DNA from: Parcubacteria group bacterium Greene0416_39
GTDB taxonomy: Bacteria > Patescibacteriota > Minisyncoccia > Minisyncoccales > UBA10102
Direction: 5' to 3'
Length of the DNA stretch: 64,000 bases
Assembly: GCA_007375675.1 (NCBI GenBank)
Contig: VMEU01000001.1
Coordinates: forward strand, 40,458 to 104,457
Below the pieces are notes generated by a model. The model was not told the DNA's origin and ran no database searches. It saw only the letters and a program-made list of their open reading frames with translations. Positions 1 to 64,000 of the stretch are shown here, piece after piece (within the stretch, counting starts at the first letter, position 1; each line of letters starts with the position of its first letter). Both the position numbers and the translations under genes were made by a program.

Positions 1-996
1 GCAAAAGAGATTGTCGCATACGCAGTGCAGAAAACCGCGGTGTCGCAGGCGCAAGAGATCACCACAAGTACTGTTGCGCTCCCTTCAGAGGATATAAAAG
101 GGAAGATCATTGGGAAGGAAGGAAGGAATATACGCTCTTTGGAGCGATTGGCAGGGGTTGAAATTGTGGTTGATGAAACCCCGGAAGCCGTGGTCATATC
201 TGGTTTTGACCCGGTGCGCCGCCACATTGCAAAAACCGCGCTGGAGCGCCTCATCAAAGACGGAAGAATTCACCCGGCAAGAATTGAAGAAGAGGTTGCC
301 AAGGCCGAGAAAGAAATAGACCAGCAGATGAAAGAAGCTGGGGAGGCAACCGCGTACGATTTGGGGATTATTGGTCTGGATCCCAAACTCGTTCAGTTGT
401 TGGGAAGGTTGAAGTTTCGCACGAGCTACGGCCAAAACGTTCTTCTGCATTCCCTTGAGGTTGCGTACTTATCTTCTGCTTTAGCTTCTGAAATTGGGGT
501 AAACGCAACAATTGCAAAGAAGGCAGGGCTATTCCATGACATTGGGAAAGCTTTGGATTACGAGGTTGAGGGTTCGCACGTTGACATTGGGATACGGGTG
601 CTAGAAAAGTTCGGAGTGGAAAAGGAGGTCATCATTGCCATGAAGTCCCACCACGAAGACTATCCGTATGAGTCTATTGAAGCTGTCATTGTGCAGACCG
701 CAGACGCAATTTCTGCGTCAAGACCTGGCGCGAGAAAAGACACTTTAGAAAACTATCTCAAGCGCATAGGGGAGTTGGAGAATTTGGCAAAATCTTTTCA
801 GGGCGTGGAGAAAGCGTACGCCATTCAGGCAGGAAGAGAAATCCGCGTGTTTGTAAAGCCAGGGGAAATTGACGACATTGCCTCAAAAAACATGGCGCGT
901 GACATTGCAAACCGAATTCAAGAAGAACTCCGCTACCCAGGAGAAATCAAAGTCACCCTCATTCGAGAGAATAGGTTTGTAGAAGTTGCAAGATAG
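1..996 (+). CDS. rny: Ribonuclease Y, 5'-truncated by the window start (KH domain + HD domain)
   Basis: KH motif IIGKEGRNIRSLERLAGV; HD motif LLHSLEVAYL...LFHDIGKA. Reading frame is open from nt 1. Confidence 0.85.
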   Translation, partial: AKEIVAYAVQKTAVSQAQEITTSTVALPSEDIKGKIIGKEGRNIRSLERLAGVEIVVDETPEAVVISGFDPVRRHIAKTALERLIKDGRIHPARIEEEVAKAEKEIDQQMKEAGEATAYDLGIIGLDPKLVQLLGRLKFRTSYGQNVLLHSLEVAYLSSALASEIGVNATIAKKAGLFHDIGKALDYEVEGSHVDIGIRVLEKFGVEKEVIIAMKSHHEDYPYESIEAVIVQTADAISASRPGARKDTLENYLKRIGELENLAKSFQGVEKAYAIQAGREIRVFVKPGEIDDIASKNMARDIANRIQEELRYPGEIKVTLIRENRFVEVAR

Positions 997-1005
997 AAGG
1001 ATCCT

Positions 1006-2616
1006 TTATACTCCGCAACCGCCGCCCCCTTGCTGTTGCGGAATAAGATTTGGAATCTTTGCGAGTTCCGCTTGAACGTTGCCGCTGCCCGAACCGCTCG
1101 AAAAATCTTTGCCCATTACCATTTTAGGGTCAACATTCTCCCAATCGGTGTTCTTCACCGCTTTAAAATACAACGCGGTTTGAATATAGTTATCGGGAAA
1201 CCAGAATGAGTTGAACGCGAGTGCTTCTCTGTAGAGTTCATCCTCAGTTAGTCCTTGAGTTGCGCCAAGCTGCAGGAGACCGAGAAGTGCCGATCCATGA
1301 TTGCAATCTTGGAAGAAGGTTGAGTTGTTACAACAAGGCCGGTAGGTATTTTGAGCGATTTTCGTAGCCAGTGCCTCGTGGTCTGGCGTAAGTTCCACAA
1401 TCTTGAATTTGTTGAAGTACGCGCCGCCATTTTCTTCTTTGCCCAAGTTCCAGCCGCCGGTTGATGCAAAATTGAAAAGCGATTTGCCGTTGATCGGGCT
1501 GTCTTTGTTTGACGACATATAATTGGTAAGTCCCAAGGGCCAGAGGAGATTCACGTAGTAGTTTGCGTTTTCTCTCGTCAAAAGCATAGGGTTCTCTGAC
1601 GGTTTGGTGAGCACGTCTTTCAGTTCAGGAGGTAGGCCACCGCGTTCTTCGTAGATGGCTTCAAATTTTCCCCGATCAATAACGCCATTTTCTACGAGCT
1701 TCATAACACTGTCACTCAATCGGATTTTGCTTTGAAACCCTTTTTCTGGCAGGACTTTAGCCACGACTTCATCAAATAACTTATTCCCTGTTTCTGAAAA
1801 ACTTGCGCTATTCAATCTATTGTCGCTGGTGGCAAGGAGCCGTGCAATTACTGGGTCGGTTTTGAGCATGCCCCAGGCAACGTGAGTTACTATCACAGTG
1901 AGAACCAATAACCCAATGAGCCAGTGCCTCTCATTTTGTTTCAAGAAAGGGTCTCGAGGCGCTGGGCAAACGCCCTTGGCGCAGTCAGACTCCAATTTCT
2001 TGATATCTTTTCTCGTCAACCAAATCGGCAATGCAAGAAGCCCCAACGAAAGCGCTTTGAGTTCCAATCCTCCCAAAGGAAAGACGGCGAGGCCGCCAGC
2101 GATGCCAATTGCAGAGAGAAGAGTTGAGCCGCACACAGGGCACGCAGAAGCCGCTATACCCAGGAGAGAGCCCAAACCCGTAGCGGGCCCGCCCTTGCTA
2201 AAGCTGCGGCGGGGAAAGCCAAATTTCCGCAGACGATAGACAACGAGCGAAACATTGATCCCGAACAGAACAATCGCGCCAACCGTAAGCACTACATACG
2301 GCCAGAAATACAAGGGCATGCCCTTAAAATCTCTTATGAAACTGCTAATGCTCGAATCGAGTCGGAGCACCCAATAGAGCGCAATAAAGAAAACAAGCGA
2401 AGCAAAAAAACCGATGAGACCGTAGAAGAGCTTGTTGAGGAACTTGACGTTGTCTGTAGATTCTTGCATAGCGTGAGATGTAATCTCTATATTACAACTG
2501 TTATGTTCTTTGCACCATGCCTCGCACTTTTCAGCCCATTCCCTTTCTTCATAACGAAATCCGCACTCCTCGCACTGATATAATTCTTTATTTTGTTGTG
2601 TGATTGTTTTGACCAT
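1006..2616 (-). CDS. Hypothetical membrane protein with N-terminal zinc-ribbon, CPVC-containing TM region and Cys-rich C-terminal domain
   Basis: 536-aa ORF: CxxC...CxxC at N-terminus, several hydrophobic helices, AASACPVCGS in membrane region, C-terminal PCCNNSTFFQDCNHG and GGGGCGV tail. Confidence 0.6.
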   Translation of the reverse strand: MVKTITQQNKELYQCEECGFRYEEREWAEKCEAWCKEHNSCNIEITSHAMQESTDNVKFLNKLFYGLIGFFASLVFFIALYWVLRLDSSISSFIRDFKGMPLYFWPYVVLTVGAIVLFGINVSLVVYRLRKFGFPRRSFSKGGPATGLGSLLGIAASACPVCGSTLLSAIGIAGGLAVFPLGGLELKALSLGLLALPIWLTRKDIKKLESDCAKGVCPAPRDPFLKQNERHWLIGLLVLTVIVTHVAWGMLKTDPVIARLLATSDNRLNSASFSETGNKLFDEVVAKVLPEKGFQSKIRLSDSVMKLVENGVIDRGKFEAIYEERGGLPPELKDVLTKPSENPMLLTRENANYYVNLLWPLGLTNYMSSNKDSPINGKSLFNFASTGGWNLGKEENGGAYFNKFKIVELTPDHEALATKIAQNTYRPCCNNSTFFQDCNHGSALLGLLQLGATQGLTEDELYREALAFNSFWFPDNYIQTALYFKAVKNTDWENVDPKMVMGKDFSSGSGSGNVQAELAKIPNLIPQQQGGGGCGV

Positions 2617-2627
2617 AGGATTTGTGG

Positions 2628-3116
2628 TTATTCGTACCGAATCTCAATCTGGTCTCCGTCTTTGACGAGATAGTTTTGGAACTCGGTGTTTGGTTCGCCG
2701 TTGACGAACATTTTGACCGCTCCTTCCGACCCATTGCAATGTTCAAGAATGCAGGAGCCGTCGAATTTCTTGCCCCATATCGCAAAAAAGCTTCCGAGAC
2801 GAACGTCCTCTTTTTTGACGGGTCCACTCATGACTTCCCAATGGAGCGTTCCCGAATCATCATGGGTATGGATATCCGTCATTCTCATCATGGGATCGTA
2901 GCGCGGGTACCCCGCATATTGCATGCCGATGCCTATATTTGCGGGAATTTTGGTTTCTTCTCCTTTGACAACGGTTTTCAATTCCGGGTGCCAGTGAATT
3001 CCTGTGCGGGAGATGATTTCGTCTTGTGGCACAGTGGTGCGAGTGCCAGAGTACCAGATGAGCGCGCCGAGCCCGCCAAGAACCAGCACACCCATAGCTA
3101 TTTGTAATTTTTTATT
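2628..3116 (-). CDS. Hypothetical membrane-anchored His-rich protein
   Basis: Start at MNKKLQIAMGVLVLGG (N-terminal TM anchor); repeated HWHPE / IHTHDD / LHWE motifs. GGAGG lies upstream of the internal ATG. Confidence 0.5.
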   Translation of the reverse strand, partial: NKKLQIAMGVLVLGGLGALIWYSGTRTTVPQDEIISRTGIHWHPELKTVVKGEETKIPANIGIGMQYAGYPRYDPMMRMTDIHTHDDSGTLHWEVMSGPVKKEDVRLGSFFAIWGKKFDGSCILEHCNGSEGAVKMFVNGEPNTEFQNYLVKDGDQIEIRYE

Positions 3117-3132
3117 CATAGCGCTTTGCAGT

Positions 3133-3465
3133 TTAGTATAGTTTTCCTCCAAGGGGAATATCCTTATCAGGAGCAATTAAGATACATTCGTGGTTTTCGT
3201 CGGGAATCCCAAGCGTCAAAACCTCAGATACCTCAGGCCCAATCTGTTTTGGTGGGAAGTTTACAACGCACAAAACTAATTTCCCTTTTAGTTGGTCTTT
3301 GGAGTAATTCTGTGACAATTGAGCACAGGATTTTTTGATCCCAGTTTCAGGCCCCAAATCGATTTTGAGTTTGTAGGTTGGCTTGCGTGCTTCTGGGAAA
3401 TCTTCTACCTGCACAATTTTTCCCACCCTGATATCCAGTTTTTGAAAATCTTCGTACGTTGCCAT
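3133..3465 (-). CDS. csaA: tRNA-binding protein CsaA/YgjH family (EMAP-like tRNA-binding domain)
   Basis: 110 aa; LDIRVGKIVQVEDFPEARKPTYKLKIDLG...LVLCVVNFPPKQIG is typical of the tRNA-binding domain. Confidence 0.75.
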   Translation of the reverse strand: MATYEDFQKLDIRVGKIVQVEDFPEARKPTYKLKIDLGPETGIKKSCAQLSQNYSKDQLKGKLVLCVVNFPPKQIGPEVSEVLTLGIPDENHECILIAPDKDIPLGGKLY

Positions 3466-3467
3466 GG

Positions 3468-3538
3468 AGCGGGCGAGGGGAGTTGAACCCCTGTCTTGAG
3501 ATTGGAAATCTCAGGTAATACCGTTATACGACGCCCGC
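3468..3538 (-). tRNA. tRNA-Gly(TCC)
   Basis: Cloverleaf read on the minus strand: acceptor GCGGGCG/CGCCCGC; anticodon stem TGAGA/TCTCA with loop TTTCCAA; T-loop GGTTCAACTCC; CCA encoded. Confidence 0.8.
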
Positions 3539-3547
3539 CTTCGCCTG

Positions 3548-3618
3548 TCGGGGTGCTCGGATTCGAACCGAGATTAAATCCTCCCAAAGGACTCGTGCTG
3601 CCGTTGCACTACACCCCG
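3548..3618 (-). tRNA. tRNA-Pro(TGG)
   Basis: Acceptor CGGGGTG/CACCCCG; D-stem GTGC/GCAC; anticodon stem AGTCC/GGATT, loop TTTGGGA; T-arm CTCGG-TTCGAAT-CCGAG. Confidence 0.8.
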
Positions 3619-3631
3619 ATATTTCTTTATT

Positions 3632-3746
3632 GTAGTCGCCTTTGGCAAACCCCGGGGAAACCTTTCTTATGCCGTCCCGCTACGCGGGACATGGCAATCA
3701 AGGTAGGTTTCCCGCCAAAACTCAAGCAGTTGAGTTTTGGCCCCAA
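3632..3746 (+). ncRNA. Conserved tRNA-associated structured element, copy A (unknown function)
   Basis: Shares architecture and sequence with 14664-14771 and 15758-15867: a 5' tetraloop hairpin; CCCGGGGAAACCT...AGGTTTCCCG long-range stem enclosing a TTATGCC/GGCA(T)A stem and a GTCCC/GGGAC hairpin; then CAAAA + CTCAAGCAGTTGAGTTTT terminator-like hairpin. Confidence 0.55.
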
Positions 3747-3775
3747 AGCACTCGTACTGCCGGTATACGACACCC
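3739..3775 (-). pseudogene. Partial duplicate of the tRNA-Pro 5' half (acceptor + D-arm + 5' anticodon stem/loop only)
   Basis: Minus-strand read GGGGTGTCGTATACCGGCAGTACGAGTGCTTTGGGG matches the first 36 nt of the adjacent tRNA-Pro at about 30/36 positions. No T-arm or 3' acceptor follows. Confidence 0.55.
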
Positions 3776-3894
3776 CGTAAAATCACCCCGTGGTGGAAAA
3801 ATAGGAACGAAGTGACGTAAGAAACCTAAGGTTTCTTAAGCTGGGGGTCGGGGTGATTTTTCTTTTATATCATTTTCTGTGGTATAATTCAAGA

Positions 3895-4860
3895 ATGAAT
3901 GTTCAGGGGTTGGTTGCCGAACTAAATCTTGCTGCAAAAGCGCGACAATACGGAGTTCCCTTATGGCAGCACCCGCAGTTCCTTTTCTTTGTGATGGGGG
4001 TTATCATCGCCGTTTCCAGCATCTTTTCGTATAGTTTGGGAAGGCGATACATCAGCGATCCTTACCTCGTTTCCCTTTCCGTTCTCTTCTTTACCGCGCT
4101 CTTCCTTGCCATTGCTTTTCTTATCACGAGAAGTTTTGAGAGATTGGCTGAAGCAGCAAGGTTAAAAACAGAGTTTTTGAACATAGTGTCTCATCAGCTC
4201 CGCTCGCCCTTGTCTAACCTGAAATGGACCTTGGAGGTGATGATGGAAGGAAAAAGTGAAAAAAGCGAGGCAGAAAAAGCAGAGTACTTCAGAATTCTCA
4301 AAGAGAACAGTGCCCGCATGCAAGAATTAGTGAATGACTTGCTCTTGGCTTCAAAGATTGAAGAAGGAAAACTTCAGTCAGAAAGAAAAGAATTCTCTTT
4401 GCTTGAGCTCGTGAAAGACGTGGCAGGAGAGTTTGCTCCTTGGACTCAAGCGTCAAACGTTACAATTGCGGTAGAAGGCGGATCACAGATCCAAAGAATT
4501 GTTTCAGATCCTTCTTTGGTGCGCCAGGTGCTTGGGAACCTCGTGGACAATGCCGTGCGCTACGCCTCGCAACAAGAAAGCGTTATTATAATTTCTTACA
4601 CAAAGCAAGGCAAGAACGTGAAGATTGAGGTGCAAGATAATGGCCTAGGCATTCCAGCCGGAGACCAGAAGTATATCTTTCAAAGATTTTTCCGATCCAG
4701 AAATGCTTCTCGCCAAGAAACCCAGGGGTCTGGCCTTGGCCTCTACATTGCCAAAGCCATGGTAAAGAGTTTAGGAGGAGACATAGGGTTTGAATCACAA
4801 GAACATAAAGGGTCGAAGTTTTGGTTCACTATTCCTTTTAACCAGAGTTCATCCGCATAA
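3895..4860 (+). CDS. Sensor histidine kinase (HisKA + HATPase_c)
   Basis: H-box FLNIVSHQLRSPLSN; G-boxes GLGLYIAKAMVKSLGG; N-terminal TM helices. Start taken at MNVQG, 6 nt after a TATAAT. Confidence 0.8.
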   Translation: MNVQGLVAELNLAAKARQYGVPLWQHPQFLFFVMGVIIAVSSIFSYSLGRRYISDPYLVSLSVLFFTALFLAIAFLITRSFERLAEAARLKTEFLNIVSHQLRSPLSNLKWTLEVMMEGKSEKSEAEKAEYFRILKENSARMQELVNDLLLASKIEEGKLQSERKEFSLLELVKDVAGEFAPWTQASNVTIAVEGGSQIQRIVSDPSLVRQVLGNLVDNAVRYASQQESVIIISYTKQGKNVKIEVQDNGLGIPAGDQKYIFQRFFRSRNASRQETQGSGLGLYIAKAMVKSLGGDIGFESQEHKGSKFWFTIPFNQSSSA

Positions 4861-4950
4861 ATCAGCTAAATCAGCATTAATCTGCGGGATGCGAAGAACA
4901 AGGTTAACCGCTGATCTATACTGATACTGCGGATTGATGCTGATAATACT

Positions 4951-5313
4951 ATGAAGACTATCTTGTTTATTGAAGACGAACAAGCTCTCCAGAAAACCGC
5001 CGGAGATACGCTGCGCGAAGCTGGGTTTGAGGTGATCTCGGCCTTGGACGGAGAGATCGGGCTCCGCCTTGCCAAAGACAAGAACCCAGATCTTGTTATC
5101 CTTGACTTGGTGCTTCCCAAGCTGGATGGATTTGAAGTGCTGAAAGCGTTCAAGGAAACGCAAGAAACCTCGCACATTCCTGTCATGGTTTTGACAAACC
5201 TTGAGGGTATAGAGGATATCCAAAAAGTGCTTAGCTTGGGAGCAACTACGTATTTGGTAAAAGCAAATTACACGTTGGCTGAGCTCGTAGAAAAAGTGAA
5301 AAGTGTTTTGTAG
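4951..5313 (+). CDS. Single-domain response regulator (CheY-like receiver)
   Basis: 120 aa; DLVILDLVLPKLDGFEVL; phospho-acceptor Asp context; conserved K near C-terminus. Confidence 0.85.
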   Translation: MKTILFIEDEQALQKTAGDTLREAGFEVISALDGEIGLRLAKDKNPDLVILDLVLPKLDGFEVLKAFKETQETSHIPVMVLTNLEGIEDIQKVLSLGATTYLVKANYTLAELVEKVKSVL

Positions 5314-5328
5314 ATTAGCATTATACTT

Positions 5329-7083
5329 ATGCATATTGAGTCTGAACAACTACAAGCGTTTCTGCTAGACGCAAACCTTGTGCCAAAAGGAAAGCTTGAG
5401 GGCGCAGTAAAGTCGGCACTAAAGGCAAAGAAGCGTCTTCGAGACGTGCTGTTGGAACAAAATCTTCTTACCGAGGAGACTTTATTGCGCATGGAGGCCT
5501 ACATCTTGGGCATTCCCTTTGTTGATCTTGAAAAAGAAAAAATTGACCCCACGGTCTTAAAAATAATTCCAGAGCCTATCGCAAAGTCGCACAACATTGT
5601 TGCGTTTCGCAGCAAGGAGCAAGACCTTGAGGTTGCAATGTTAGATCCTGACGACTTGGCGACCATTGATTTCATTCGCAAGAAATCAAACCTAAAGATT
5701 CTTCCTCGTCTCACAACAACCGCAAGCATTAAGCAAGTTCTGCGCCAGTACTCAAAGAGTTTGGAGGCGGAGTTTGGAGAGCTCATCCAAAAAGACGCAG
5801 TGGGAATCAAGGTAGTGAAGGAGGATGAAGCGCAGAAAAAGGAAGGCAAGGAAGACCTGAAAAAGGTTGCCGAGGAACTCCCTGTCATCCGCATTGTTGA
5901 TACGTTGATGCGCCACGCAATTTTGCAGAGAGCTTCAGACATTCACATTGAGCCAACGGAAAAGGAAGTCGTTGTCCGTTATAGGATTGACGGAATCCTA
6001 AGAGACGCAATGGTGCTTCCCAAAGCTGCTTCGTCAGGAATTGTTGCGCGCATCAAAGTGCTTTCTGACCTTCAGCTTGACGAGCACCGTCTTCCCCAAG
6101 ACGGGAGGTTCAAGGTGGAGACTGACGAGTACCGCTATTCCCTAAGAGTATCCATTTTGCCTGTGTTTGACGGAGAAAAAATTGTGATGCGCCTCCTTTC
6201 AGAATCTGCAAACGCGTTTACCTTAGAGCAGCTTGGATTCAGAGGAGAGGCATTGGAGCATATCCAAAAGAGTTTGAGAAAACCCGTGGGCATGATTTTA
6301 GTCACAGGCCCTACGGGTTGCGGGAAGACGACAACCCTGTATTCTATGATGGAGATTTTGAATACGCCGCAAGTGAATATCTCCACCGTGGAAGACCCAA
6401 TAGAATACCGCATGCCCCGAGTAAACCAGACCCAGGTGAATTCTAAAGTTGGCTTAACCTTTGCTTCAGGCCTCCGTTCATTGTTGCGCCAAGACCCCGA
6501 TATTTTAATGGTAGGAGAAATAAGAGACAAGGAAACCGCAGACCTTGCCATTAACTCCGCGTTGACCGGCCACCTGGTTCTTTCCACTCTGCATACCAAC
6601 AGCGCGGCAGGTTCTTTACCTCGCCTTGTTGACATGGGAGCTGAGCCCTTTCTCATTTCTTCAACCTTGAGCGTTATTGTTGGCCAGCGACTGGTGCGCA
6701 GGCTTTTGGAGGAAAAGGAGCCATACAAGCTCACAACAAAGGAGCTCGCGAGACTTACGCCCTACTGCAACGTTGAAAAGATAACAAGGATTCTTCAAGA
6801 GCAGAAACTTTTGAGCCCCAAAGGAAGGCTTCAAGATGTGGAGTTCTTTAAGCCGAAACCAACAAAAGATTTTCCTGACGGATACAAAGGGAGGGTTGGG
6901 ATTTACGAAGTATTGCCCATCACCGAGAGTATCAAACAGCTTCTTGTGCAGAAGGCAACGTCAGACCAGATTCAAGAACAGGCAGAGAAAGAAGGCATGC
7001 TCACCATGGTGGACGATGGCTTTATCAAGGCAGTGCAGGGATTAACAACCATTGAGGAAGTCCTCAGAGTTATTACAGAGTAA
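5329..7083 (+). CDS. pilB: Type IV pilus assembly ATPase PilB/GspE family
   Basis: Walker A VTGPTGCGKTTT; GspE N-terminal domain; Asp and His boxes; 584 aa. Confidence 0.9.
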   Translation: MHIESEQLQAFLLDANLVPKGKLEGAVKSALKAKKRLRDVLLEQNLLTEETLLRMEAYILGIPFVDLEKEKIDPTVLKIIPEPIAKSHNIVAFRSKEQDLEVAMLDPDDLATIDFIRKKSNLKILPRLTTTASIKQVLRQYSKSLEAEFGELIQKDAVGIKVVKEDEAQKKEGKEDLKKVAEELPVIRIVDTLMRHAILQRASDIHIEPTEKEVVVRYRIDGILRDAMVLPKAASSGIVARIKVLSDLQLDEHRLPQDGRFKVETDEYRYSLRVSILPVFDGEKIVMRLLSESANAFTLEQLGFRGEALEHIQKSLRKPVGMILVTGPTGCGKTTTLYSMMEILNTPQVNISTVEDPIEYRMPRVNQTQVNSKVGLTFASGLRSLLRQDPDILMVGEIRDKETADLAINSALTGHLVLSTLHTNSAAGSLPRLVDMGAEPFLISSTLSVIVGQRLVRRLLEEKEPYKLTTKELARLTPYCNVEKITRILQEQKLLSPKGRLQDVEFFKPKPTKDFPDGYKGRVGIYEVLPITESIKQLLVQKATSDQIQEQAEKEGMLTMVDDGFIKAVQGLTTIEEVLRVITE

Positions 7084-8307
7084 ATGCCAACATATTCTTA
7101 TGAGGCTATATCTTCAACCGGCGAGCGTATAGGAGGCAGGGAAGTCGCGGTCTCAGAAAGGGAACTCGGGCAACTCTTGAAAGCGCGCGGCTTGGTACTG
7201 GTGCAAGCCAGTAAAGAAGCAGAAAAAAAACAGGGATCTGCGTTTTCTGATTTTTTTGCAGGGTTTTTTGGAGTGTCTCTCGCAGAGAAGCTCATGTTCA
7301 CGAGAAACTTAAAGGTTATGGTAGGAGCCGGAGTTGCCTTGCCCAAGGCCCTTGAAATTTTAACGCTGCAGGCAAAAAACAAACAACTCCGCAAGGCCTT
7401 GGAAGACATGCGCCAAAAAATATTCCAAGGGCACACGCTTTCTCAAACAATGGAGGCGCACCCCGCAGTGTTCTCTGAGCTTTTTTCCAATATGGTGAAG
7501 GTAGGAGAGGAGTCAGGAACGTTAGGCAGCGTTCTCGCGCAGCTCGCCTTGCAGATGGGGAAGCAGTACGAACTCAAAAGCAGAATCCAAGGAGCGCTGA
7601 TGTATCCTGCCGTGATACTTTTGGCAATGATTGGCATTGGGGTTTTGATGCTCGTGGTGGTAGTTCCCCAACTGGCCCGTACCTTTAAAGAGCTTAACGT
7701 TCCTCTTCCCATTACCACGCGCTTTGTCATTGGGTTGGGAGAATTTTTCACTCAGCGCTGGTACGTGGCCGCCGTCCTCTTCATTGCGGGGATTGTTGGG
7801 TTTTGGAAATTTGGGAAGACCTCAAGAGGCAAGGCGTTAAAAGACGCTCTCTTTTTTCGTTTCCCCATAATTGCCGGTATTATCTTAAAAACCAATGCAG
7901 CAACTACGGTTCGTACCCTAAGTTCTCTTATTGCTTCGGGGGTTCCTATTGTGAGGTCTTTGGAGATTACTTCTCGAGTGCTGGGAAGCTCCAAGTTTCA
8001 GCAAGCCTTATCTTTGTCAGCTCTTGAGGTAGGCAAAGGAGTGAAGCTTTCTCAGGCCCTGCGCTCCTATACGAATCTTTACCCTTTGCTTGTGGTTCAG
8101 ATGCTGGAGGTTGGCGAAGAAACAGGCAAGAGCGCGGAAGTGCTCTCACAGCTCGCCGATTTTTATGAAGAGGAAGTTGGGAACGCAACAAAGAACGTTG
8201 CGTCCGTCATAGAACCCTTGCTCATGCTTTTTATTGGAGGCGTGGTTGGGTTCTTTGCCGTTTCCATGATCCAGCCCATGTATTCCATTCTCCAAACCAT
8301 TAAATGA
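7084..8307 (+). CDS. pilC: Type IV pilus inner-membrane platform protein PilC/GspF family
   Basis: 407 aa; two GspF repeats; three TM segments; immediately follows pilB. Confidence 0.85.
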   Translation: MPTYSYEAISSTGERIGGREVAVSERELGQLLKARGLVLVQASKEAEKKQGSAFSDFFAGFFGVSLAEKLMFTRNLKVMVGAGVALPKALEILTLQAKNKQLRKALEDMRQKIFQGHTLSQTMEAHPAVFSELFSNMVKVGEESGTLGSVLAQLALQMGKQYELKSRIQGALMYPAVILLAMIGIGVLMLVVVVPQLARTFKELNVPLPITTRFVIGLGEFFTQRWYVAAVLFIAGIVGFWKFGKTSRGKALKDALFFRFPIIAGIILKTNAATTVRTLSSLIASGVPIVRSLEITSRVLGSSKFQQALSLSALEVGKGVKLSQALRSYTNLYPLLVVQMLEVGEETGKSAEVLSQLADFYEEEVGNATKNVASVIEPLLMLFIGGVVGFFAVSMIQPMYSILQTIK

Positions 8308-8312
8308 ACACT

Positions 8313-8340
8313 TGACAGTGTATATACAATGAGTATACTT
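8313..8340 (+). promoter_or_regulatory. Sigma70-like promoter TTGACA-16nt-TATACT giving a near-leaderless transcript for the TA pair
   Basis: TTGACA at 8313-8318; TATACT at 8335-8340; ATG at 8346. Confidence 0.5.
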
Positions 8341-8345
8341 AAAAC

Positions 8346-8597
8346 ATGGGAACGCTTAATATAAGAATCGATAAAAACATAAAAACGAGAGCAGGAAAGA
8401 CACTTTCTGCTTTGGGTTTAGATACCTCAACCGCAGTGCGCATTTTCTTGCATCAAGTGGTGGCCGAGAAGGGGCTTCCCTTTACTCCCACAAGAAATTC
8501 TGCAACTATCCGTATGCAATGGGATAAAGAAGTTGCCATGGCCAAGGGGAATAGCCGCCGCTACAAAACCGCGAGGGAAGCATTAGCCGATCTTTAG
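8346..8597 (+). CDS. dinJ: DinJ/RelB-family antitoxin
   Basis: 83 aa; LNIRIDKNIKTRAGKTLSALGLDTSTAVRIFL is typical DinJ; 1-nt gap to a toxin ORF. Confidence 0.7.
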   Translation: MGTLNIRIDKNIKTRAGKTLSALGLDTSTAVRIFLHQVVAEKGLPFTPTRNSATIRMQWDKEVAMAKGNSRRYKTAREALADL

Positions 8598-8598
8598 A

Positions 8599-8883
8599 AT
8601 GTACAGCATTATCCGCACGAAAGCTTTTGAACGTTCCTACAAAAGGCTGAAGCAGTCAGGCATGAAAGAGCAGGTTATTGATAGTTTAAAGAATGTCATT
8701 GATACGTTGGCATCAGGTAAAACGCTAGCGTCAAACCATCGCGACCACAAGCTTACCGGGTATTTTAGCGAGTATCGTGAATGTCATGTACGACCAAACC
8801 TGCTTCTTGTATATCAAATTGATCACGGCAATCTCATACTCATACTCGTTGATATAGGATCGCATCCTTATTTATTTGGTTAA
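8599..8883 (+). CDS. yafQ: YafQ/RelE-family mRNA interferase toxin
   Basis: 94 aa; HRDHKLTG...ECHVRPNLLLVY...DIGSHPYLF matches YafQ catalytic motifs. Confidence 0.7.
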   Translation: MYSIIRTKAFERSYKRLKQSGMKEQVIDSLKNVIDTLASGKTLASNHRDHKLTGYFSEYRECHVRPNLLLVYQIDHGNLILILVDIGSHPYLFG

Positions 8884-8888
8884 ATTTC

Positions 8889-9788
8889 GTGACCATTAAT
8901 CTTAGACGAAAGAAATTGCGAAGAGGGTTTGGTCTTATTGAACTTTTGGTTACGATTGGGATTGTTGCGATTCTCGGCGCGATTGCTCTTCCTGTATCCC
9001 ACTATCTTGAGGAAGATGCGGCTCTGGGCAACACGGCAAAAGAAATTGCGGGAACTTTGCAACTTGCCCAAAGCAAGACCTTAGCTTCAGAGGGTGCAGA
9101 TTCCTACGGCGTGTTCTTTGACACAAATGCGAGCACCTACACTTTTTTCAAGGGAGCAAACTTTAGCCAGAGGGACACAGCTAGCGATGTAGTTTCCATT
9201 CTTCCCAAATCTATTGAGTTTTCCAGTGTTACGTTTCCCGCGGGGGAGGTGGTGTTTACAAAGATCACCGGATTTCCAAATTCTGCGGGAAGCCTTGGCC
9301 TTGGAGTAAAACAACGCCCTCAAAAAACCCAGAGCGTATTCCTTGGAAGTTCAGGAGAGATTAATACGTTAGTTTCTTCTATCCCCTCAGATCTTGCAAG
9401 GGTGAAAGATTCAAGGCACATGCACATTGCGTACGCAGGGAGAACCATTGCCACTGTGAGCGAAACCCTAAAGATTACCTTTCCAAACCAAGGAAGTCCT
9501 GTCTTCCAGAGTATCGTGATTGCAAATAACTTGGTACAGGGTCAGATTTTTTGGGAGGGAAGCGTGAACGTTGGAGTACAGGCCCAAAAACTCAAGATAC
9601 ATACTCATTTCTTAAATGACCCTGTTAACAACACGCTCTTTTCTATTCACCGAGACAAAAGGTTTAATACCAAAGGGTTTTTCCTTGAGCTTTCAGGCGA
9701 TAGCTCAGGCAACGTCATTACCTATGATGATCAAGGTCAAACAACCAAAGGAACTTCTATCTATGTTTCTTCACCTGAGTTACAGTAA
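8889..9788 (+). CDS. Type IV pilin-like / pseudopilin (prepilin-type N-terminal cleavage/methylation domain)
   Basis: MTINLRRKKLRRG|FGLIELLVTIGIVAILGAIALP is the class III signal. Confidence 0.75.
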   Translation: MTINLRRKKLRRGFGLIELLVTIGIVAILGAIALPVSHYLEEDAALGNTAKEIAGTLQLAQSKTLASEGADSYGVFFDTNASTYTFFKGANFSQRDTASDVVSILPKSIEFSSVTFPAGEVVFTKITGFPNSAGSLGLGVKQRPQKTQSVFLGSSGEINTLVSSIPSDLARVKDSRHMHIAYAGRTIATVSETLKITFPNQGSPVFQSIVIANNLVQGQIFWEGSVNVGVQAQKLKIHTHFLNDPVNNTLFSIHRDKRFNTKGFFLELSGDSSGNVITYDDQGQTTKGTSIYVSSPELQ

Positions 9789-10281
9789 AGGTTTCAGCGT
9801 AATCGAGATTCTCATCGCGATATTCGTCATCGTGGTGGCTTTGGGGAGCATTTTAAACGTGGCAGTTGTTTCGCTCAAGTCGTCTTTTAATGCCAGAACA
9901 GCACTTGAAGCCTCATCATACGCGCAAGAAGCCTTAGAAGCAGTAAGAAATTTCAGAGACGGAGTTGCCTGGAATGTAGACGACCCTGCAAACGAGTACG
10001 ACGGCCTTGGCGTTCTTGCAAAGGGAGTTGCATATCGCACAGCGCTTTCCTTAGGTAATCCTCCAAGATGGCGGCTTTTGCAGGGGCAAGAGACTTTGGG
10101 CGTTTTCACAAGAAGCATTGTGTTTGAACAAGGGCAGAGAGATAACCAGAACAATATTGTAGCTTCAGGAGGAAGCGCAGACCTTGATATGGTGAAAGTG
10201 ACTGTCACTGTTTCGTGGCTAGAGCAAGGAACAACAAGGCAGTCGCAGCTTATCACGTATTTTACGAATTGGGGGCCATGA
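9763..10281 (+). CDS. Type IV minor pilin-like protein
   Basis: Start at MFLHLSYSKG|FSVIEILIAIFVIVVALG; overlaps the upstream pilin gene by 26 nt in another frame. Confidence 0.65.
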   Translation: MFLHLSYSKGFSVIEILIAIFVIVVALGSILNVAVVSLKSSFNARTALEASSYAQEALEAVRNFRDGVAWNVDDPANEYDGLGVLAKGVAYRTALSLGNPPRWRLLQGQETLGVFTRSIVFEQGQRDNQNNIVASGGSADLDMVKVTVTVSWLEQGTTRQSQLITYFTNWGP

Positions 10282-10306
10282 ACCCCGCACCATTTTTCAT
10301 ATACTT

Positions 10307-10873
10307 ATGAGATTCTTTCAAACATACCACAAAAAATGGTGCGGGGTGAAAAAAGGCTTTACACTCATTGAGCTTATAGTCTACGTGGCAGTACTAGGCA
10401 TGGTGCTTGCTTCCTTACTCACGTTTTTGCTTTGGGCCGTGAAGTCTCAGACCAAGGCAAATGCAATGCGCCAGGTTCTTGCAGCAGGCCAGAGAGTCCT
10501 GGAAGTGATTTCCCGTGAAGCCGCGGGGGCGACAAGCGTCTACACTCCAACGAGCGTGTTTGGCGTATCACCTGGCCAGGTTTCGCTCCAAACCGGATCA
10601 TACGTTCCTGCGGGAGAAACATCCTCCTTTATTGATTTTTATAAATGCGCAGATACGCTGTGCATGAAAAGAGAATCTCAAAATCCCTTGGCAATTACGT
10701 CAGATAAAGTTTCCGTGACAAGTCTTATCTTTTCCCATGTGGTTACGGGGCAGAATCGTTCTTCTTTGCAGATAACAATAACCCTTGCGGCTAAGACTTC
10801 TTCTCCAAATGCTGAATATCAAGCGTCCATCACCCTAACAGATGCCGTAACTTTGAGATCGTATGCCCAGTAG
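10307..10873 (+). CDS. Type IV minor pilin-like protein (PilW-like)
   Basis: KKGFTLIELIVYVAVLGMVLASLL prepilin signal. Confidence 0.7.
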   Translation: MRFFQTYHKKWCGVKKGFTLIELIVYVAVLGMVLASLLTFLLWAVKSQTKANAMRQVLAAGQRVLEVISREAAGATSVYTPTSVFGVSPGQVSLQTGSYVPAGETSSFIDFYKCADTLCMKRESQNPLAITSDKVSVTSLIFSHVVTGQNRSSLQITITLAAKTSSPNAEYQASITLTDAVTLRSYAQ

Positions 10874-12101
10874 AAATAGACAACAAGGATTTTCTGCAAT
10901 CTATGTGAGTGTTTTGGTCGTATTCCTGACCTTGTCTATCGGCGCGAATATTTTTCTCTTAGCTTCAACATCCCAGAAAACCGTCGTAAACGAGCGGCTT
11001 TCCCTTCAGTCTTTGTACGCTGCAGAGTCAGGAGTTGAGGATGCCTTGTTACGCCTTAAGAAAGGAATAAGCTGGACCAATCCTTTATCTGTCCTTGTTG
11101 GGAATGCGCAAGCTCAGACAACAATTTCCAATCTCGTCGGGGGAGCAAGAACAGTTCTCGCCACAGGTAACTTGGCAAGCAGGACAAGGAGGGTTCAGGC
11201 AGTGTACGCAATTGACAGCTCCGTGCCCTCATTCTTTTACGGAGCCCAGGTGGGGACAGGAGGTGTCGTAATGGACAACTTGAGCAAGATCACAGGGAAT
11301 GTGTTTTCCAACGGAAACATCCAAGGATCGTCTGGCACCACGATTACAGGCACTGCAATAGTTGCAGGCCAAGCCAACACCATAACGAATGCTTCCATTA
11401 CGCAGGATGCCTATGTTCAGTCGTGCGTGAATTCTTCAGTGGGAGGAATCTTGCATGCCGCAGCGCAGTCAGGGTGTACCTTTGCTTCACTTACTGCTTT
11501 AGGGATTCCGGTCTCGTCTGCTCCTCTTCCCATTAGCCAGGCAGAAATTGATGAATGGAAGCAAGATGCCTTGGCAGGAGGCGTGATATCTGGAAACTAT
11601 GAATTGTCAGGAACCGAGAGCGCAACGCTTGGTCCTAAAAAGATTCAAGGCAGTCTTACTGTCCAGAATTTTGCCCAGCTAACTCTCGCTGGAACTTTGT
11701 GGGTGACAGGGAGTATAGAGGTGAAAAATTCTGCTCAGGTTCGCCTCGGCACTTCCTATGGAACTTTGAGCGGGGTTATCGTGAGCGACGGGAATATCAC
11801 GCTCCAAAACAACAGTATTTCTTCTGGTTCAGGCCAGCAAGGAAGCTACCTTATGTACCTTTCCACGTCACCGAGCGAAGAAGCAATAAGGGTCAAGAAT
11901 AATACGATTGCGGATATCCTCTACACGAGCCAAGGAGGCATAGATATAGAAAACAATATCCAGACTCGAGAGGTAACAGGGCACAGCCTTCATATACAGA
12001 ACAACTCCACGATTACCTATGAAACAGGCCTTCAGAACGCCGCATTTGTTTCAGGCCCAGGAGCAGGATGGAATGTGAAAAGTTGGAAAGAAGTTGAATA
12101 G
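10863..12101 (+). CDS. PilX-like pilus tip/minor pilin protein
   Basis: N-terminal QQGFSAIYVSVLVVFLTL helix, then a Gly/Thr/Ser-rich beta-rich domain; sits in the pilus cluster. Confidence 0.55.
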   Translation: MPSRNRQQGFSAIYVSVLVVFLTLSIGANIFLLASTSQKTVVNERLSLQSLYAAESGVEDALLRLKKGISWTNPLSVLVGNAQAQTTISNLVGGARTVLATGNLASRTRRVQAVYAIDSSVPSFFYGAQVGTGGVVMDNLSKITGNVFSNGNIQGSSGTTITGTAIVAGQANTITNASITQDAYVQSCVNSSVGGILHAAAQSGCTFASLTALGIPVSSAPLPISQAEIDEWKQDALAGGVISGNYELSGTESATLGPKKIQGSLTVQNFAQLTLAGTLWVTGSIEVKNSAQVRLGTSYGTLSGVIVSDGNITLQNNSISSGSGQQGSYLMYLSTSPSEEAIRVKNNTIADILYTSQGGIDIENNIQTREVTGHSLHIQNNSTITYETGLQNAAFVSGPGAGWNVKSWKEVE

Positions 12102-12108
12102 GAGATAC

Positions 12109-12177
12109 ACCCCGTAGTGAAACTTTGACTTGCTTTCGCAAACGAAGTTTGGTCAAAGTTCTACTACAGGGTACAAT
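12109..12177 (+). promoter_or_regulatory. Conserved inverted-repeat leader element (copy 1) upstream of pilM
   Basis: CCCCGTAGTGAAACTTTG ... CAAAGTTCTACTACAGGG forms a ~16-bp outer stem. Near-identical outer arms occur at 54645-54712; a half copy at 35221-35240. Confidence 0.5.
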
Positions 12178-12183
12178 AGAAGT

Positions 12184-13287
12184 ATGCTTGAATTTTTAAC
12201 ACTGCATCCCAACGCCTTTGGACTGGATATTTCTGACATGTCTTTGAAGTTTGTGTACCTCAAAAAAAGCGCACGGGGGGTTCACGTTGCTTCATTTGGC
12301 GAGTTTCCTATCCCAGAAGGTTTTATTGCGCAGGGAGAAATAAAAAAAGAAGAGGAACTTGCGGCTCTTATTAAAAAATCCCTGAGGACTCCTCAAGGAG
12401 AGAAGATTTCAACGAAACACGTGGTTGCTTCTCTTCCTGAAGAGCAGGCGTTCTTGCAGGTGATTCAGCTTCCTAAGATGGGTGTCAAAGAGTTGCAGGG
12501 AGCGGCTTCCTTTGAGGCGGAAAACTACATTCCCTACCCTCTGGAGACTGTGTACGTAGATTCTGAGTTTGTTGAGCCTGTCAAAGATCACTTAGATCAT
12601 GCCGACGTTCTTTTGGCGTCTCTTCCAAAAACAATCGTTGATTCGTATGTCAAAGTTTTTGAAAAGGCAGGGCTTCTTGTGCAAGCGCTGGAAATAGAAT
12701 CGCTCGCAGTGGCCAGAGCCCTGGTTCCGCAAGGGGTTTCCCTTGCGCCGCTGCTTCTTGTGGATTTTGGGGCAACGAGAACGAGCGTTCTCGTGTTTGT
12801 AGGGCATAGCATGAGGTTTACCGCGTCCATTCCTGTTGCTTCCCATCAGTTTACCGCCGCTATTTCTAAAGCCTTGGGCGTGAATTTTGCAAAAGCAGAA
12901 GAGTTAAAAAAAGCGTATGGCCTTAAACAAAGAGGAAAATCAGAAGGAGGCAAGGTGTTTGAATCCTTAGTGCCTTCGTTGGTTGACTTAGTGGAACAGG
13001 TGAAAAAATATATGGAATACTACGCGTCGCACGCAACTCATCAGCACCTGCTTAAAGAGGAGCGGACGATTCAGAAAGTACTCCTTACAGGAGGAGGGGC
13101 AAACCTTCCAGGCCTTCTTGAGTTTCTAGAGAGTGAATTAAACACAAAGGCGAGTATTGGAGACGCTTGGGTAAATATAGCGTCAAAGCCGTTCGGAAAA
13201 CTTCCTTCTCTCCCATTTGAGGAATCTCTCAGATACGCTACCGCCTTGGGGCTGGCGTTACGAGGGTTAGACAGTACCCATGATTAA
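12184..13287 (+). CDS. pilM: Type IV pilus assembly protein PilM (actin-like ATPase fold)
   Basis: FGLDISDMSLKFVYLKK...; typical PilM sequence and length; followed by pilN and pilO. Confidence 0.8.
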   Translation: MLEFLTLHPNAFGLDISDMSLKFVYLKKSARGVHVASFGEFPIPEGFIAQGEIKKEEELAALIKKSLRTPQGEKISTKHVVASLPEEQAFLQVIQLPKMGVKELQGAASFEAENYIPYPLETVYVDSEFVEPVKDHLDHADVLLASLPKTIVDSYVKVFEKAGLLVQALEIESLAVARALVPQGVSLAPLLLVDFGATRTSVLVFVGHSMRFTASIPVASHQFTAAISKALGVNFAKAEELKKAYGLKQRGKSEGGKVFESLVPSLVDLVEQVKKYMEYYASHATHQHLLKEERTIQKVLLTGGGANLPGLLEFLESELNTKASIGDAWVNIASKPFGKLPSLPFEESLRYATALGLALRGLDSTHD

Positions 13288-13801
13288 TCTTCTTCCTGCT
13301 TCGTACAAGAACCGTTTGCGTTTAGAAGAGAACTTCCGCCTTCTTCTTATTCTCTCCACCGCTTTGGGAGTTTTTTTAGTGTGTCTGGTCCTGCTCTTTT
13401 TTACGGTCCGAGTGTACCTTTGGGGCGAGATCCGGGGGCAAGAGTTTCTCGTAGCTTCCCTCAAAGAACAATCCTCGGCAAGGTCAGAGGAGCTCAAGAA
13501 CATTCAGGAGCTTAATGCGGAACTTCTTGCAATTTCAGGCCTCTATGAAAAACGGCTTTCTCCAACGAGCATACTGGAGGGTATTTCTTCTCATCTTAAA
13601 CAAGGCATGTACGTGAGTTCTCTGAATATAGCTGCACGAGGAAAGATTACTGTAACCGGATTCGCAAATGTAAGAGAGGATCTGTTTGAGTTCAGGGGAG
13701 ACCTCCAGAAAGACCCGCTGTTCAAAAATGCTTACTTCCCTCCTTCAAACTGGGTAAAGCCCGCGGATATCGTATTTTCTTTCAGCGCTGAACTACAATG
13801 A
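13280..13801 (+). CDS. pilN: PilN-like fimbrial assembly protein
   Basis: MINLLPASYKNRLRLEEN + single TM helix; position after pilM. Confidence 0.7.
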   Translation: MINLLPASYKNRLRLEENFRLLLILSTALGVFLVCLVLLFFTVRVYLWGEIRGQEFLVASLKEQSSARSEELKNIQELNAELLAISGLYEKRLSPTSILEGISSHLKQGMYVSSLNIAARGKITVTGFANVREDLFEFRGDLQKDPLFKNAYFPPSNWVKPADIVFSFSAELQ

Positions 13802-14322
13802 CCCCCAAACGAAAAATTTTCATCACGATTCTCTGTCTCCTAGGTTCTTTGATTGTTGTTTTGACGTTTGGGATAGCCCCCCTTATACGGGGTATTTCCA
13901 AGGACGCTGGCAAACTTCAAACTCAAAAACAGGAGCTTGAGATTTTTGAGAAGGAAACCCAGGAGATTGAAAACTTCAAAATGTTCTCTCAAGAGAGGAA
14001 AGCAGATGTAGAGGGGCTTCATCGCCTTTTCGTTTCTTCAGAAACGCCCATCCCCTTCATTGAGTTTTTGGAGCAGTATGCAAAGCCATTAGGTATTGAA
14101 CTGACTATTATTCCAGGCGAACCAAAAAAAATTAGAGAAGACTTCTGGCCCTCCCTGGATTTCCTCGTCTCTTCCAAGGCTTCGTATCCTGCAGCTTTTG
14201 CATTCTTGAGAGCAGTGGAAAACGCGCCTTTTGCCCTTGCCGTAGAAAACATCGCCTTTTTAAGTGTTCCTTTGTCTAGTGACGTTGCATTTACCATAAC
14301 TCTCAAGGCATACACGAAATGA
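13798..14322 (+). CDS. pilO: PilO-like pilus assembly protein
   Basis: N-terminal TM, coiled coil, position after pilN. Confidence 0.65.
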   Translation: MTPKRKIFITILCLLGSLIVVLTFGIAPLIRGISKDAGKLQTQKQELEIFEKETQEIENFKMFSQERKADVEGLHRLFVSSETPIPFIEFLEQYAKPLGIELTIIPGEPKKIREDFWPSLDFLVSSKASYPAAFAFLRAVENAPFALAVENIAFLSVPLSSDVAFTITLKAYTK

Positions 14323-14615
14323 GATTACGCATAGGGACATCAAAAGAATACCTAAAAAAAGTTCCCCACACGCTTGGAGAACACGCATTTTTGTTCACCC
14401 TGTTCCTTATTGCCTTGGCGGTAGGGATCAGCGCGCTCGTGTTTTTCTTCTCTGTTCTTTCCAATAAACCGAGAGAGACTGCAACGCAGACAGAGTCAGT
14501 AGAACTTCGCAAAGACGTTTTTGAACATATTCTCAAAGAACGAAGCCTCCAAGACCAGAAGGTACAAGACTCCAAGACCGTGCTTCCCAAAGACATCTTC
14601 CGCCTCAACAGGTAA
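14319..14615 (+). CDS. Small membrane protein at the pilP position (hypothetical)
   Basis: 98 aa, single TM helix; the paralogous position in cluster 2 is 57224-57517. Confidence 0.45.
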   Translation: MRLRIGTSKEYLKKVPHTLGEHAFLFTLFLIALAVGISALVFFFSVLSNKPRETATQTESVELRKDVFEHILKERSLQDQKVQDSKTVLPKDIFRLNR

Positions 14616-14663
14616 CATTGACCAGAGAGGAGATTGGGGGTATAACAATCATGTATCAAAGGT

Positions 14664-14771
14664 AGTTCACCTTCGGTGAACCCTGGGGCATTTCTTAACG
14701 GTTCGCCGTTCCGCTCTAAGCGGAACATGGCTCACCTGAAATGCCCGACAAAACACAAGCAGTTGTGTTTT
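14664..14771 (+). ncRNA. Conserved tRNA-associated structured element, copy B, directly upstream of tRNA-Arg(TCT)
   Basis: GTTCACC-TTCG-GGTGAAC hairpin; GGGCATTT...AAATGCCC stem enclosing GTTCCG-CTCTAAG-CGGAAC; then CAAAACACAAGCAGTTGTGTTTTG hairpin abutting the tRNA. Confidence 0.55.
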
Positions 14772-14843
14772 GTCTCCATAGCTCAATGGATAGAGCGGCT
14801 CTCTTCTAAAGAGCAAATCGAGGTCCGACTCCTCGTGGAGACA
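14772..14843 (+). tRNA. tRNA-Arg(TCT)
   Basis: Acceptor GTCTCCA/TGGAGAC; anticodon stem GCTCT/AGAGC, loop CTTCTAA; T-stem CGAGG/CCTCG. Confidence 0.8.
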
Positions 14844-14854
14844 CAAAAGGATAT

Positions 14855-14928
14855 GGTGGGCGTAGCTTAGCGGCTAAAGCGTCGCTCTGTGGCAGCGAAG
14901 ATCGCGGGTTCGAATCCCGTCGCTCACC
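14855..14928 (+). tRNA. tRNA-His(GTG) with encoded G-1
   Basis: G-1 + acceptor GTGGGCG/CGCTCAC; anticodon stem TCGCT/AGCGA, loop CTGTGGC; T-loop GGTTCGAATCC; discriminator C. Confidence 0.8.
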
Positions 14929-14936
14929 CCAAAATT

Positions 14937-15461
14937 ATGGGTCAAACATTTATCACAATTACAGAAGCTGCGCGGCTTACGGGGCAAAGCGATGCTGCCA
15001 TTATGCGCGTGATCAAAGACTGCCTTCAGCAGCCCGGAGTCAACCCCGAGGAGATTCTTAGAAAAGAGCCGAGAGGCAATGGCTTTCTTTACGTTGTGAA
15101 CAAGGAAGTGTTGCTCAGAGAGCTTGGAGGAACAAAGGAAGAGCAACAGCCTGCTCAAGAAACGAAAGAAGCCCCAGAGCTCAAGCAAACCCCTTCGACA
15201 GGTCGTTCAGACTCTGAAGAGTCCTCAGACTCGAAGAGTTCAGGGCAAGCAAGCTCAGGGCAAGCGCTTCTTGAGGCGAAAAATGAAATGATTGCAATGC
15301 TGCAGAAGGTAGTTGATACACAAGGAGGGCAGATTGAGGACTTGTCGGGAAAGGTCGACCAGCTCATTGAGCGCGACCGCGAGACAAACATTCTCCTCAA
15401 AACCCTTCAGGATAAACTTTTTCTTCTTTCCGGCAAAGGCGAGAACAAAAAGCACGCCTAA
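14937..15461 (+). CDS. HTH DNA-binding protein with acidic/coiled-coil C-terminal region (hypothetical)
   Basis: MGQTFITITEAARLTGQSDAAIMRVIKD is helix-turn-helix-like; sits directly 3' of tRNA-His. Confidence 0.5.
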   Translation: MGQTFITITEAARLTGQSDAAIMRVIKDCLQQPGVNPEEILRKEPRGNGFLYVVNKEVLLRELGGTKEEQQPAQETKEAPELKQTPSTGRSDSEESSDSKSSGQASSGQALLEAKNEMIAMLQKVVDTQGGQIEDLSGKVDQLIERDRETNILLKTLQDKLFLLSGKGENKKHA

Positions 15462-15477
15462 GAAAAATTACTTCTCT

Positions 15478-15636
15478 GGATCTTCCAAATCAATTCCCTC
15501 GTCGTCTTCGTCAGAGTTGGATTTTTCTGTTTCAACACTCTCGTCGTCAGATTCTTCTTCAGGTTCCTCTGTTATCTCGTTTTCATCTTCTGGGTTAGCA
15601 AAAGAGTCTATAAGTTTTTCGTATGCCATTGTTGAG
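15478..15636 (-). CDS. Small, highly acidic protein (52 aa), hypothetical
   Basis: Minus-strand ATG...TAA ORF encoding MAYEKLIDSFANPEDENEITEEPEEESDDESVETEKSNSDEDDEGIDLEDPEK; below the ORF-track length cut-off. Confidence 0.3.
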
Positions 15637-15757
15637 AGATAGGTCTTTTAAAACGACCTTTTAAATTACGAAGTTCATTATAGATAGCCAAGAACCCTTG
15701 TCAACCCCGTTGTCCACAGGCTTGCAAAAGACCGAATTTTTTGCTACATTTACAAGG

Positions 15758-15867
15758 TATCCGCCTTCGGCGGACCCAGGGAAACCTTCGTTATGCCGTC
15801 CCTCGCTAAGCTCGGGACATGGCATATCAAGGTAGGTTTCCCGACAAAAGCAAAGCAGTTTGCTTTT
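15758..15867 (+). ncRNA. Conserved tRNA-associated structured element, copy C, directly upstream of tRNA-Arg(CCT)
   Basis: CCGCC-TTCG-GGCGG hairpin; GGGAAACCT...AGGTTTCCC stem; GTCCC...GGGAC hairpin; CAAAAGCAAAGCAGTTTGCTTTTG hairpin abutting the tRNA. Confidence 0.55.
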
Positions 15868-15939
15868 GTCCCCGTAGCTCAACGGATAGAGTAGCTCACT
15901 CCTAACGAGCAGATACAGGTCCAATTCCTGTCGGGGACA
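15868..15939 (+). tRNA. tRNA-Arg(CCT)
   Basis: Acceptor GTCCCCG/CGGGGAC; anticodon loop CTCCTAA; T-stem ACAGG/CCTGT. Confidence 0.75.
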
Positions 15940-15949
15940 CAAAAAACGA

Positions 15950-16024
15950 GGGCCCATAGCTTAGAGGAAAAGCGTTAGTATGGCATACTAAAGATCGTGG
16001 GTTCGAGTCCCACTGGGTCCACCA
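15950..16024 (+). tRNA. tRNA-Ala(GGC)
   Basis: Acceptor GGGCCCA/TGGGTCC (G-U pair); anticodon stem TTAGT/ACTAA, loop ATGGCAT; T-arm GTGGG-TTCGAGT-CCCAC; CCA encoded. Confidence 0.75.
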
Positions 16025-16026
16025 GA

Positions 16027-16112
16027 GGAGGGTTGGCAGAACGGCTATTGCGTCCGCCCCGAAAGCGGATGGGAGCAATCCCTTGCAGGTTCAAATCCTG
16101 CACCCTCCGCCA
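16027..16112 (+). tRNA. tRNA-Ser(CGA), class II with long variable arm
   Basis: Acceptor GGAGGGT/ACCCTCC; anticodon stem TCCGC/GCGGA, loop CCCGAAA (C at position 33); variable hairpin GGGAGCAATCCC; CCA encoded. Confidence 0.7.
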
Positions 16113-16161
16113 ATACAGTTGATTTTTGGGGATTTTCGTGATACTCTACTAAAGACAAACT

Positions 16162-16527
16162 ATGTCTTTTTTTAGTACAGAAAAGAAAAAAACAGAAACT
16201 CCAAAAGAAACGCAAAAGCTTGTTGAGGAGCTGGGGAAGAGAGTTCAAGAACTTCAAAACGATTTGGCAGGATACAAAAAGGCAATGAAAAGCGCGGTGA
16301 CGAAAGTGGGAATCGTCAGGTTTAATCCGTTCCACGAAATAGGGTCTGACCAGAGTTTTTCCTTGGCGTGCTTAGACCAGGAGAAGAACGGATTTGTTCT
16401 CACGAGCCACTATCTGAAAGATCATAATCGCGTATACGCAAAGCCCTTGAAAGAAGGCAAGTCGGAGTATTCACTGTCTGAAGAAGAAAAGGAAGCAATA
16501 GCGAAAGCAACGACCAATGACCAATAA
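16162..16527 (+). CDS. DUF4446-like small protein (hypothetical)
   Basis: 121 aa; VGIVRFNPFHEIGSDQSFSLACLDQEKNGFVLTS matches the DUF4446 core as I recall it. Confidence 0.45.
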   Translation: MSFFSTEKKKTETPKETQKLVEELGKRVQELQNDLAGYKKAMKSAVTKVGIVRFNPFHEIGSDQSFSLACLDQEKNGFVLTSHYLKDHNRVYAKPLKEGKSEYSLSEEEKEAIAKATTNDQ

Positions 16528-16543
16528 CCAATAATGGATACCA

Positions 16544-18001
16544 ATGACAAGACCACCCATCGTAGTTGTACTAGGGCATGTCGATCATGGCAAAAGCTCT
16601 CTTTTGGAAGCAATTCGGGAGGATTTTAAGATTACTTCAAAAGAGTCTGGCGGCATCACCCAACACATTGGAGCATACCAGGTTGAGCACCAGGGGAAGC
16701 AGATCATTTTTATTGATACGCCCGGCCACGAAGCGTTTTCTGCAATGAGAAGCAGAGGAGCAAGGGTTGCAGATATTGCAGTTCTTGTTGTTGCTGCAGA
16801 CCAGGGCGTACAGCAACAGACCAGAGAAGCAATCTTAGTAATTCAAGAAGCAGGAATCCCCATGATTGTTGCGCTCAACAAAATAGACAAGCCAGGGGCA
16901 GATGAGGAAAAAGTGAAACGAGAACTTTCTCAGAATAATGTATTTGTGGAATCGTTGGGAGGAAGTGTTCCTTGTGTGAATACATCAGCAACTGCAAAAC
17001 AGGGAATTGGAGAGTTGCTTGAGATGATTCTCCTTGTTGCAGATCTTGCGCAGTTAATCTCTGATCCGCGAAAGTCAGCTCAGGGCATGGTCATTGAAAC
17101 TTCTCTTGACAGCAAACGAGGAAACTCAGCGACTCTTCTTGTAAAAGACGGGACGTTGAGGGCTGGAGACATCGTGGGGACGAGAAGCGCGTGGGGCAAG
17201 GCAAAGATTCTGCAGAACTTTGAGGGAGCATCTGTACAGGAAACTTCTTGTACACCAGTTGTCATGGTGGGCTTTGAAGAACATCCCCACATTGGAGAAG
17301 AGTTTCAGGTATTTGACAGTGAAGATAGCGCCCGGGCGTTTCTTTCCTCTAAGGTAAAAAAAGAAAGTACAGAGGTTTCTTCATTGTCTGGCAGAAACTT
17401 TCTTAACATAGTACTCAAGGCAGACGTGGCAGGATCTCTGGAGGCTTTAGAAGGTATGCTGTCTGTTCTTCCTCAAGAGAAGATTGTTTTGAGAATCGTA
17501 AACTCTGGGGTTGGAGATATTGGGGAAGGAGACGTTCGTCTGGCGCAAGGCACTAATGCAAGGGTTTTGGGATTTCGCACAAAGGTGAATGCGAGCGCGA
17601 AAGAGTTTGCAGAAAGGGAGAGCATCCCCCTAGAAACGTTCGACGTTATTTATGATCTCATTCAACGCGTTCGTGAAGTCATGGAGAAAAGCCAAGAGTC
17701 CCAGCTCATAAGAAAAGACATTGGAAGTTTGAGAGTGTTAGCGGTATTCTTGCGAGAAAAAGACAGGCAGATTATTGGAGGCAGGGTTGTTGACGGAGAA
17801 GTTACCAAAGGCGTTAGCGTGGAAGTAGTGCGCAACGGAGAAATTGCAGGCCAAGGCCGCGCTCTCAATGTTCAAAAGAACAAAAAAGACGTAGACAAAG
17901 CTCTCAAGAGCGAGGAGTGCGGCCTGCTTTTTGTGGGGAGTATCCAGGCAGAGGCGGGAGACATCCTCCAATTTCACATTCTTGCCCCTAATACTATATA
18001 G
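16544..18001 (+). CDS. infB: Translation initiation factor IF-2, short form beginning at the G domain
   Basis: [19 protein letters not shown] (G1), DTPGHEAF (G3), NKID (G4); C-terminal beta-barrel domains; rbfA follows. Confidence 0.9.
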
Positions 18002-18003
18002 CA

Positions 18004-18348
18004 ATGACCAAAAATAGAACTTTGCGAGTGAGCAAGCTCTTCAAACGAGAGCTTGCAAATATCTTTCTCCACGAGCTCGATTTTCCCGACGGAACGTTCG
18101 TTACCATACTGGATGTTGAAGTTTCCCCAAACTTGCAGCAAGCGAAAGTTTATATTACGATTACCCCAGTAGAGAGATCAAAGCAAGTGTTCCTCATTCT
18201 TAAGAGAAACATCTTTGCAATTCAGCAGAACTTGAACAAACGCCTCAAGATGCGGCCTACCCCAAAGATTTCTTGGGTTCAGGGAGATTATGCCTCCCGC
18301 GCTCAGAGAATTGAGGAGCTCTTAGAACAAATTGAGAAGAATAAATAG
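18004..18348 (+). CDS. rbfA: Ribosome-binding factor A
   Basis: 114 aa; RVSKLFKRELANIFLHEL...VTILDVEVSPNLQQAKVYIT. Confidence 0.85.
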   Translation: MTKNRTLRVSKLFKRELANIFLHELDFPDGTFVTILDVEVSPNLQQAKVYITITPVERSKQVFLILKRNIFAIQQNLNKRLKMRPTPKISWVQGDYASRAQRIEELLEQIEKNK

Positions 18349-18349
18349 C

Positions 18350-18420
18350 GGCGCCTTGGCCGAGCGGCTAGGCAGGGGACTGCAAATCCTCGTACGGCGG
18401 TTCAACTCCGCCAGGCGCCT
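18350..18420 (+). tRNA. tRNA-Cys(GCA)
   Basis: Acceptor GGCGCCT/AGGCGCC; anticodon loop CTGCAAA; T-arm GGCGG-TTCAACT-CCGCC. Confidence 0.75.
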
Positions 18421-18431
18421 CAAACAAGAAT

Positions 18432-18514
18432 GCCGCGGTGATGGAACGGTAGACATAAGGGGCTTAAAACCCCTTGAGGGTAACCTCGTGAGAGTTCGAC
18501 TCTCTCCCGCGGCA
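18432..18514 (+). tRNA. tRNA-Leu(TAA), class II
   Basis: Acceptor GCCGCGG/CCGCGGC; anticodon stem AGGGG/CCCCT, loop CTTAAAA; long variable arm; T-arm GAGAG-TTCGACT-CTCTC. Confidence 0.75.
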
Positions 18515-18520
18515 CTAAAC

Positions 18521-18560
18521 GCAAAAGCGGTCTCGCCTCATTAGCGGACCGCTTTTGTCC
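18521..18560. terminator. Bidirectional intrinsic terminator hairpin
   Basis: AAAGCGGTC...GACCGCTTT 9-bp stem, A-rich upstream and TTTTGTCC downstream; between convergent units. Confidence 0.6.
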
Positions 18561-18570
18561 TATCTGCGTC

Positions 18571-19044
18571 CTATCCTTCTAACACCTCAATGTAGGTACG
18601 TTTGGCTCCGAAGTTGAGTGCTTGCCAATAATCTGGGAACCAGATATCTACGATAAAGTTTTTACTTGGGTGCATGCGGTCTTCTACCACAAACACCTGG
18701 TCGCCGTAGAGATCCGGGAGCTTAATTTTTGTTCCCATAGGAAGAAAGTTTGCTGCCACAATCCCTTCCCGAACTGTGGTTCCTGCTGCTGTGATAAACG
18801 GCGTGTCGTCGGTCTGCCAGATAGTGGAAGAGTACGCGGTTACCACCACCTTGATTGTTTCCGCTACTATTTCTGGCGTTTGGGGCGAAGAAACCGGCAG
18901 GAAAGCACTCGAACTCACGAGAATTCCATTGTCCAGGTCATTTCCTACCCCTTGGGCTAATCCTTTTGTTCCAAACGTCGCAAGTGCTGCTCCAAGAAAG
19001 AGTCCGGCAACCAAGGCTAGCGCGTGCTTTTGAACGTGTTGCAT
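18571..19044 (-). CDS. Secreted 3D-domain protein (MltA/YocH-like cell-wall hydrolase domain)
   Basis: Start at MQHVQKHALALVAGLFLGAALA (signal peptide); C-terminal GTKIKLPDLYGDQVFVVEDRM...IDIWFP is the 3D-domain signature. Confidence 0.7.
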   Translation of the reverse strand: MQHVQKHALALVAGLFLGAALATFGTKGLAQGVGNDLDNGILVSSSAFLPVSSPQTPEIVAETIKVVVTAYSSTIWQTDDTPFITAAGTTVREGIVAANFLPMGTKIKLPDLYGDQVFVVEDRMHPSKNFIVDIWFPDYWQALNFGAKRTYIEVLEG

Positions 19045-19160
19045 ATAAAAACCCCTTTTAGGGGCACACACAGTATAGAATAGGGAAGAGGAAAAGTCAA
19101 TACCTGCGCCTTGCGGCAAGTTACCAGAGGGGAACAAGCGATTGTATGGGATACCCTGAT

Positions 19161-19169
19161 TTATCCACA
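19161..19169 (+). promoter_or_regulatory. Perfect DnaA box TTATCCACA just upstream of the nrdR-nrdJ promoter
   Basis: TTATCCACA at 19161-19169, 8 bp upstream of a TTGACA(19178)-N17-TAAAAT promoter facing nrdR. Confidence 0.5.
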
Positions 19170-19177
19170 GGGTTCGT

Positions 19178-19212
19178 TTGACAGTCTTTACTGGAGTGCT
19201 AAAATTCAATCC
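19178..19212 (+). promoter_or_regulatory. Sigma70-like promoter for nrdR-nrdJ
   Basis: TTGACA ... TAAAAT with ~17-nt spacer. Confidence 0.45.
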
Positions 19213-19277
19213 TGGATGGGTTACTTTTCTTGTATGGTTAAGACGGTCTTCTATACAATATATTGGATAGTTGGAAC

Positions 19278-19730
19278 ATGAATTGCCCAATGTGTCAAAG
19301 TTCTTCAAAGGTTATAAACTCCAGGAGCGCAGACCATGGGAAAACCGTAAAAAGGCGCAGGGTTTGCATGAAATGCGCCAGGAGATTCACCACATATGAG
19401 CGCATAGAGCTTGTAAATGTCACGGTCTTAAAGCGCAGCGGGGCAAAAGAGCCTTACATGCGCCACAAGCTTCAGCTTGGGATGAGAAAGGCCTTGGAGA
19501 AGAGGCCGTATACCGAGCAGCAATTTGAAAGATTGGTCTCTGGGGCAGAAAATGATATTTTTAACAGGGAACACGATGTCATCTCTTCCGAACAAATTGG
19601 CCAGATTGTTCTTGCGCATTTGAAAGTATTTGATAAGGTTGCCTATCTGCGTTTTGCTTCCGTGTACCGGAGATTTGGGAGCACGAAAGCGTTTGAAAAA
19701 GAGATTGAAAAACTCGAAAAGGGAAAATGA
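19278..19730 (+). CDS. nrdR: Transcriptional repressor NrdR (zinc ribbon + ATP-cone)
   Basis: MNCPMCQSSSKVINSR...RRRVCMKCARRFTTYERIE; ATP-cone follows. Confidence 0.9.
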   Translation: MNCPMCQSSSKVINSRSADHGKTVKRRRVCMKCARRFTTYERIELVNVTVLKRSGAKEPYMRHKLQLGMRKALEKRPYTEQQFERLVSGAENDIFNREHDVISSEQIGQIVLAHLKVFDKVAYLRFASVYRRFGSTKAFEKEIEKLEKGK

Positions 19731-22700
19731 CTTCCATGCAAAAAAATCTTCTTGTACTCTCAAACAAAGAAAAGGGCGCGGTGAACGCCAGATTTTCTGA
19801 AAATGCTCTCAAGATGCTGCGCAAGCGCTATCTTGCTGTTGACGAGAAGGGAGTGCAGGAAACTGCAGCCGATATGTTTGCAAGAGTCGCAAGCGCGTTG
19901 GCAGCAGTGGAGAAAAACTACGGCAAGAAAGAACAGGATGTTAAAAAAGTCGCGCGGGATTTTTTTAACATCATGTCAACAAAAGAATACACTCCTGCGG
20001 GCCGCACGATCACCAATGGAGGAGGCGAAACCCCGGTTATTGCAAACTGCGTTGTCTTGCCTATTCATGATTCTATGGAGAGCATTTTTCAAACCCTCAA
20101 AGACGCGGCCTTGCTGCAGCAGGCAGGTTGCGGCCTTGGCTTTGATCTTTCTGAAATGCGGCCTGCTGACTTCCCTACAAGAAAATCTAGAGGGAGAGCT
20201 TCGGGTCCCGTTACTTTTTTGAAGGTGTATGACTATGCGTTTGGAACCATTAAGCAGCAGGGCAGGCACGGCGCGAATATGTCAATGATGAGGGTAGATC
20301 ACCCAGATGTTTTGGATTTTATTCATTGCAAAGAAGTGGAGGGTGAAATCCACAACTTCAACATTTCAGTCACCGTCACAGACGAGTTCATGGAACAGTT
20401 AGAGAAGAACCCCAACAAGCAGTGGTGGTGCGTATTCAATAACAAGAAATATAAGCCCAGAAAAGTGTTGCGCCATCCCAATGGGAGTGTGTACGGAACA
20501 GAGGAGGTAGATATTAGCGCAAAAGAGGTTTTTGACGAGTTGGTGAAAGGAGCGTGGACAAACGGAGAACCTGGCATTGCGTTTATTGACACGGTGAACA
20601 AAACCAATCCGCTTCCAGGTCTTGGCCCAATCGCAACGTCTAACCCGTGCGTGACAGGAGATACTCTCATACCCACTGAGCAAGGTTTTCTGACAATGGA
20701 GGAGCTCGTAGAGAGGTATGGCAAGGGCGGTGTCAAAATCGCAATCGATGTTCGTGTTCCCAAAACCATTGCCACTTCTCTTGTTGTGGAAAGTCTTATT
20801 GGCAATGGAGGAGAAGAAACAGTTCCTGTGCTGAATCTTTCGTTGTATGGAGAAGAAGGAGTGGGAGAAGTATCTAAAGCATGGAAGACAGGGGTGAAAG
20901 CAGTGTATAAGCTTACGACTCGTTCTGGCTACGAACTTGAAGCAACCGCGGAGCATGAAATTTTTACACCAAAAGGAAAGGTTCCTCTTGGGGAACTTCA
21001 GAAAGGAGATACGTTACTTCTTCAGTCGCGAGAAGGTCTTTGGAGCAACGAAGCGAAATTGCCCTTTACGTTTTCTAACGAGGTTCGAGGACGAAATGGC
21101 CACACGTATCGGTATAACTTTCCGACTGAATGGAGTCAACAGCTCGGGCAAGCCTTAGGATGGCTTATCGGAGACGGCTGGATACGAGAAAAACCAAAAC
21201 AAAACTGCGTAGGTTTTACCTTTGCAGAGGAAGATAAAAAAGTTTTACTGTATCTCAAAGAGATTTTAAACAAGTGGTATCGCAATAGCACTTCTCAAGA
21301 AATCAAAAGGCACAACGGAGTGTACCATTTAGTGTATGGTTCGAAAGATTTTATGCAATATATGAAGAACTTGGGAGTGAAAGCGGTACGTGCCCAAGGG
21401 AAAGAGGTGCCCTCTACTTTATGGAAAGCACCTAGAGAAGCAGTCATCGGATTTCTTCAGGGACTTTTTAGTTCCGACGGGACCATTAATATTTTTGAAC
21501 CAAATCAAACTCGGTATATCCGTCTCACCTCCAAGTCTGAGAAACTCCTCAAGGGAGTACAGCTCTTGCTACTGAATCTTGGCATTCGTTCAACCGTATA
21601 CAATAGAAGTAGGAAACCGAGTATGAAACTTGGATACCCCAACGACGGCGTACTCTTTGAGTTGCAGATTACGAAGACGAACATTCCGATATTCCTTAAG
21701 AAGATCGGATTTCTTGGAACCCATTACACAAAGAAAGCAGAGATACTTAGAACGTGCTCCTACTATCGAGAAACCTTTGAAGACAAGGTGAAAGAAATTC
21801 GGTTTGTTGGAACAAAGAAGGTGTATGACCTTACAGAATCCCTCTCCCATTCTTTGGTTGCAAATGGAATTGTCATATCAAATTGCGGCGAACAATATTT
21901 GCATCCGTATGACAACTGCAACTTGGGATCCATTAATCTTGCGGCATTTGTAAAACAGGGAAAAGTGGATTGGGCAAGACTCCGTTTTGTCACGAGAACC
22001 GCAACACGGCTCATGGACAATGTGATAGACGTTTTTGACTTTCCCGTAAAAGAAGTGACTGACTTAGCCAAGAATAACAGGAGGATTGGCTTGGGCATCA
22101 TGGGTTTTGCTGATATGCTCTATCAGCTTGGGGTGCGCTATGATTCCAAACAAGGATTTGCGTTAGGAGAAAAAGTTATGGGCTTTATTACTAATGAGGC
22201 CCATACAATGTCTGAGGAGTTGGCAAAAGAAAAAGGCGCATTTCCTAACATTGCAAAGAGCGTGTTTGCCAGATCCAAGAAAAAGATGCGCAACGCTGCC
22301 CTTACCACGGTTGCTCCCACAGGTTCTATCTCCATGATGTTTGACTGTTCTTCTGGCATTGAACCAAACTTTGCTCTTTCTTATGTGAAACAAGACAAAG
22401 ACGGCGTCCAATACCACTACCTTAACAAATACTTTGAGGAAGCGGTTGCCAAGTTGAAGCTTGCGGCAAAAGAAAAAGACGAGATTCTCCAGGAGGTTGT
22501 GGGAAAGGGGACCATACAGCATATTGGAAAGCTTCCAAAGGCATTGCGGGATACGTTCGTGATCTCCATGGATATTGTGGGACTTGACCATATGAAAATG
22601 CAGGCTGCGTTTCAGAAGCACGTTGATAACTCTATTTCCAAAACCGTCAACTTCCCAAATTCTGCGACCAGAGAAGATGTTGCCGGAAGTTTTGTAGCGG

Positions 22701-23377
22701 CTTGGAAGTTAGGGTGCAAATCAGCAACCGTGTATCGTGAAGGAAGCAGGGTGGTGCAGATTCTCAACCTTGGCACTGGAGAAAACCTTATTGCTCCCAC
22801 TGCGCTTGGAGTTGGGAAAGACAGCATAGAGAAACTCGACTTGCGCATGGACCAGCAACGTTTGGCCTCAAGGCCAAGGCCAGAGGTGATGACAGGCAAA
22901 ACCTACCGTGTGAAAACAGGGTACGGGAATCTATACGTTACCGTGAACAACGATGAAAAAGGAGTGCCTTTTGAGGTTTTTGCAACCATTGGGAAAAATG
23001 GAGGGTTTTTCCAGGAACAGTCAGAGGCCATATGCAGAATGATCTCTCTTGTGTTAAGAACAGGGGTAAAAATTGAAGAAGTGGTGGAGCAACTAAAGGG
23101 CATTAGAGGGCCAATGCCCATATTCACAGACAAAGGCACTATTCTTTCTCTGCCTGACGCCTTAGGCCGTATTCTTGAAGACCACGTGAAGTTTGCTCCA
23201 AGAGTGGAAGAAGCAGTTGCGAGGCCCGAGAGACAGGAAGTACTTCCTTTTATAGAAAAAAAACAGACCATTGCTGAAATGGGTTTTATGCCAGGATGCC
23301 CTGACTGCGGCTCCCCTTTACTGATGTCTGAAGGATGCATTAGCTGCAAGGAGTGCGGATTTAGCCGCTGTATGTAA
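19727..23377 (+). CDS. nrdJ: Class II (adenosylcobalamin-dependent) ribonucleotide reductase NrdJ, interrupted by an intein
   Basis: RNR catalytic motif split as ...ATSNP | intein | CGEQYLHPYDNCNLGSINL; C-terminal zinc ribbon CPDCG...CKECG; 1216 aa including a 412-aa intein. Confidence 0.9.
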   Translation: MTSMQKNLLVLSNKEKGAVNARFSENALKMLRKRYLAVDEKGVQETAADMFARVASALAAVEKNYGKKEQDVKKVARDFFNIMSTKEYTPAGRTITNGGGETPVIANCVVLPIHDSMESIFQTLKDAALLQQAGCGLGFDLSEMRPADFPTRKSRGRASGPVTFLKVYDYAFGTIKQQGRHGANMSMMRVDHPDVLDFIHCKEVEGEIHNFNISVTVTDEFMEQLEKNPNKQWWCVFNNKKYKPRKVLRHPNGSVYGTEEVDISAKEVFDELVKGAWTNGEPGIAFIDTVNKTNPLPGLGPIATSNPCVTGDTLIPTEQGFLTMEELVERYGKGGVKIAIDVRVPKTIATSLVVESLIGNGGEETVPVLNLSLYGEEGVGEVSKAWKTGVKAVYKLTTRSGYELEATAEHEIFTPKGKVPLGELQKGDTLLLQSREGLWSNEAKLPFTFSNEVRGRNGHTYRYNFPTEWSQQLGQALGWLIGDGWIREKPKQNCVGFTFAEEDKKVLLYLKEILNKWYRNSTSQEIKRHNGVYHLVYGSKDFMQYMKNLGVKAVRAQGKEVPSTLWKAPREAVIGFLQGLFSSDGTINIFEPNQTRYIRLTSKSEKLLKGVQLLLLNLGIRSTVYNRSRKPSMKLGYPNDGVLFELQITKTNIPIFLKKIGFLGTHYTKKAEILRTCSYYRETFEDKVKEIRFVGTKKVYDLTESLSHSLVANGIVISNCGEQYLHPYDNCNLGSINLAAFVKQGKVDWARLRFVTRTATRLMDNVIDVFDFPVKEVTDLAKNNRRIGLGIMGFADMLYQLGVRYDSKQGFALGEKVMGFITNEAHTMSEELAKEKGAFPNIAKSVFARSKKKMRNAALTTVAPTGSISMMFDCSSGIEPNFALSYVKQDKDGVQYHYLNKYFEEAVAKLKLAAKEKDEILQEVVGKGTIQHIGKLPKALRDTFVISMDIVGLDHMKMQAAFQKHVDNSISKTVNFPNSATREDVAGSFVAAWKLGCKSATVYREGSRVVQILNLGTGENLIAPTALGVGKDSIEKLDLRMDQQRLASRPRPEVMTGKTYRVKTGYGNLYVTVNNDEKGVPFEVFATIGKNGGFFQEQSEAICRMISLVLRTGVKIEEVVEQLKGIRGPMPIFTDKGTILSLPDALGRILEDHVKFAPRVEEAVARPERQEVLPFIEKKQTIAEMGFMPGCPDCGSPLLMSEGCISCKECGFSRCM
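20648..21883 (+). mobile_element. Intein in NrdJ with LAGLIDADG homing-endonuclease domain
   Basis: Begins Cys (CVTGDTLI, Hint block A); ends ...GIVISN with +1 Cys; two LAGLIDADG motifs LGWLIGDGWI and FLQGLFSSDGTI. In frame: 20648-19727=921 and 21884-19727=2157. Confidence 0.85.
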
Positions 23378-23459
23378 AATAATGCGAATCTACAAATCCA
23401 TGCGAATGTACAAATCTATTATATTCGCGGCATTCGCACATCATTTGTAGATTTGCATT
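23378..23459. repeat. 85-nt quasi-palindromic GCGAAT/ATTCGC-rich intergenic element, copy 1
   Basis: AATGCGAATCTACAAAT ... ATTTGTAGATTTGCATT outer inverted repeat; inner TGCGAATG / TATTCGCGGCATTCGCA. Fills the nrdJ stop to pduO start gap exactly. Confidence 0.7.
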
Positions 23460-24029
23460 ATGCTATTCTATACGGGCAAAGGAGACAAGGGGAGTTCTGT
23501 TATCGGGAAAAAGAAGTTTCCCAAAGATTCTCCTGTGCCCGAGGTCTTAGGCGAGCTCGACGAACTAAACAGCTTGATAGGACTTTTCAAAAGTACTGAA
23601 AAAGGGAAACCATTTTTTTTAAAACTTACCAAGGTTCAGGAGACTCTCTTTATCATTCAAGCGAGAATAGCGTGGATTCTCTATCCAAAATTCTCCTCTC
23701 CCCAGGTCTTAGGAGAAAAAATAAAGGAGCTTGAAAAAGAGATTGAGAGAGCTGAAAAAACAATACATCCTGAGCGCGGTTTTGTGATTTCTGGAACCAA
23801 TGAAACTTCCTCATGGCTTGATTATCTGCGGGCCGTAGCGAGAAGAGTGGAAAGGAGGGCGTATACTCTTTCCCGCCTTCGCCAAGGCTACGGCGGGCAG
23901 GCCAAAAAATATGCAGTTCCAAAAGAAATACTTGCGTATCTCAACCGGCTTTCAAGTTATCTGTACGCTTTAGCTCGGCTTGAGATTCACAAGAAAAAAC
24001 TCAAAGAACCAAAACCAAGTTATAAATAA
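23460..24029 (+). CDS. pduO: PduO-type ATP:cob(I)alamin adenosyltransferase
   Basis: N-terminal MLFYTGKGDKGSS (consensus is YTRTGDKG); 189 aa; sits beside the B12-dependent RNR. Confidence 0.75.
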   Translation: MLFYTGKGDKGSSVIGKKKFPKDSPVPEVLGELDELNSLIGLFKSTEKGKPFFLKLTKVQETLFIIQARIAWILYPKFSSPQVLGEKIKELEKEIERAEKTIHPERGFVISGTNETSSWLDYLRAVARRVERRAYTLSRLRQGYGGQAKKYAVPKEILAYLNRLSSYLYALARLEIHKKKLKEPKPSYK

Positions 24030-24113
24030 TAATGCAAATCCACAAATGACTGCGAATGTACAAATACGAGTATTCGCGGCATTCGCATATTATTCGTAGA
24101 TTCGCATTTTACT
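24028..24113. repeat. 85-nt quasi-palindromic intergenic element, copy 2
   Basis: Same organisation as copy 1; ATG of the downstream gene follows directly. Confidence 0.7.
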
Positions 24114-24650
24114 ATGAACCGCACCCTTTTTGCCTTCCTTTTACTTATAGCAATCGGCACTATCACAGTAAGACTTCTCCCTCATATGCCAAACTTTACT
24201 CCCATGGGGGCGCTTGCGCTTTTTGTTGGGGTATACCTCGCAAAGGCTCACAAAGCCGCTCTGTTACTCCCGTTGCTTGCGATGTTCTTATCCGATCTTT
24301 TCATTGGATTCTACGATGCAAAGCTTATGGCAGTGGTGTACGGAAGCTTTCTATCTTATGGCGTTATTGGAATGTTGGTTGTCAAACAAAAAAACGCTCA
24401 AACAGTTTTGCTCGGCAGCATTGGAGGAGCAGTGATATTCTACCTTACAACAAACTTTGCCGTATGGGCGTTTTCCAGCTGGTATCCCCATACGCTTTCA
24501 GGCTTGATGCTTTCTTACACGCTCGCGCTTCCTTTTTTCAAGTATACCCTGTTGGGGGATGTGTTTTTCTCCGCGCTTTTCTTTGGCGCGTACGAGTTTG
24601 CGAAGACGTACATGGTACAGCGCGAAGCGAAGATCGCGGTGGTTCCTTAG
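24114..24650 (+). CDS. Small polytopic membrane protein; possible solitary ECF-type S component (cobalamin?)
   Basis: 178 aa, ~5 TM helices, RLLPHMPNFTPMGALALFVG N-terminal motif reminiscent of ECF S components. The substrate guess rests on genomic context only. Confidence 0.4.
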   Translation: MNRTLFAFLLLIAIGTITVRLLPHMPNFTPMGALALFVGVYLAKAHKAALLLPLLAMFLSDLFIGFYDAKLMAVVYGSFLSYGVIGMLVVKQKNAQTVLLGSIGGAVIFYLTTNFAVWAFSSWYPHTLSGLMLSYTLALPFFKYTLLGDVFFSALFFGAYEFAKTYMVQREAKIAVVP

Positions 24651-24667
24651 GAGCGGGATAATAGTAG

Positions 24668-25876
24668 ATGAAGACAGTCAAGTCTTTTGTAAAAGAATCT
24701 CTTGAGTATTCATTTTTTGGGACGCAAAGGTTCGCCATTGAAGCGCTCACGAAAACTCAGTCTCAGCAATGGCACAGGTTTGATATTTTGCGCAGGCTGA
24801 GCCTGAACCTTATTTTCCTTGGAATTTACGGATTCATCGTATGGCAGACATTCCAAGGGAAATTTACCTTAGGAGAAATGACCCTGCTCATTCAGCTTGC
24901 AACACAAACGCAGTTTCCCTTGTTTGCCTCCTCCTTTATTGTTGAACAAGTTCAAAAAGCTCAAACAGGGAGTAAAGACTTTTTTGAAACTCTCGCGTTA
25001 GAGCCTGCCATTAAAGACAGACCTAAGGCAAAAGAGCTGCAGGTTGTGAAGGGCAAAGTGGAGTATCAAAACGTGTCATTTCAATACGAAAAGGGCGCAA
25101 CAGTTTTGCAGAGAATATCTTTTGCCATACCTCCTGGAACAAAGCTCGCTTTGGTAGGAGAAAGCGGAGAAGGGAAAACCACCATCGCAAACCTTCTCCT
25201 GCGCTTGTACGAGCCCTTTGAGGGCGAGATCCTTATTGACGGCATGAATATTAAAGAAGTAACCCAATCCTCTCTGCGAAAGAATATTGCGGTTGTATTT
25301 CAATCTCCCTCTTTATTTTCAGGCACTGTCCGAGAAAGTATTGCGTATGGCACAGACGAGGCAATAGAAGACAAGATCGTGCGCGCCGCAAAAGCGGCAA
25401 ATGCCCACGACTTTATCATGAAGCTTCCTCAAGGGTATGACACCTTGATTGGAGAACGGGGAGTAAAGCTGTCAGGAGGGCAGCAGCAAAGAGTCGCCAT
25501 TGCAAGAGCAGTGTTGAAAAACGCCCCACTATTGATTCTGGACGAAGCAACAAGTTCTTTGGACAGCAGGTCAGAGAGAGAAGTCCAAGGAGCATTGGAA
25601 GTGTTGATGCAGGGCCGCACCACTCTTATTATCGCGCACCGCCTCTCAACCATTCAAAACGTAGACACTATTGTTACCCTCAAAGAGGGGAGGGTAGATG
25701 AAATAGGAACGCCCGGGGAGTTGGCCTCAACAAAGGGCATTTACGCGCAACTGCTTTCGCTCCAGCAAATGCCTTTGCTTTTGAGGAAACAAAAACTCAA
25801 GCAGTACGACATTGAGAGCGGGCCGCCCTCGCCCAAAGGGCGGGGCGAGCCTCGCTCAAATTTCGCAGAAATTTGA
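24668..25876 (+). CDS. ABC transporter ATP-binding protein with only a partial transmembrane domain (N-terminally truncated type I exporter)
   Basis: Walker A GESGEGKTT; signature LSGGQQQRVAIARA; Walker B ILDEATSSLD; H-loop. Only ~130 aa (2 TM) precede the NBD. Confidence 0.75.
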   Translation: MKTVKSFVKESLEYSFFGTQRFAIEALTKTQSQQWHRFDILRRLSLNLIFLGIYGFIVWQTFQGKFTLGEMTLLIQLATQTQFPLFASSFIVEQVQKAQTGSKDFFETLALEPAIKDRPKAKELQVVKGKVEYQNVSFQYEKGATVLQRISFAIPPGTKLALVGESGEGKTTIANLLLRLYEPFEGEILIDGMNIKEVTQSSLRKNIAVVFQSPSLFSGTVRESIAYGTDEAIEDKIVRAAKAANAHDFIMKLPQGYDTLIGERGVKLSGGQQQRVAIARAVLKNAPLLILDEATSSLDSRSEREVQGALEVLMQGRTTLIIAHRLSTIQNVDTIVTLKEGRVDEIGTPGELASTKGIYAQLLSLQQMPLLLRKQKLKQYDIESGPPSPKGRGEPRSNFAEI

Positions 25877-25946
25877 GCGGGTGATGGGAATCGAACCCAC
25901 GTGCCTTGATTGGCAACCAAGTGTACTGCCATTGTACTACACCCGC
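25876..25946 (-). tRNA. tRNA-Gly(GCC)
   Basis: Acceptor GCGGGTG/CACCCGC; D-stem GTAC/GTAC; anticodon stem CTTGG/TCAAG, loop TTGCCAA; T-arm GTGGG-TTCGATT-CCCAT. Confidence 0.75.
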
Positions 25947-25969
25947 ACTTCGGCCTTCTGGCCTCAGTG

Positions 25970-26251
25970 TGCCGCGGGGGTGAATTGAACACCCGACGCC
26001 AGCCTCTTCCAAAGGCCGTTTTGGACTATCTCATCTCCCTTGAAAGGGAGTTGGGCGCTATTTGCAGGATTATTGTTGGGACTCACCCGCTAGTCTCTAC
26101 ACCTTCCGAGAAACTACTACCCTTCTCGGCTTGGCTCGGGATTGATCGTCCCAGACGATTTTTCCCCGAATTCACCCAATTTTTCAATCCGCCTTACGAC
26201 GGAAAGCCCCAAAGAGTTTAGGGCTGCGCTCTACCACTGAGCTACCGCGGC
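25970..26251 (-). tRNA. tRNA-Phe(GAA) interrupted by a 210-nt group I intron (exons 26220-26251 and 25970-26009)
   Basis: 5' exon GCCGCGGTAGCTCAGTGGTAGAGCGCAGCCCT; 3' exon GAAGAGGCTGGCGTCGGGTGTTCAATTCACCCCCGCGGCA. Joined, the anticodon loop is CTGAAGA. Confidence 0.8.
26010..26219 (-). mobile_element. Group I self-splicing intron in the tRNA-Phe anticodon loop (between nt 33 and 34)
   Basis: P1 pairs exon AGCCCU with intron GGGGCU, with U.G at the 5' splice site. P/Q/R/S-like elements AATTCGGGGAAA, AATCCCGAGC, GTGTAGAGACTAGCG, GAGATAGTCC. Terminal omega-G. No ORF inside. Confidence 0.8.
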
Positions 26252-26261
26252 ATCTGACAGT

Positions 26262-26960
26262 TTATGCAAAGAGCTGCTTTATGCCCTCTATCCATCCCAT
26301 AATCCGGTGGAAATTCTGTGTATCTCCTACACTAATCTGAATTGTCCCAAATGGCAAGCGGTTGTAAGGTCTTTTCCCCAAGCTCGATTTACTAATTCCG
26401 TAGTAAACTTTCTCAAATTGATTTTTAGGTAACCCAGTAATCTCTTGCCAATATTTTAATGCTGTTTGTTCGTTAGTATGTTTAAATATTCTTACGCCTG
26501 CTCTTACTCTAGATTCGGGTATTTTTAAGATGTTCTTTAAAAACTCTAGGAATACTTTAACCAGTATAGGGTCTGTATTACTTAAACTAATCTTATGGTA
26601 GGTACGCTCTTTTCCATTTTTGATTATTGGCTTTTTATATCCTTCTCCCCAGTAAAGCGCAGTTCCTATTAATAAAAGTTCTCTTTGCGACAGTTTTTTG
26701 ATTACTAACTTTGCATCTTTGCGTATTTGTTTTGCTTGCTGTTGGGCTAAGTGAGTTTGAAGTTGATTTTTCTTTATTAATCCTCTTAGAGATCCTTCGT
26801 GAACCCGCCGCTGAATTCTCGCATGAGCTTTTTCTGATAAAACAAGTCCGGTAAACCAGCCCGAAAGCGTAGCTTTCGGAATTCCAAGCTTGGTTGTAAT
26901 CTCGTTATAGCTATACCCCTGAAGACGTAGCGAGAGCGCCTTTTCCTTATCACTGCGCAT
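26262..26960 (-). CDS. HTH + LAGLIDADG-like protein; possible free-standing homing endonuclease
   Basis: 232 aa; N-terminal HTH YSYNEITTKLGIPKATLSGWF; LLLIGTALYWGEGYK resembles a LAGLIDADG motif. Lies 10 nt upstream of, and co-oriented with, the intron-containing tRNA-Phe. Confidence 0.4.
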   Translation of the reverse strand: MRSDKEKALSLRLQGYSYNEITTKLGIPKATLSGWFTGLVLSEKAHARIQRRVHEGSLRGLIKKNQLQTHLAQQQAKQIRKDAKLVIKKLSQRELLLIGTALYWGEGYKKPIIKNGKERTYHKISLSNTDPILVKVFLEFLKNILKIPESRVRAGVRIFKHTNEQTALKYWQEITGLPKNQFEKVYYGISKSSLGKRPYNRLPFGTIQISVGDTQNFHRIMGWIEGIKQLFA

Positions 26961-26991
26961 TACATATACTATAGCACAGCCAGTTCAGGTT

Positions 26992-27447
26992 TCAATATGG
27001 ATAACCCTGGAAGTAGTATTGCACCGCTTCCTTATAGGTATTTTCAAACTCTATACTATCAACTTCTTCTTTTGTTATCCACTTGAAAGCCTGATGTTCC
27101 GGGCTCAGCTGTATTTCTCCTTTTTGATAAGCACATTGAAAACCTACAAGGAAAATACAAAAATCGTTATCCCTGTACTGTGATTTTGTATCTTTAATAG
27201 GGTCAGGTTTTCGAATCCACGCGTGAAAGATTGGGCCAATTTCGTATTGCAGCGCCTCCCCTAATTCTTCTTTTGCTTCCCGCGCCAAGATTTCCCGCAA
27301 ATCTTTATGGATTTCTGATTTTTCCGTTCTGCCCCCAGGGAGCTCCCAAAGCCCTTCAGTATCTTGAAGGATCAAAAGTTTCTCGCCGTCTGCTATAAAG
27401 GCTTTCAGGCCGACATGGAAGGTTTGGTGTTCCCGTTTTTCTGGCAT
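26992..27447 (-). CDS. NUDIX hydrolase
   Basis: Nudix box GGRTEKSEIHKDLREILAREAKEELG. Confidence 0.8.
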   Translation of the reverse strand: MPEKREHQTFHVGLKAFIADGEKLLILQDTEGLWELPGGRTEKSEIHKDLREILAREAKEELGEALQYEIGPIFHAWIRKPDPIKDTKSQYRDNDFCIFLVGFQCAYQKGEIQLSPEHQAFKWITKEEVDSIEFENTYKEAVQYYFQGYPY

Positions 27448-27454
27448 GGTATTT

Positions 27455-27529
27455 TGGTGGGCAGCAGAGGATTCGAACCTCTAACCCCCGCGATGTAAAC
27501 GCGATGCTCTGCCGTTGAGCTAGCTGCCC
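27455..27529 (-). tRNA. tRNA-Val(TAC)
   Basis: Acceptor GGGCAGC/GCTGCCC; anticodon stem TCGCG/CGCGG, loop TTTACAT; T-arm AGAGG-TTCGAAT-CCTCT; CCA encoded. Confidence 0.75.
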
Positions 27530-27542
27530 CAATTCTGGTGGG

Positions 27543-27625
27543 TGCGCGGGAGAGGATTTGAACCTCCAAGCCTTGCGGCACTAGGCCCTCGACCTAGCGT
27601 GTTTACCGGGTTTCACCACCCGCGC
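27543..27625 (-). tRNA. tRNA-Leu(GAG), class II
   Basis: Acceptor GCGCGGG/CCCGCGC; anticodon stem CTAGG/CCTAG, loop TCGAGGG (C33); long variable arm; T-loop GGTTCAAATCC. Confidence 0.7.
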
Positions 27626-27630
27626 GTGCT

Positions 27631-28089
27631 CTACTTTGGAGGGTACAGTACTGTACCCTCCTTTGCTGGTTCCCCGCCCGCCTCACCCGCCAACATCTCC
27701 GAAGTTGTGGCGGGTTGGGCGGGTTCTGCCACTGCAATTCCTAATTCTTTTGCCTTGAGCTTTGCCCTCTTGCCTTTAGCTGTTCGCAAGTAGAAAAGCT
27801 TTGCCCTCCTCACTTTTGCGTGTTTCACCAGCTCAATTTTCTCAATGAGAGGGGAGTGGAGAGGGAAAATTCTTTCCACTCCTACGCCTTCAGCAACCTT
27901 TCTCACGGTTATGGTTCCTTGTATTCCTTTGCCGTGTTTGGCCGCAAGCACAAGGCCCTCAAATACCTGGATTCTTTCTTTATCTGTCTCTTTTACTTTT
28001 TGGTGCACCCTAACTATGTCGCCAGGCCGGACTTCAAGGAGGTCTTTTCTCAAATACTGTTGTTTGAATGTTTCAAGTTTAGTGGTCAT
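27631..28089 (-). CDS. rplS: 50S ribosomal protein L19 with a ~45-aa C-terminal extension
   Basis: MTTKLETFKQQYLRKDLLEVRPGDIVRVHQKV... is canonical L19. The last codons run through a perfect 24-nt palindrome at 27638-27661. Confidence 0.8.
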   Translation of the reverse strand: MTTKLETFKQQYLRKDLLEVRPGDIVRVHQKVKETDKERIQVFEGLVLAAKHGKGIQGTITVRKVAEGVGVERIFPLHSPLIEKIELVKHAKVRRAKLFYLRTAKGKRAKLKAKELGIAVAEPAQPATTSEMLAGEAGGEPAKEGTVLYPPK

Positions 28090-28744
28090 AGTTTTGTGTG
28101 TTACGAGATACAAGATTCTCTAAAACTTTCTGTAAATCTTGGGGCAGTTCTGACTTAAACTCTTTTTTACTTCCATCTCTCATACCTATCTTCAAGAAGG
28201 TTGCGTGGAGAAACTGCCGCTTGAGGCCTTGAGGGATGCTTTGGCCCTTGAAAGCGTAGAGTTTATCTCCTGCAATGGGGTGGCCAATGTGCGCAAGATG
28301 CGCTCTAATCTGGTGCTTTCTCCCGGTCTTTGGCGTTACCTCCAAGAGGGTGTATTTTTCAAAGCGCTGAAGAACCTCAAAGGAGCTTATAGCTTCTCGT
28401 TTCCCTTCAGATCCCGGTTCTCCTGCAAGATATACTTTTTGTTTCCTCTTGTCTCCCTTTGACCTTCCTACCAATGTTTCAATTGTTCCCTTGTTTTCCT
28501 TGACGTTGCCTTCCACAAGACAAACGTATTTTTTCTCCACCTTCCTTTGCTGGAATTGTTTTTGGAGAAAATCAAGAGTTTCTGGATTTTTGGCGACAAG
28601 GAGAACCCCTGAAGTATCCTTGTCGAGCCGGTGAGCTGGAAAGGAACCCTTCGGCAAGGCATTCTTGATCCCCTCAATATCAATACCAGCCGGCTTATCT
28701 ACAACCAGTAGCGTATCATCTTCATAGAGAATTTTCAAGTTCAT
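28079..28744 (-). CDS. RluA-family pseudouridine synthase
   Basis: Catalytic motif HRLDKDTSGVLLVAKN; start at MNLKILYEDDTLLVVDKPAG. Confidence 0.8.
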   Translation of the reverse strand: MNLKILYEDDTLLVVDKPAGIDIEGIKNALPKGSFPAHRLDKDTSGVLLVAKNPETLDFLQKQFQQRKVEKKYVCLVEGNVKENKGTIETLVGRSKGDKRKQKVYLAGEPGSEGKREAISSFEVLQRFEKYTLLEVTPKTGRKHQIRAHLAHIGHPIAGDKLYAFKGQSIPQGLKRQFLHATFLKIGMRDGSKKEFKSELPQDLQKVLENLVSRNTQNYDH

Positions 28745-28749
28745 GATGG

Positions 28750-28823
28750 TGGACGCACCCCGGCTCGAACGGGGGACCTTCACAATGTCAATGTGACGCT
28801 CTAACCAGCTGAGCTATGCGTCC
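28750..28823 (-). tRNA. tRNA-Val(GAC)
   Basis: Acceptor GGACGCA/TGCGTCC; anticodon stem TCACA/TGTGA, loop TTGACAT; T-loop GTTCGAGCC; CCA encoded at 28747-28749. Confidence 0.75.
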
Positions 28824-28827
28824 ATGG

Positions 28828-28900
28828 TGGGCGTGGATGGACTCGGACCATCGACCTCGGCCTTATAAGGACCTTGCTCTGACCACTGAGCTACACGCCC
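28828..28900 (-). tRNA. tRNA-Ile(TAT) candidate (AUA decoder); anticodon arm has a 27-43 A.G mismatch
   Basis: Acceptor GGGCGTG/CACGCCC; D-arm GCTC-AGTGGTCA-GAGC; anticodon stem AGGTC/GGCCG (4 pairs), loop CTTATAA; T-arm GATGG-TCCGAGT-CCATC; CCA encoded. Confidence 0.5.
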
Positions 28901-31900
28901 CCATTATACTTTTCTTGCCAATCAACCTTTCAAACTCTTCTCGCTCCAATGTTTCCTTTTCTATCAGGGCTTTGGCTATCTTGACAAGCGTTGGCCTTTT
29001 TTGTTTCAAAACGTTCTCCGCCTTTTTTCTCGCGACTTCTACAAGGCCAGATACCTCTTTATCTATTTCTTCGGCAAGTTTTTGGGAATAGTTCACATAT
29101 TCTCCAATGTGCGCGAACGGGTGCTCCTCCCTTTCTCCAAAAGTTACGGGTCCCAGCGATTCAGACATGCCGTATTCTTTCACGAGGCGCCGTGCAAGAT
29201 CTGAAGCCTGCTGAAGATCATTGCTCGCTCCCGTGGTCACATCTTTGAATACCAACTTCTCTGCGCAGTATCCTCCAAGAAACGTTGCGAGTTCATCCAA
29301 AAATTCTGCTCTGCTCTTTAAATGTTTTTCTTCTGAAGGGAGTTTCAAAGTGTATCCTCCAGCTCTTCCTCGGGATATGATGGAAACTTTGCGCACCGGG
29401 TCTGCGTGGGGGAGCGAAGAAGCAACCAAAGCATGGCCTGCTTCATGGTACGCGGTGATCTCTTTTTCTTTTTTGGAAAGAATGTGGCTTTTCCTTTCAG
29501 GGCCCAAGAGCACCTTGTCTATGGATTCCAGAAGTTCTTCTTGGGAGACTATGGTTTTGTTGCGCCTCGCAGTAAGAATTGCTGACTCGTTCATAAGGTT
29601 GGCAAGGTCTGCCCCTGAAAATCCTGGGGTTCTCTCTGCAATTTCCCGTAAAGAGGTTTTGGGAGCCAATGGTTTGCCCAAGGAATGAATCTTGAGGATT
29701 TCTTCCCTGTCATTCACGTCAGGAAGGTCAAGAACGATTCTTCGGTCAAAGCGTCCTGGCCTCAAAAGAGCAGAATCCAACACGTCAGGGCGATTGGTAT
29801 TGTGAAGTAGGATAGGGCTTTCTCCTCCAAAGAAAGCTTCATTCTCGCAGCCACAGAAATCGTAGACGTAACCGTCATAAGGCAACTTCCTGATCGACTT
29901 CACAATCGCTCGTTTCGTGCTTGCTTTTCCGATTTTTGGATCGAGGGGATTTTGTGTTTTCCCAAATCCAAGCCGATATGCCTTGGTTTCTTGGAGTGGC
30001 TTCCCATCCCTAATTTTTCTTCCCGCTTTCACCGTAAATTCACGAATATAGCTTTTGAATCCGTGCATTCGAGAAAGCCAGTTTAATCCAAGGATTAGAC
30101 GCTTGCTTACCGAAGTAAGCTCGAGGCGTCCTCGTGTATCGGTGTAACCGTCTCCTGCTGCATATCCTTTGAGAAATTCAGTGTAGTATTCCTTTGGAGC
30201 TTCAAAAAGGAACTGGGGCACCTGTTTATTTTTTGCGCCTTTCCCACAGTGAAACGCAAGGAAGCTTGCGACAGGCTTGCAGTGGTACACAATATTTATG
30301 GCGTTTTTGGTAATATGACGTTCCCGATCTGGTTCAAGGTGAAAGATGGTTTTCATCAGATATCTCACGTCTTCTATGTATTCCTTTTCCTTCTCATTGA
30401 AACAAAAATCGAGTTCTTTCCTGGCATAACCCTCGGCGGTATAGTATCCAAAAAGCCTCATCAATTCTGGGCTTACTTCCACTGTTTCTGGAAGTTGATC
30501 TTTATATTGGTAGTAATTCCTACTTAGCGCTCGCGGCACACAAATACCCTGTTGCCATTTTCCAATAGTTCTTTGAGAGAACCCCAGCATATTGCCAAGC
30601 TCTGTTTGCGACGTTTCTCCCTCATGAGTACGAGCAAATTGATACGCATACTCTACTGACTGAAAAGGCATAAAGAGTGGTTCCCATAGCTGGAGTTGGA
30701 GCTCGAGTTTCTGGCTAAACTTATGGCCCCGTATTTCTCTCCTGTTTTTATTGGTGCGATTTACTTTATATGGAAGATCTACAAGAATGTCCCCTGGTTT
30801 AATTTCACATACAGGTTTTGGAACCAGCCCTTGAGCATTCGTTCGTATAAATACAGAGTGATTCCCAGTAGTTCTGATAGTTCCTCCCATATATTCTACT
30901 TCGTAAATCTCCTGTACTTTGTGACGGAATACGCTCCGCACTTTCTTAAATGCGCTGTTCTGGAGATACGTCTTTTTTTGCGCAGAAAATCCTTTTCCAA
31001 TTTTCTTTTCAAACCCAAGCACCTCTAATCTTTGCGACGGTTTTTCTACTCCTTCTTCGCCCTCTTGATAGTAGGGGTCTATGACTTGATCGATAGGAAG
31101 AAGCTTATCCTCCCCATTTTCTCGAATTAGTACAGGAGTATCACCGGTAACGCTTGCACCCATCACTATGCGTTGATCGTCTCGCTCAAAGCCGTCCATT
31201 TCCACTAAGATTTGGTTTAAGGTTTGTTCTCGTTCCTCGTGTCCGCCCGTGAATCCAGAGCCCCTCGTGCGGCCAATGGCGTCTAATTCGTCAATAAAGA
31301 TAATGCTTCTCCCAGCCCTTTTTGCAGTAGAAAAGAGATCCCGAACTCTCGAGCTTCCCACACCCACGAACATTTCCACGAATTCAGAACCTGAAGCAGA
31401 AAAGAATGCGACTCCAGCTTCGTTGGCCACAGCTCTTGCCAACAGGGTTTTCCCTGTGCCGGGCGCCCCTACCAAAAGCACTCCTCTTGGGATGCGAGCT
31501 CCCATGTCTAGATACTTTTTTGGGTTCTTCAAAAAATCCACTACTTCCTGGAGCTCTTCTTTTGCTTCTTTGAGACCTGCAACGTCTTTGAACGTGACTT
31601 TTTCTTTTGTCTGGCCGTCTGCTCCAAATAACCTGGCGCGAGACTTTGTGAACTCAAACGCCTGCCCGAGTCCAGCTCTTGCCTGGCGGAACATCATCAA
31701 AAAGAAGAACACGAAAAAGAGCATGGGAAGAATCACAAACAGAAAAGGCGAAATCCAGGCCCCAATGCCGCCTTCCTTTCTCTGCTCAATTGTTACATTG
31801 TTTAATTGTTCTTTATCAACTCCTAAGTTGAGAAGCGTTTGGGAAAGAGAGGAATCAGACTCTTTGAGAGCAGCAACTTCAGAGCCGTCTTCCAAAGTTA

Positions 31901-32081
31901 CCTTGAGCGCAGTCCCCTCAAGAACAATGCTTTTGGTATTCCCCTTGTTGATGTCTTGCACAAGCTCGCTCAAGGAGATCTGCTTTTGAGCTTCAAACGG
32001 CCGTGCAAAAAGCGAAAACAGCGCCGAGAGCACCAGGAGCGCCACAAACGCAACAAGAAGGTTTTTAGAAAAGTTTTTCAT
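28863..32081 (-). CDS. ftsH: ATP-dependent zinc metalloprotease FtsH, interrupted by a 452-aa intein
   Basis: N-terminal TM; Walker [16 protein letters not shown]; Walker [10 protein letters not shown]; sensor-1 region split as IVMGA | intein | TNRPDVLD; protease HEAGHALVA. 3' end overlaps the tRNA at 28828-28900. Confidence 0.9.
29799..31154 (-). mobile_element. Intein in the FtsH AAA module (Ser1 ... Asn, +1 Thr) with degenerate LAGLIDADG-like endonuclease region
   Basis: [15 protein letters not shown] start; ...[10 protein letters not shown]|TNRPD end; [14 protein letters not shown] and [13 protein letters not shown] motifs; 1356 nt, in frame. Without it FtsH is ~620 aa. Confidence 0.8.
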
Positions 32082-32121
32082 GGCAGAAGTATTCTATATG
32101 AAATAAGGTAAAATTTCAAGA

Positions 32122-32159
32122 GAAAAAAATGAGGCCCCATTGCTGGCAACAATGGGGCC
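32122..32159 (-). terminator. Intrinsic terminator for the 32180-33307 gene
   Basis: GGCCCCATTG...CAATGGGGCC 10-bp stem followed, on the minus strand, by TTTTTTTCTC. Confidence 0.65.
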
Positions 32160-32179
32160 TATTAGGGTTATTGAGATGC

Positions 32180-33307
32180 TTAGTGCATCTTTACTTGGAT
32201 AGCCCTGCACCTTAGGAGTGCAAAGTTGTACCAGCGGCACTGGTTCTTTAGCGTTGAGGTACATATCCCTTCCCTGCATCTCTCTTGCCGAGAGGGTTCA
32301 AACCCGCCTTCCAGGCACATCTTCACGGTTTCCACGATCGTGTCCAGGGGTATCTTGGTGGCTGGGATATCAGGGCGAGAGCGTCCTCCATTAAGGATAT
32401 TGTTGGTCTCCTTGTGGAAGAACCATGTGGGATAATCTTTGAGCGCCCCCTCCTGCTCAATTTGCTTCCAGGGTATGTCGAGTTTGTTTCCCCGAGCCCA
32501 CTCTTCGCGAGATCTAAGGACGCGGACCACGTCTCGCATGTCAAGGCGTAGATGACTGGTAGGGAGGATCTGAATGTGACCGCTCGGATTCTTTACCACT
32601 ACCACTGCAGCGCCGAGGAAGCGCGCAAATGCGGGAGCTTTGGGGTCGTCCCCCTCTATCACCGTAATCCACTGCTGTTTGCCATTGAGTTGAAGCTCCA
32701 CCTGTCTCATGGGAAGGAGAGATGTGGCCGCGAACTGGTCCGCCTTTTTCAAATGTGCGTTTAGGGTCATCTCCGTATACTGGAGAACAGCATGCAGTCC
32801 CCAGCCTTGGAGCTGAAATTCCATGACTGTTACCGAGAGATCTAGCGCAAGGTTCGGTGGATTTTTGTCCGTGTGGAGGACTGCTCTTAAGATCTTCCTC
32901 CACCGGAACTCCTGGTCAAGCCCCAGGAACTTGGCAGCCAGGGTTGCGGCGCACTCGTTTTTCTGCGTCTGGTCGCCAGTGACAACATGTTCATCAACGA
33001 TCCTGTGCTTGTTGCCTTCGTCCCTAAATGCGGCACCAAGCCCAAGAAGAACGGTGTCCTCTCTTTGCGCGAGCTCCTCGACGTTGTCTTGTGCAGTGAG
33101 GCAGCGAAACTGCGCTGTGTTTACCCCAGGCAGCTTTTCTTCTCCATGTTGTTGAAGGAGAAGTACTGCCACCAACTCGTCCAGATGCGCTGGGCTTCCA
33201 TGAGTGACGATTTCTGTAATCATCAACCTCCCCCTTGTTGTAAACTCGAGGAGTAAGTCTTGTCCTCGGCTAGCCTTGCTTATATCATGTTCTGTAAGCT
33301 TTGTCAA
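32180..33307 (-). CDS. MYG1/UPF0160-family metal-dependent hydrolase (putative exonuclease)
   Basis: THGSPAHLDELVAVLLL matches the MYG1 N-terminal THxGxFHxDEALAxxLL signature; 375 aa. GC is visibly higher than in neighbouring genes. Confidence 0.55.
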   Translation of the reverse strand: MTKLTEHDISKASRGQDLLLEFTTRGRLMITEIVTHGSPAHLDELVAVLLLQQHGEEKLPGVNTAQFRCLTAQDNVEELAQREDTVLLGLGAAFRDEGNKHRIVDEHVVTGDQTQKNECAATLAAKFLGLDQEFRWRKILRAVLHTDKNPPNLALDLSVTVMEFQLQGWGLHAVLQYTEMTLNAHLKKADQFAATSLLPMRQVELQLNGKQQWITVIEGDDPKAPAFARFLGAAVVVVKNPSGHIQILPTSHLRLDMRDVVRVLRSREEWARGNKLDIPWKQIEQEGALKDYPTWFFHKETNNILNGGRSRPDIPATKIPLDTIVETVKMCLEGGFEPSRQERCREGICTSTLKNQCRWYNFALLRCRAIQVKMH

Positions 33308-33356
33308 TGTTTTTTATCGTTCAATACCTTGGAATCACTCCATGATATACTGAAAT

Positions 33357-34136
33357 ATGAAAATACTTGTTCTGTTACCATGTTTGTTTTTTCCTTTCTT
33401 GGCGTTTGCCCAGCCTATTCTCATCAATGAGATTGCTTGGATGGGGAGTTCAGTTGAGGGCGTTGATGCAAACCAGTGGTGGCGCTACGAATGGGTGGAG
33501 TTGTACAACAATGCAGATACTGTTGGAATGGTAGACGGTTGGATGTTGGAATTGTATCGCGACAAATTGGACTTTCGTATTCCCCTCAAAGGAGCAATTG
33601 AACCAAAAGGATATTTTTTGATTGGAGCTTCAGAGAAAATTAAGAATCTCAACCTCAACTACGCGAATCTTGCGGGAAAATTCGTGAACTCCGGACAAAA
33701 AATCGTTTTGAAAAACAGCGCAGGCGAAATTGTAGACGAGGTTGACCCCGTTAGAAGCGAGGCTTCTAACGGGGTTGATGCAACAAAAGGCTGGCCCGCA
33801 GGGGATAATGAAACTAAACGCACCATGGAGCGTGTAGCTGGGACTGTCCCAGCTACGTGGCAGACGAGCAGGGACTCGGGAGGAACGCCAAAGGCTCAAA
33901 ACAGCAGCGGAGCGGCGGCGAAGCTCATGGCGCAGAAGCTTAGCTTCCCTGGGAAGCTAAGCTTCAACAGCAAAGCCGTGGCTTTGAAGCCGAGCGAAAC
34001 AAAAAAAGACATTTCCATGTCTTCTGACGAAGAATCTCAAGACCTTTTCAATTCTACTGGTCTTGTTGCGTTGGTTCTTGCTCTAGGGTCGTCTGCTGCT
34101 GCGGTTCTGCTGCGGCGGCGCTTGTCGCGAGTCTAA
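33357..34136 (+). CDS. Secreted lamin-tail-domain (LTD) protein with C-terminal hydrophobic anchor
   Basis: Signal peptide; INEIAWMGS...EWVELYN...GWMLELY...GYFLIG is an LTD signature; C-terminal LVALVLALGSSAAAVLLRRRL. Confidence 0.7.
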   Translation: MKILVLLPCLFFPFLAFAQPILINEIAWMGSSVEGVDANQWWRYEWVELYNNADTVGMVDGWMLELYRDKLDFRIPLKGAIEPKGYFLIGASEKIKNLNLNYANLAGKFVNSGQKIVLKNSAGEIVDEVDPVRSEASNGVDATKGWPAGDNETKRTMERVAGTVPATWQTSRDSGGTPKAQNSSGAAAKLMAQKLSFPGKLSFNSKAVALKPSETKKDISMSSDEESQDLFNSTGLVALVLALGSSAAAVLLRRRLSRV

Positions 34137-35160
34137 GGGACATTCGGTGCTCCTGGGGGCTAACCTCCAAAATCTGGAAGGCATAAGTTTCCCCAACGTT
34201 CACGGTTTCTTCCATTTTTGTTTTAGTTCCAAACTCTGAAATGTGGCACAAGGCCTGGATTTTAGGCTCAATCTCCACAAACGCTCCAAAAGGATTCAGT
34301 TTTGTTACTCTCCCCTGAACCATGCCTAGCTTTGCATACTTTTTCTCAACCTCTTTCCAAGGATCTTCCTTGAGCGCCTTAAGCGAGAGAGAAACTCTTC
34401 CATTTGCAATATCAATGATCTTTGCTTGTATTTTATCTCCTATCTTAAGAAACTTTGAAAGGTCTTCAATAATTTGCCAGTCAACCTCTGAAATATGTAT
34501 TAACCCTTCAATAGGTTCGGGGGCGCCAAATTGCATGAACGCCCCAAAGTCAACAACTCCGGTGATTTCTCCCTCTACCACGTCTCCCAGTTTGTAAGAA
34601 GAGAGAAGCTCTTTCAATTTATTTTTCTCTTTTGATTTCTCTGAGAGAATGATTTTTTGGTCTCTTGGGTCAAGGTCAAGGATTTCAACCTCAAGCTCTT
34701 GGCCCATGAATTTCTGCAGCTCTCTCAAAATCTTTGTAGGGTCTCCTCCCTCTACCTTTGGATAATGCTCTTGCGATAACTGGGAAACCGGCAAGAACGC
34801 CTGAATGCCGTTGAGTTCAGCCAAGAGGCCGCCCTTGTTTGCTCCCACAACCTTCACTTTCATGATTTCTTCCGATTCTTTCTTCTCCTGGAGTTCTTTC
34901 CAAGAAAGTTCTCTTCCTGCTTGTCCGAGAGAAAGCTCAATGTAGCCCTCTTCGTTTTCAAGCTCCACGATTTTTGAGGCAAGAGCGTCTCCAACAACAA
35001 CTCCTTTTAATTTGGTTTTTTCCACCAGGAATTCTCTTCCATAGATAATGCCCGTGCCTCTTGGCCCCAAGTCTAAATAAATGGCAGAACGGCCAGTTCC
35101 AATGACTTTTCCCTCAACAATTTCTCCCAAACGAAAAGGCTTTAAGTATTCCAATTCCAT
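34054..35160 (-). CDS. rpsA: 30S ribosomal protein S1 (four S1 domains)
   Basis: Repeated S1-domain pattern (GEIVEGKVIG..., GDVVEGEITGV..., GMVQGRVTKLNPFGAFVEI); 368 aa. 3' end overlaps the convergent LTD gene by 83 nt. Confidence 0.8.
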   Translation of the reverse strand: MELEYLKPFRLGEIVEGKVIGTGRSAIYLDLGPRGTGIIYGREFLVEKTKLKGVVVGDALASKIVELENEEGYIELSLGQAGRELSWKELQEKKESEEIMKVKVVGANKGGLLAELNGIQAFLPVSQLSQEHYPKVEGGDPTKILRELQKFMGQELEVEILDLDPRDQKIILSEKSKEKNKLKELLSSYKLGDVVEGEITGVVDFGAFMQFGAPEPIEGLIHISEVDWQIIEDLSKFLKIGDKIQAKIIDIANGRVSLSLKALKEDPWKEVEKKYAKLGMVQGRVTKLNPFGAFVEIEPKIQALCHISEFGTKTKMEETVNVGETYAFQILEVSPQEHRMSLRLATSAAAAEPQQQTTLEQEPTQQDQ

Positions 35161-35220
35161 ACCGTTTTACTTATACTCTCCCTTGCGCACGCTGTCAATA
35201 ATTGATATACTGAAGTATTA

Positions 35221-35240
35221 ATTCAAATTTCTACTACAGG
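35221..35240 (+). promoter_or_regulatory. Half copy (3' arm) of the pilM leader element, 3 nt before the ATG at 35243
   Basis: CAAATTTCTACTACAGGG compared with CAAAGTTCTACTACAGGG at 12160-12177 and 54695-54712. Confidence 0.4.
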
Positions 35241-35242
35241 GT

Positions 35243-35896
35243 ATGCAGATATTTTGGAAAGGCCAGGCGTGCTTTCAGATTCTCACATCCCGCGGCAAAG
35301 ACAGCCAGCTTTCAATTGTTGTTGATCCTTACGAGGAATCCATTGGGTTAAAACTTCCAAGCCTTCAGGCCGACATTCTTTTGGTTACGCACAATCATTT
35401 CGACCACAACAATGCAAAAGACGTGAAAGGATCCCCCTTTGTCATTTCAAATCCAGGAGAGTATGACGTGAAAGGCGTGTTCGTGCAAGGGATCTTTTCA
35501 TTTCATGACGATACCCAAGGCAAAGAAAGAGGCAGTAACACCATATACCGTATAGAAGTTGAGGGCATGAGGATTTGTCATTTGGGCGATTTGGGCCAAA
35601 AAGAGCTTACCCAAGAACAGCTCAACCAAATAGGTGATGTGGACATTTTGTTTGTTCCAGTAGGGGGCGTGTATACCATAGACGGCAAAGAAGCTGCGCG
35701 CATTGTAAGCCAGCTTGAGCCAAAGATTGTTATCCCCATGCACTATGCATTGCCAAAGCTCAAGGTGAAGCTTGAAGGCGTGGAAGAGTTTCTCAAACCC
35801 ATGGGAGCAAAAAATGCAGTGGCTGAACCCAAACTCCTAGTGAAAGAACGTGATCTTGTGAATGAAGAAAGGAGAGTGGTGGTCTTGACGCCATGA
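35243..35896 (+). CDS. MBL-fold metal-dependent hydrolase (UPF0173/YtkL-like)
   Basis: LLVTHNHFDHNN metallo-beta-lactamase motif; 217 aa. Confidence 0.75.
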   Translation: MQIFWKGQACFQILTSRGKDSQLSIVVDPYEESIGLKLPSLQADILLVTHNHFDHNNAKDVKGSPFVISNPGEYDVKGVFVQGIFSFHDDTQGKERGSNTIYRIEVEGMRICHLGDLGQKELTQEQLNQIGDVDILFVPVGGVYTIDGKEAARIVSQLEPKIVIPMHYALPKLKVKLEGVEEFLKPMGAKNAVAEPKLLVKERDLVNEERRVVVLTP

Positions 35897-38800
35897 TCAA
35901 AGAAAACAAACCGAGCGCCATAGGCAAGGTTGAGCCAAGAGAAATTGTGCAGGAGATGAAAACTGCGTATTTAGATTACGCAATGTCTGTTATTGTTGCA
36001 AGAGCTTTGCCTGACGTAAGAGATGGATTAAAACCAGTTCACCGGAGAATTCTGTACGCAATGTACGAAATGGGGTTGACCCACGGAGCGAAATTAAGAA
36101 AATCAGCTGGCGTGGTAGGAGAAGTGCTTGGAAAGTACCATCCTCACGGAGACATTTCCGTGTACGACGCTTTGGTTCGCATGGCCCAAGATTTTTCCAT
36201 GCGCTACCCCTTAATAGACGGCCAAGGAAATTTTGGTTGTTTCACAAAAGATACCGAAATCCAACTGACCGATGGGAGAGCCCTCTCTTTTGGACAACTA
36301 ATTGAGGAACAGAAAAAAGGGGAAAGGCATTGGACCTTCTCATTTAATCAAAAAGAAGAAAAAATTGAGATAGCGGAAATTAAGCGTCCCCGCCTGACGA
36401 GAGAAAACGCAGAATTAGTGGAGGTGGTGCTTGATAACGGAGCACAAATTCGATGTACCCCAGATCATCGATTTATGCTTCAAAACGGAACATACCAGGA
36501 AGCCCGTTATCTTTCTCAGGGGGATTTTTTGATGTCGATGCTGGAATATACAAAAAACAAAACATCCGCTTTTGAGGCGGAAGTTTTGGGAGTCGCAGAT
36601 AGTACCGGTGCTTCGGAGTTGTCGTCTATTCCTATACTAGCAAACCAAGCAGTTCTGTCAAGTGTGTCCACGGAGCCGTGGACGGCACGGGAATTGCACC
36701 CGTCGACTTCTGGACGACAACTCCGAAGCCGGGACTACCCGCCGCCCACGGCCCCTCTATTATACCTACGAAAAGTAGAATGTATCAAGGTGAACAATGT
36801 AAGATTCCTTGAAGAAAAGACAGATGTGTACGACATCACAGTAGATCCTTGGCATAACTTTGCACTTGCAGCAGGTATTTTTGTTCACAACTCAATTGAC
36901 GATGACCCTGCGGCGGCAATGCGTTATACGGAAAGCCGCATGTCTCGGGCAGGGGAAGAACTGCTCGAAGACATTGAGAAAAATACCGTTGACTTCATTG
37001 ATACATACGACGGAATGAGGCAAGAACCCAAGGTTCTTCCTTCTCCTTTGCCCCAACTTTTGTTGAACGGCACCTTGGGAATCGCGGTGGGAATGGCAAC
37101 CAACATTCCTCCGCATAACTTAGCAGAGGTTGCAGACGCAGTAGCCTTCCTTATTGAAAATCCCAAGGCAGACACCGAAGATTTATTTCAATTTATCAAG
37201 GGGCCGGATTTCCCGACTGGCGGAACCATTTTTAACAAACAAGAAATGATTGCGGGCTACTCACAGGGCAAAGGCCCTATTGTGGTGCGAGGCAAAGCAG
37301 AAGTGGTGGAGAATGACAAGAAGAATCAGATCATCATTAGCGAGATTCCTTTCCAGGTGACCAAGTCTACTCTTGTGGAACAGTTTGCAAACCTTGTGCA
37401 GGAAAAGAAAATTGAGGGAATTAGAGACATCCGCGACGAGTCAGACAAAGACGGCATGCGAATTGTGTTTGACCTTGCAAGAGAAGCCCAGCCCCAGAAA
37501 ATTTTAAACCGGCTCTACAAATTTTCAGACCTGCAAAAAACATTTCACTTAAACCTTCTTGCCTTGGTAGACGGCATTCAGCCCAAGGTTCTTTCTTTGG
37601 CTGAAATCCTTCTGCTTTTTCTTGAGCACAGAAGGAATGTGGTTTCAAGGAGAACCCAGTGGGAGTTAGACAGAGCCAAAGAGAGAGCGCATATCTTAGA
37701 AGGCCTTGTAAAATGTCTTGGCAGCATTGACGAAGTTATTAAAATTATCAGACGGTCAGATGACCGGGACGACGCCAAAAAGAACCTCATGGCGCGCTTT
37801 AAGCTTACTGAAATCCAGGCAAACGCAATCCTAGACACAAAGCTTAGCCAACTGGCAAAGCTTGAGCGAAAGAAAATAGAAGAAGAATTAGTTGCGCTGA
37901 AAGCAACAATCAAAGAACTAACCTTAATTCTTGCAAACCCCAAGGAAATTGACCGCATCATTGCAAAAGAACTTGAGGTCGCCAAGGCAGCCTATGGAGA
38001 CCAGAGGAGAACCAAAGTGGTGGTGCAGGGCCTTGGCGAAATTGCAGAAGAAGATTTAATCCCCCAGGAAGACACGGTCATCACCTTAACCCAGGGAGGG
38101 TACATTAAGCGTATTAATCCCGCCACCTACAAAATTCAAAAGAGAGGAGGAAAGGGCATTGTGGGCATGAAAACCATGGGGGAAGACATTGTAGAGCACT
38201 TCCTGTATGGCCAGACCCACGACTCTTTAATGGTGTTTACCGATTCAGGCAAGGTGTTTCAAATACCCGTGTATGAAGTCGCAGAGGGAACAAGGGTTTC
38301 TAAGGGCAGAGGTCTTCTCAACTTTATTGACCTTACTCCTCAAGACAAGGTATTGACCCTTTTTGCCATTGGCAAAGAAGACATTGTGGCTGGCAAAAAA
38401 TATCTGGCCATGATTACCAAAGACGGAATAATGAAAAAAACCCTTTTGGACGACTTCAAAAACGTGCGGCGTTCAGGACTTATTGCAGTAACCCTTAAAA
38501 AGGGAGATCGTCTGCAGGGAGCGCAAAAAACCACTGGCGAAGACGATATCATTATTGTGACAAAACACGGCAAATCCATTCGCTTCAAAGAATCGCAGGT
38601 GAGAGCAATGGGAAGGCAGGCCGCAGGAATCCACGCCATACGCCTCAAAAAAGGGGATGAGGTTATGGGGATGGACATTATCCCTGGTTTGCCGTCGCGA
38701 CTCTTTATACTTTCAGAAAATGGGTATGGGAAAAGCACTGACGTGAAAGAATACCGGATACAGAGCAGGGGAGGGTCTGGAATCAAAACCGCAAACGTTA

Positions 38801-38994
38801 CCTCAAAAACAGGCAATCTCGTGTTTGCCAAAGTTCTTGAGGGCCCAGAAGAAGACTTAATCGTGATTTCAAGAAAAGGCCAGGTAATACGAACTCCTGT
38901 TACGTCTATTCCTAAGATAAGCCGCTCCACGCAAGGCGTGCGTTTCATGAGGCTTGATGAGGGAGACAAGGTTGTGTCGGCCGCTTGCATGTAA
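35893..38994 (+). CDS. gyrA: DNA gyrase subunit A, interrupted by a 218-aa mini-intein
   Basis: RALPDVRDGLKPVHRRILYAM; GQGNFG | intein | SIDDDPAAAMRYTES; C-terminal beta-pinwheel repeats; 815 aa without the intein. Confidence 0.9.
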   Translation: MIKENKPSAIGKVEPREIVQEMKTAYLDYAMSVIVARALPDVRDGLKPVHRRILYAMYEMGLTHGAKLRKSAGVVGEVLGKYHPHGDISVYDALVRMAQDFSMRYPLIDGQGNFGCFTKDTEIQLTDGRALSFGQLIEEQKKGERHWTFSFNQKEEKIEIAEIKRPRLTRENAELVEVVLDNGAQIRCTPDHRFMLQNGTYQEARYLSQGDFLMSMLEYTKNKTSAFEAEVLGVADSTGASELSSIPILANQAVLSSVSTEPWTARELHPSTSGRQLRSRDYPPPTAPLLYLRKVECIKVNNVRFLEEKTDVYDITVDPWHNFALAAGIFVHNSIDDDPAAAMRYTESRMSRAGEELLEDIEKNTVDFIDTYDGMRQEPKVLPSPLPQLLLNGTLGIAVGMATNIPPHNLAEVADAVAFLIENPKADTEDLFQFIKGPDFPTGGTIFNKQEMIAGYSQGKGPIVVRGKAEVVENDKKNQIIISEIPFQVTKSTLVEQFANLVQEKKIEGIRDIRDESDKDGMRIVFDLAREAQPQKILNRLYKFSDLQKTFHLNLLALVDGIQPKVLSLAEILLLFLEHRRNVVSRRTQWELDRAKERAHILEGLVKCLGSIDEVIKIIRRSDDRDDAKKNLMARFKLTEIQANAILDTKLSQLAKLERKKIEEELVALKATIKELTLILANPKEIDRIIAKELEVAKAAYGDQRRTKVVVQGLGEIAEEDLIPQEDTVITLTQGGYIKRINPATYKIQKRGGKGIVGMKTMGEDIVEHFLYGQTHDSLMVFTDSGKVFQIPVYEVAEGTRVSKGRGLLNFIDLTPQDKVLTLFAIGKEDIVAGKKYLAMITKDGIMKKTLLDDFKNVRRSGLIAVTLKKGDRLQGAQKTTGEDDIIIVTKHGKSIRFKESQVRAMGRQAAGIHAIRLKKGDEVMGMDIIPGLPSRLFILSENGYGKSTDVKEYRIQSRGGSGIKTANVTSKTGNLVFAKVLEGPEEDLIVISRKGQVIRTPVTSIPKISRSTQGVRFMRLDEGDKVVSAACM
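36238..36891 (+). mobile_element. Mini-intein in GyrA (no endonuclease domain), inserted between GQGNFG and SIDDDP
   Basis: CFTKDTEIQLTDGR (block A) ... FALAAGIFVHN|S (blocks F/G); in frame (345 and 990 nt from the CDS start); low-complexity linker in the middle. Confidence 0.8.
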
Positions 38995-38995
38995 T

Positions 38996-41900
38996 ATGAT
39001 AAAGAAAATGAGAGCCCACTCGTTATCTCTTCTTCTTGCAGTAATTCTTCTTTTTGTTGCGGGCGGTTCTGTCTTATCAGCGCCGCGCACAGATATTCCC
39101 GCACCCTCCAGCCCTTCTCCTCAAAACAACGGAAGCGCAACAATCCCTGTAACCTTGCAATGGAGCAAGGTAACATTTCCTTTTGGCCTTGCTGGCGGGT
39201 ATCTTTTGGAGGTGGTAGGCGGAGGCGTGAATCGGTCAGGAGTAAACAGCATATGGACTTCAGCAAATTCCTCTGTTTTGCCAGAACAGCTTGTGTCTTT
39301 GGCAGGGCAAACATACCAATGGCGAGTGCGCGCGTGCCTTGGAGCTATGCTTCCTACATCTGGAACAGAAGACAGCGTATGCGGCAATTGGGGCAGCGGC
39401 ATCGCTGGATTCTGGACTTTTACTACCGCGCTTTCAAAACCCATTCTCCTTTTGCCAAAAAATAATGAACTTGCGTTTCTCCAGCCAATAGCTCCCAGTT
39501 CCACGGTTGATTCTGTAAAACTTGAATGGCAAAAAGTGCCGGGATTTATAGATAGTTATAAGATTATTCTTTCAAATTCCCAATTCGCTCAACCTTTTGA
39601 GTTCAAAACCCAGCGTACGGCATCAGGCACAGGATCATTAGAACCCGCAACATCTTTCTGGATTCCCAAACAACTCGTCTTTGTGCATAGTGAACCCTAT
39701 TCCTGGAGAGTTGTTCCCATTCAGGGGGTAACCACCGGGCCCTCGTCTGATACGTGGAAGTTCATGATTTCGTTAGGAGAGGCAGAACCAGTGAAGCCAA
39801 AACCAGATACGCAGGCACCATATCCTTTAGTTCTTGAGTGGTCAAAGGTTTCTGGAGCCAGTAGGTATGCGTTTCAGGTCACAGATTCTAAGGGGGAGAC
39901 AATTCCCGCAGACACTCCCCAGTTGTCTTTTCCCTTTCCCGCGGGCGCAAGGAATGATTTCTTTCGTATTGGAGAAAATTATACCTGGCAGGTGACTGCG
40001 TGCCAGACTCTTTCTCTGTGTGGCGTTCCTGGCGGGCCTTGGCGGTTTACGTTAGGGCTTGCCTCTCCCACACTGGAGAATCCAAAAGAAGGGTCTACCA
40101 TTTCAAGCTCTTCTCCCACATTCAAATGGAGTAGGCCTCCGGCGCCACCCGGGGATCTTCGTTACTCCCTGGAAGTGGAAGGACCAAAAACCATTTCAGT
40201 AAACAAGTCTAGCGGCACAACACCAGTTACCTTTAATGTTTCTTCACTTGTTCCTGGTTCTTATATCTGGCGAGTGCGCGCGTGTAAAACTGACGGAAGC
40301 GCGTGCAGCAACTGGAGCGCGGACGCAACATTCAAGGTCCCCACCCCTGTTACAGAAATCGCTGGTCCTACAACTCCTACTTCAGGCGCCCCACCAACTT
40401 CACAAGAACCTTTTTCCCCTCTTAATGCTCCCTCTCTTATTTCTCCTGCGAACAACGCAAACGATGCCACAACCGCTTTGCCCCTCACGCTTACGTGGAA
40501 CACGGTAGATTTTGAAGGGCTTAAAGGAGGTTATGCCGTTGAGCTGTTGAAAGCAGGGGATAATAAACCATTAAAGTCTGAGTGGGTCAAGAGTGACAAA
40601 CATTCTTTAGATAACCTTTCTACCCCTCTTTTGAAAATAGGAACAACCTATAGATGGAGAGTTCAGGCGTGCTTGGGTGATTCCGCGCCTACTATTCCTC
40701 TTATCTGTAGTAACTGGGGTAGCGGTTCAGGATTTTGGGACTTCACTCCTACCCTCGTTAAACCCGTTCTTCGTTTCCCTGCAGACAAAAGTAATACTTT
40801 CCTGGAGAAAGATTCTTCAGGAACGAAGTCTGTTCATCTGGAGTGGAACGTAGTTGCAGGGGCAGAAAGTTACGTCGTTTCTCTACGTAATCTTAGTGAA
40901 TCAAATGTGAAGGATTTTCCTGCTGGCACAAACGATGTTTGGATTAAACCCGAACTCCTCACGGTTAATAATCAATATACTTGGAAGGTCAAGGCTTTAT
41001 CTGGCACCAATAAAAGTCCTGATTCTGCAACTCGGAGGTTTACTGTTCTTAACGAGCTTCCTGCGTCTGAAATTACTGCCCCTACTGAAAATCAGCAAAT
41101 AACGGCTCCCGCATCGTTTACTTTCAAATGGAAGAGACCGTCAACTCTTTCCAATGATCCTCTGAAGTATAAATGGGCTATTTTGGAAGATTCAGGTTCC
41201 CCGAGTTTTTCTGGTGAGGTTCCAGCAACCGCAAGTTCCACAATGGAATTGCCTAACCAGCAATTGACGAAATTGGGCCAGTACACGTTTTATGTACAGG
41301 CGCTTGGTGCAGATGGCAGTGGAGCTGGTCAGTTAGGCAAGGTAACATTTTCCGTGGTTGAGCCAATCTCTGGTCAGCTTCTCATTTTCGACCCGGAGGC
41401 AGTTGATTACACAGTCCAAGGGGAAAGCCATACATTTACGCTAAAGGCGTTATCGAAAGTAGAAGCAAGAGCATTTCCACTAAGGGGGAATATAACCACG
41501 TTTATTCAAGGGGAATTCGTTCCTTTTCCCTCAAACGGCAAAAGAACCCCAGAGGGTTTTAGCTGCGTAAGCGGGTGTACATACAGTTTTAATAGGCAAG
41601 ACGAACAGCACTCTGTTGTTATTGATTTTATTCTTCCCGGACAGACAGGGGATGTTCTTGGGTTTGCATCAACCCAACACGGAGGTCGTGTAGACCTTTT
41701 GGGGCAAGGCAACATTCTCTCAGCTTCAATAAAGCGTTTGGGAGCGTCTTGCGATCTCACAGGCAAGTCGGATCGGTGTGCCTCAGGTCTTGAATGCAAA
41801 GCAGAAGGTGGGGGAGCAGCGATCTGTAAAGCCTCGGCGACTGCAACAGCTCCAACAGCGCCGGGGGTAACTGCTCCTTCTTCAACAATTTTTTCTGTTG

Positions 41901-42421
41901 CTGACAAAGCCCTGAACGTTGCTTTTACTGCCCTGCTCATTGCTGCTTCGCTATTCGTGTTGCTTGCGGCGTTTCAGTTTGTCACTGGAGGAGACAATCC
42001 AGAGATGATTGCTGAAGCCAGGGGTAAACTTGCATGGGCTGCAGTAGGAATTGGCGTTGCATTGGTTGCCAAAGGAGCGGCAAAGATTTTGCAGGAGATT
42101 CTTTTGCCGTCTGAAGGCGGAGGTGCTCCTAAAGACCTCTGTCCTGGAATAACAAAATCTGCTGACGCTATTCAGAATCCTCTAAAAACACTCTGTTTCA
42201 GCGGGATTCTTGACAGCATTCTTAATGTTATTTTTACACTTTCTTTAATTGTGGTTCCTTTTGTGGTAATATATGCTGGATTCCTTTATGTGACAGGCGG
42301 AAGCAATCCAGCGCAGATTACCAAGGCCCGTGATACCTTGATCTGGACAGCAATTGGCTTTGGAGTTATACTGATTGCAAAGGGTTTGCCGTTTATTCTA
42401 AAGGACATCCTTGGGATTTAA
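38996..42421 (+). CDS. Giant secreted repeat protein (about seven Cys-containing ~100-aa repeats) ending in two tandem VirB2/TrbC-like double-TM modules
   Basis: Signal peptide MIKKMRAHSLSLLLAVILLFVAGGSVLSA. Repeats with Y.W(R/K)V.AC...C.NW...F pattern. C-terminus holds two copies of the module seen in the 42473-42820 protein: AAFQFVTGGDNPEMIAEARGKLAWAAVGIGVALVAKG and AGFLYVTGGSNPAQITKARDTLIWTAIGFGVILIAKG. Confidence 0.7.
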   Translation: MIKKMRAHSLSLLLAVILLFVAGGSVLSAPRTDIPAPSSPSPQNNGSATIPVTLQWSKVTFPFGLAGGYLLEVVGGGVNRSGVNSIWTSANSSVLPEQLVSLAGQTYQWRVRACLGAMLPTSGTEDSVCGNWGSGIAGFWTFTTALSKPILLLPKNNELAFLQPIAPSSTVDSVKLEWQKVPGFIDSYKIILSNSQFAQPFEFKTQRTASGTGSLEPATSFWIPKQLVFVHSEPYSWRVVPIQGVTTGPSSDTWKFMISLGEAEPVKPKPDTQAPYPLVLEWSKVSGASRYAFQVTDSKGETIPADTPQLSFPFPAGARNDFFRIGENYTWQVTACQTLSLCGVPGGPWRFTLGLASPTLENPKEGSTISSSSPTFKWSRPPAPPGDLRYSLEVEGPKTISVNKSSGTTPVTFNVSSLVPGSYIWRVRACKTDGSACSNWSADATFKVPTPVTEIAGPTTPTSGAPPTSQEPFSPLNAPSLISPANNANDATTALPLTLTWNTVDFEGLKGGYAVELLKAGDNKPLKSEWVKSDKHSLDNLSTPLLKIGTTYRWRVQACLGDSAPTIPLICSNWGSGSGFWDFTPTLVKPVLRFPADKSNTFLEKDSSGTKSVHLEWNVVAGAESYVVSLRNLSESNVKDFPAGTNDVWIKPELLTVNNQYTWKVKALSGTNKSPDSATRRFTVLNELPASEITAPTENQQITAPASFTFKWKRPSTLSNDPLKYKWAILEDSGSPSFSGEVPATASSTMELPNQQLTKLGQYTFYVQALGADGSGAGQLGKVTFSVVEPISGQLLIFDPEAVDYTVQGESHTFTLKALSKVEARAFPLRGNITTFIQGEFVPFPSNGKRTPEGFSCVSGCTYSFNRQDEQHSVVIDFILPGQTGDVLGFASTQHGGRVDLLGQGNILSASIKRLGASCDLTGKSDRCASGLECKAEGGGAAICKASATATAPTAPGVTAPSSTIFSVADKALNVAFTALLIAASLFVLLAAFQFVTGGDNPEMIAEARGKLAWAAVGIGVALVAKGAAKILQEILLPSEGGGAPKDLCPGITKSADAIQNPLKTLCFSGILDSILNVIFTLSLIVVPFVVIYAGFLYVTGGSNPAQITKARDTLIWTAIGFGVILIAKGLPFILKDILGI

Positions 42422-42472
42422 AAAGCAAAGGTCGCAGTTTTTAAGAAAGAATTTTCTATATAACAAATCACC

Positions 42473-42820
42473 ATGAAAAAAAGCTTACTAATTGGACTTC
42501 TGGCTTCTGTAATGTTTCTGTCTTTTGCCAGCTTGGTATTCGCACTTCCGACCGACATCGAGACGCTTCCTGAGGTGACTAAAGCAACTCTCTTTGGGGA
42601 CACAGGGCTCATTAATAAAGCGGCAAATCTCATATTTACTGGATTGCTCATCGTTTCGACGTTCTTTATTTTGATAGCAGCGTTTCAGTTTGTCACTGGA
42701 GGAGGAAACGCAGAAGCTCTTGAAAAGGCGCGAGCCATGCTTATCTGGGCAGTAGTAGGAATTGCCGTTGCATTTCTTGCAAAGGGGTTGCCAACGATAA
42801 TCTTTGGCGTATTGAAATAA
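42473..42820 (+). CDS. Small secreted VirB2/TrbC-like (conjugative-pilin-like) protein: signal peptide + two hydrophobic helices
   Basis: 115 aa; signal MKKSLLIGLLASVMFLSFASLVFA; then LIVSTFFILIAAFQFVTGGGNAEALEKARAMLIWAVVGIAVAFLAKGLP. Paralogous to the two C-terminal modules of the upstream protein. Confidence 0.55.
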   Translation: MKKSLLIGLLASVMFLSFASLVFALPTDIETLPEVTKATLFGDTGLINKAANLIFTGLLIVSTFFILIAAFQFVTGGGNAEALEKARAMLIWAVVGIAVAFLAKGLPTIIFGVLK

Positions 42821-42870
42821 TAATAGAAATGAGAATAGAATAGAGTGGAAAATCAAAAGATGATTTCCGG

Positions 42871-42906
42871 CCCGCCAGGTACAGGACTGTACCTGGCGGG
42901 TTTTGT
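42871..42906 (+). terminator. Intrinsic terminator
   Basis: CCCGCCAGGTACAG-GA-CTGTACCTGGCGGG followed by TTTTGTTT. Confidence 0.7.
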
Positions 42907-42970
42907 TTCTTGCCATTCATTGTACTTGAGCTCCAAATGAGGTAGACTTTTCTTGCGAGCCTCCGTGTTT

Positions 42971-43052
42971 GTCGGAGTGGCGGAACTGGAAGACGCGCTG
43001 GCCTTAGAAGCCAGTGGGGCAACCCGTGAGAGTTCGACTCTCTCCTTCGACA
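42971..43052 (+). tRNA. tRNA-Leu(TAG), class II
   Basis: Acceptor GTCGGAG/CTTCGAC (G-U); anticodon stem CTGGC/GCCAG, loop CTTAGAA; variable hairpin; T-arm GAGAG-TTCGACT-CTCTC. Confidence 0.7.
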
Positions 43053-43054
43053 CA

Positions 43055-44269
43055 ATGAAAAACTTTTGCAAAGACTGCGGATATTCAAACTTCTATCATC
43101 TCACTACGTGGCTCCAAGATTTGACGAGCCGTTTCCTGTGGCTTCCAAAACTGCCAAAGAAAATTGAAGATTTTTTTGACGGTTTTCTCGCAACAGTTTT
43201 TACCGTTTTGAGGATAGCCAAATTCAGGGCTGATTTTACGGCACAAGACGTTCAATTGCGGTCTTTTTGTTTTTTGGAAGAGATGAAAAAACGAGGAGTA
43301 ACGTGTTATGCGTTGAAAACAATTTTTGGCTACACCAATCACTTCAAGATGCGTATTGGGGAAAAAGTGTTTCATTTTGAAATGCTGCCAACCGCAGGGT
43401 TCAAAAGCAAATATACAAATCGTGTTGTTGACGACAAACAGCTAACCAAAGAATTTTGCAAAGAAGGTAATTTCCCTATTAGCCAAGGCCAATCATTTTG
43501 GTTTTGGCAAAAACAAAAAGCAGTTCAGTTTGCCCATCAGATTGGCTTCCCCGTTGTTGTGAAACCCAGAGGTGGATCTGTAAGCCGGCACGTTACCACA
43601 AATATAGAAGGCGTTGAGCAGTTGGAGTGCGCAATACGGAAAGCAACAGCGTATTCGCCCGCATTCATTGTCGAAAAATTTATTCCAAACACCTTTGTGT
43701 ACAGGGCAACAGTTGTAGATTTTGATTTTGTAGTATGCGTACAGCAGCTTCCGGCAAATGTTGTGGGCAATGGTATCTTAACAGTACGCGAACTGATTGA
43801 TAAGAAAAATAACAGTCCCAACAGAGGCCCGCTTCGCTCTCGCGAAGGCGAGGCGAGCAAGCCCCATCAAAAAGAGCATACGCTCTATACGATAGTTGAA
43901 AACGCAGTGACCGAAACATTATTGAGCAAAAAGGGATATACTTTTTTCAGTGTGCCGAAAGAAAGTGAGGTGGTGTTTTTACAATACGATCCATTTCTTA
44001 AGTTAGGGGGCGATTTGGTTGAAGTGACAAACACAGTGCACCCCGACAACCTTACACTCGTAAAGCAAGCCGCCAGATACTTTGATATTAGGGTTGTGGG
44101 AATAGACTTTTTGGCGCAAGATATTTCCCGATCTTGGAAAGAGCAGCAATGCGCCATTCTTGAGTTAAACAGCGCTCCGTGCATTGAGTTGCACCATTTT
44201 CCGTCTGCGGGAGAACCCACAAATCCAGCCAAAGCATTGGCTGACATGTTTTTTAAATATTATACATGA
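43055..44269 (+). CDS. ATP-grasp family ligase (cyanophycin-synthetase/RimK-like fold)
   Basis: Start MKNFCKDCGYSNFYHL immediately after the tRNA; FPVVVKPRGGSVSRHV ATP-grasp motif; 405 aa. Confidence 0.6.
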   Translation: MKNFCKDCGYSNFYHLTTWLQDLTSRFLWLPKLPKKIEDFFDGFLATVFTVLRIAKFRADFTAQDVQLRSFCFLEEMKKRGVTCYALKTIFGYTNHFKMRIGEKVFHFEMLPTAGFKSKYTNRVVDDKQLTKEFCKEGNFPISQGQSFWFWQKQKAVQFAHQIGFPVVVKPRGGSVSRHVTTNIEGVEQLECAIRKATAYSPAFIVEKFIPNTFVYRATVVDFDFVVCVQQLPANVVGNGILTVRELIDKKNNSPNRGPLRSREGEASKPHQKEHTLYTIVENAVTETLLSKKGYTFFSVPKESEVVFLQYDPFLKLGGDLVEVTNTVHPDNLTLVKQAARYFDIRVVGIDFLAQDISRSWKEQQCAILELNSAPCIELHHFPSAGEPTNPAKALADMFFKYYT

Positions 44270-44290
44270 AGAATGTAAAATTCTAACGGG

Positions 44291-44812
44291 ATGAATATCC
44301 TTTTATTGTTCCTTTATGGCTCCTTTAGTGTTTTTACGCTGCTTTTCCTTATTATAATGATAGAGTCTTTACTGCGAGGACACGACTTGCCAACAAATAG
44401 CAAGACAACTGAAAGTATTTGTAAAATTATATCAGAGTATAAACGTGAAGCCAGTAATTTTTACGATTTAGGGTGCGCCAGAGGCGCGCTCGCAATTCGC
44501 ATAAAAAGAAGGTTTCCCAACCTTTCTGTTTATGCGTTCGACAATAGCGGTATACGTATTGTATGTGCTAAGCTGAGAGCCCTATTGGTAAGGGCAGACA
44601 TACGCTTTGCGCAAGAAAACATTTTTGACGTGGATTTAGGCAACTCAGATATTGTCTACACGTATCTTTGGTATGACACAATGCCTTTGCTTGAGAAAAA
44701 ATTGCAAAAGGAGTTAAAAAAAGGCGCCCTGGTAATTGCGAACACCTCGCATTTTCCCAATTGGGAGCCCATAAAACAAATCGAAACTTTATTTATCTAC
44801 CGTAAAACTTAA
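44291..44812 (+). CDS. Class I SAM-dependent methyltransferase with N-terminal TM helix
   Basis: Motif I FYDLGCARGALAI; 173 aa. Confidence 0.6.
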   Translation: MNILLLFLYGSFSVFTLLFLIIMIESLLRGHDLPTNSKTTESICKIISEYKREASNFYDLGCARGALAIRIKRRFPNLSVYAFDNSGIRIVCAKLRALLVRADIRFAQENIFDVDLGNSDIVYTYLWYDTMPLLEKKLQKELKKGALVIANTSHFPNWEPIKQIETLFIYRKT

Positions 44813-44829
44813 AAAATTGCAGTTGAGTT

Positions 44830-45321
44830 TCAGCCTCTTATCTTAATTTTGCGTACCTTCTGGCGTTCCATTTTAGGAAGGCGCAAGGTGAAAATGCCGT
44901 CTTTGAGAGATGCCTCAATTCTGTTTATGTCAACTTCTTCAGGGAGAATGATCTGGCGGGAAAACGGCCCCCAGTAGCATTCCTGATAAAAGTAGTTTTT
45001 TTCTTCTTCTGGGTTGGGGTTGTTTCTTGTTCCTGAAATAGTCACCACGTCATTCTCCATGTTGATATCCAAATCGTCTGGGCCTACCCCCGCAACAGTA
45101 GACTGAATAACAATTTCTTGGTCTGTTTGGTACACGTCAACAGCGAGCTCTCCTTCTGGTTCAAACCATTCCTTTTCCTTTTTACTCATCTTCACCTCAA
45201 TCTTTTTGCCTTTCTTAGGCTGCTTCTCTTCTTTGTTTTCCGTTTCTTCTTCCTCTTGCTTTTCTTTAACCTCCTCAGCCTCAACTCCCATGCTGTTCTT
45301 TAGTTTGTTAAAAAATCCCAT
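44830..45321 (-). CDS. Hsp20/alpha-crystallin small heat-shock protein
   Basis: ACD region AVDVYQTDQEIVIQSTVAGV...FSRQIILPEEVD...ASLKDGIFTLRLPK; Lys/Glu-rich N-terminus. Confidence 0.8.
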   Translation of the reverse strand: MGFFNKLKNSMGVEAEEVKEKQEEEETENKEEKQPKKGKKIEVKMSKKEKEWFEPEGELAVDVYQTDQEIVIQSTVAGVGPDDLDINMENDVVTISGTRNNPNPEEEKNYFYQECYWGPFSRQIILPEEVDINRIEASLKDGIFTLRLPKMERQKVRKIKIRG

Positions 45322-45325
45322 ACGT

Positions 45326-46048
45326 TTAGAGTTTGCAGACGCCTTTCATCTTTTTTACCTGTGAAATGATAAAGAAGAGAAAGATCGCTGTGCTACAAAT
45401 TATGATGAGGGGAATGCCAAAGTGCATCCATCCCCCTCCTTTTATTATAAACAAGTTGAAGAAACCATGCAAGAGCGTGCTCAAAGAAAGGCCTGCTGCA
45501 AGAGTGAAGAATGATGGTTTGCGCCTACGGCTGGAAAGTACGAGAAAATAGCCCAGCATTCCAGAAGCTAAGGTATGAAGAAATGTTGCCCCAATAAATC
45601 TGAAAGCGCTCAAGGCGGCAATATGAGAAGGAAGCGCAAAAGGGCCAAGGCCAGCTAATATTAAGACATTCTCAAGCGCGGCAAATCCCAGAGCAGAGAT
45701 TATCATGTATAGTATGAGGTCTAGCGGTTCGTCAAGCGCCGAGACCGAGTTTGAAAACACTTTCCATTTCACCACAAGGAATTTGAGCACCTCCTCTACC
45801 AAGGCAATGCCAAAGAATACATACAGAATGAAAAGGAGCTGGGGAGAGAGCAAAGAAAGCTTGAGCATGGGGCGCAGCGCGAGCTCAATGCCAATTGCAG
45901 GAATGGTAGCAGCCATGCCCCAGAAAAATACGCGAAGGATCATAGGGTTGGGTTCTGGGTGCACATCTTTTCTCAAGTAAAAGAGGAGCCACACGATGCT
46001 GGGCGCAAATCCAAAAAATATAAACAAAGGATAATTTATACTGGCCAT
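45326..46048 (-). CDS. PrsW-family intramembrane metalloprotease
   Basis: Multi-TM; EEVLKF and GFAALEN PrsW motifs. Confidence 0.7.
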   Translation of the reverse strand: MASINYPLFIFFGFAPSIVWLLFYLRKDVHPEPNPMILRVFFWGMAATIPAIGIELALRPMLKLSLLSPQLLFILYVFFGIALVEEVLKFLVVKWKVFSNSVSALDEPLDLILYMIISALGFAALENVLILAGLGPFALPSHIAALSAFRFIGATFLHTLASGMLGYFLVLSSRRRKPSFFTLAAGLSLSTLLHGFFNLFIIKGGGWMHFGIPLIIICSTAIFLFFIISQVKKMKGVCKL

Positions 46049-48171
46049 TTTTCAATCATGAGTGTTTCTTTCTTGTTTTTCAAAGGAAGCTGCTGATAGA
46101 TTTCTTCGGTTACAAAAGGAATAAAAGGATGAAGCATCTTTATTATATCTTTAAAGATTGATAAAAGCACGTACTGCCTTGCGGTTTTTCGTTTGGGGTT
46201 TTGGAGAATTGCTTTTGACTCCTCAAGGATTTTGTCTGCAAACGTGTGCCAGAGATAATGGTATAGGGTTTCTGCTGCATGAGAGAATCGAAACTTTTCA
46301 ATGTAGCTTGTGGTTTTCTTTGCCACGAGAGAGAATTCTTTTTGTATCTTTCGGTCTTGCGTGGTGAGGCGGGGGATCGTCTTTCGATCGTAGTCCTGGG
46401 CGTTAAGGAGCAGGAATCTCGCAACGTTCCATACTTTGTTCACAAAGTTTCTGTATCCCCTTATCTTTTCTTCTGAAAGAATAGTATCTTTGCCTGGCAT
46501 ATTCCCGATAGTTAAGGCCATGCGCAGTGCATCGGTACCATACTGTTCAGTAATGCCAAGAGGATCTACTACGTTGCCCTTGGACTTTGACATTTTCTGC
46601 CTGTCTTTATCGCGCACGAGGCCGTGAAGGTACACGGTTTCAAAAGGTACTTTTCCCGTACAGTAGAGTCCAAGCATGATCATGCGTGCCACCCAGAAGA
46701 ATAAAATATCCCAGCCCGTTTCCAGTACGGAGGTAGGGTAGAATGTTTTGAAATCTTTTCCGTTGGGAAAGCCCAAGGTAGCAAACGGCCACTGCCCAGA
46801 AGAAAACCACGTATCAAACACGTCAGGATCTTTTGTGAGGTTTGAAGAGTTGCATTTTGAACATTGCGTCGGTTCTTTGCCTTCGGTAGTAACCCAAGAA
46901 AAGCATTCATTGCATTGCCAGGCGGGTATTGCAATGCCCCACCAGTTTTGGCGGGATATGTTCCAGTCTCTGATGTTTTTCATCCAATGGGAGAATATCT
47001 TTTCTTGGTTTTTGGGGATGATGGCGATTTTTTTTCTTTTCACAGCTTCTGTTGCTGCTTTTGTCAAAGGTTCTACCCTCACAAACCACTGAGCCATGAG
47101 CATTGGTTCAATGACGCTGTTGCATTTGTAGCAGAGGGCAACGGTATGAGTATAATTTTGGTCTATCTTTTCCATGAGCCCTTTTATTTGCATGTCCTCT
47201 GCGACTTTCTGGCGTGCTTCAAGAACTTTCATTCCCGCATAAGGCCCAGCGACTTGGGTAAGTTTTCCATCTTGCGCTATAACCCGAATGGGCCCTGGAA
47301 TTTCTTGTTTGTGCCTCTGCCACGTTTCAAAATCATTAAAGTCGTGCGCCGGTGTTACTTTTACTGCTCCAGTCCCGAATTCAGGATCTACTGATTCATC
47401 TGCGATAACTTTGATTTTTTTCTTTCCGAGCACTGTCTCTACTTCAAGCTCTTTGCCAATATATTGCAGGTACCGTTTGTCTTTTGGGTGAACCGCAATT
47501 GCAGTATCTCCGAATTTTGTTTCAGGACGAACAGTAGCCAATGTGATTGGCCCATACTTCATATAGTAGAGAGGGTCTTTTCTTTCTTCGTGTTTGATTT
47601 CAAGCTCTGAAAATGCAGTTCTGTGTTTGGTGCAGTAATTGACCAATCGTTCTCCGCGGTAGATTAGTCCCTCATCGAACATTCTCTTGAACGTGCCGTA
47701 CACGGTTTTTACGATGGCGGGATCAAGCGTAAATGTATCGCGAGACCAGTCGCAAGAAGCGCCAAGTTTTTTAATCTGATTTCGCACCACTGCTCTGTTC
47801 TCCTGGGTATACCGCCATACTTCTTCGTAAAACTGTTGTCGAGTCATTTGAAACCGCGCCCTTCCTTCTTTTTCCAATTTCTTTTCGTATACCACTTGAG
47901 TCTCAAAGCCGGCATGGTCTTCCCCGGGGAGCCATAGCGTCTTTTCCCCTTTCATGCGGTGATATCGGATTATGATATCTTCCAATGCAATCATTACTGC
48001 GTTGCCAGCGTGGAGAGGATTGGATGCATTAGGAGGAGGCATTAAAATAGTAAAGGGTTTCTTGTGGTTCCTGGGGAGATTGTCTGGATTAAAAAATCCG
48101 CTCTTTTCCCACAAGGCATAGATTTTATCCTCCACCCGTTTGTGATCGTATGTCTTTGATAGTTCTTTCAT
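46036..48171 (-). CDS. valS: Valine--tRNA ligase (short form lacking C-terminal coiled coil)
   Basis: PFTILMPPPNASNPLHAGN (HIGH-like), WLPGEDHAGFETQ, KMSKSKGN; 711 aa. Confidence 0.8.
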   Translation of the reverse strand: MKELSKTYDHKRVEDKIYALWEKSGFFNPDNLPRNHKKPFTILMPPPNASNPLHAGNAVMIALEDIIIRYHRMKGEKTLWLPGEDHAGFETQVVYEKKLEKEGRARFQMTRQQFYEEVWRYTQENRAVVRNQIKKLGASCDWSRDTFTLDPAIVKTVYGTFKRMFDEGLIYRGERLVNYCTKHRTAFSELEIKHEERKDPLYYMKYGPITLATVRPETKFGDTAIAVHPKDKRYLQYIGKELEVETVLGKKKIKVIADESVDPEFGTGAVKVTPAHDFNDFETWQRHKQEIPGPIRVIAQDGKLTQVAGPYAGMKVLEARQKVAEDMQIKGLMEKIDQNYTHTVALCYKCNSVIEPMLMAQWFVRVEPLTKAATEAVKRKKIAIIPKNQEKIFSHWMKNIRDWNISRQNWWGIAIPAWQCNECFSWVTTEGKEPTQCSKCNSSNLTKDPDVFDTWFSSGQWPFATLGFPNGKDFKTFYPTSVLETGWDILFFWVARMIMLGLYCTGKVPFETVYLHGLVRDKDRQKMSKSKGNVVDPLGITEQYGTDALRMALTIGNMPGKDTILSEEKIRGYRNFVNKVWNVARFLLLNAQDYDRKTIPRLTTQDRKIQKEFSLVAKKTTSYIEKFRFSHAAETLYHYLWHTFADKILEESKAILQNPKRKTARQYVLLSIFKDIIKMLHPFIPFVTEEIYQQLPLKNKKETLMIEKWPV

Positions 48172-48194
48172 CCTGGTATCATTCTAACATTCTC

Positions 48195-49361
48195 TCATTC
48201 CAACCGTAAATTGGGCTTGGCAGCAATACGACTGAGGGCTTTGCCATGTTTTTTCTTTGAGAGATTGAAAAACCCTGCTAAAGCGGGCATCAAACCATTG
48301 TCAGTACACAGCCCAGGAGGAGCGACTAAAACTTGTATTTTGTATTTAGTATCTTGTATTTTGTATCGTAACTGTCTCCGGAGTTCTTCGTTTGCAGCGA
48401 CGCCGCCGCCAAGAACGATGCTTTTTGCGTTGTATTCGTAGGCGGCGCGCAGAGTTTTTGCTATCAATACGTCAATAATGGCTTGCTGAATTTCTTTTGC
48501 CATTGCACGGGTATATTCTTTTGATTTTCTTACTTTTTCTGGGCGTGACTTCCAGTCGTAGAGCACTGCAGTTTTCAAGCCGGAAAAGCTGAAGTCGTAA
48601 TCTTTCGTGTGCATCATTGGCCTAGGTAATTTAGGCAGAGAAAACGAAATTTTAGAAAACGTTTCCCCCCTTCCTCGCTTCGCTCGGAAGCCGCGCCCAC
48701 CCCCCACGTTTTCAAAATTTGTTTTCTCTGCCTCTTTGGCAATTGCTGGCCCGCCTGGATACGGAAGACCCAAAATTCTCGCGGTTTTATCAAAACATTC
48801 TCCTGCCGCGTCGTCTCTTGTTTCGCCTAGAATTTTATATTCTCCAAGCCCCGTTACCAACACCAGCTGGGTGTGTCCTCCAGAGACGAGCAAAGCAATA
48901 GCGGGGAAAGTGTTTTTAGTATTTAGTATTTTGTATTTAGTATTTTGTATTTGTTTCGGATTTTCATTTCCATAGAAAAACAGGGAAATGAGCATGTGTC
49001 CTTCCATGTGATCTATGGGAACTAGAGGAACGTTCCATTTTTTGGCAAGGTCTTTTGCAAACTCAATCCCAGTCCATAGACATGGATCAAGTCCAGGACC
49101 ATACGTAACCGCAATAACATCAATTGCGGGCTGTGCGAAGACGCCGGCCTCTTGGAGAGCGCGCTCGAGCACAACCGGCAAGTTTTTTATGTGTTCTCGT
49201 TTTGCGAGCGATGGGTACACCCCTCCGTATTTTGCATGAAGTTTTGCCTGGGAAGCAATAACGTTTGAGAGAATGCGAAAACGAGGGTTTTTCTTCCCTT
49301 GAATCTCTAAAACTGCGATAGCAGTTTCGTCGCACGAAGTTTCAATACCTAATATTCGCAT
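48195..49361 (-). CDS. tsaD: tRNA N6-adenosine threonylcarbamoyltransferase TsaD, carrying two in-frame low-complexity insertions
   Basis: MRILGIETSCDETAIAV...GVYPS...; insertions IQNTKYKILNTKNT and KIQDTKYKIQV are encoded by AT-rich tandem repeats at 48913-48952 and 48332-48368. Confidence 0.85.
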   Translation of the reverse strand: MRILGIETSCDETAIAVLEIQGKKNPRFRILSNVIASQAKLHAKYGGVYPSLAKREHIKNLPVVLERALQEAGVFAQPAIDVIAVTYGPGLDPCLWTGIEFAKDLAKKWNVPLVPIDHMEGHMLISLFFYGNENPKQIQNTKYKILNTKNTFPAIALLVSGGHTQLVLVTGLGEYKILGETRDDAAGECFDKTARILGLPYPGGPAIAKEAEKTNFENVGGGRGFRAKRGRGETFSKISFSLPKLPRPMMHTKDYDFSFSGLKTAVLYDWKSRPEKVRKSKEYTRAMAKEIQQAIIDVLIAKTLRAAYEYNAKSIVLGGGVAANEELRRQLRYKIQDTKYKIQVLVAPPGLCTDNGLMPALAGFFNLSKKKHGKALSRIAAKPNLRLE

Positions 49362-49425
49362 ATCCTTGAGCATAAGCGAAGTATTGATTTTTTGCAATTT
49401 TTGAGGTAGAATTGGAATACTCTAG

Positions 49426-49503
49426 GGCCCCATCGTCTAGCCCGGTCTAGGACATCTCCTTTTCAAGGAGGTAACACGAGTTCGAATCTCGTTGGGGCCA
49501 CCA
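49426..49503 (+). tRNA. tRNA-Glu(TTC)
   Basis: Acceptor GGCCCCA/TGGGGCC; anticodon stem TCTCC/GGAGG, loop TTTTCAA; T-arm ACGAG-TTCGAAT-CTCGT; CCA encoded. Confidence 0.8.
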
Positions 49504-49504
49504 C

Positions 49505-51592
49505 TTATTCAAGGTGGAGTTTTGCTCGGAGCTCTTGGATTTTTTGTTTGAGCAGAGGATATTTTTTGAGAGCAATGTCTTCGTCAAGAATCTTTGTAGC
49601 TGCGTCCCTTGTTTCTTGCACGAGCTCAAGGTTGGTGAGCTGGGTCATTGCAAAGTCTGGAATGCCCCACTGTTTGGTTCCTGCAAAATCGCCAGGGCCT
49701 CGGATTTTCAGGTCTTGTTCGGCTAACTCAAATCCGCTGTCTAACTGCTCCAAGGCCTTGAGGCGCGCCCTTGCATTTGGGGAGTTTGATTCTGCAAACA
49801 GCAGGCAATACGATTGATGTTCTGCTCTGCCAACTCTGCCTCGAAATTGGTGGAGCTGGGCTAAACCAAATCGATCTGCTCCTTCAATCATCATCACAGC
49901 GGCGTTTGGAATATCAACTCCAACCTCCACAACAGACGTTGAGACTAAAATATCTGTTTTGCCTTGCCTGAACTTCTTCATCACCTCCTCTTTTTCTCTG
50001 GAGCTCAGCTTCCCGTGGAGCATGCCAACGCGCAGGTCGGGGAATACCTCTTTGGAAAGTTTTTCATACTCTTCTTTTACTGTTTTTATGTCTTCTCCTT
50101 CTGCCGTGTGCTCGGTCCTCTCAATGCGAGGACAAATCACAAACACCTGCCTTCCTTTTTGTACTTGCTTAGCAATAAACCCGTACGCGCTTTTCCTTGC
50201 AGAAGGAGGAACTACTTTTGTGATTATCTTTTTTCTCCCCTCAGGGAGTTCTTTAATAAGCGTGAGGTCTAAGTCTCCATATAGAGTAAGAGCAAGAGTT
50301 CTTGGGATTGGAGTTGCAGTCATTGATAAGAGGTGGGGGATGAGAACTGAACGACGAAGAAGCTTGGCCCGCTGCTTGATTCCAAAGCGGTGCTGCTCGT
50401 CAACCACCAAAAGGCCCAGGTTCTCAAACTTCACTTTATCTTCAATCAAGGCATGGGTGCCAATAAGAATATCAATGTCTCCTTCCAAGGTTTTTTTGAG
50501 AAGTCGGGCTCTTGAGATTTCAATCACATCATTGGGAAGTTTGGGGGAGACAAACCGGTCTGCGCTCCCTGTAAGCAAGCCAATCGTAACCTTAAACTTT
50601 TGGAGGATTTCACTCACTGTTTTAAAATGCTGTTTTGCAAGAATTTCCGTTGGAGACAGAAAGGCAACCTGCAGCCCTGCCTTCATTGCTCCAAGGGCTG
50701 CCATTGTAGCAACTATTGTTTTGCCAGAGCCTACGTCTCCTTGGAGCAACCGGTTCATGGGCCTTGGTTTTTCCAAGTCTTTCAAGATAACCCAGGCAGC
50801 TTTTTTTTGGGAGTCTGTTAACTGGAAAGGCAAAGAATTGGTGAGGCGCTTCATGAGAGGCGGATCAAAGGGTATGGCAGGAGCTTTCACCTCTGCTATT
50901 TTTTTGCGTTCCGCGAGAACAAAGAGAAGAATATAAAAAAGTTCTTCAAATGCAAAGCGTTTTGCGGCGGTATCTGCGCTCTCCATAGAATTTGGGAAAT
51001 GGATTTGCCACAAGGCCTGCTTTACAGGAAGGAAGCGTTTCTCTCTTACAATTGATTCTGGGAGCGTTTCTGGAATCTCTGATATTGTTGCCAACACCCG
51101 TTTGATAATAGTTCTTAGCCATCGTGAAGAAAGCCCTCTTGTTTCAGGGTACACAGGAATTATTCTTCCCACATGGGTGAGTGAGGAACGGTCTTTCTCA
51201 TGAGATGGGTTGACAAACGCAATCCCGTCTTTATCTCGTGTGACTTTTCCTGCGACAAGGACGACGTCACCATTAGTAAAGTATTCTGCAAGATACGGTT
51301 GGCTGAACCACACTATTCTCAAGGATCCTGTTGCATCTTTGAGTATTGCAGATGTGAGAGAGAACCGTTTTTTGAACGTCTGAGTCTTTTTAAGGTTTGT
51401 CAGTTCTCCCTTCACGCAATACGTTCCTCCCTCTTTAATGTCTGAAATCTTGGTGATGCGAGAGAAATCTACATAGGTGCGGGGGAAGTAAAACAAAAGA
51501 TCTCGTACATTTGCAATGCCGAGCTTCTTTAATTTCTGGGAGAATGAGGGCCCTACGCCCAAAACTTCAGAGAGGGGAGTTGAGAATGTCAT
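49505..51592 (-). CDS. recG: ATP-dependent DNA helicase RecG
   Basis: Wedge domain; Walker A GDVGSGKTIVA; DEAH-like VVDEQHRFG; 695 aa. Confidence 0.85.
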   Translation of the reverse strand: MTFSTPLSEVLGVGPSFSQKLKKLGIANVRDLLFYFPRTYVDFSRITKISDIKEGGTYCVKGELTNLKKTQTFKKRFSLTSAILKDATGSLRIVWFSQPYLAEYFTNGDVVLVAGKVTRDKDGIAFVNPSHEKDRSSLTHVGRIIPVYPETRGLSSRWLRTIIKRVLATISEIPETLPESIVREKRFLPVKQALWQIHFPNSMESADTAAKRFAFEELFYILLFVLAERKKIAEVKAPAIPFDPPLMKRLTNSLPFQLTDSQKKAAWVILKDLEKPRPMNRLLQGDVGSGKTIVATMAALGAMKAGLQVAFLSPTEILAKQHFKTVSEILQKFKVTIGLLTGSADRFVSPKLPNDVIEISRARLLKKTLEGDIDILIGTHALIEDKVKFENLGLLVVDEQHRFGIKQRAKLLRRSVLIPHLLSMTATPIPRTLALTLYGDLDLTLIKELPEGRKKIITKVVPPSARKSAYGFIAKQVQKGRQVFVICPRIERTEHTAEGEDIKTVKEEYEKLSKEVFPDLRVGMLHGKLSSREKEEVMKKFRQGKTDILVSTSVVEVGVDIPNAAVMMIEGADRFGLAQLHQFRGRVGRAEHQSYCLLFAESNSPNARARLKALEQLDSGFELAEQDLKIRGPGDFAGTKQWGIPDFAMTQLTNLELVQETRDAATKILDEDIALKKYPLLKQKIQELRAKLHLE

Positions 51593-51617
51593 GGTTTACA
51601 CTGAGCTTGTCGAAGTG

Positions 51618-51829
51618 TGTCCCCATGTGGAATCGAACCACAATTTTAGCCTTCGCCCCGCACCGTTTCTGTGCGTCCACGAGGAATCGAACCTCGATTT
51701 CAGCCTTCGCAGGGCTGCGCTCTATCCGTTGAGCTATGAACGCATAAAGGTGCGGGGCAGGCAGGGCTATTTACCCCGTACCGAGCTTTGCTCTGGTACG
51801 GGGCGCTCTATCCGTTGAGCTATGGGGAC
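51618..51829 (-). tRNA. Split/outer tRNA-like gene: acceptor + D-arm + 5' anticodon stem (51797-51829) and 3' anticodon stem + T-arm + acceptor (51618-51660) separated by ~140 nt that contain a complete tRNA
   Basis: 5' part GTCCCCATAGCTCAACGGATAGAGCGCCCCG; 3' part CGGGGCGAAGGCTAAAATTGTGGTTCGATTCCACATGGGGACA. Acceptor halves GTCCCCA/TGGGGAC and anticodon-stem halves CCCCG/CGGGG are perfectly complementary. The 5' part resembles the tRNA-Arg genes at 14772 and 15868. Confidence 0.45.
51672..51743 (-). tRNA. tRNA-Arg(GCG) (unusual anticodon), nested inside the split tRNA-like gene
   Basis: Acceptor GCGTTCA/TGGACGC; D-arm GCTC-AACGGATA-GAGC; anticodon stem CAGCC/GGCTG, loop CTGCGAA; T-arm CGAGG-TTCGATT-CCTCG. 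Confidence 0.65.
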
Positions 51830-51901
51830 GTACATTTTTTATAGCATACAACGCGACCCGTTGGTATAGGCAAGTTTGTATGCTTGTGATAGTATGGAGG
51901 T

Positions 51902-52906
51902 ATGGCTGAAATGGTAAATTCTAAAAGGGCAAAGTTCCCTAGAGGGCTACAAAGAAGGTTCATTCAGAAAGTTCTCATAAACCTTTCTTTTGAGAAAGTC
52001 GCAGGTCTTTGTGGAGTTTCTCAGCGTACCATAAGAGATTGGCGCCGCGAAAAGTTTTTAATGGATTTTAGTGCCGTCAAGGTATTATGCAACAGAGCAA
52101 AGCTGCCATTCCCGCAACATATCAAGCTCAAGGATCGTTATTGGTATACTTCAAAAGGAGCCAAGTATGGCTGGAGTTTGGTGCTCAAAAAATATGGGAG
52201 GATTCCTTTAGATGAAGAGTATCGTAAAGAGAAATGGTATGAATGGTGGGAACGGGAGGGAAGGTATAAAAGGCATCCTATCATAAACGTTTCCAAACCA
52301 ATCCGAAAACCCGCTTTTTCCAAGGAGCTTGCCGAATTTGTAGGTATTGTGTTAGGTGATGGTGGCATAAGTAAAAGGCAGATTACGGTATCTTTACACA
52401 GTATCGATGACAAAGAATATTCACATTATGTTTCTGCATTAATCAAAAAGCTTTTCCTTGTTCCTGTTTCAATTCGTCCAGATAAAAACGCTAAAGTTGT
52501 AGATCTTGTTATTTCTCGTACGGAGTTGATACGTTTCTGTACCCAGACATTAGGCTTACGAATCGGCAACAAAGTAAAACAGCAAGTAGATGTTCCTCAT
52601 TGGATTAAACACAATAAGAGCTATATTCTTGCCTGCACCAGGGGACTTGTTGATACCGATGGTTCCGTATATCTTCACAGATACAAGGTAAATGGGAAGT
52701 GGTATACGTATTCAAAACTTTCGTTTTCTAATCGTTCCATGCCACTTCTTCAGTTTGTGCTTTGTACCTTTAAAACGCTTGGCATGAATCCTCGTTTAAC
52801 CAAGTATAACGAGGCCGTACGTTTAGAAAGTAAAAACGACATGAAATCATATTTTGGTTTAATAGGAACTCATAACCCGAAATATTTGAAGAAATACAGG
52901 AATTAG
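51902..52906 (+). CDS. Free-standing LAGLIDADG homing endonuclease (two motifs)
   Basis: FVGIVLGDGGISKRQ and ACTRGLVDTDGSVYLH LAGLIDADG motifs; 334 aa; divergent from the nested tRNA locus 70 nt away. Confidence 0.75.
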   Translation: MAEMVNSKRAKFPRGLQRRFIQKVLINLSFEKVAGLCGVSQRTIRDWRREKFLMDFSAVKVLCNRAKLPFPQHIKLKDRYWYTSKGAKYGWSLVLKKYGRIPLDEEYRKEKWYEWWEREGRYKRHPIINVSKPIRKPAFSKELAEFVGIVLGDGGISKRQITVSLHSIDDKEYSHYVSALIKKLFLVPVSIRPDKNAKVVDLVISRTELIRFCTQTLGLRIGNKVKQQVDVPHWIKHNKSYILACTRGLVDTDGSVYLHRYKVNGKWYTYSKLSFSNRSMPLLQFVLCTFKTLGMNPRLTKYNEAVRLESKNDMKSYFGLIGTHNPKYLKKYRN

Positions 52907-52924
52907 GATATAATTAGATATAAG

Positions 52925-53012
52925 GGAGGAGTCGCATAGTTGGCCTATTGCGGCACTTTGCTAATGTGCTTGGGGAGAAATCCCCTCGTGGGTTCGAATC
53001 CCACCTCCTCCG
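52925..53012 (+). tRNA. tRNA-Ser(GCT), class II
   Basis: Acceptor GGAGGAG/CTCCTCC; anticodon loop TTGCTAA (31-39 U.U); variable hairpin GGGGAGAAATCCCC; T-arm GTGGG-TTCGAAT-CCCAC. Confidence 0.7.
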
Positions 53013-53029
53013 CAGCAAATGAAATACGT

Positions 53030-53422
53030 ATGGAGATGACGAACGAAGAACTCATTGAAAAAGCAAGGTCTATTGTAAAGCCAAAAAAGATGAGGCATGG
53101 TTTTACCACCGCAGATTGCGCTTGCGTTTTGGTTACAGAGAAAGGAAATGTGTACCTTGGCGTGAGCATAGATACTTCTTCTAGTATGGGATTTTGTGCT
53201 GAGCGTAGTGCTCTTGCGGCTATGGTTACCAATCAGGAGTTTAAGATTAAGAAGATAGTTGCTGTTCTTGAGGACGGTACTGTTCTTTCCCCCTGTGGCG
53301 TGTGCCGAGAGTTTATGTATCAAATCGATAGAGATAACTTAGATGCGGATGTGATAGTAGAAAAAGATAAAGTGGTTAAACTCAAAGATTTACTCCCTTT
53401 TCCATGGGATGAGAGCTTGTAA
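53030..53422 (+). CDS. cdd: Cytidine/deoxycytidine deaminase (tetrameric Cdd type)
   Basis: Zinc ligand motifs GFCAERSALAAM and SPCGVCREFM; start MEMTNEEL after the tRNA. Confidence 0.75.
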   Translation: MEMTNEELIEKARSIVKPKKMRHGFTTADCACVLVTEKGNVYLGVSIDTSSSMGFCAERSALAAMVTNQEFKIKKIVAVLEDGTVLSPCGVCREFMYQIDRDNLDADVIVEKDKVVKLKDLLPFPWDESL

Positions 53423-53535
53423 AGGGTTCCAACATAGTCCCGGGCGTTAAGCACTCAGCGTTTAACGGTTCACATATGATGGCAAAAATTTCAAAAGCCC
53501 TTGGTATTCCAATGGAAAGTTTATTGAAATAATTT

Positions 53536-54051
53536 ATGAAAATTTTAGTTTTTCTACAAGGCACACTGATAATGCATAAAAACGCGGTTGGGAAAACCCG
53601 CGAGGAAATCATTGAGCAAGTAAAAGCTCAAGGAGAATCAGTTCGTGATTTTAGTTCCTATGTTCCTATCGGTAATGCCGTGGATAAACTGAAAAAATGG
53701 ACAAAGCAGGGCGCAGAGATTTTTTATTTAAGTGCTTTAACTGAGGACAAAAAAGCGAGAGGCGATGAAATTATTGGCAAGGAGGGTATAAAAGTAGACC
53801 AGGAAATTTTGAACAGGTATGGGTTCCCCAAAGGAGAAATTTATCATCGCCAAAAAGGGGAAAGTTATGCTCAAATAGCTGAAAAGATTGTGCCGGATAT
53901 TTTAATTGAAGATGATTGTGAGAGTATAGGCGGAGAAAAAGCAATGACGATTACTTTTGTTAGGCCAGAAATCAAGAAAATGATAAAATCCGTAGTAGTA
54001 AAAGAATTTAGCGGAGTTGACCACTTGCCCGATAATATCAAGGATTTATAG
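53536..54051 (+). CDS. Hypothetical protein
   Basis: 171-aa ORF, no confident motif; start uncertain. Confidence 0.4.
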   Translation: MKILVFLQGTLIMHKNAVGKTREEIIEQVKAQGESVRDFSSYVPIGNAVDKLKKWTKQGAEIFYLSALTEDKKARGDEIIGKEGIKVDQEILNRYGFPKGEIYHRQKGESYAQIAEKIVPDILIEDDCESIGGEKAMTITFVRPEIKKMIKSVVVKEFSGVDHLPDNIKDL

Positions 54052-54086
54052 GAATTTGCCGCCACATCCTTCGCTAAAGCTACGGA

Positions 54087-54482
54087 GTGCAATGCAAAGA
54101 AAAACTTGAAATGCGCAAAAACTACACAAAGACCTACCATATTATTTTTGACTCGTTTGGAGTAGACAAGAAACTGCTCAACAGCGAAGAGTTTGTATTT
54201 GGGCTTCTTCTGGCAATTCCCAAACTCATTGGCATGAGAGTGCTGTCTGGGCCCAATGTGGTGCGGGATTATGACAAGGGACACGAAGGCGTTACAGGCT
54301 TTGCCATCATTGACTTTTCTCATATTTCAGTGCATACCTTTGTTGATACCAAAGAAGCATTTGTAGACATATTTTCGTGCAAGAAGTTTGACTACAAGAA
54401 AGCGCGCTCATATCTATATAAAACACTCAAGGTGAAACCAAAACAGGTTGAGACGCTAGAAGTAAAGTATCCGTGGGAATGA
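54087..54482 (+). CDS. speH: S-adenosylmethionine decarboxylase proenzyme (pyruvoyl-dependent, SpeH type)
   Basis: Self-cleavage site region GFAIIDFSHISVHTF and DIFSCK motif; 131 aa. Confidence 0.75.
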   Translation: MQCKEKLEMRKNYTKTYHIIFDSFGVDKKLLNSEEFVFGLLLAIPKLIGMRVLSGPNVVRDYDKGHEGVTGFAIIDFSHISVHTFVDTKEAFVDIFSCKKFDYKKARSYLYKTLKVKPKQVETLEVKYPWE

Positions 54483-54483
54483 A

Positions 54484-54565
54484 GGAGGGTTGGCAGAACG
54501 GCAATGCACCGCTCTTGAAAAGCGGCGGGCGAAAGCCCTTAGAGGTTCGAGCCCTCTACCCTCCG
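54484..54565 (+). tRNA. tRNA-Ser(TGA), class II
   Basis: Acceptor GGAGGGT/ACCCTCC; anticodon stem CCGCT/AGCGG, loop CTTGAAA; variable hairpin GGGCGAAAGCCC; T-arm AGAGG-TTCGAGC-CCTCT. Confidence 0.75.
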
Positions 54566-54644
54566 CAGTGTAATAAATTCGCAGAGTTGTTGCAAAGTTC
54601 TTGACATGGTATACTGATGCGGTAATCATTTCCAAACCCCGTAG

Positions 54645-54712
54645 TGAAACTTTGGCATGTGGTTCCCAAAGGAAACACATCGTTGCTGAAAGCAGCCAAA
54701 GTTCTACTACAG
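54645..54712 (+). promoter_or_regulatory. Conserved inverted-repeat leader element (copy 2) upstream of the second pilus cluster
   Basis: CCCCGTAGTGAAACTTTGG ... CCAAAGTTCTACTACAGGG with a different internal hairpin pair; preceded by TTGACA at 54600. Confidence 0.5.
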
Positions 54713-54769
54713 GGAAAGGTCGAGAGGAATATAGCAGTGATGCAAGATATTTTTTCGTAAAATCGAACT

Positions 54770-54922
54770 ATGAACAAGAAAGTCCTTATCATCGGCGTTA
54801 TTGTAGTTATTGCGGTGGTGGTTTACTTAATGCAAGGTCAAGGCGGCACAGGAACTCCAACGCCAACCCCAACACCAACCCCAACAGAAGCCCCAGCTCC
54901 AGAACCAACACCTGCTCAGTAG
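54770..54922 (+). CDS. Small membrane protein with Pro/Thr-rich tail (50 aa), hypothetical
   Basis: MNKKVLIIGVIVVIAVVVYLMQGQGGTGTPTPTPTPTPTEAPAPEPTPAQ; below the ORF-track cut-off. Confidence 0.35.
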   Translation: MNKKVLIIGVIVVIAVVVYLMQGQGGTGTPTPTPTPTPTEAPAPEPTPAQ

Positions 54923-55031
54923 AATTGAAAGTTTATGCACTTAGAAGCCGAGCTCCTAATTAAGGAGCTCGGCTTCTTAAGTTTGTTATGGTATGTAAAT
55001 TTCTAATGGGATGAGGTATGATATACTATAC

Positions 55032-56087
55032 ATGAAATTCATCCCATTTCGGTTCGTTCCAAAAAGTTTCCTGGGAGTAGACATTGGCACATCTGCAATA
55101 AAAATTGTAGAGCTTCAGAGTTGGGGTTCTCGCAAGAGCTTGAAAAACTACGGAGAGCTCCAATCATCTTCTCTCTATGACAAACCCTTTCGATCCCTTG
55201 AAAAGAATACGCTCGTGCTTTCTTCAAAAGATATAGCGAGAGCGATAAAAGGCATTCTGTTGGAATCCTCCAGCGAGACTAAACGGGCAGTATTTTCAAT
55301 CCCCGATTTTTCAAGCTTTTTCACCCATTTCTCGCTTCCTCCTATGACCAAAGAAGAACTTGGGGAAGCGGTGAAGTTTGAAGCACGCAAGCACATTCCT
55401 TTGCCCTTGTCTGAAGTCACCATTGACTGGCAAATAGCGCAGGGCCGTGTTGACAGCAAAACGCCATTTCAAATTCTTTTGGTTGCAGTTCCAAACGAGG
55501 TTATCAATCAGTACCAGGAGATAGCTTCTTTTGCGGGGCTCCAGCTTATTGCCTTGGAGGCTGAAGTATTCGGGCTCGTTCGCTCGTGCTTGGCGCCAAC
55601 GAGAAGCCCGGTCGTGCTCTTAGATATTGGAGCGCAGAGCACCACGGTAAACGTTATTGTGAACAACGTTCTCAAAATATCCCACAGCACTGATATTGCA
55701 GGGAACAACCTTACCGAGAGAATCAGCCAGTCTTTGTCTCTTGACAAAAAGAGCGCGCAAGAGCAAAAACACGCAAAAGGCATGTTGCCGCAAGACCTTG
55801 GCGTGATTCTTTCTCCGCTTATTGATATGATAGGGGCAGAGGTTGAAAAGATCTCCCAGGAGTTTTTCCAAATTGAAGGAAAAGAAGTAGAACGGGTGGT
55901 ACTGGCAGGGGGATCCGCGCTGCTCAAGGGTTTGAGAGAATACTTTGAAACAAATCTCAAAAAGCCAGTTGACATCGCAGATCCATTTGGCAGAATCTTT
56001 TATCCCCCCATTTTGGAGCCCACAATTAAAGAACTTGGAGTTTCATACGCCGTGGCCCTAGGCATGGCCCTCCGAGGATTAGAATAA
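55032..56087 (+). CDS. pilM: Type IV pilus assembly protein PilM, paralog 2
   Basis: FLGVDIGTSAIKIVELQ...; PilM-like throughout. Confidence 0.8.
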   Translation: MKFIPFRFVPKSFLGVDIGTSAIKIVELQSWGSRKSLKNYGELQSSSLYDKPFRSLEKNTLVLSSKDIARAIKGILLESSSETKRAVFSIPDFSSFFTHFSLPPMTKEELGEAVKFEARKHIPLPLSEVTIDWQIAQGRVDSKTPFQILLVAVPNEVINQYQEIASFAGLQLIALEAEVFGLVRSCLAPTRSPVVLLDIGAQSTTVNVIVNNVLKISHSTDIAGNNLTERISQSLSLDKKSAQEQKHAKGMLPQDLGVILSPLIDMIGAEVEKISQEFFQIEGKEVERVVLAGGSALLKGLREYFETNLKKPVDIADPFGRIFYPPILEPTIKELGVSYAVALGMALRGLE

Positions 56088-56172
56088 TGCAAATCTACGA
56101 ATGACTTCGAATGCCGCAAATAAATACTATTCGTACATTCGCATATAATTTGTAGATTCGCATTATACTATT
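56085..56172. repeat. 85-nt quasi-palindromic intergenic element, copy 3, inverted relative to copies 1, 2 and 4
   Basis: Matches the reverse complement of copy 2 over its whole length: CGAATGCCGCAAATA core on the left, TACATTCGCA on the right. Confidence 0.7.
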
Positions 56173-56688
56173 ATGGTTGACCTTATTCCAAAACAAGCTT
56201 TCGCCTATCCAAAAAGAACAACACTATTTTTTTACGGAGGGCTTTTTCTGCTTATTGCAGTTGTCGCGGGATTTTGGTTCTTAAAAGTTCTTGGAACCAG
56301 GACTTTCTCAGAGATTACAAGCATTGAAGAACAGCTTTCAAGAGAAAAAACTCCAGAAGAACGAACGCTTGAAAAAACGGCGCTCACGTATGAGGAAAAA
56401 CTCAAAGATTTTGCTTCTCTTGTAAAAAGCCGCGAGAACGTTTTGCCCTTTTTTGCGTTTCTTGAAGAGAATACCCACCCTGCCGTGTTTTTCACAAGTT
56501 TTACCCTCACCGTAAAAGAAAGAAAAATTTCTCTTTTAGGAGAAGCCCTGGATTTTAAAACTCTAGATCAGCAGCTCACGATATTTCGCGCAAGCGAAAA
56601 GGTCGCGTTCTCGGAAGTATCAGATATTGCCATTGGAGACAAAGGGAGGGTCACGTTTCAATTCGTTCTTCTTCTTAACAAACTATGA
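56173..56688 (+). CDS. pilN: PilN-like protein, paralog 2
   Basis: Single N-terminal TM; position after pilM. Confidence 0.65.
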   Translation: MVDLIPKQAFAYPKRTTLFFYGGLFLLIAVVAGFWFLKVLGTRTFSEITSIEEQLSREKTPEERTLEKTALTYEEKLKDFASLVKSRENVLPFFAFLEENTHPAVFFTSFTLTVKERKISLLGEALDFKTLDQQLTIFRASEKVAFSEVSDIAIGDKGRVTFQFVLLLNKL

Positions 56689-57194
56689 ATCGCCCATTGT
56701 TTAGCATTGTATTCTTAGTAGGGGCCGTTCTTGCAGCCGTATTTTTCACGTGGCCGGCTTTGCAAGATTTGAAGTTTCTCCAAATGGAGAAACGCTCAAA
56801 GCTTGCCGATTTTGAAAACCGGGAAGAATATTTTACAAATATCAGGAACCTTACCGTACAGCTCAAAAACTTTGAACCAGAGCTTGGCAAACTTGACCAT
56901 GCCTTGCCTGAAGATACTTTTCTTCCTTCTCTGTACCAGCTTGTGCAGGAGGTTGCCTCAAGTTCCGGGGTTGTGCTCAAGTCCATTGCCTCCTCGGTTC
57001 AAAAAGGAGAATCTCCTGTCAAGACCATTGACCTTCAGCTCAAGGTTGCGGGCGTCTACGAAAGCCTAAAATCATTCCTTGAAAACAGCCAGAATGCCTG
57101 GAGGCTGCTTTCTATTGATTCTGTTTCTTTTGTTTCTCCCAAAACAGGATCTTCGTTTGAGGTTTCTTTTCGCATGCAAGCCCATTCCTATTAA
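56685..57194 (+). CDS. pilO: PilO-like protein, paralog 2
   Basis: N-terminal TM + coiled coil; position. Confidence 0.65.
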   Translation: MNRPLFSIVFLVGAVLAAVFFTWPALQDLKFLQMEKRSKLADFENREEYFTNIRNLTVQLKNFEPELGKLDHALPEDTFLPSLYQLVQEVASSSGVVLKSIASSVQKGESPVKTIDLQLKVAGVYESLKSFLENSQNAWRLLSIDSVSFVSPKTGSSFEVSFRMQAHSY

Positions 57195-57223
57195 GCTCAA
57201 AACGAGGTATGATACACTAAGCT

Positions 57224-57517
57224 ATGGCAATTACATTTTCAAAAGGAGGAACGTTCACTTCTCAGAAAAAGAGAGACCAAGTGCTCATTCTTCTTTTCTT
57301 TGGCGCGCTTCTTGCAACAAGCATTGTTCTCTGGCAGGGATTTTTCAAAAAAGGCGCAGAGATTCCTTTCTCAAAACCCGCAGCCGCTGCTCCAAAAAAG
57401 GTTGAGATTCGCTTTGACGTGCTCAAAGGGGAAGAGTTGCAAGGGCTTCAAACAAGACCCGGCCTTTCTCCTTTGCCAGAAAAGATTGGAAGAGAAAATC
57501 CATTCGTCCCATTTTAA
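57224..57517 (+). CDS. Small membrane protein at the pilP position (hypothetical)
   Basis: 97 aa, one TM; paralogous position to 14319-14615. Confidence 0.45.
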   Translation: MAITFSKGGTFTSQKKRDQVLILLFFGALLATSIVLWQGFFKKGAEIPFSKPAAAAPKKVEIRFDVLKGEELQGLQTRPGLSPLPEKIGRENPFVPF

Positions 57518-59256
57518 TGGATATTATTGAACTCTTAGTACAAAAAAATATTCTCTCGGCAGAAAAAGCAAAGGAGGTGCAAGACGAGGTCAAAAAATCC
57601 TCCAAGAGAGCAGAGGAGGTTGTCCTTGGAGAAAAACTCATAGACGAGGAACTCTTGTTTTCTTTAAAATCAGAAGCTTTGGGCATCCCCCTCAAGACCC
57701 CAGACGTTGGAGAAGTTTCTCTTAAAGTTCTGGAGCTTGTCCCCGAAGATTCTGCAAAATATTACCACATGGTTCCTTTATTTCACGCGGGGAATACGCT
57801 GGAGATTGGCATGGTGTACCCGGAAGACCTCAATGCCCAGGAAGCGTTAAAGTTTCTTGCAAGGCAAGGCAGTTTTTCTTACAAGGCGTTTCTCATACGT
57901 CTTAGCACTTTTGAAAATTTGATGAAGCAATACCGGAGCCTCAAGGAGGAAATGAAAGAAGCTTTGCGCGAATTGGAAAAGGAAATAGAAGCAGAAGGCG
58001 TACAGATAAGGGAAGGAAAAGGCGTTGGCCTCCAGCGTTTGGTTCAAGAAGCTCCGGTGACAAAAATGGTTGCGGTAATTTTGCGCACGGCAGTGGAAGG
58101 AAACGCTTCAGACATTCACATTGAACCTGCGAAAGAAAATGTCAGGGTGCGGTTCCGCTTTTTGGGAGAGCTTCATTCTTCTCTCGTTTTGCCCTTGAGA
58201 GTTCAACAGGCAATTGTCGCGAGAATTAAAATTTTATCCTCTCTTCGCATTGACGAGATGCGGATTCCCCAAGACGGCAGGTTTTCTGCTCCTGTTGAAG
58301 GGAGAATGATTGACTTTCGCGTGTCCACGTTTCCCACCGCGCTGGGAGAAAAAGTTGCAATCAGGGTATTAGATCCTGCCACAGGGCTCAAGGGCTTGGA
58401 CGAGCTTGGCCTGGAAGGAGCAAACCTTGCAAAGGTGAAGGCAGCTGCCCAAAGGCCATACGGTTTGATTCTCGCAACCGGGCCCACGGGATCGGGCAAA
58501 ACAACAACCTTGTACGCCATTTTGCAGCTTTTGAACCGGGAAGGTTTAAACATTGTGAGCCTTGAAGATCCAATTGAATACCTCGTAGCCGGAGTAAACC
58601 AGTCTCAAGTGAGGCCCGAAATCGGGTATGACTTTGCTTCTGGGCTCCGCCAGATTTTGCGCCAAGACCCCAACATTATTATGGTAGGCGAGGTGCGAGA
58701 CAAAGAGACCGCCTCTTTGGTTATTCACGCGGCGTTGACCGGGCACATCGTTCTTTCAACCTTGCATACAAACAATGCCCAGGGAGTGATCCCAAGGCTT
58801 GTTGACATGGGCATTGATACATACTTAATTCCTTCAACGTTGAGCGTTGCAATGTCTCAACGGCTCGTGAGGAGACTGTGCGAGGAGTGCAAAGAAAAGG
58901 TTGTGGCTCAAAAGCCCATGCAGCAGCTTATTGAACAAGAACTTGCCTTAGCTTCTCTTCAAGTGAAAAAGCAGGCAGAAGGCTTGCGGGGAAAGGGCAA
59001 AGAGTTTTTTGTGTACAAAGCTCGTGGCTGCAAGAAATGCGCGAGTTCTGGCTATTCAGGGAGGATTGCTATTTTTGAAGTATTGAGCATGACCCCGGAG
59101 TTATCCGAGATTGTTCTCAATAAGGTTTCAGAGAACGCCATTGCAAAAGAGGCCAAAAGGCAAGGCATGGCGTCTATGCGCCAAGACGGAATTCTGAAAG
59201 CATTAGACGGCCTCACCACGCTTGAAGAAATAGTGAGGGTAAGCGACGAACCATGA
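57517..59256 (+). CDS. pilB: Type IV pilus assembly ATPase PilB/GspE, paralog 2
   Basis: Walker A ATGPTGSGKTTT; GspE N-domain; zinc-binding CxxC...CxxC (CEECKEK...CKKC). Confidence 0.9.
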   Translation: MDIIELLVQKNILSAEKAKEVQDEVKKSSKRAEEVVLGEKLIDEELLFSLKSEALGIPLKTPDVGEVSLKVLELVPEDSAKYYHMVPLFHAGNTLEIGMVYPEDLNAQEALKFLARQGSFSYKAFLIRLSTFENLMKQYRSLKEEMKEALRELEKEIEAEGVQIREGKGVGLQRLVQEAPVTKMVAVILRTAVEGNASDIHIEPAKENVRVRFRFLGELHSSLVLPLRVQQAIVARIKILSSLRIDEMRIPQDGRFSAPVEGRMIDFRVSTFPTALGEKVAIRVLDPATGLKGLDELGLEGANLAKVKAAAQRPYGLILATGPTGSGKTTTLYAILQLLNREGLNIVSLEDPIEYLVAGVNQSQVRPEIGYDFASGLRQILRQDPNIIMVGEVRDKETASLVIHAALTGHIVLSTLHTNNAQGVIPRLVDMGIDTYLIPSTLSVAMSQRLVRRLCEECKEKVVAQKPMQQLIEQELALASLQVKKQAEGLRGKGKEFFVYKARGCKKCASSGYSGRIAIFEVLSMTPELSEIVLNKVSENAIAKEAKRQGMASMRQDGILKALDGLTTLEEIVRVSDEP

Positions 59257-59621
59257 CGAAAATTCTTCTTGTTGAAGACGACCCAATGCTGCAAGACATT
59301 TATCTCACGAAATTGAAAGAAGTGGGATTTGACGTTTCCTTGGCTGGGGACGGTGAAAAAGTAATGCCAGAGCTCCACAAGGCAAAGCCAGACATTATGC
59401 TTTTAGACATTGTTCTTCCCTTGAAAGACGGCTGGGAAGTGCTTTCTGAAGTGCGAAAAGATCCAAAGTGGAATAGCGTGAAAATCGTTGTCCTTTCAAA
59501 CATTGGCGAGGCACAAGACGTGGAAAAAGGATTTGCCCTGGGAGCAGACCTCTACCTTATTAAAGCGCACTTCACTCCGAGCCAGGTCGTTGGCGAAATT
59601 AACAAACTTTTATCTTCATAA
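59253..59621 (+). CDS. Single-domain response regulator (CheY-like)
   Basis: DIMLLDIVLPLKDGWEVL; 122 aa; paralog of 4951-5313. Confidence 0.85.
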   Translation: MTKILLVEDDPMLQDIYLTKLKEVGFDVSLAGDGEKVMPELHKAKPDIMLLDIVLPLKDGWEVLSEVRKDPKWNSVKIVVLSNIGEAQDVEKGFALGADLYLIKAHFTPSQVVGEINKLLSS

Positions 59622-59625
59622 TTCT

Positions 59626-60690
59626 ATGCCAGAAAAAAAATCCATTGACGAATTATTTGAAATAGCATTCAAGGAGCGCGCGTCTGACCTTCACATTTCC
59701 TTGGGCCATGCTCCTGCGCTTCGCGTGGAAGGCCGCCTCGTTCCTTTGATGAAGCAAAAGGTATTGTCTGCTTCAGACATAGAAGGCCTTGTGGCGCCGC
59801 TCCTTTCTTCAGAACAGCATGCAAGATTAAAGGCAGAAAAAGACATTGATTTTTCGTATGATTTTCAAGGGCGGGCAAGGTTCCGAGTAAACGTATTCTT
59901 CCAGCAGGGCTCTTTGAGCCTTGCCTCGCGCCTCATTCCCTCGCGAATTCAAACTATGGAAGAGCTCAACCTTCCTGAAGTTTTGCATGAATTCACCAGA
60001 GCAACCCAGGGGTTTGTCATTATCACAGGGCCTTCAGGCCACGGGAAAAGCACAACCTTAGCCGCGCTTATTGACGAAATAAACCATTCCAGAGCAGATC
60101 ACATCATCACCATAGAAGACCCCATTGAATACGTGTTTGAAGACGATAAGGCAATTATTGACCAAAGAGAGGTGAACCAAGATACCTTGAGTTTTGCCAA
60201 AGCGTTGAGGGCTACCTTTCGCCAGGATCCAGACGTTATCATGGTAGGAGAAATGCGAGACCCTGAAACCATGGCAACCGCGATCACCGCCGCTGAAACC
60301 GGGCATTTGGTATTTGCAACCTTGCACACAAACTCTGCCTCTCAAACCGTGCACCGGATTGTCGATTCTTTCCCGGCAGAGCAGCAGGGCCAAGTGAGAG
60401 CGCAGCTTTCCGCCTCTTTGCTTGGAGTAGTTGCCCAAAAACTTGTTCCAAGAATCAAAGGCGGGCTTATCCCAGCGTGTGAAATCCTTTTAGCCAATGC
60501 CGCGGTGAGCAACCTCATACGAGAAAACAAAATCCACGAGATTCCCCTGGTCATTGAGACTGGAGCAGAAGCTGGAATGATTTCTCTGAACCGTTCGTTA
60601 GCAAACCTTGTGAAGGGTAAAGAAATCAGCTTTGAGAACGCGCTGTCTTATTCTTTGAACCCCAATGAACTTCGCTCCCTTGCGAGATAA
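59626..60690 (+). CDS. pilT: Twitching-motility/retraction ATPase PilT
   Basis: Start MPEKKSIDELFEIAFKERASDLHIS; Walker A GPSGHGKSTT; 354 aa, typical PilT size. Confidence 0.85.
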   Translation: MPEKKSIDELFEIAFKERASDLHISLGHAPALRVEGRLVPLMKQKVLSASDIEGLVAPLLSSEQHARLKAEKDIDFSYDFQGRARFRVNVFFQQGSLSLASRLIPSRIQTMEELNLPEVLHEFTRATQGFVIITGPSGHGKSTTLAALIDEINHSRADHIITIEDPIEYVFEDDKAIIDQREVNQDTLSFAKALRATFRQDPDVIMVGEMRDPETMATAITAAETGHLVFATLHTNSASQTVHRIVDSFPAEQQGQVRAQLSASLLGVVAQKLVPRIKGGLIPACEILLANAAVSNLIRENKIHEIPLVIETGAEAGMISLNRSLANLVKGKEISFENALSYSLNPNELRSLAR

Positions 60691-60777
60691 CATAATGCAA
60701 ATCCGCAAATGACTGCGAATGTACAAATACGAGTATTCGCGGCATTCGCATAGTATTTGTAAATTCGCATTATATGT
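60690..60777. repeat. 85-nt quasi-palindromic intergenic element, copy 4
   Basis: Fills the pilT stop to pilC start gap exactly; same orientation as copies 1 and 2. Confidence 0.7.
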
Positions 60778-61983
60778 ATGAAGTTTAACTATCAGGCAAG
60801 AGACGCAAAGGGACAGACTCAAATAGGCCAAGTGGAGGCTTCTTCGCAAGACGCTGCCTTGGAGGTTCTTTCAAGGAGCAGCCTGTATGTCACGCTCCTG
60901 GAAGAAGCTGCAAAAAAACCCGTCTACGCCAAGCGCATTTCGTTTTTTGAAAAGGTTTCTGTAAAAGACGTGATGTTGTTTTCCCGCCAGCTTGCCATTA
61001 TGTTCAAGTCGCAGGTTTCGCTTTTGGAAGCGCTGAGAACCTTAGCCGTGCAAACCAAAAACCAGAGCTTTAAAGAAAAGATTTTTGATATGGCAGAGCA
61101 GGTGGAGGCCGGCACCCCTTTGTCCCAGGCCTTAGCTTTGCATTCAGCAATTTTCTCCCCATTTTATATTGCCATGGCAAAATCAGGCGAGGCTTCCGGA
61201 ACTCTTGCCAAATCTTTGGAGTATTTAGCAGACCATCTTTCTCGAGAGTATGAGTTGACGAGCAGGGTGAGGGGAGCGTTAGTGTACCCGGCGTTTGTTG
61301 TCGCGGTCGCGTTCCTGGTGCTGTTTTTAATGATGTTCTTTGTGATCCCCAACATGACCAAGGTGTTAGAGGGTCTGGGCCAGCAGCTCCCTCTGTTAAC
61401 AAGAATTGTCATATCCACGGCCGATTTTCTGCGCAGCAAGTGGTGGCTTCTCTTACTGCTCCTTGCCTTATCGGGAACCTTTTTGTTTAGGTACGTGAGA
61501 ACGCCAGAAGGCAAAAGATTTTTGAATTCTGCGTTTTTGAGTTTTCCGCTTCTGGGTCCTCTGCTTTCTATGGTGTATCTTGCGAGGTTTGCAGAGAACC
61601 TTTCCACTCTTGTGGCTGGCGGCATTCCTATTGTGCAGGCTTTAGATATTACAGGGTCTGTGGTGGGGAATACCGTGTACCGCAAGATCATTTCTGAAGC
61701 GCGAGACGAAGTGAAAAAGGGGAGGAATATAAGCGAGGTTTTGCAAAGGCATCCCAAAGAGTTTCCGCCCTTGTTCACGCAGATGGTGCTCGTTGGGGAG
61801 AAGTCTGGAACATTAGATACGAGCCTTCTCAATATTGTGGAGTTCTATCAAAAAGAGGTTGCCAGAACCGTTGACAGCTTCCTCTCTTTGATAGAGCCTA
61901 TGTTAATTGTTGTGCTTGGGCTCATGATTGGAGGGCTCATGGCGTCAGTTCTTCTGCCCTTGTATCAGATTTCCGCGCTCTAA
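60778..61983 (+). CDS. pilC: PilC/GspF platform protein, paralog 2
   Basis: 401 aa, two GspF repeats, 3 TM. Confidence 0.85.
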   Translation: MKFNYQARDAKGQTQIGQVEASSQDAALEVLSRSSLYVTLLEEAAKKPVYAKRISFFEKVSVKDVMLFSRQLAIMFKSQVSLLEALRTLAVQTKNQSFKEKIFDMAEQVEAGTPLSQALALHSAIFSPFYIAMAKSGEASGTLAKSLEYLADHLSREYELTSRVRGALVYPAFVVAVAFLVLFLMMFFVIPNMTKVLEGLGQQLPLLTRIVISTADFLRSKWWLLLLLLALSGTFLFRYVRTPEGKRFLNSAFLSFPLLGPLLSMVYLARFAENLSTLVAGGIPIVQALDITGSVVGNTVYRKIISEARDEVKKGRNISEVLQRHPKEFPPLFTQMVLVGEKSGTLDTSLLNIVEFYQKEVARTVDSFLSLIEPMLIVVLGLMIGGLMASVLLPLYQISAL

Positions 61984-62045
61984 AAGTTTTTCCACAGGCT
62001 TGCCTTGTTGACAGGTAGTCATTGGTCTATACTATACTTATGTAT

Positions 62046-62531
62046 ATGAAAAAAGGTGGTGCTGGATTTACACTCATTGAACTGCTTGTTGTGATTGCGG
62101 TCATTGGCATGTTAGCTTCCATTGTGCTCGTTTCTTTGGGCCCCACGAGGGCAAAGGCAAGAGACTCAAAAAGGATAGCAGAAGTGCGCCAAATGGGTTT
62201 GGCTTTAGAACAAGAAGCCGCAGACGGGGGAGAGGCAATTGCAGGATGCGCAGGAGATCAGGTTGACGCGAAAACGTGCACTGGCCCTGGAGTTGCGAAT
62301 TTTGCGAATTTCAACGATCCTTCAACGCCTGGAACTCCTTGCCCTGCAGGCGCGGGAACTGTTACGTGTCAGTACTCTATTGCTACAAACGCGGGCCTAT
62401 TAGGCGCGAGATCAGACGATTACCAGATTTGTTTTGTGTTAGAACAAGGAATTGGCACCATCACAGGGTTGAGTTCCCCGGGAAAATACCAGATTGAAAC
62501 AGGAGGAAATTTCAAGGCAGGATGTGAATAA
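62046..62531 (+). CDS. Type IV major pilin candidate (prepilin)
   Basis: MKKGGAG|FTLIELLVVIAVIGMLASIVLVSL class III signal; four Cys in the C-terminal domain. Confidence 0.8.
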   Translation: MKKGGAGFTLIELLVVIAVIGMLASIVLVSLGPTRAKARDSKRIAEVRQMGLALEQEAADGGEAIAGCAGDQVDAKTCTGPGVANFANFNDPSTPGTPCPAGAGTVTCQYSIATNAGLLGARSDDYQICFVLEQGIGTITGLSSPGKYQIETGGNFKAGCE

Positions 62532-62578
62532 TCCGAAAGGTCGATGAATGCGAAAGGTTAGTGATACTCTACACGATT

Positions 62579-63061
62579 ATGAAATTCACAAAAGGTTTTA
62601 CGTTAATTGAACTACTCGTTGTTATCGCGGTCATTGGCATGTTAGCTTCTATTGTGCTCATTTCTTTGGGCCCCACAAGGGCAAAGGCAAGAGACTCCAA
62701 AAGAATAGTTGAAGTGCGCCAAATGGGCTTGGCTTTAGAGCAAGAAGCCGCAGACGGAGCAGAGGCAATCACTGGATGTGTCCTCGATCAGGTTGACGCC
62801 TCCACGTGTACTGGCCCTGGAGCCGCAAACTTTGCAAACTTCAAAGATCCTTCAGCGCCAGCAACTCCATGCCCTGCAGGAGCTGGAACTGCTACGTGTC
62901 AGTACTCTATTGCTACAAATGCGGGAGTTGCGGGAGCAAAAACAGACGACTACCAAATTTGTTTTGTATTAGAGCAAGGAGTTGGCACCATCACAGGGTT
63001 GAGTTCCCCGGGAAAATATCAGATTGAAACAGGAGGAAATTTCAAGGCAGGATGTGAATAA
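62579..63061 (+). CDS. Type IV pilin, tandem near-duplicate of 62046-62531
   Basis: MKFTKG|FTLIELLVVIAVIGMLASIVLISL; ~85-90% identical to the upstream gene, including the 3' spacer TAATCCGAAAGGTCGATGAAT. Confidence 0.8.
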   Translation: MKFTKGFTLIELLVVIAVIGMLASIVLISLGPTRAKARDSKRIVEVRQMGLALEQEAADGAEAITGCVLDQVDASTCTGPGAANFANFKDPSAPATPCPAGAGTATCQYSIATNAGVAGAKTDDYQICFVLEQGVGTITGLSSPGKYQIETGGNFKAGCE

Positions 63062-63107
63062 TCCGAAAGGTCGATGAATTTGAAAGACTAGTGATACCAT
63101 AAGCAAC

Positions 63108-63617
63108 ATGCAATCTATACAAAAAAAGGGGTTTACCCAAGCACCACTTTTTTGCAAAAAAGGTGGTGCTGGGTTTACGTTGATTGAACTGCTCGTTGTT
63201 ATTGCGATTATTGGCATATTGGCAGGAATTGTCCTTGTTTCTCTTGGAGGTGCTCGTACTTCAGCCAGAGACGCAAAACGGCAGGCAGACATAAGGGGCG
63301 TGAACACCGCAATGGTGTTGTGCTATGACGATGCAAACTGCGGAGCTGCGCAAGCGTACATTCAGTCAGTAGCAGCGCCGGCAGCCATTGGAACGCACCT
63401 TACACCCATGCCCAAAGATCCCGGGAGCGGCAACCCAGCATACGGCTGGGTGAACAACACTGCCACAGGAACCAACACCACCCAGTCATACTGTTCGTAC
63501 GCAATTCTTGAACGGACTTCTGGAACCGCGGGAAATGAATGGTACTTTTTTTCCGATCCCAAGGGCGTGAGAGAGTCAGACCAGGCAGCTCCTCCAACAA
63601 CCACGCCTTGCAACTAA
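63108..63617 (+). CDS. Type IV pilin paralog 3 (divergent globular domain)
   Basis: KKGGAG|FTLIELLVVIAIIGILAGIVLVSL. Confidence 0.75.
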   Translation: MQSIQKKGFTQAPLFCKKGGAGFTLIELLVVIAIIGILAGIVLVSLGGARTSARDAKRQADIRGVNTAMVLCYDDANCGAAQAYIQSVAAPAAIGTHLTPMPKDPGSGNPAYGWVNNTATGTNTTQSYCSYAILERTSGTAGNEWYFFSDPKGVRESDQAAPPTTTPCN

Positions 63618-63658
63618 TCGTATTACGATAACTAAGTTTATCGCACTACTATACAGGA

Positions 63659-63684
63659 GACGCCCCTCACGGGGCGTTTTCTCG
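63659..63684 (+). terminator. Intrinsic terminator after the pilin genes
   Basis: GACGCCCC-TCAC-GGGGCG + TTTTCTC. Confidence 0.6.
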
Positions 63685-63726
63685 TGTCCCCATGCCTCTG
63701 TCTATTTATCCTTAAGCCGAGCTTAG

Positions 63727-63760
63727 TTATCCACACCTAAGCTCGGCTTAGTTATCCACA
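63727..63760 (+). promoter_or_regulatory. Two perfect direct-repeat DnaA boxes (TTATCCACA) embedded in an inverted repeat, overlapping the pilD promoter
   Basis: TTATCCACA at 63727-63735 and 63752-63760, each preceded by AAGCCGAGCTT / AAGCTCGGCTT arms. TATAAT at 63768-63773 and ATG at 63780 (near-leaderless). Confidence 0.55.
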
Positions 63761-63779
63761 TAAGAGGTATAATGAAAGA

Positions 63780-64000
63780 ATGATTTCTTTTGCAGTTTTT
63801 GTATTTGGGTTGGCTATTGGAAGTTTTTTGAACGCGGTTATCTATCGTTTGGAAAGAGGAGAAAGCGCGTTCCGCGGCAGATCGTACTGCCCCCGTTGCA
63901 AACATACGCTCGCTTGGCACGACTTAGTTCCCGTTGTGAGCTTTCTTTTCTTGCAAGGCAAATGCAGATACTGCAAAGAAAAGATTTCCTGGCAATATCC
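63780..64000 (+). CDS. pilD: Prepilin peptidase PilD (A24 family), 3'-truncated by the window end
   Basis: MISFAVFVFGLAIGSFLNAVIYRL...CPRCKHTLAWHDLVPVVSFLFLQGKCRYC is the N-terminal zinc-binding domain of prepilin peptidases. Confidence 0.75.
   Translation, partial: MISFAVFVFGLAIGSFLNAVIYRLERGESAFRGRSYCPRCKHTLAWHDLVPVVSFLFLQGKCRYCKEKISWQY

Follow-up and report, generated by a model that had tools for sequence, protein, structure and literature searches.

Two free-standing genes, ORF1 and ORF2, lie in the window (the whole 64-kb stretch of DNA analysed), each close to an interrupted tRNA gene: a tRNA-Arg that contains another tRNA in the case of ORF1, and a tRNA-Phe with a group I intron in the case of ORF2. 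The question that they raise is what the two genes encode and which of their tRNA neighbours matters to them. The original prediction took both for LAGLIDADG homing endonuclease genes that might promote intron mobility in trans, or else be leftovers of intron gain and loss. We hold, with moderate confidence, that each ORF is a member of a large family, in Patescibacteria (CPR), of free-standing HTH-LAGLIDADG homing endonuclease genes which have their niche immediately 5′ of a tRNA gene, within tRNA clusters. As had been predicted, both stand outside introns and inteins, and a promoter-like site directly precedes the ATG of each. The features of the two loci are listed in Table 1.

Table 1. Features of the ORF1 and ORF2 loci (positions in the window).
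Feature	Position	Strand	Remarks
tRNA-Gly(GCC)	25875..25946	-	next in the same tRNA cluster as tRNA-Phe; in other genomes, partner of another ORF2-family clade
tRNA-Phe(GAA) with group I intron	25969..26251	-	downstream partner of ORF2; Rfam and ARAGORN intron mode
ORF2	26262..26960	-	232 aa; N-terminal HTH, long helix, single LAGLIDADG-like C-terminal domain
ORF2 LAGLIDADG-like helix/motif, RELLLIGTALYWGEGYK	26634..26687	-	invariant E106, G107
ORF2 helix-turn-helix, aa 5-38	26847..26948	-	sub-threshold in the window protein itself
ORF2 promoter, TTGAAA-16-TGcTATAGT	26968..26995	-	10/12 matches, extended -10
tRNA-Arg(GCG), split by two insertions	51618..51829	-	context only; divergent from ORF1
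Weak promoter-like site of ORF1, TAGGCA-17-TAGTAT	51867..51895	+	below threshold of the general promoter scan
ORF1	51902..52906	+	334 aa; N-terminal HTH, linker, two-motif (monomeric) LAGLIDADG nuclease domain (predicted)
ORF1 helix-turn-helix region, aa 19-53	51956..52060	+	sub-threshold Pfam HTH_23, HTH_17, MerR; AF2 model with three short helices
ORF1 LAGLIDADG helix/motif 1, ELAEFVGIVLGDGGIS	52322..52369	+	putative catalytic D153, 79/79 relatives
ORF1 LAGLIDADG helix/motif 2, ILACTRGLVDTDGSVYL	52616..52669	+	putative catalytic D253, 79/79 relatives
tRNA-Ser sigma-70-type promoter, TTGAAG-17-TATAAT	52886..52914	+	10/12 consensus matches
tRNA-Ser(GCT)	52925..53013	+	conserved downstream partner of ORF1, 18 nt past its stop codon

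The reading of ORF1 as a two-motif LAGLIDADG protein is borne out. Pfam LAGLIDADG_3 matches it at 33.2 bits (E = 6.6e-8; the curated cut-off is 22.5 bits), LAGLIDADG_2 gives a weaker match on motif 1, and the PADLOC HEase model aligns with aa 146-332 (E = 1.3e-4). The AF2 model of the protein (mean pLDDT 84.6, and >89 across aa 140-320) has two alpha-beta-beta-alpha-beta-beta-alpha domains packed via the motif helices. Its best Foldseek match is I-Tsp061I (E = 6e-10; TM on target 0.74), about 100 further LAGLIDADG structures being matched as well, including I-DmoI, I-AniI and PI-SceI, and WhiA occurs within these matches at ranks 13, 21 and 33. Each motif helix ends in an acidic residue, the position that serves metal binding, and both aspartates are kept together with their flanking glycines in every relative compared. 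In the HTH region, R42, T43, D46 and W47 are invariant among the aligned relatives. Judged from sequence and model, ORF1 is a genuine member of the LAGLIDADG proteins whose active site residues are intact, and it would be expected to act as a nuclease.

For ORF2, the HTH part of the prediction stands and the LAGLIDADG label is weak. HTH_23 is matched by 56 of 64 ORF2 relatives (best E = 1e-19), and the family profile aligns with the PAI subdomain of Sleeping Beauty (E = 7.6e-5). Profile searches, successful with ORF1, gave no Pfam LAGLIDADG match among the families listed for the ORF2 window protein, nor for 33 and 64 of its relatives; Foldseek with the ORF2 model returned no LAGLIDADG match in the PDB, and single-sequence searches of the PDB returned zero matches for either ORF. 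The LAGLIDADG assignment of ORF2 comes from marginal statistics. A profile of 64 diverse relatives matches motif 2 of I-DmoI (E = 0.006-0.016), with LYWaEGsK aligned on LYVAEGDK of I-DmoI and E106 opposite the catalytic E117. E106, which ends the motif helix as an acidic residue, and G107 are invariant across the 64 family sequences, down to 25% identity. When ORF2 was compared with domain 2 of ORF1 by hhalign, the secondary-structure elements were equivalent (P = 0.01); whole-profile hhalign of the two families matched the HTH alone.

We then considered the surroundings of ORF1. The -10 box of its promoter-like site ends 6 nt ahead of the ATG, which implies a leaderless mRNA, and this geometry is common to 25 of the 31 relatives with a good promoter match. 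At the other end of the gene, the promoter of tRNA-Ser is embedded in the ORF1 3′ end: its -35 box coincides with codons 329-330 and the spacer contains the stop codon. The Leu329 codon is TTG in 52 of 64 ORF1 relatives, whereas elsewhere TTG makes up 21.6% in conserved Leu columns (p = 5e-24). The conserved partner of each of the two genes is the co-oriented tRNA immediately downstream, which for ORF1 had been absent from the earlier reading.

That reading had linked ORF1 to the disrupted tRNA-Arg. The distance of about 70 nt was correct, as 72 nt separate the start of ORF1 from the outer tRNA-Arg(GCG), which has its 5′ end at 51829 and one insertion of which holds a second complete tRNA-Arg(GCG) at 51671-51743. 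Nevertheless, the link itself did not hold. Relatives that share the recG / tRNA-Arg / ORF1 synteny carry a normal, single tRNA-Arg at the same spot, and a functional tie between ORF1 and the nested tRNA-Arg was rejected on this ground. Because relatives have an intact tRNA-Arg there, the nested gene beside ORF1 is, on comparison of the loci, ordinary synteny and incidental.

At the second locus, the -10 box of the ORF2 promoter ends 7 nt ahead of the ATG, again implying a leaderless mRNA, and the geometry is kept in relatives. The 10-nt spacing between the ORF2 stop codon and the 5′ end of tRNA-Phe(GAA) (26251) was confirmed, and so was the intron (Rfam RF00028, 64.6 bits, 26000-26229; also found in ARAGORN intron mode). 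A search of the window found no promoter before tRNA-Phe and, for the ORF2 promoter, no terminator downstream; this promoter probably also drives tRNA-Phe and tRNA-Gly. That the 3′ end of ORF2, too, contains a -35 box was considered and dropped, given this absence of a promoter and weak codon evidence (ATT bias with p = 0.007; GAA not enriched).

Conservation of these arrangements was surveyed in the 80 best-scoring loci per family, a choice that favours intact copies, and a co-oriented tRNA-Ser follows the ORF1 relatives in 73 of 74 assessable genomes (median gap 17 nt). In 58 loci an ORF2 relative is followed, at a distance of up to 47 nt, by tRNA-Phe, tRNA-Gly or tRNA-Pro, and adjacency to a tRNA amounts to about 62 of 75 assessable loci when 4 cut by a contig end are included. 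Being so recurrent in both families, adjacency to tRNA genes is far above chance. The positions beside tRNA genes are thus kept in relatives, and the genes do not sit there in unrelated contexts. Protein clades track the partner tRNA. The slot occupied within a cluster can change: ORF-Ser(GCT)-Ser(TGA) versus Ser(GCT)-ORF-Ser(TGA) in the ORF1 family, and ORF-Phe-Gly versus Phe-ORF-Gly in the ORF2 family. One contig carries several paralogs, each ahead of a different tRNA (Phe, Arg(TCT), Ile(TAT) and Val(GAC)). Presence/absence is clear in one case, an extra copy in locus L105 between tRNA-Val and tRNA-Phe that is missing in L116, its close relative. Potential slots are also empty within the same genome (Ser(TGA), Ser(CGA), Pro(TGG), Gly(GCC)), and no further members of either family were found in the 64-kb window. 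The tRNA-adjacent arrangement spans many candidate phyla. At least 560 species representatives were counted for one family, and the other is part of a superfamily that forms about 4,900 clusters when grouped at 50% identity; databases annotate the ORF1 family as LAGLIDADG and the ORF2 family mostly as 'HTH' or 'hypothetical'. No phage relatives of the families were found, and no transfer vector is evident.

Inheritance of the genes was compared with that of the linked RecG. Mean pairwise identity is 49.7% in the ORF1 family and 53.9% in RecG, and an in-frame stop occurs in 1 of about 156 family copies. Since both ORFs are unbroken and their degree of conservation is close to that of RecG, it is unlikely that they are leftovers of intron gain and loss, as had been suggested. 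Such high conservation fits host-level selection as much as ongoing homing. ORF1 identity is weakly congruent with RecG identity (Spearman 0.37). Two loci that carry ORF1 at the same site (L018 and L059) share 75% identity in RecG and 46.6% in ORF1, which is suggestive of replacement, although it is no proof of it; the neighbouring tRNAs of these two loci are merely 72-78% identical.

What could account for genes of this kind next to tRNA genes other than homing? That ORF2 mainly serves the intron of tRNA-Phe, as a homing enzyme in trans or as a splicing maturase, and that ORF1 does likewise for the disrupted tRNA-Arg, is in our opinion unlikely. The layout at the ORF2 locus, a group I intron that has no ORF, adjoining a free-standing gene, equals that of collaborative homing (PMC3984707, PMC2790892, PMC6083498), and to this extent the prediction of intron mobility in trans fits; a role specific for the intron does not. 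An intron-bearing tRNA-Phe lies directly 3′ of ORF2 relatives in about 27 of 80 loci and adjoins them at the opposite end in some 8 further loci, but the partners are equally found without intron (tRNA-Phe in 14 loci, tRNA-Gly(GCC) in 19, tRNA-Pro in 3-4), so that the intron is not required and the ORF2 family would not be an intron-specific helper. Paralogs of this family also precede tRNA-Arg, tRNA-Ile and tRNA-Val, and introns are present in tRNA-Phe genes without an ORF directly upstream. As for ORF1, its relatives flank a normal tRNA-Arg or no tRNA-Arg whatsoever, and no introns were found in their tRNA-Ser partners. The 14 intron-less tRNA-Phe loci would also argue that coincidence of the ORF2 target with the intron insertion site (intron immunity) is not general; comparison of the anticodon loops of intron-bearing and intron-less tRNA-Phe genes gave no informative difference. 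It is highly improbable that the two genes are decaying remnants of mobile elements, without current function, that came to lie by chance in a region rich in tRNA genes. With 19 tRNA genes in 64 kb some ORF-tRNA neighbours are to be expected, but the arrangement recurs in more than 130 independent loci, the ORFs are full-length with intact motifs, and each has a promoter-like site of its own.

Possible, if doubtful on balance, is that the proteins are domesticated, host-beneficial DNA-binding factors specific for tRNA genes, for instance regulators of the neighbouring tRNA promoter or proteins that act at the same locus, inherited mostly vertically under purifying selection. WhiA provides the precedent, a domesticated LAGLIDADG and HTH transcription factor that has lost the catalytic residues; like ORF1, of which it is a structural match, it joins a LAGLIDADG scaffold to an HTH. 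The RecG-like conservation with almost no pseudogenes, the HTH common to both families and the fixed compact order (leaderless ORF, overlapping tRNA promoter, tRNA) across many candidate phyla agree with domestication. On the other hand, the catalytic acidic residues are strictly conserved here, whereas WhiA lacks them, and ORF1 shows neither the degenerate domain nor the C-terminal HTH of WhiA: its HTH is N-terminal and both Asp are invariant. Nor does vertical inheritance of a useful regulator sit well with the weak congruence with RecG, with slot changes and presence/absence between close relatives, or with a patchy distribution that leaves many tRNA genes of the same type without ORF, also in the window.

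We return to the reading that we favour, free-standing homing endonuclease genes settled 5′ of tRNA genes, for which we infer nuclease activity, a target site and homing itself as follows. In cassette-free genomes, the protein (a monomer in the case of ORF1, a homodimer in that of ORF2) would recognise a long stretch of DNA that lies within its own tRNA gene or just upstream of it, with the HTH adding further DNA contacts. The cut site would be repaired by recombination from a cassette-bearing copy, and the ORF would be written in, probably together with the adjacent tRNA. Since the flanking tRNA genes are conserved, they could serve as a target that is nearly universal and, at the same time, as homology arms in the repair. 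Loss of the ORF1 cassette would be difficult, since its last codons contain the -35 box from which tRNA-Ser is transcribed; ORF2, situated between a strong promoter and tRNA-Phe/tRNA-Gly, would be co-transcribed with both.

Several known systems resemble parts of this arrangement. Free-standing LAGLIDADG genes are rare in bacteria. In phage T4, the target of segB, a gene located between tRNA-Arg and tRNA-Ile, is the tRNA region, and seg/mob genes move by cutting of the cassette-free allele followed by co-conversion. ORF1 and ORF2 are likewise free-standing genes among tRNA genes, and ORF1 shares the embedded promoter of the downstream gene; in T4, promoters of essential downstream genes sit inside the nuclease ORF, which favours its retention (PMC2988022). 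However, the T4 enzymes are GIY-YIG or HNH nucleases of a phage, while ORF1 and ORF2 would be nucleases of LAGLIDADG families and are located in cellular chromosomes; unlike in T4, the same slot is filled across hundreds of species by clades specific for one tRNA. The collaborative or trans homing layout described for F-CphI with the cyanophage psbA intron and for mobE with the T4 nrdB intron (PMC3984707, PMC2790892) is matched by ORF2 and the tRNA-Phe intron, but in our case a tRNA gene is the host, the enzymes are of another family and the intron is optional, because the partner tRNA lacks an intron in half of the ORF2 family. I-DmoI and I-Tsp061I, the best profile match of ORF2 and the best structural match of ORF1, respectively, have in common with them that the motif helix ends in an acidic residue; they are archaeal monomers encoded in rRNA introns, have no HTH extension and show <20% sequence identity. 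To our knowledge, homing endonucleases of CPR bacteria have so far been described solely within rRNA introns. The LAGLIDADG enzymes of these introns, from the same phylum and superfamily as ORF1 and ORF2, are mostly single-domain and dimeric and lie within group I introns of 16S/23S genes, whereas ORF1 and ORF2 are free-standing, flank tRNA genes and carry an N-terminal HTH. Clades of the rRNA enzymes (e.g., I-ShaI) follow the insertion site and not the host, much as the clades here track the partner tRNA; tRNA loci and free-standing genes are unmentioned in that study (PMC11270868).

The existence of two conserved families that keep to a place 5′ of particular tRNA genes points to nucleases of a little-described class, selfish or perhaps domesticated, in the tRNA gene clusters of hundreds of ultra-small bacteria. 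If active, they would make these clusters an unrecognised arena of gene conversion and a source for the mobility of ORF-less tRNA introns and for tRNA gene scars. They would also supply many new long-site nucleases with natural tRNA-gene targets, and show what a very large protein family, so far unannotated, does and how it folds.

A bolder version of the proposal, which we put forward as speculation and consider rather improbable, is that the nucleases are more than parasites and that promoter, leaderless nuclease ORF and tRNA together form a self-propagating 'tRNA gene cassette' that overwrites resident tRNA alleles phylum-wide, that is, a tRNA gene drive; alternatively, the nucleases would have been taken over for the control or upkeep of tRNA loci. 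Such a drive might also explain truncated or nested tRNA scars, the tRNA-Arg of the window included. Scars made of tRNA fragments, which speak for homing as such, were found in only 2 of 160 loci, and this scarcity counts against it. They are rare: a search for footprints of tRNA 5′ fragments upstream of every cassette yielded L053 and, beyond that, nothing but overlaps with real tRNAs. In L053, the cassette promoter is abutted by a 5′ fragment of tRNA-Ser(TGA), 23 nt long; in L105, a 15-nt fragment of the L116-type tRNA-Phe is present at the end of the extra copy.

Both genes predicted to encode LAGLIDADG endonucleases are present beside tRNA loci, with coordinates, lengths and neighbours as originally described (see the table, which also collects features of the fetched loci of relatives, labeled with L-numbers). 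Proteins identical to both are on record, with Parcubacteria MAGs as the source. ARAGORN and Rfam identified 19 tRNA genes in the window. The ORF2 stop codon is followed after 10 nt by the 5′ end of tRNA-Phe, and then by tRNA-Gly(GCC). The disrupted tRNA-Arg(GCG) lies on the opposite strand, its 5′ end being 72 nt from the start of ORF1. The tRNA-Ser(GCT) following ORF1 was absent from the original prediction.

Coordinates of genes, RNA features and promoters in the window and in the loci of relatives
Feature	Position	Strand	Remark
ORF1, 334 aa	window 51902-52906	+	
ORF2, 232 aa	window 26262-26960	-	
Group I intron	window 26000-26229	-	ARAGORN and Rfam
tRNA-Phe(GAA)	window 25969-26251	-	anticodon loop split by group I intron
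tRNA-Ser(GCT)	window 52925-53013		co-oriented with ORF1, 18 nt past its end
Outer tRNA-Arg(GCG)	window 51618-51829	-	two insertions
Inner tRNA-Arg(GCG)	window 51671-51743		complete
Predicted ORF2 promoter	window 26995-26968	-	TTGAAA-16-TGcTATAGT
ORF1 upstream promoter-like site	window 51867-51895	+	-10 box close before start codon
Best promoter of ORF1 region	window 52886-52914		TTGAAG-17-TATAAT
tRNA-Ser(TGA) 5′ fragment	L053 2947-2969		23 nt
tRNA 5′ fragment	L105 2832-2846		15 nt
Truncated tRNA 5′ fragment	L003 5194-5208		15 nt
ORF2 relative and tRNA-Phe	L083 971-2461		
ORF2 relative with in-frame stop	L115 75-764		
tRNA 3′-end copy	L003 4097-4110		
tRNA 3′-end copy	L102 2467-2480		
tRNA 3′-end copy	L110 4084-4097		
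tRNA 3′-end copy	L116 2834-2847		
tRNA 3′-end copy	L124 2144-2157		
tRNA 3′-end copy	L149 4102-4115		

ORF1 is a genuine LAGLIDADG protein. It scored 33.2 bits against Pfam LAGLIDADG_3 (cut-off 22.5), in agreement with what had been predicted, and a PADLOC homing-endonuclease model matched residues 146-332. The AlphaFold model (pLDDT 84.6) comprises an N-terminal three-helix HTH, a linker and two alpha-beta-beta-alpha-beta-beta-alpha halves. Foldseek retrieved I-Tsp061I (E 6e-10, TM 0.74 on target) and about 100 further LAGLIDADG structures, WhiA being lower in the list. Each motif helix ends in an acidic residue (D153 and D253); both of these and the glycines around them are unchanged in all 79 ORF1 relatives compared, and the putative nuclease active site is therefore maintained in this family, whereas that of WhiA is not.

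We then analyzed the context of the best-scoring ORF1 relatives (80 loci from 80 species). A co-oriented tRNA-Ser, mostly GCT and at times TGA or CGA, follows the stop codon at a median of 17 nt in 73 of the 74 loci with enough downstream sequence. With a TGA partner, the ORF stop codon is inside tRNA-Ser, and RNase P cutting the read-through transcript would therefore yield a non-stop mRNA; losing the stop codon in this way could act as an intrinsic limit on nuclease production. At six loci with this partner (L050, L053, L056, L057, L073, L075) the stop falls no further than ~20 nt into the tRNA. The upstream opposite-strand tRNA-Arg(GCG) occurs only in the clade of the window's ORF1, where relatives carry it as a normal, single gene, followed by recG. 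Because the intact tRNA-Arg of locus L008 is otherwise colinear with the outer tRNA-Arg of the window, the latter is an ortholog with two acquired insertions, and its adjacency to ORF1 therefore reflects inherited gene order rather than a functional link; the predicted tie between ORF1 and the disrupted tRNA is incidental. One insertion, at the junction of D-arm and anticodon stem, is a hairpin with a 9-bp stem. The other, in the anticodon loop, has complementary arms CCCCGCACC/GGTGCGGGG at its borders and contains the second tRNA-Arg(GCG), processing of which would give two outer tRNA-Arg halves joined by the CCCCGCACC/GGTGCGGGG stem, resembling a split tRNA.

The C-terminal part of ORF2 is probably, but not proven to be, a single LAGLIDADG-like domain. 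A profile built from 64 diverse relatives had I-DmoI as its only nuclease match (E 0.006-0.016). Its LYWaEGsK stretch aligned on the second I-DmoI motif, LYVAEGDK, and therefore the invariant E106 of ORF2 falls on the catalytic E117 of I-DmoI. Comparison by hhalign with domain 2 of ORF1 (P 0.01) aligned a beta-hairpin (IKNGKERTYHKISLSN / KVNGKWYTYSKLSFSN), helix 2, strand 3 and helix 3. The window protein itself gives a sub-threshold match for the N-terminal HTH; in relatives the domain is clear, with HTH_23 found in 56 of 64 (best E 1e-19), and the family profile matched the PAI subdomain of Sleeping Beauty (E 7.6e-5). Six proteins of the ORF2 superfamily (P0317, P0319, P0332, P0337, P0342 and P0372; 424-576 aa) match the family profile in two to three stretches, with separated HTH matches in P0337 and P0342, which suggests fusion of two copies. 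Tandem fusions of two full copies, seen in some relatives of 530-560 aa, also favor the LAGLIDADG-like assignment: such fusion is the usual path from dimeric to monomeric LAGLIDADG enzymes, and the two-copy proteins are consistent with a dimeric ancestor turning into a single-chain enzyme.

The 80 metagenomic loci of the best-scoring ORF2 relatives were likewise inspected. A co-oriented tRNA begins at most 47 nt past the stop codon in 58 of the 80, and four further contigs end just inside the downstream tRNA; synteny across relatives thus bears out the tRNA association of both families. The partner is a tRNA-Phe(GAA) interrupted by a group I intron at about 27 loci, intron-less tRNA-Phe at 14, tRNA-Gly(GCC) at 19 and tRNA-Pro(TGG) at three to four; at the majority of the other loci, an intron-bearing tRNA-Phe is the immediate upstream neighbor or is divergently oriented. 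The same contigs carry additional paralogs ahead of tRNA-Phe, tRNA-Arg(TCT), tRNA-Ile(TAT) and tRNA-Val(GAC). As a whole, the ORF2 family does not depend on the intron. At L083, L112 and L113, an ORF2 relative and an intron-bearing tRNA-Phe lie directly 3′ of a 16S rRNA gene and tRNA-Ile, inside or adjoining the rRNA operon spacer. The sole copy with an in-frame stop (L115), otherwise full-length and beside an intron-bearing tRNA, could be a pseudogene or reflect a sequencing error.

ORF1 has 1,358 matches in a clustered protein collection, and relatives are encoded by no fewer than 560 GTDB species representatives; the ORF2 profile retrieved 4,876 clusters at 50% identity (E < 0.001). Named sources of both families are all Patescibacteria/CPR, and a search for phage relatives of either found none.

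In both families, the -10 box of a consensus-like promoter ends 6-8 nt before the ATG, so leaderless mRNAs are implied. The six bases between the -10 box and the ATG of ORF1 relatives read GGAGAT or GGAGGT, with a Shine-Dalgarno look but too near the ATG. The best promoter of the ORF1 region runs across the stop codon, leaving 10 nt to the start of tRNA-Ser. The codon of conserved Leu329 is TTG in 52 of 64 ORF1 relatives, compared with 21.6% in seven further conserved Leu columns (p 5e-24), and a TAnnnT hexamer follows 16-17 nt after it, mostly 9-15 nt before the tRNA; the predicted tRNA-Ser promoter therefore has its -35 box embedded in ORF1. The seg/mob genes of phage T4 similarly embed a promoter element for the downstream gene, which is thought to hinder deletion of the nuclease gene (PMC2988022). 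An embedded tRNA promoter was also sought in ORF2 and was unsupported. Since neither a terminator nor an internal promoter was found between ORF2 and tRNA-Phe/tRNA-Gly in the window, these genes are probably co-transcribed.

The partner tRNA structures the protein tree of both families, with a few switches among tRNA-Ser isoacceptors. The slot taken by the ORF in a conserved tRNA cluster differs: ORF-Ser(GCT)-Ser(TGA) versus Ser(GCT)-ORF-Ser(TGA) in the ORF1 family, and ORF-Phe-Gly (window) versus Phe-ORF-Gly (L116) in the ORF2 family, L105 having ORFs in both. L105 and L116 are closely related, their common ORF being 92% identical at the nucleotide level, and a copy between tRNA-Val and tRNA-Phe is present in L105 and absent from L116. 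In L053, a 5′ fragment of tRNA-Ser(TGA) abuts the promoter of the cassette (the nuclease ORF with its own promoter, placed before the partner tRNA), and the ORF is followed by a second tRNA-Ser(TGA), complete and different. The L105 fragment, located where the extra ORF ends, is identical to the L116 tRNA-Phe; that of L003 is separated by 36 nt from an intact tRNA-Ser(TGA) downstream. Such fragments are possible scars of insertion or replacement events at tRNA genes. Pairwise identities of ORF1 and the linked RecG correlate weakly (Spearman 0.37); L018 and L059, occupied in the same slot, share 75% identity in RecG and 46.6% in ORF1, their tRNAs being also fairly diverged. Four candidate tRNAs in the window, tRNA-Ser(TGA), tRNA-Ser(CGA), tRNA-Pro(TGG) and tRNA-Gly(GCC), are ORF-free, and occupancy is therefore patchy. 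Between L118 and L121, 95% identity extends over the 869 nt of the ORF and tRNA-Phe, and the 3 kb past the tRNA are dissimilar, which indicates either a breakpoint immediately 3′ of the tRNA or joint transfer of ORF and tRNA.

The best-supported reading of these sequence comparisons is that both families are free-standing homing endonucleases specialised on tRNA genes, because the nuclease site is intact, an extra DNA-binding module is present, clades track the site, slots change, scars occur occasionally, occupancy is patchy and placement beside highly conserved genes is strict. The neighboring tRNA genes, being highly conserved, would be usable both as target and as homology arms. The main rival is domestication, the ORFs having become tRNA-locus-specific DNA-binding factors. 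ORF conservation as strong as that of RecG would fit this, as would the near absence of pseudogenes in a sample of the best-scoring 80 loci per family, where decayed copies are under-sampled; however, the catalytic residues are conserved, and the distribution is patchy and shifting.

Homing endonucleases of this kind would belong, among known systems, to intronless or collaborative homing. The ORF2 gene and the ORF-less tRNA-Phe intron of the window have the layout of the latter (PMC3984707, PMC2790892, PMC6083498). The original interpretation is supported in part: its view of free-standing endonucleases is upheld, and its link to the intron applies to only part of the ORF2 family. The same line of reasoning has been applied to LAGLIDADG enzymes of CPR rRNA introns, in a study in which neither tRNA loci nor free-standing genes are mentioned (PMC11270868), and group I introns have been noted in passing as frequent in CPR tRNAs (PMC8172020). 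No description of free-standing LAGLIDADG families associated with tRNA genes was found in the literature searched; the interest of the association rests on its scale, its regularity and its testable predictions.

Exact direct copies of the tRNA 3′ end, 14 nt long (the k-mer length used in the scan), are located 130-250 nt past that tRNA at many loci. They resemble the repeats bordering a small element that has integrated at the 3′ ends of tRNA genes.
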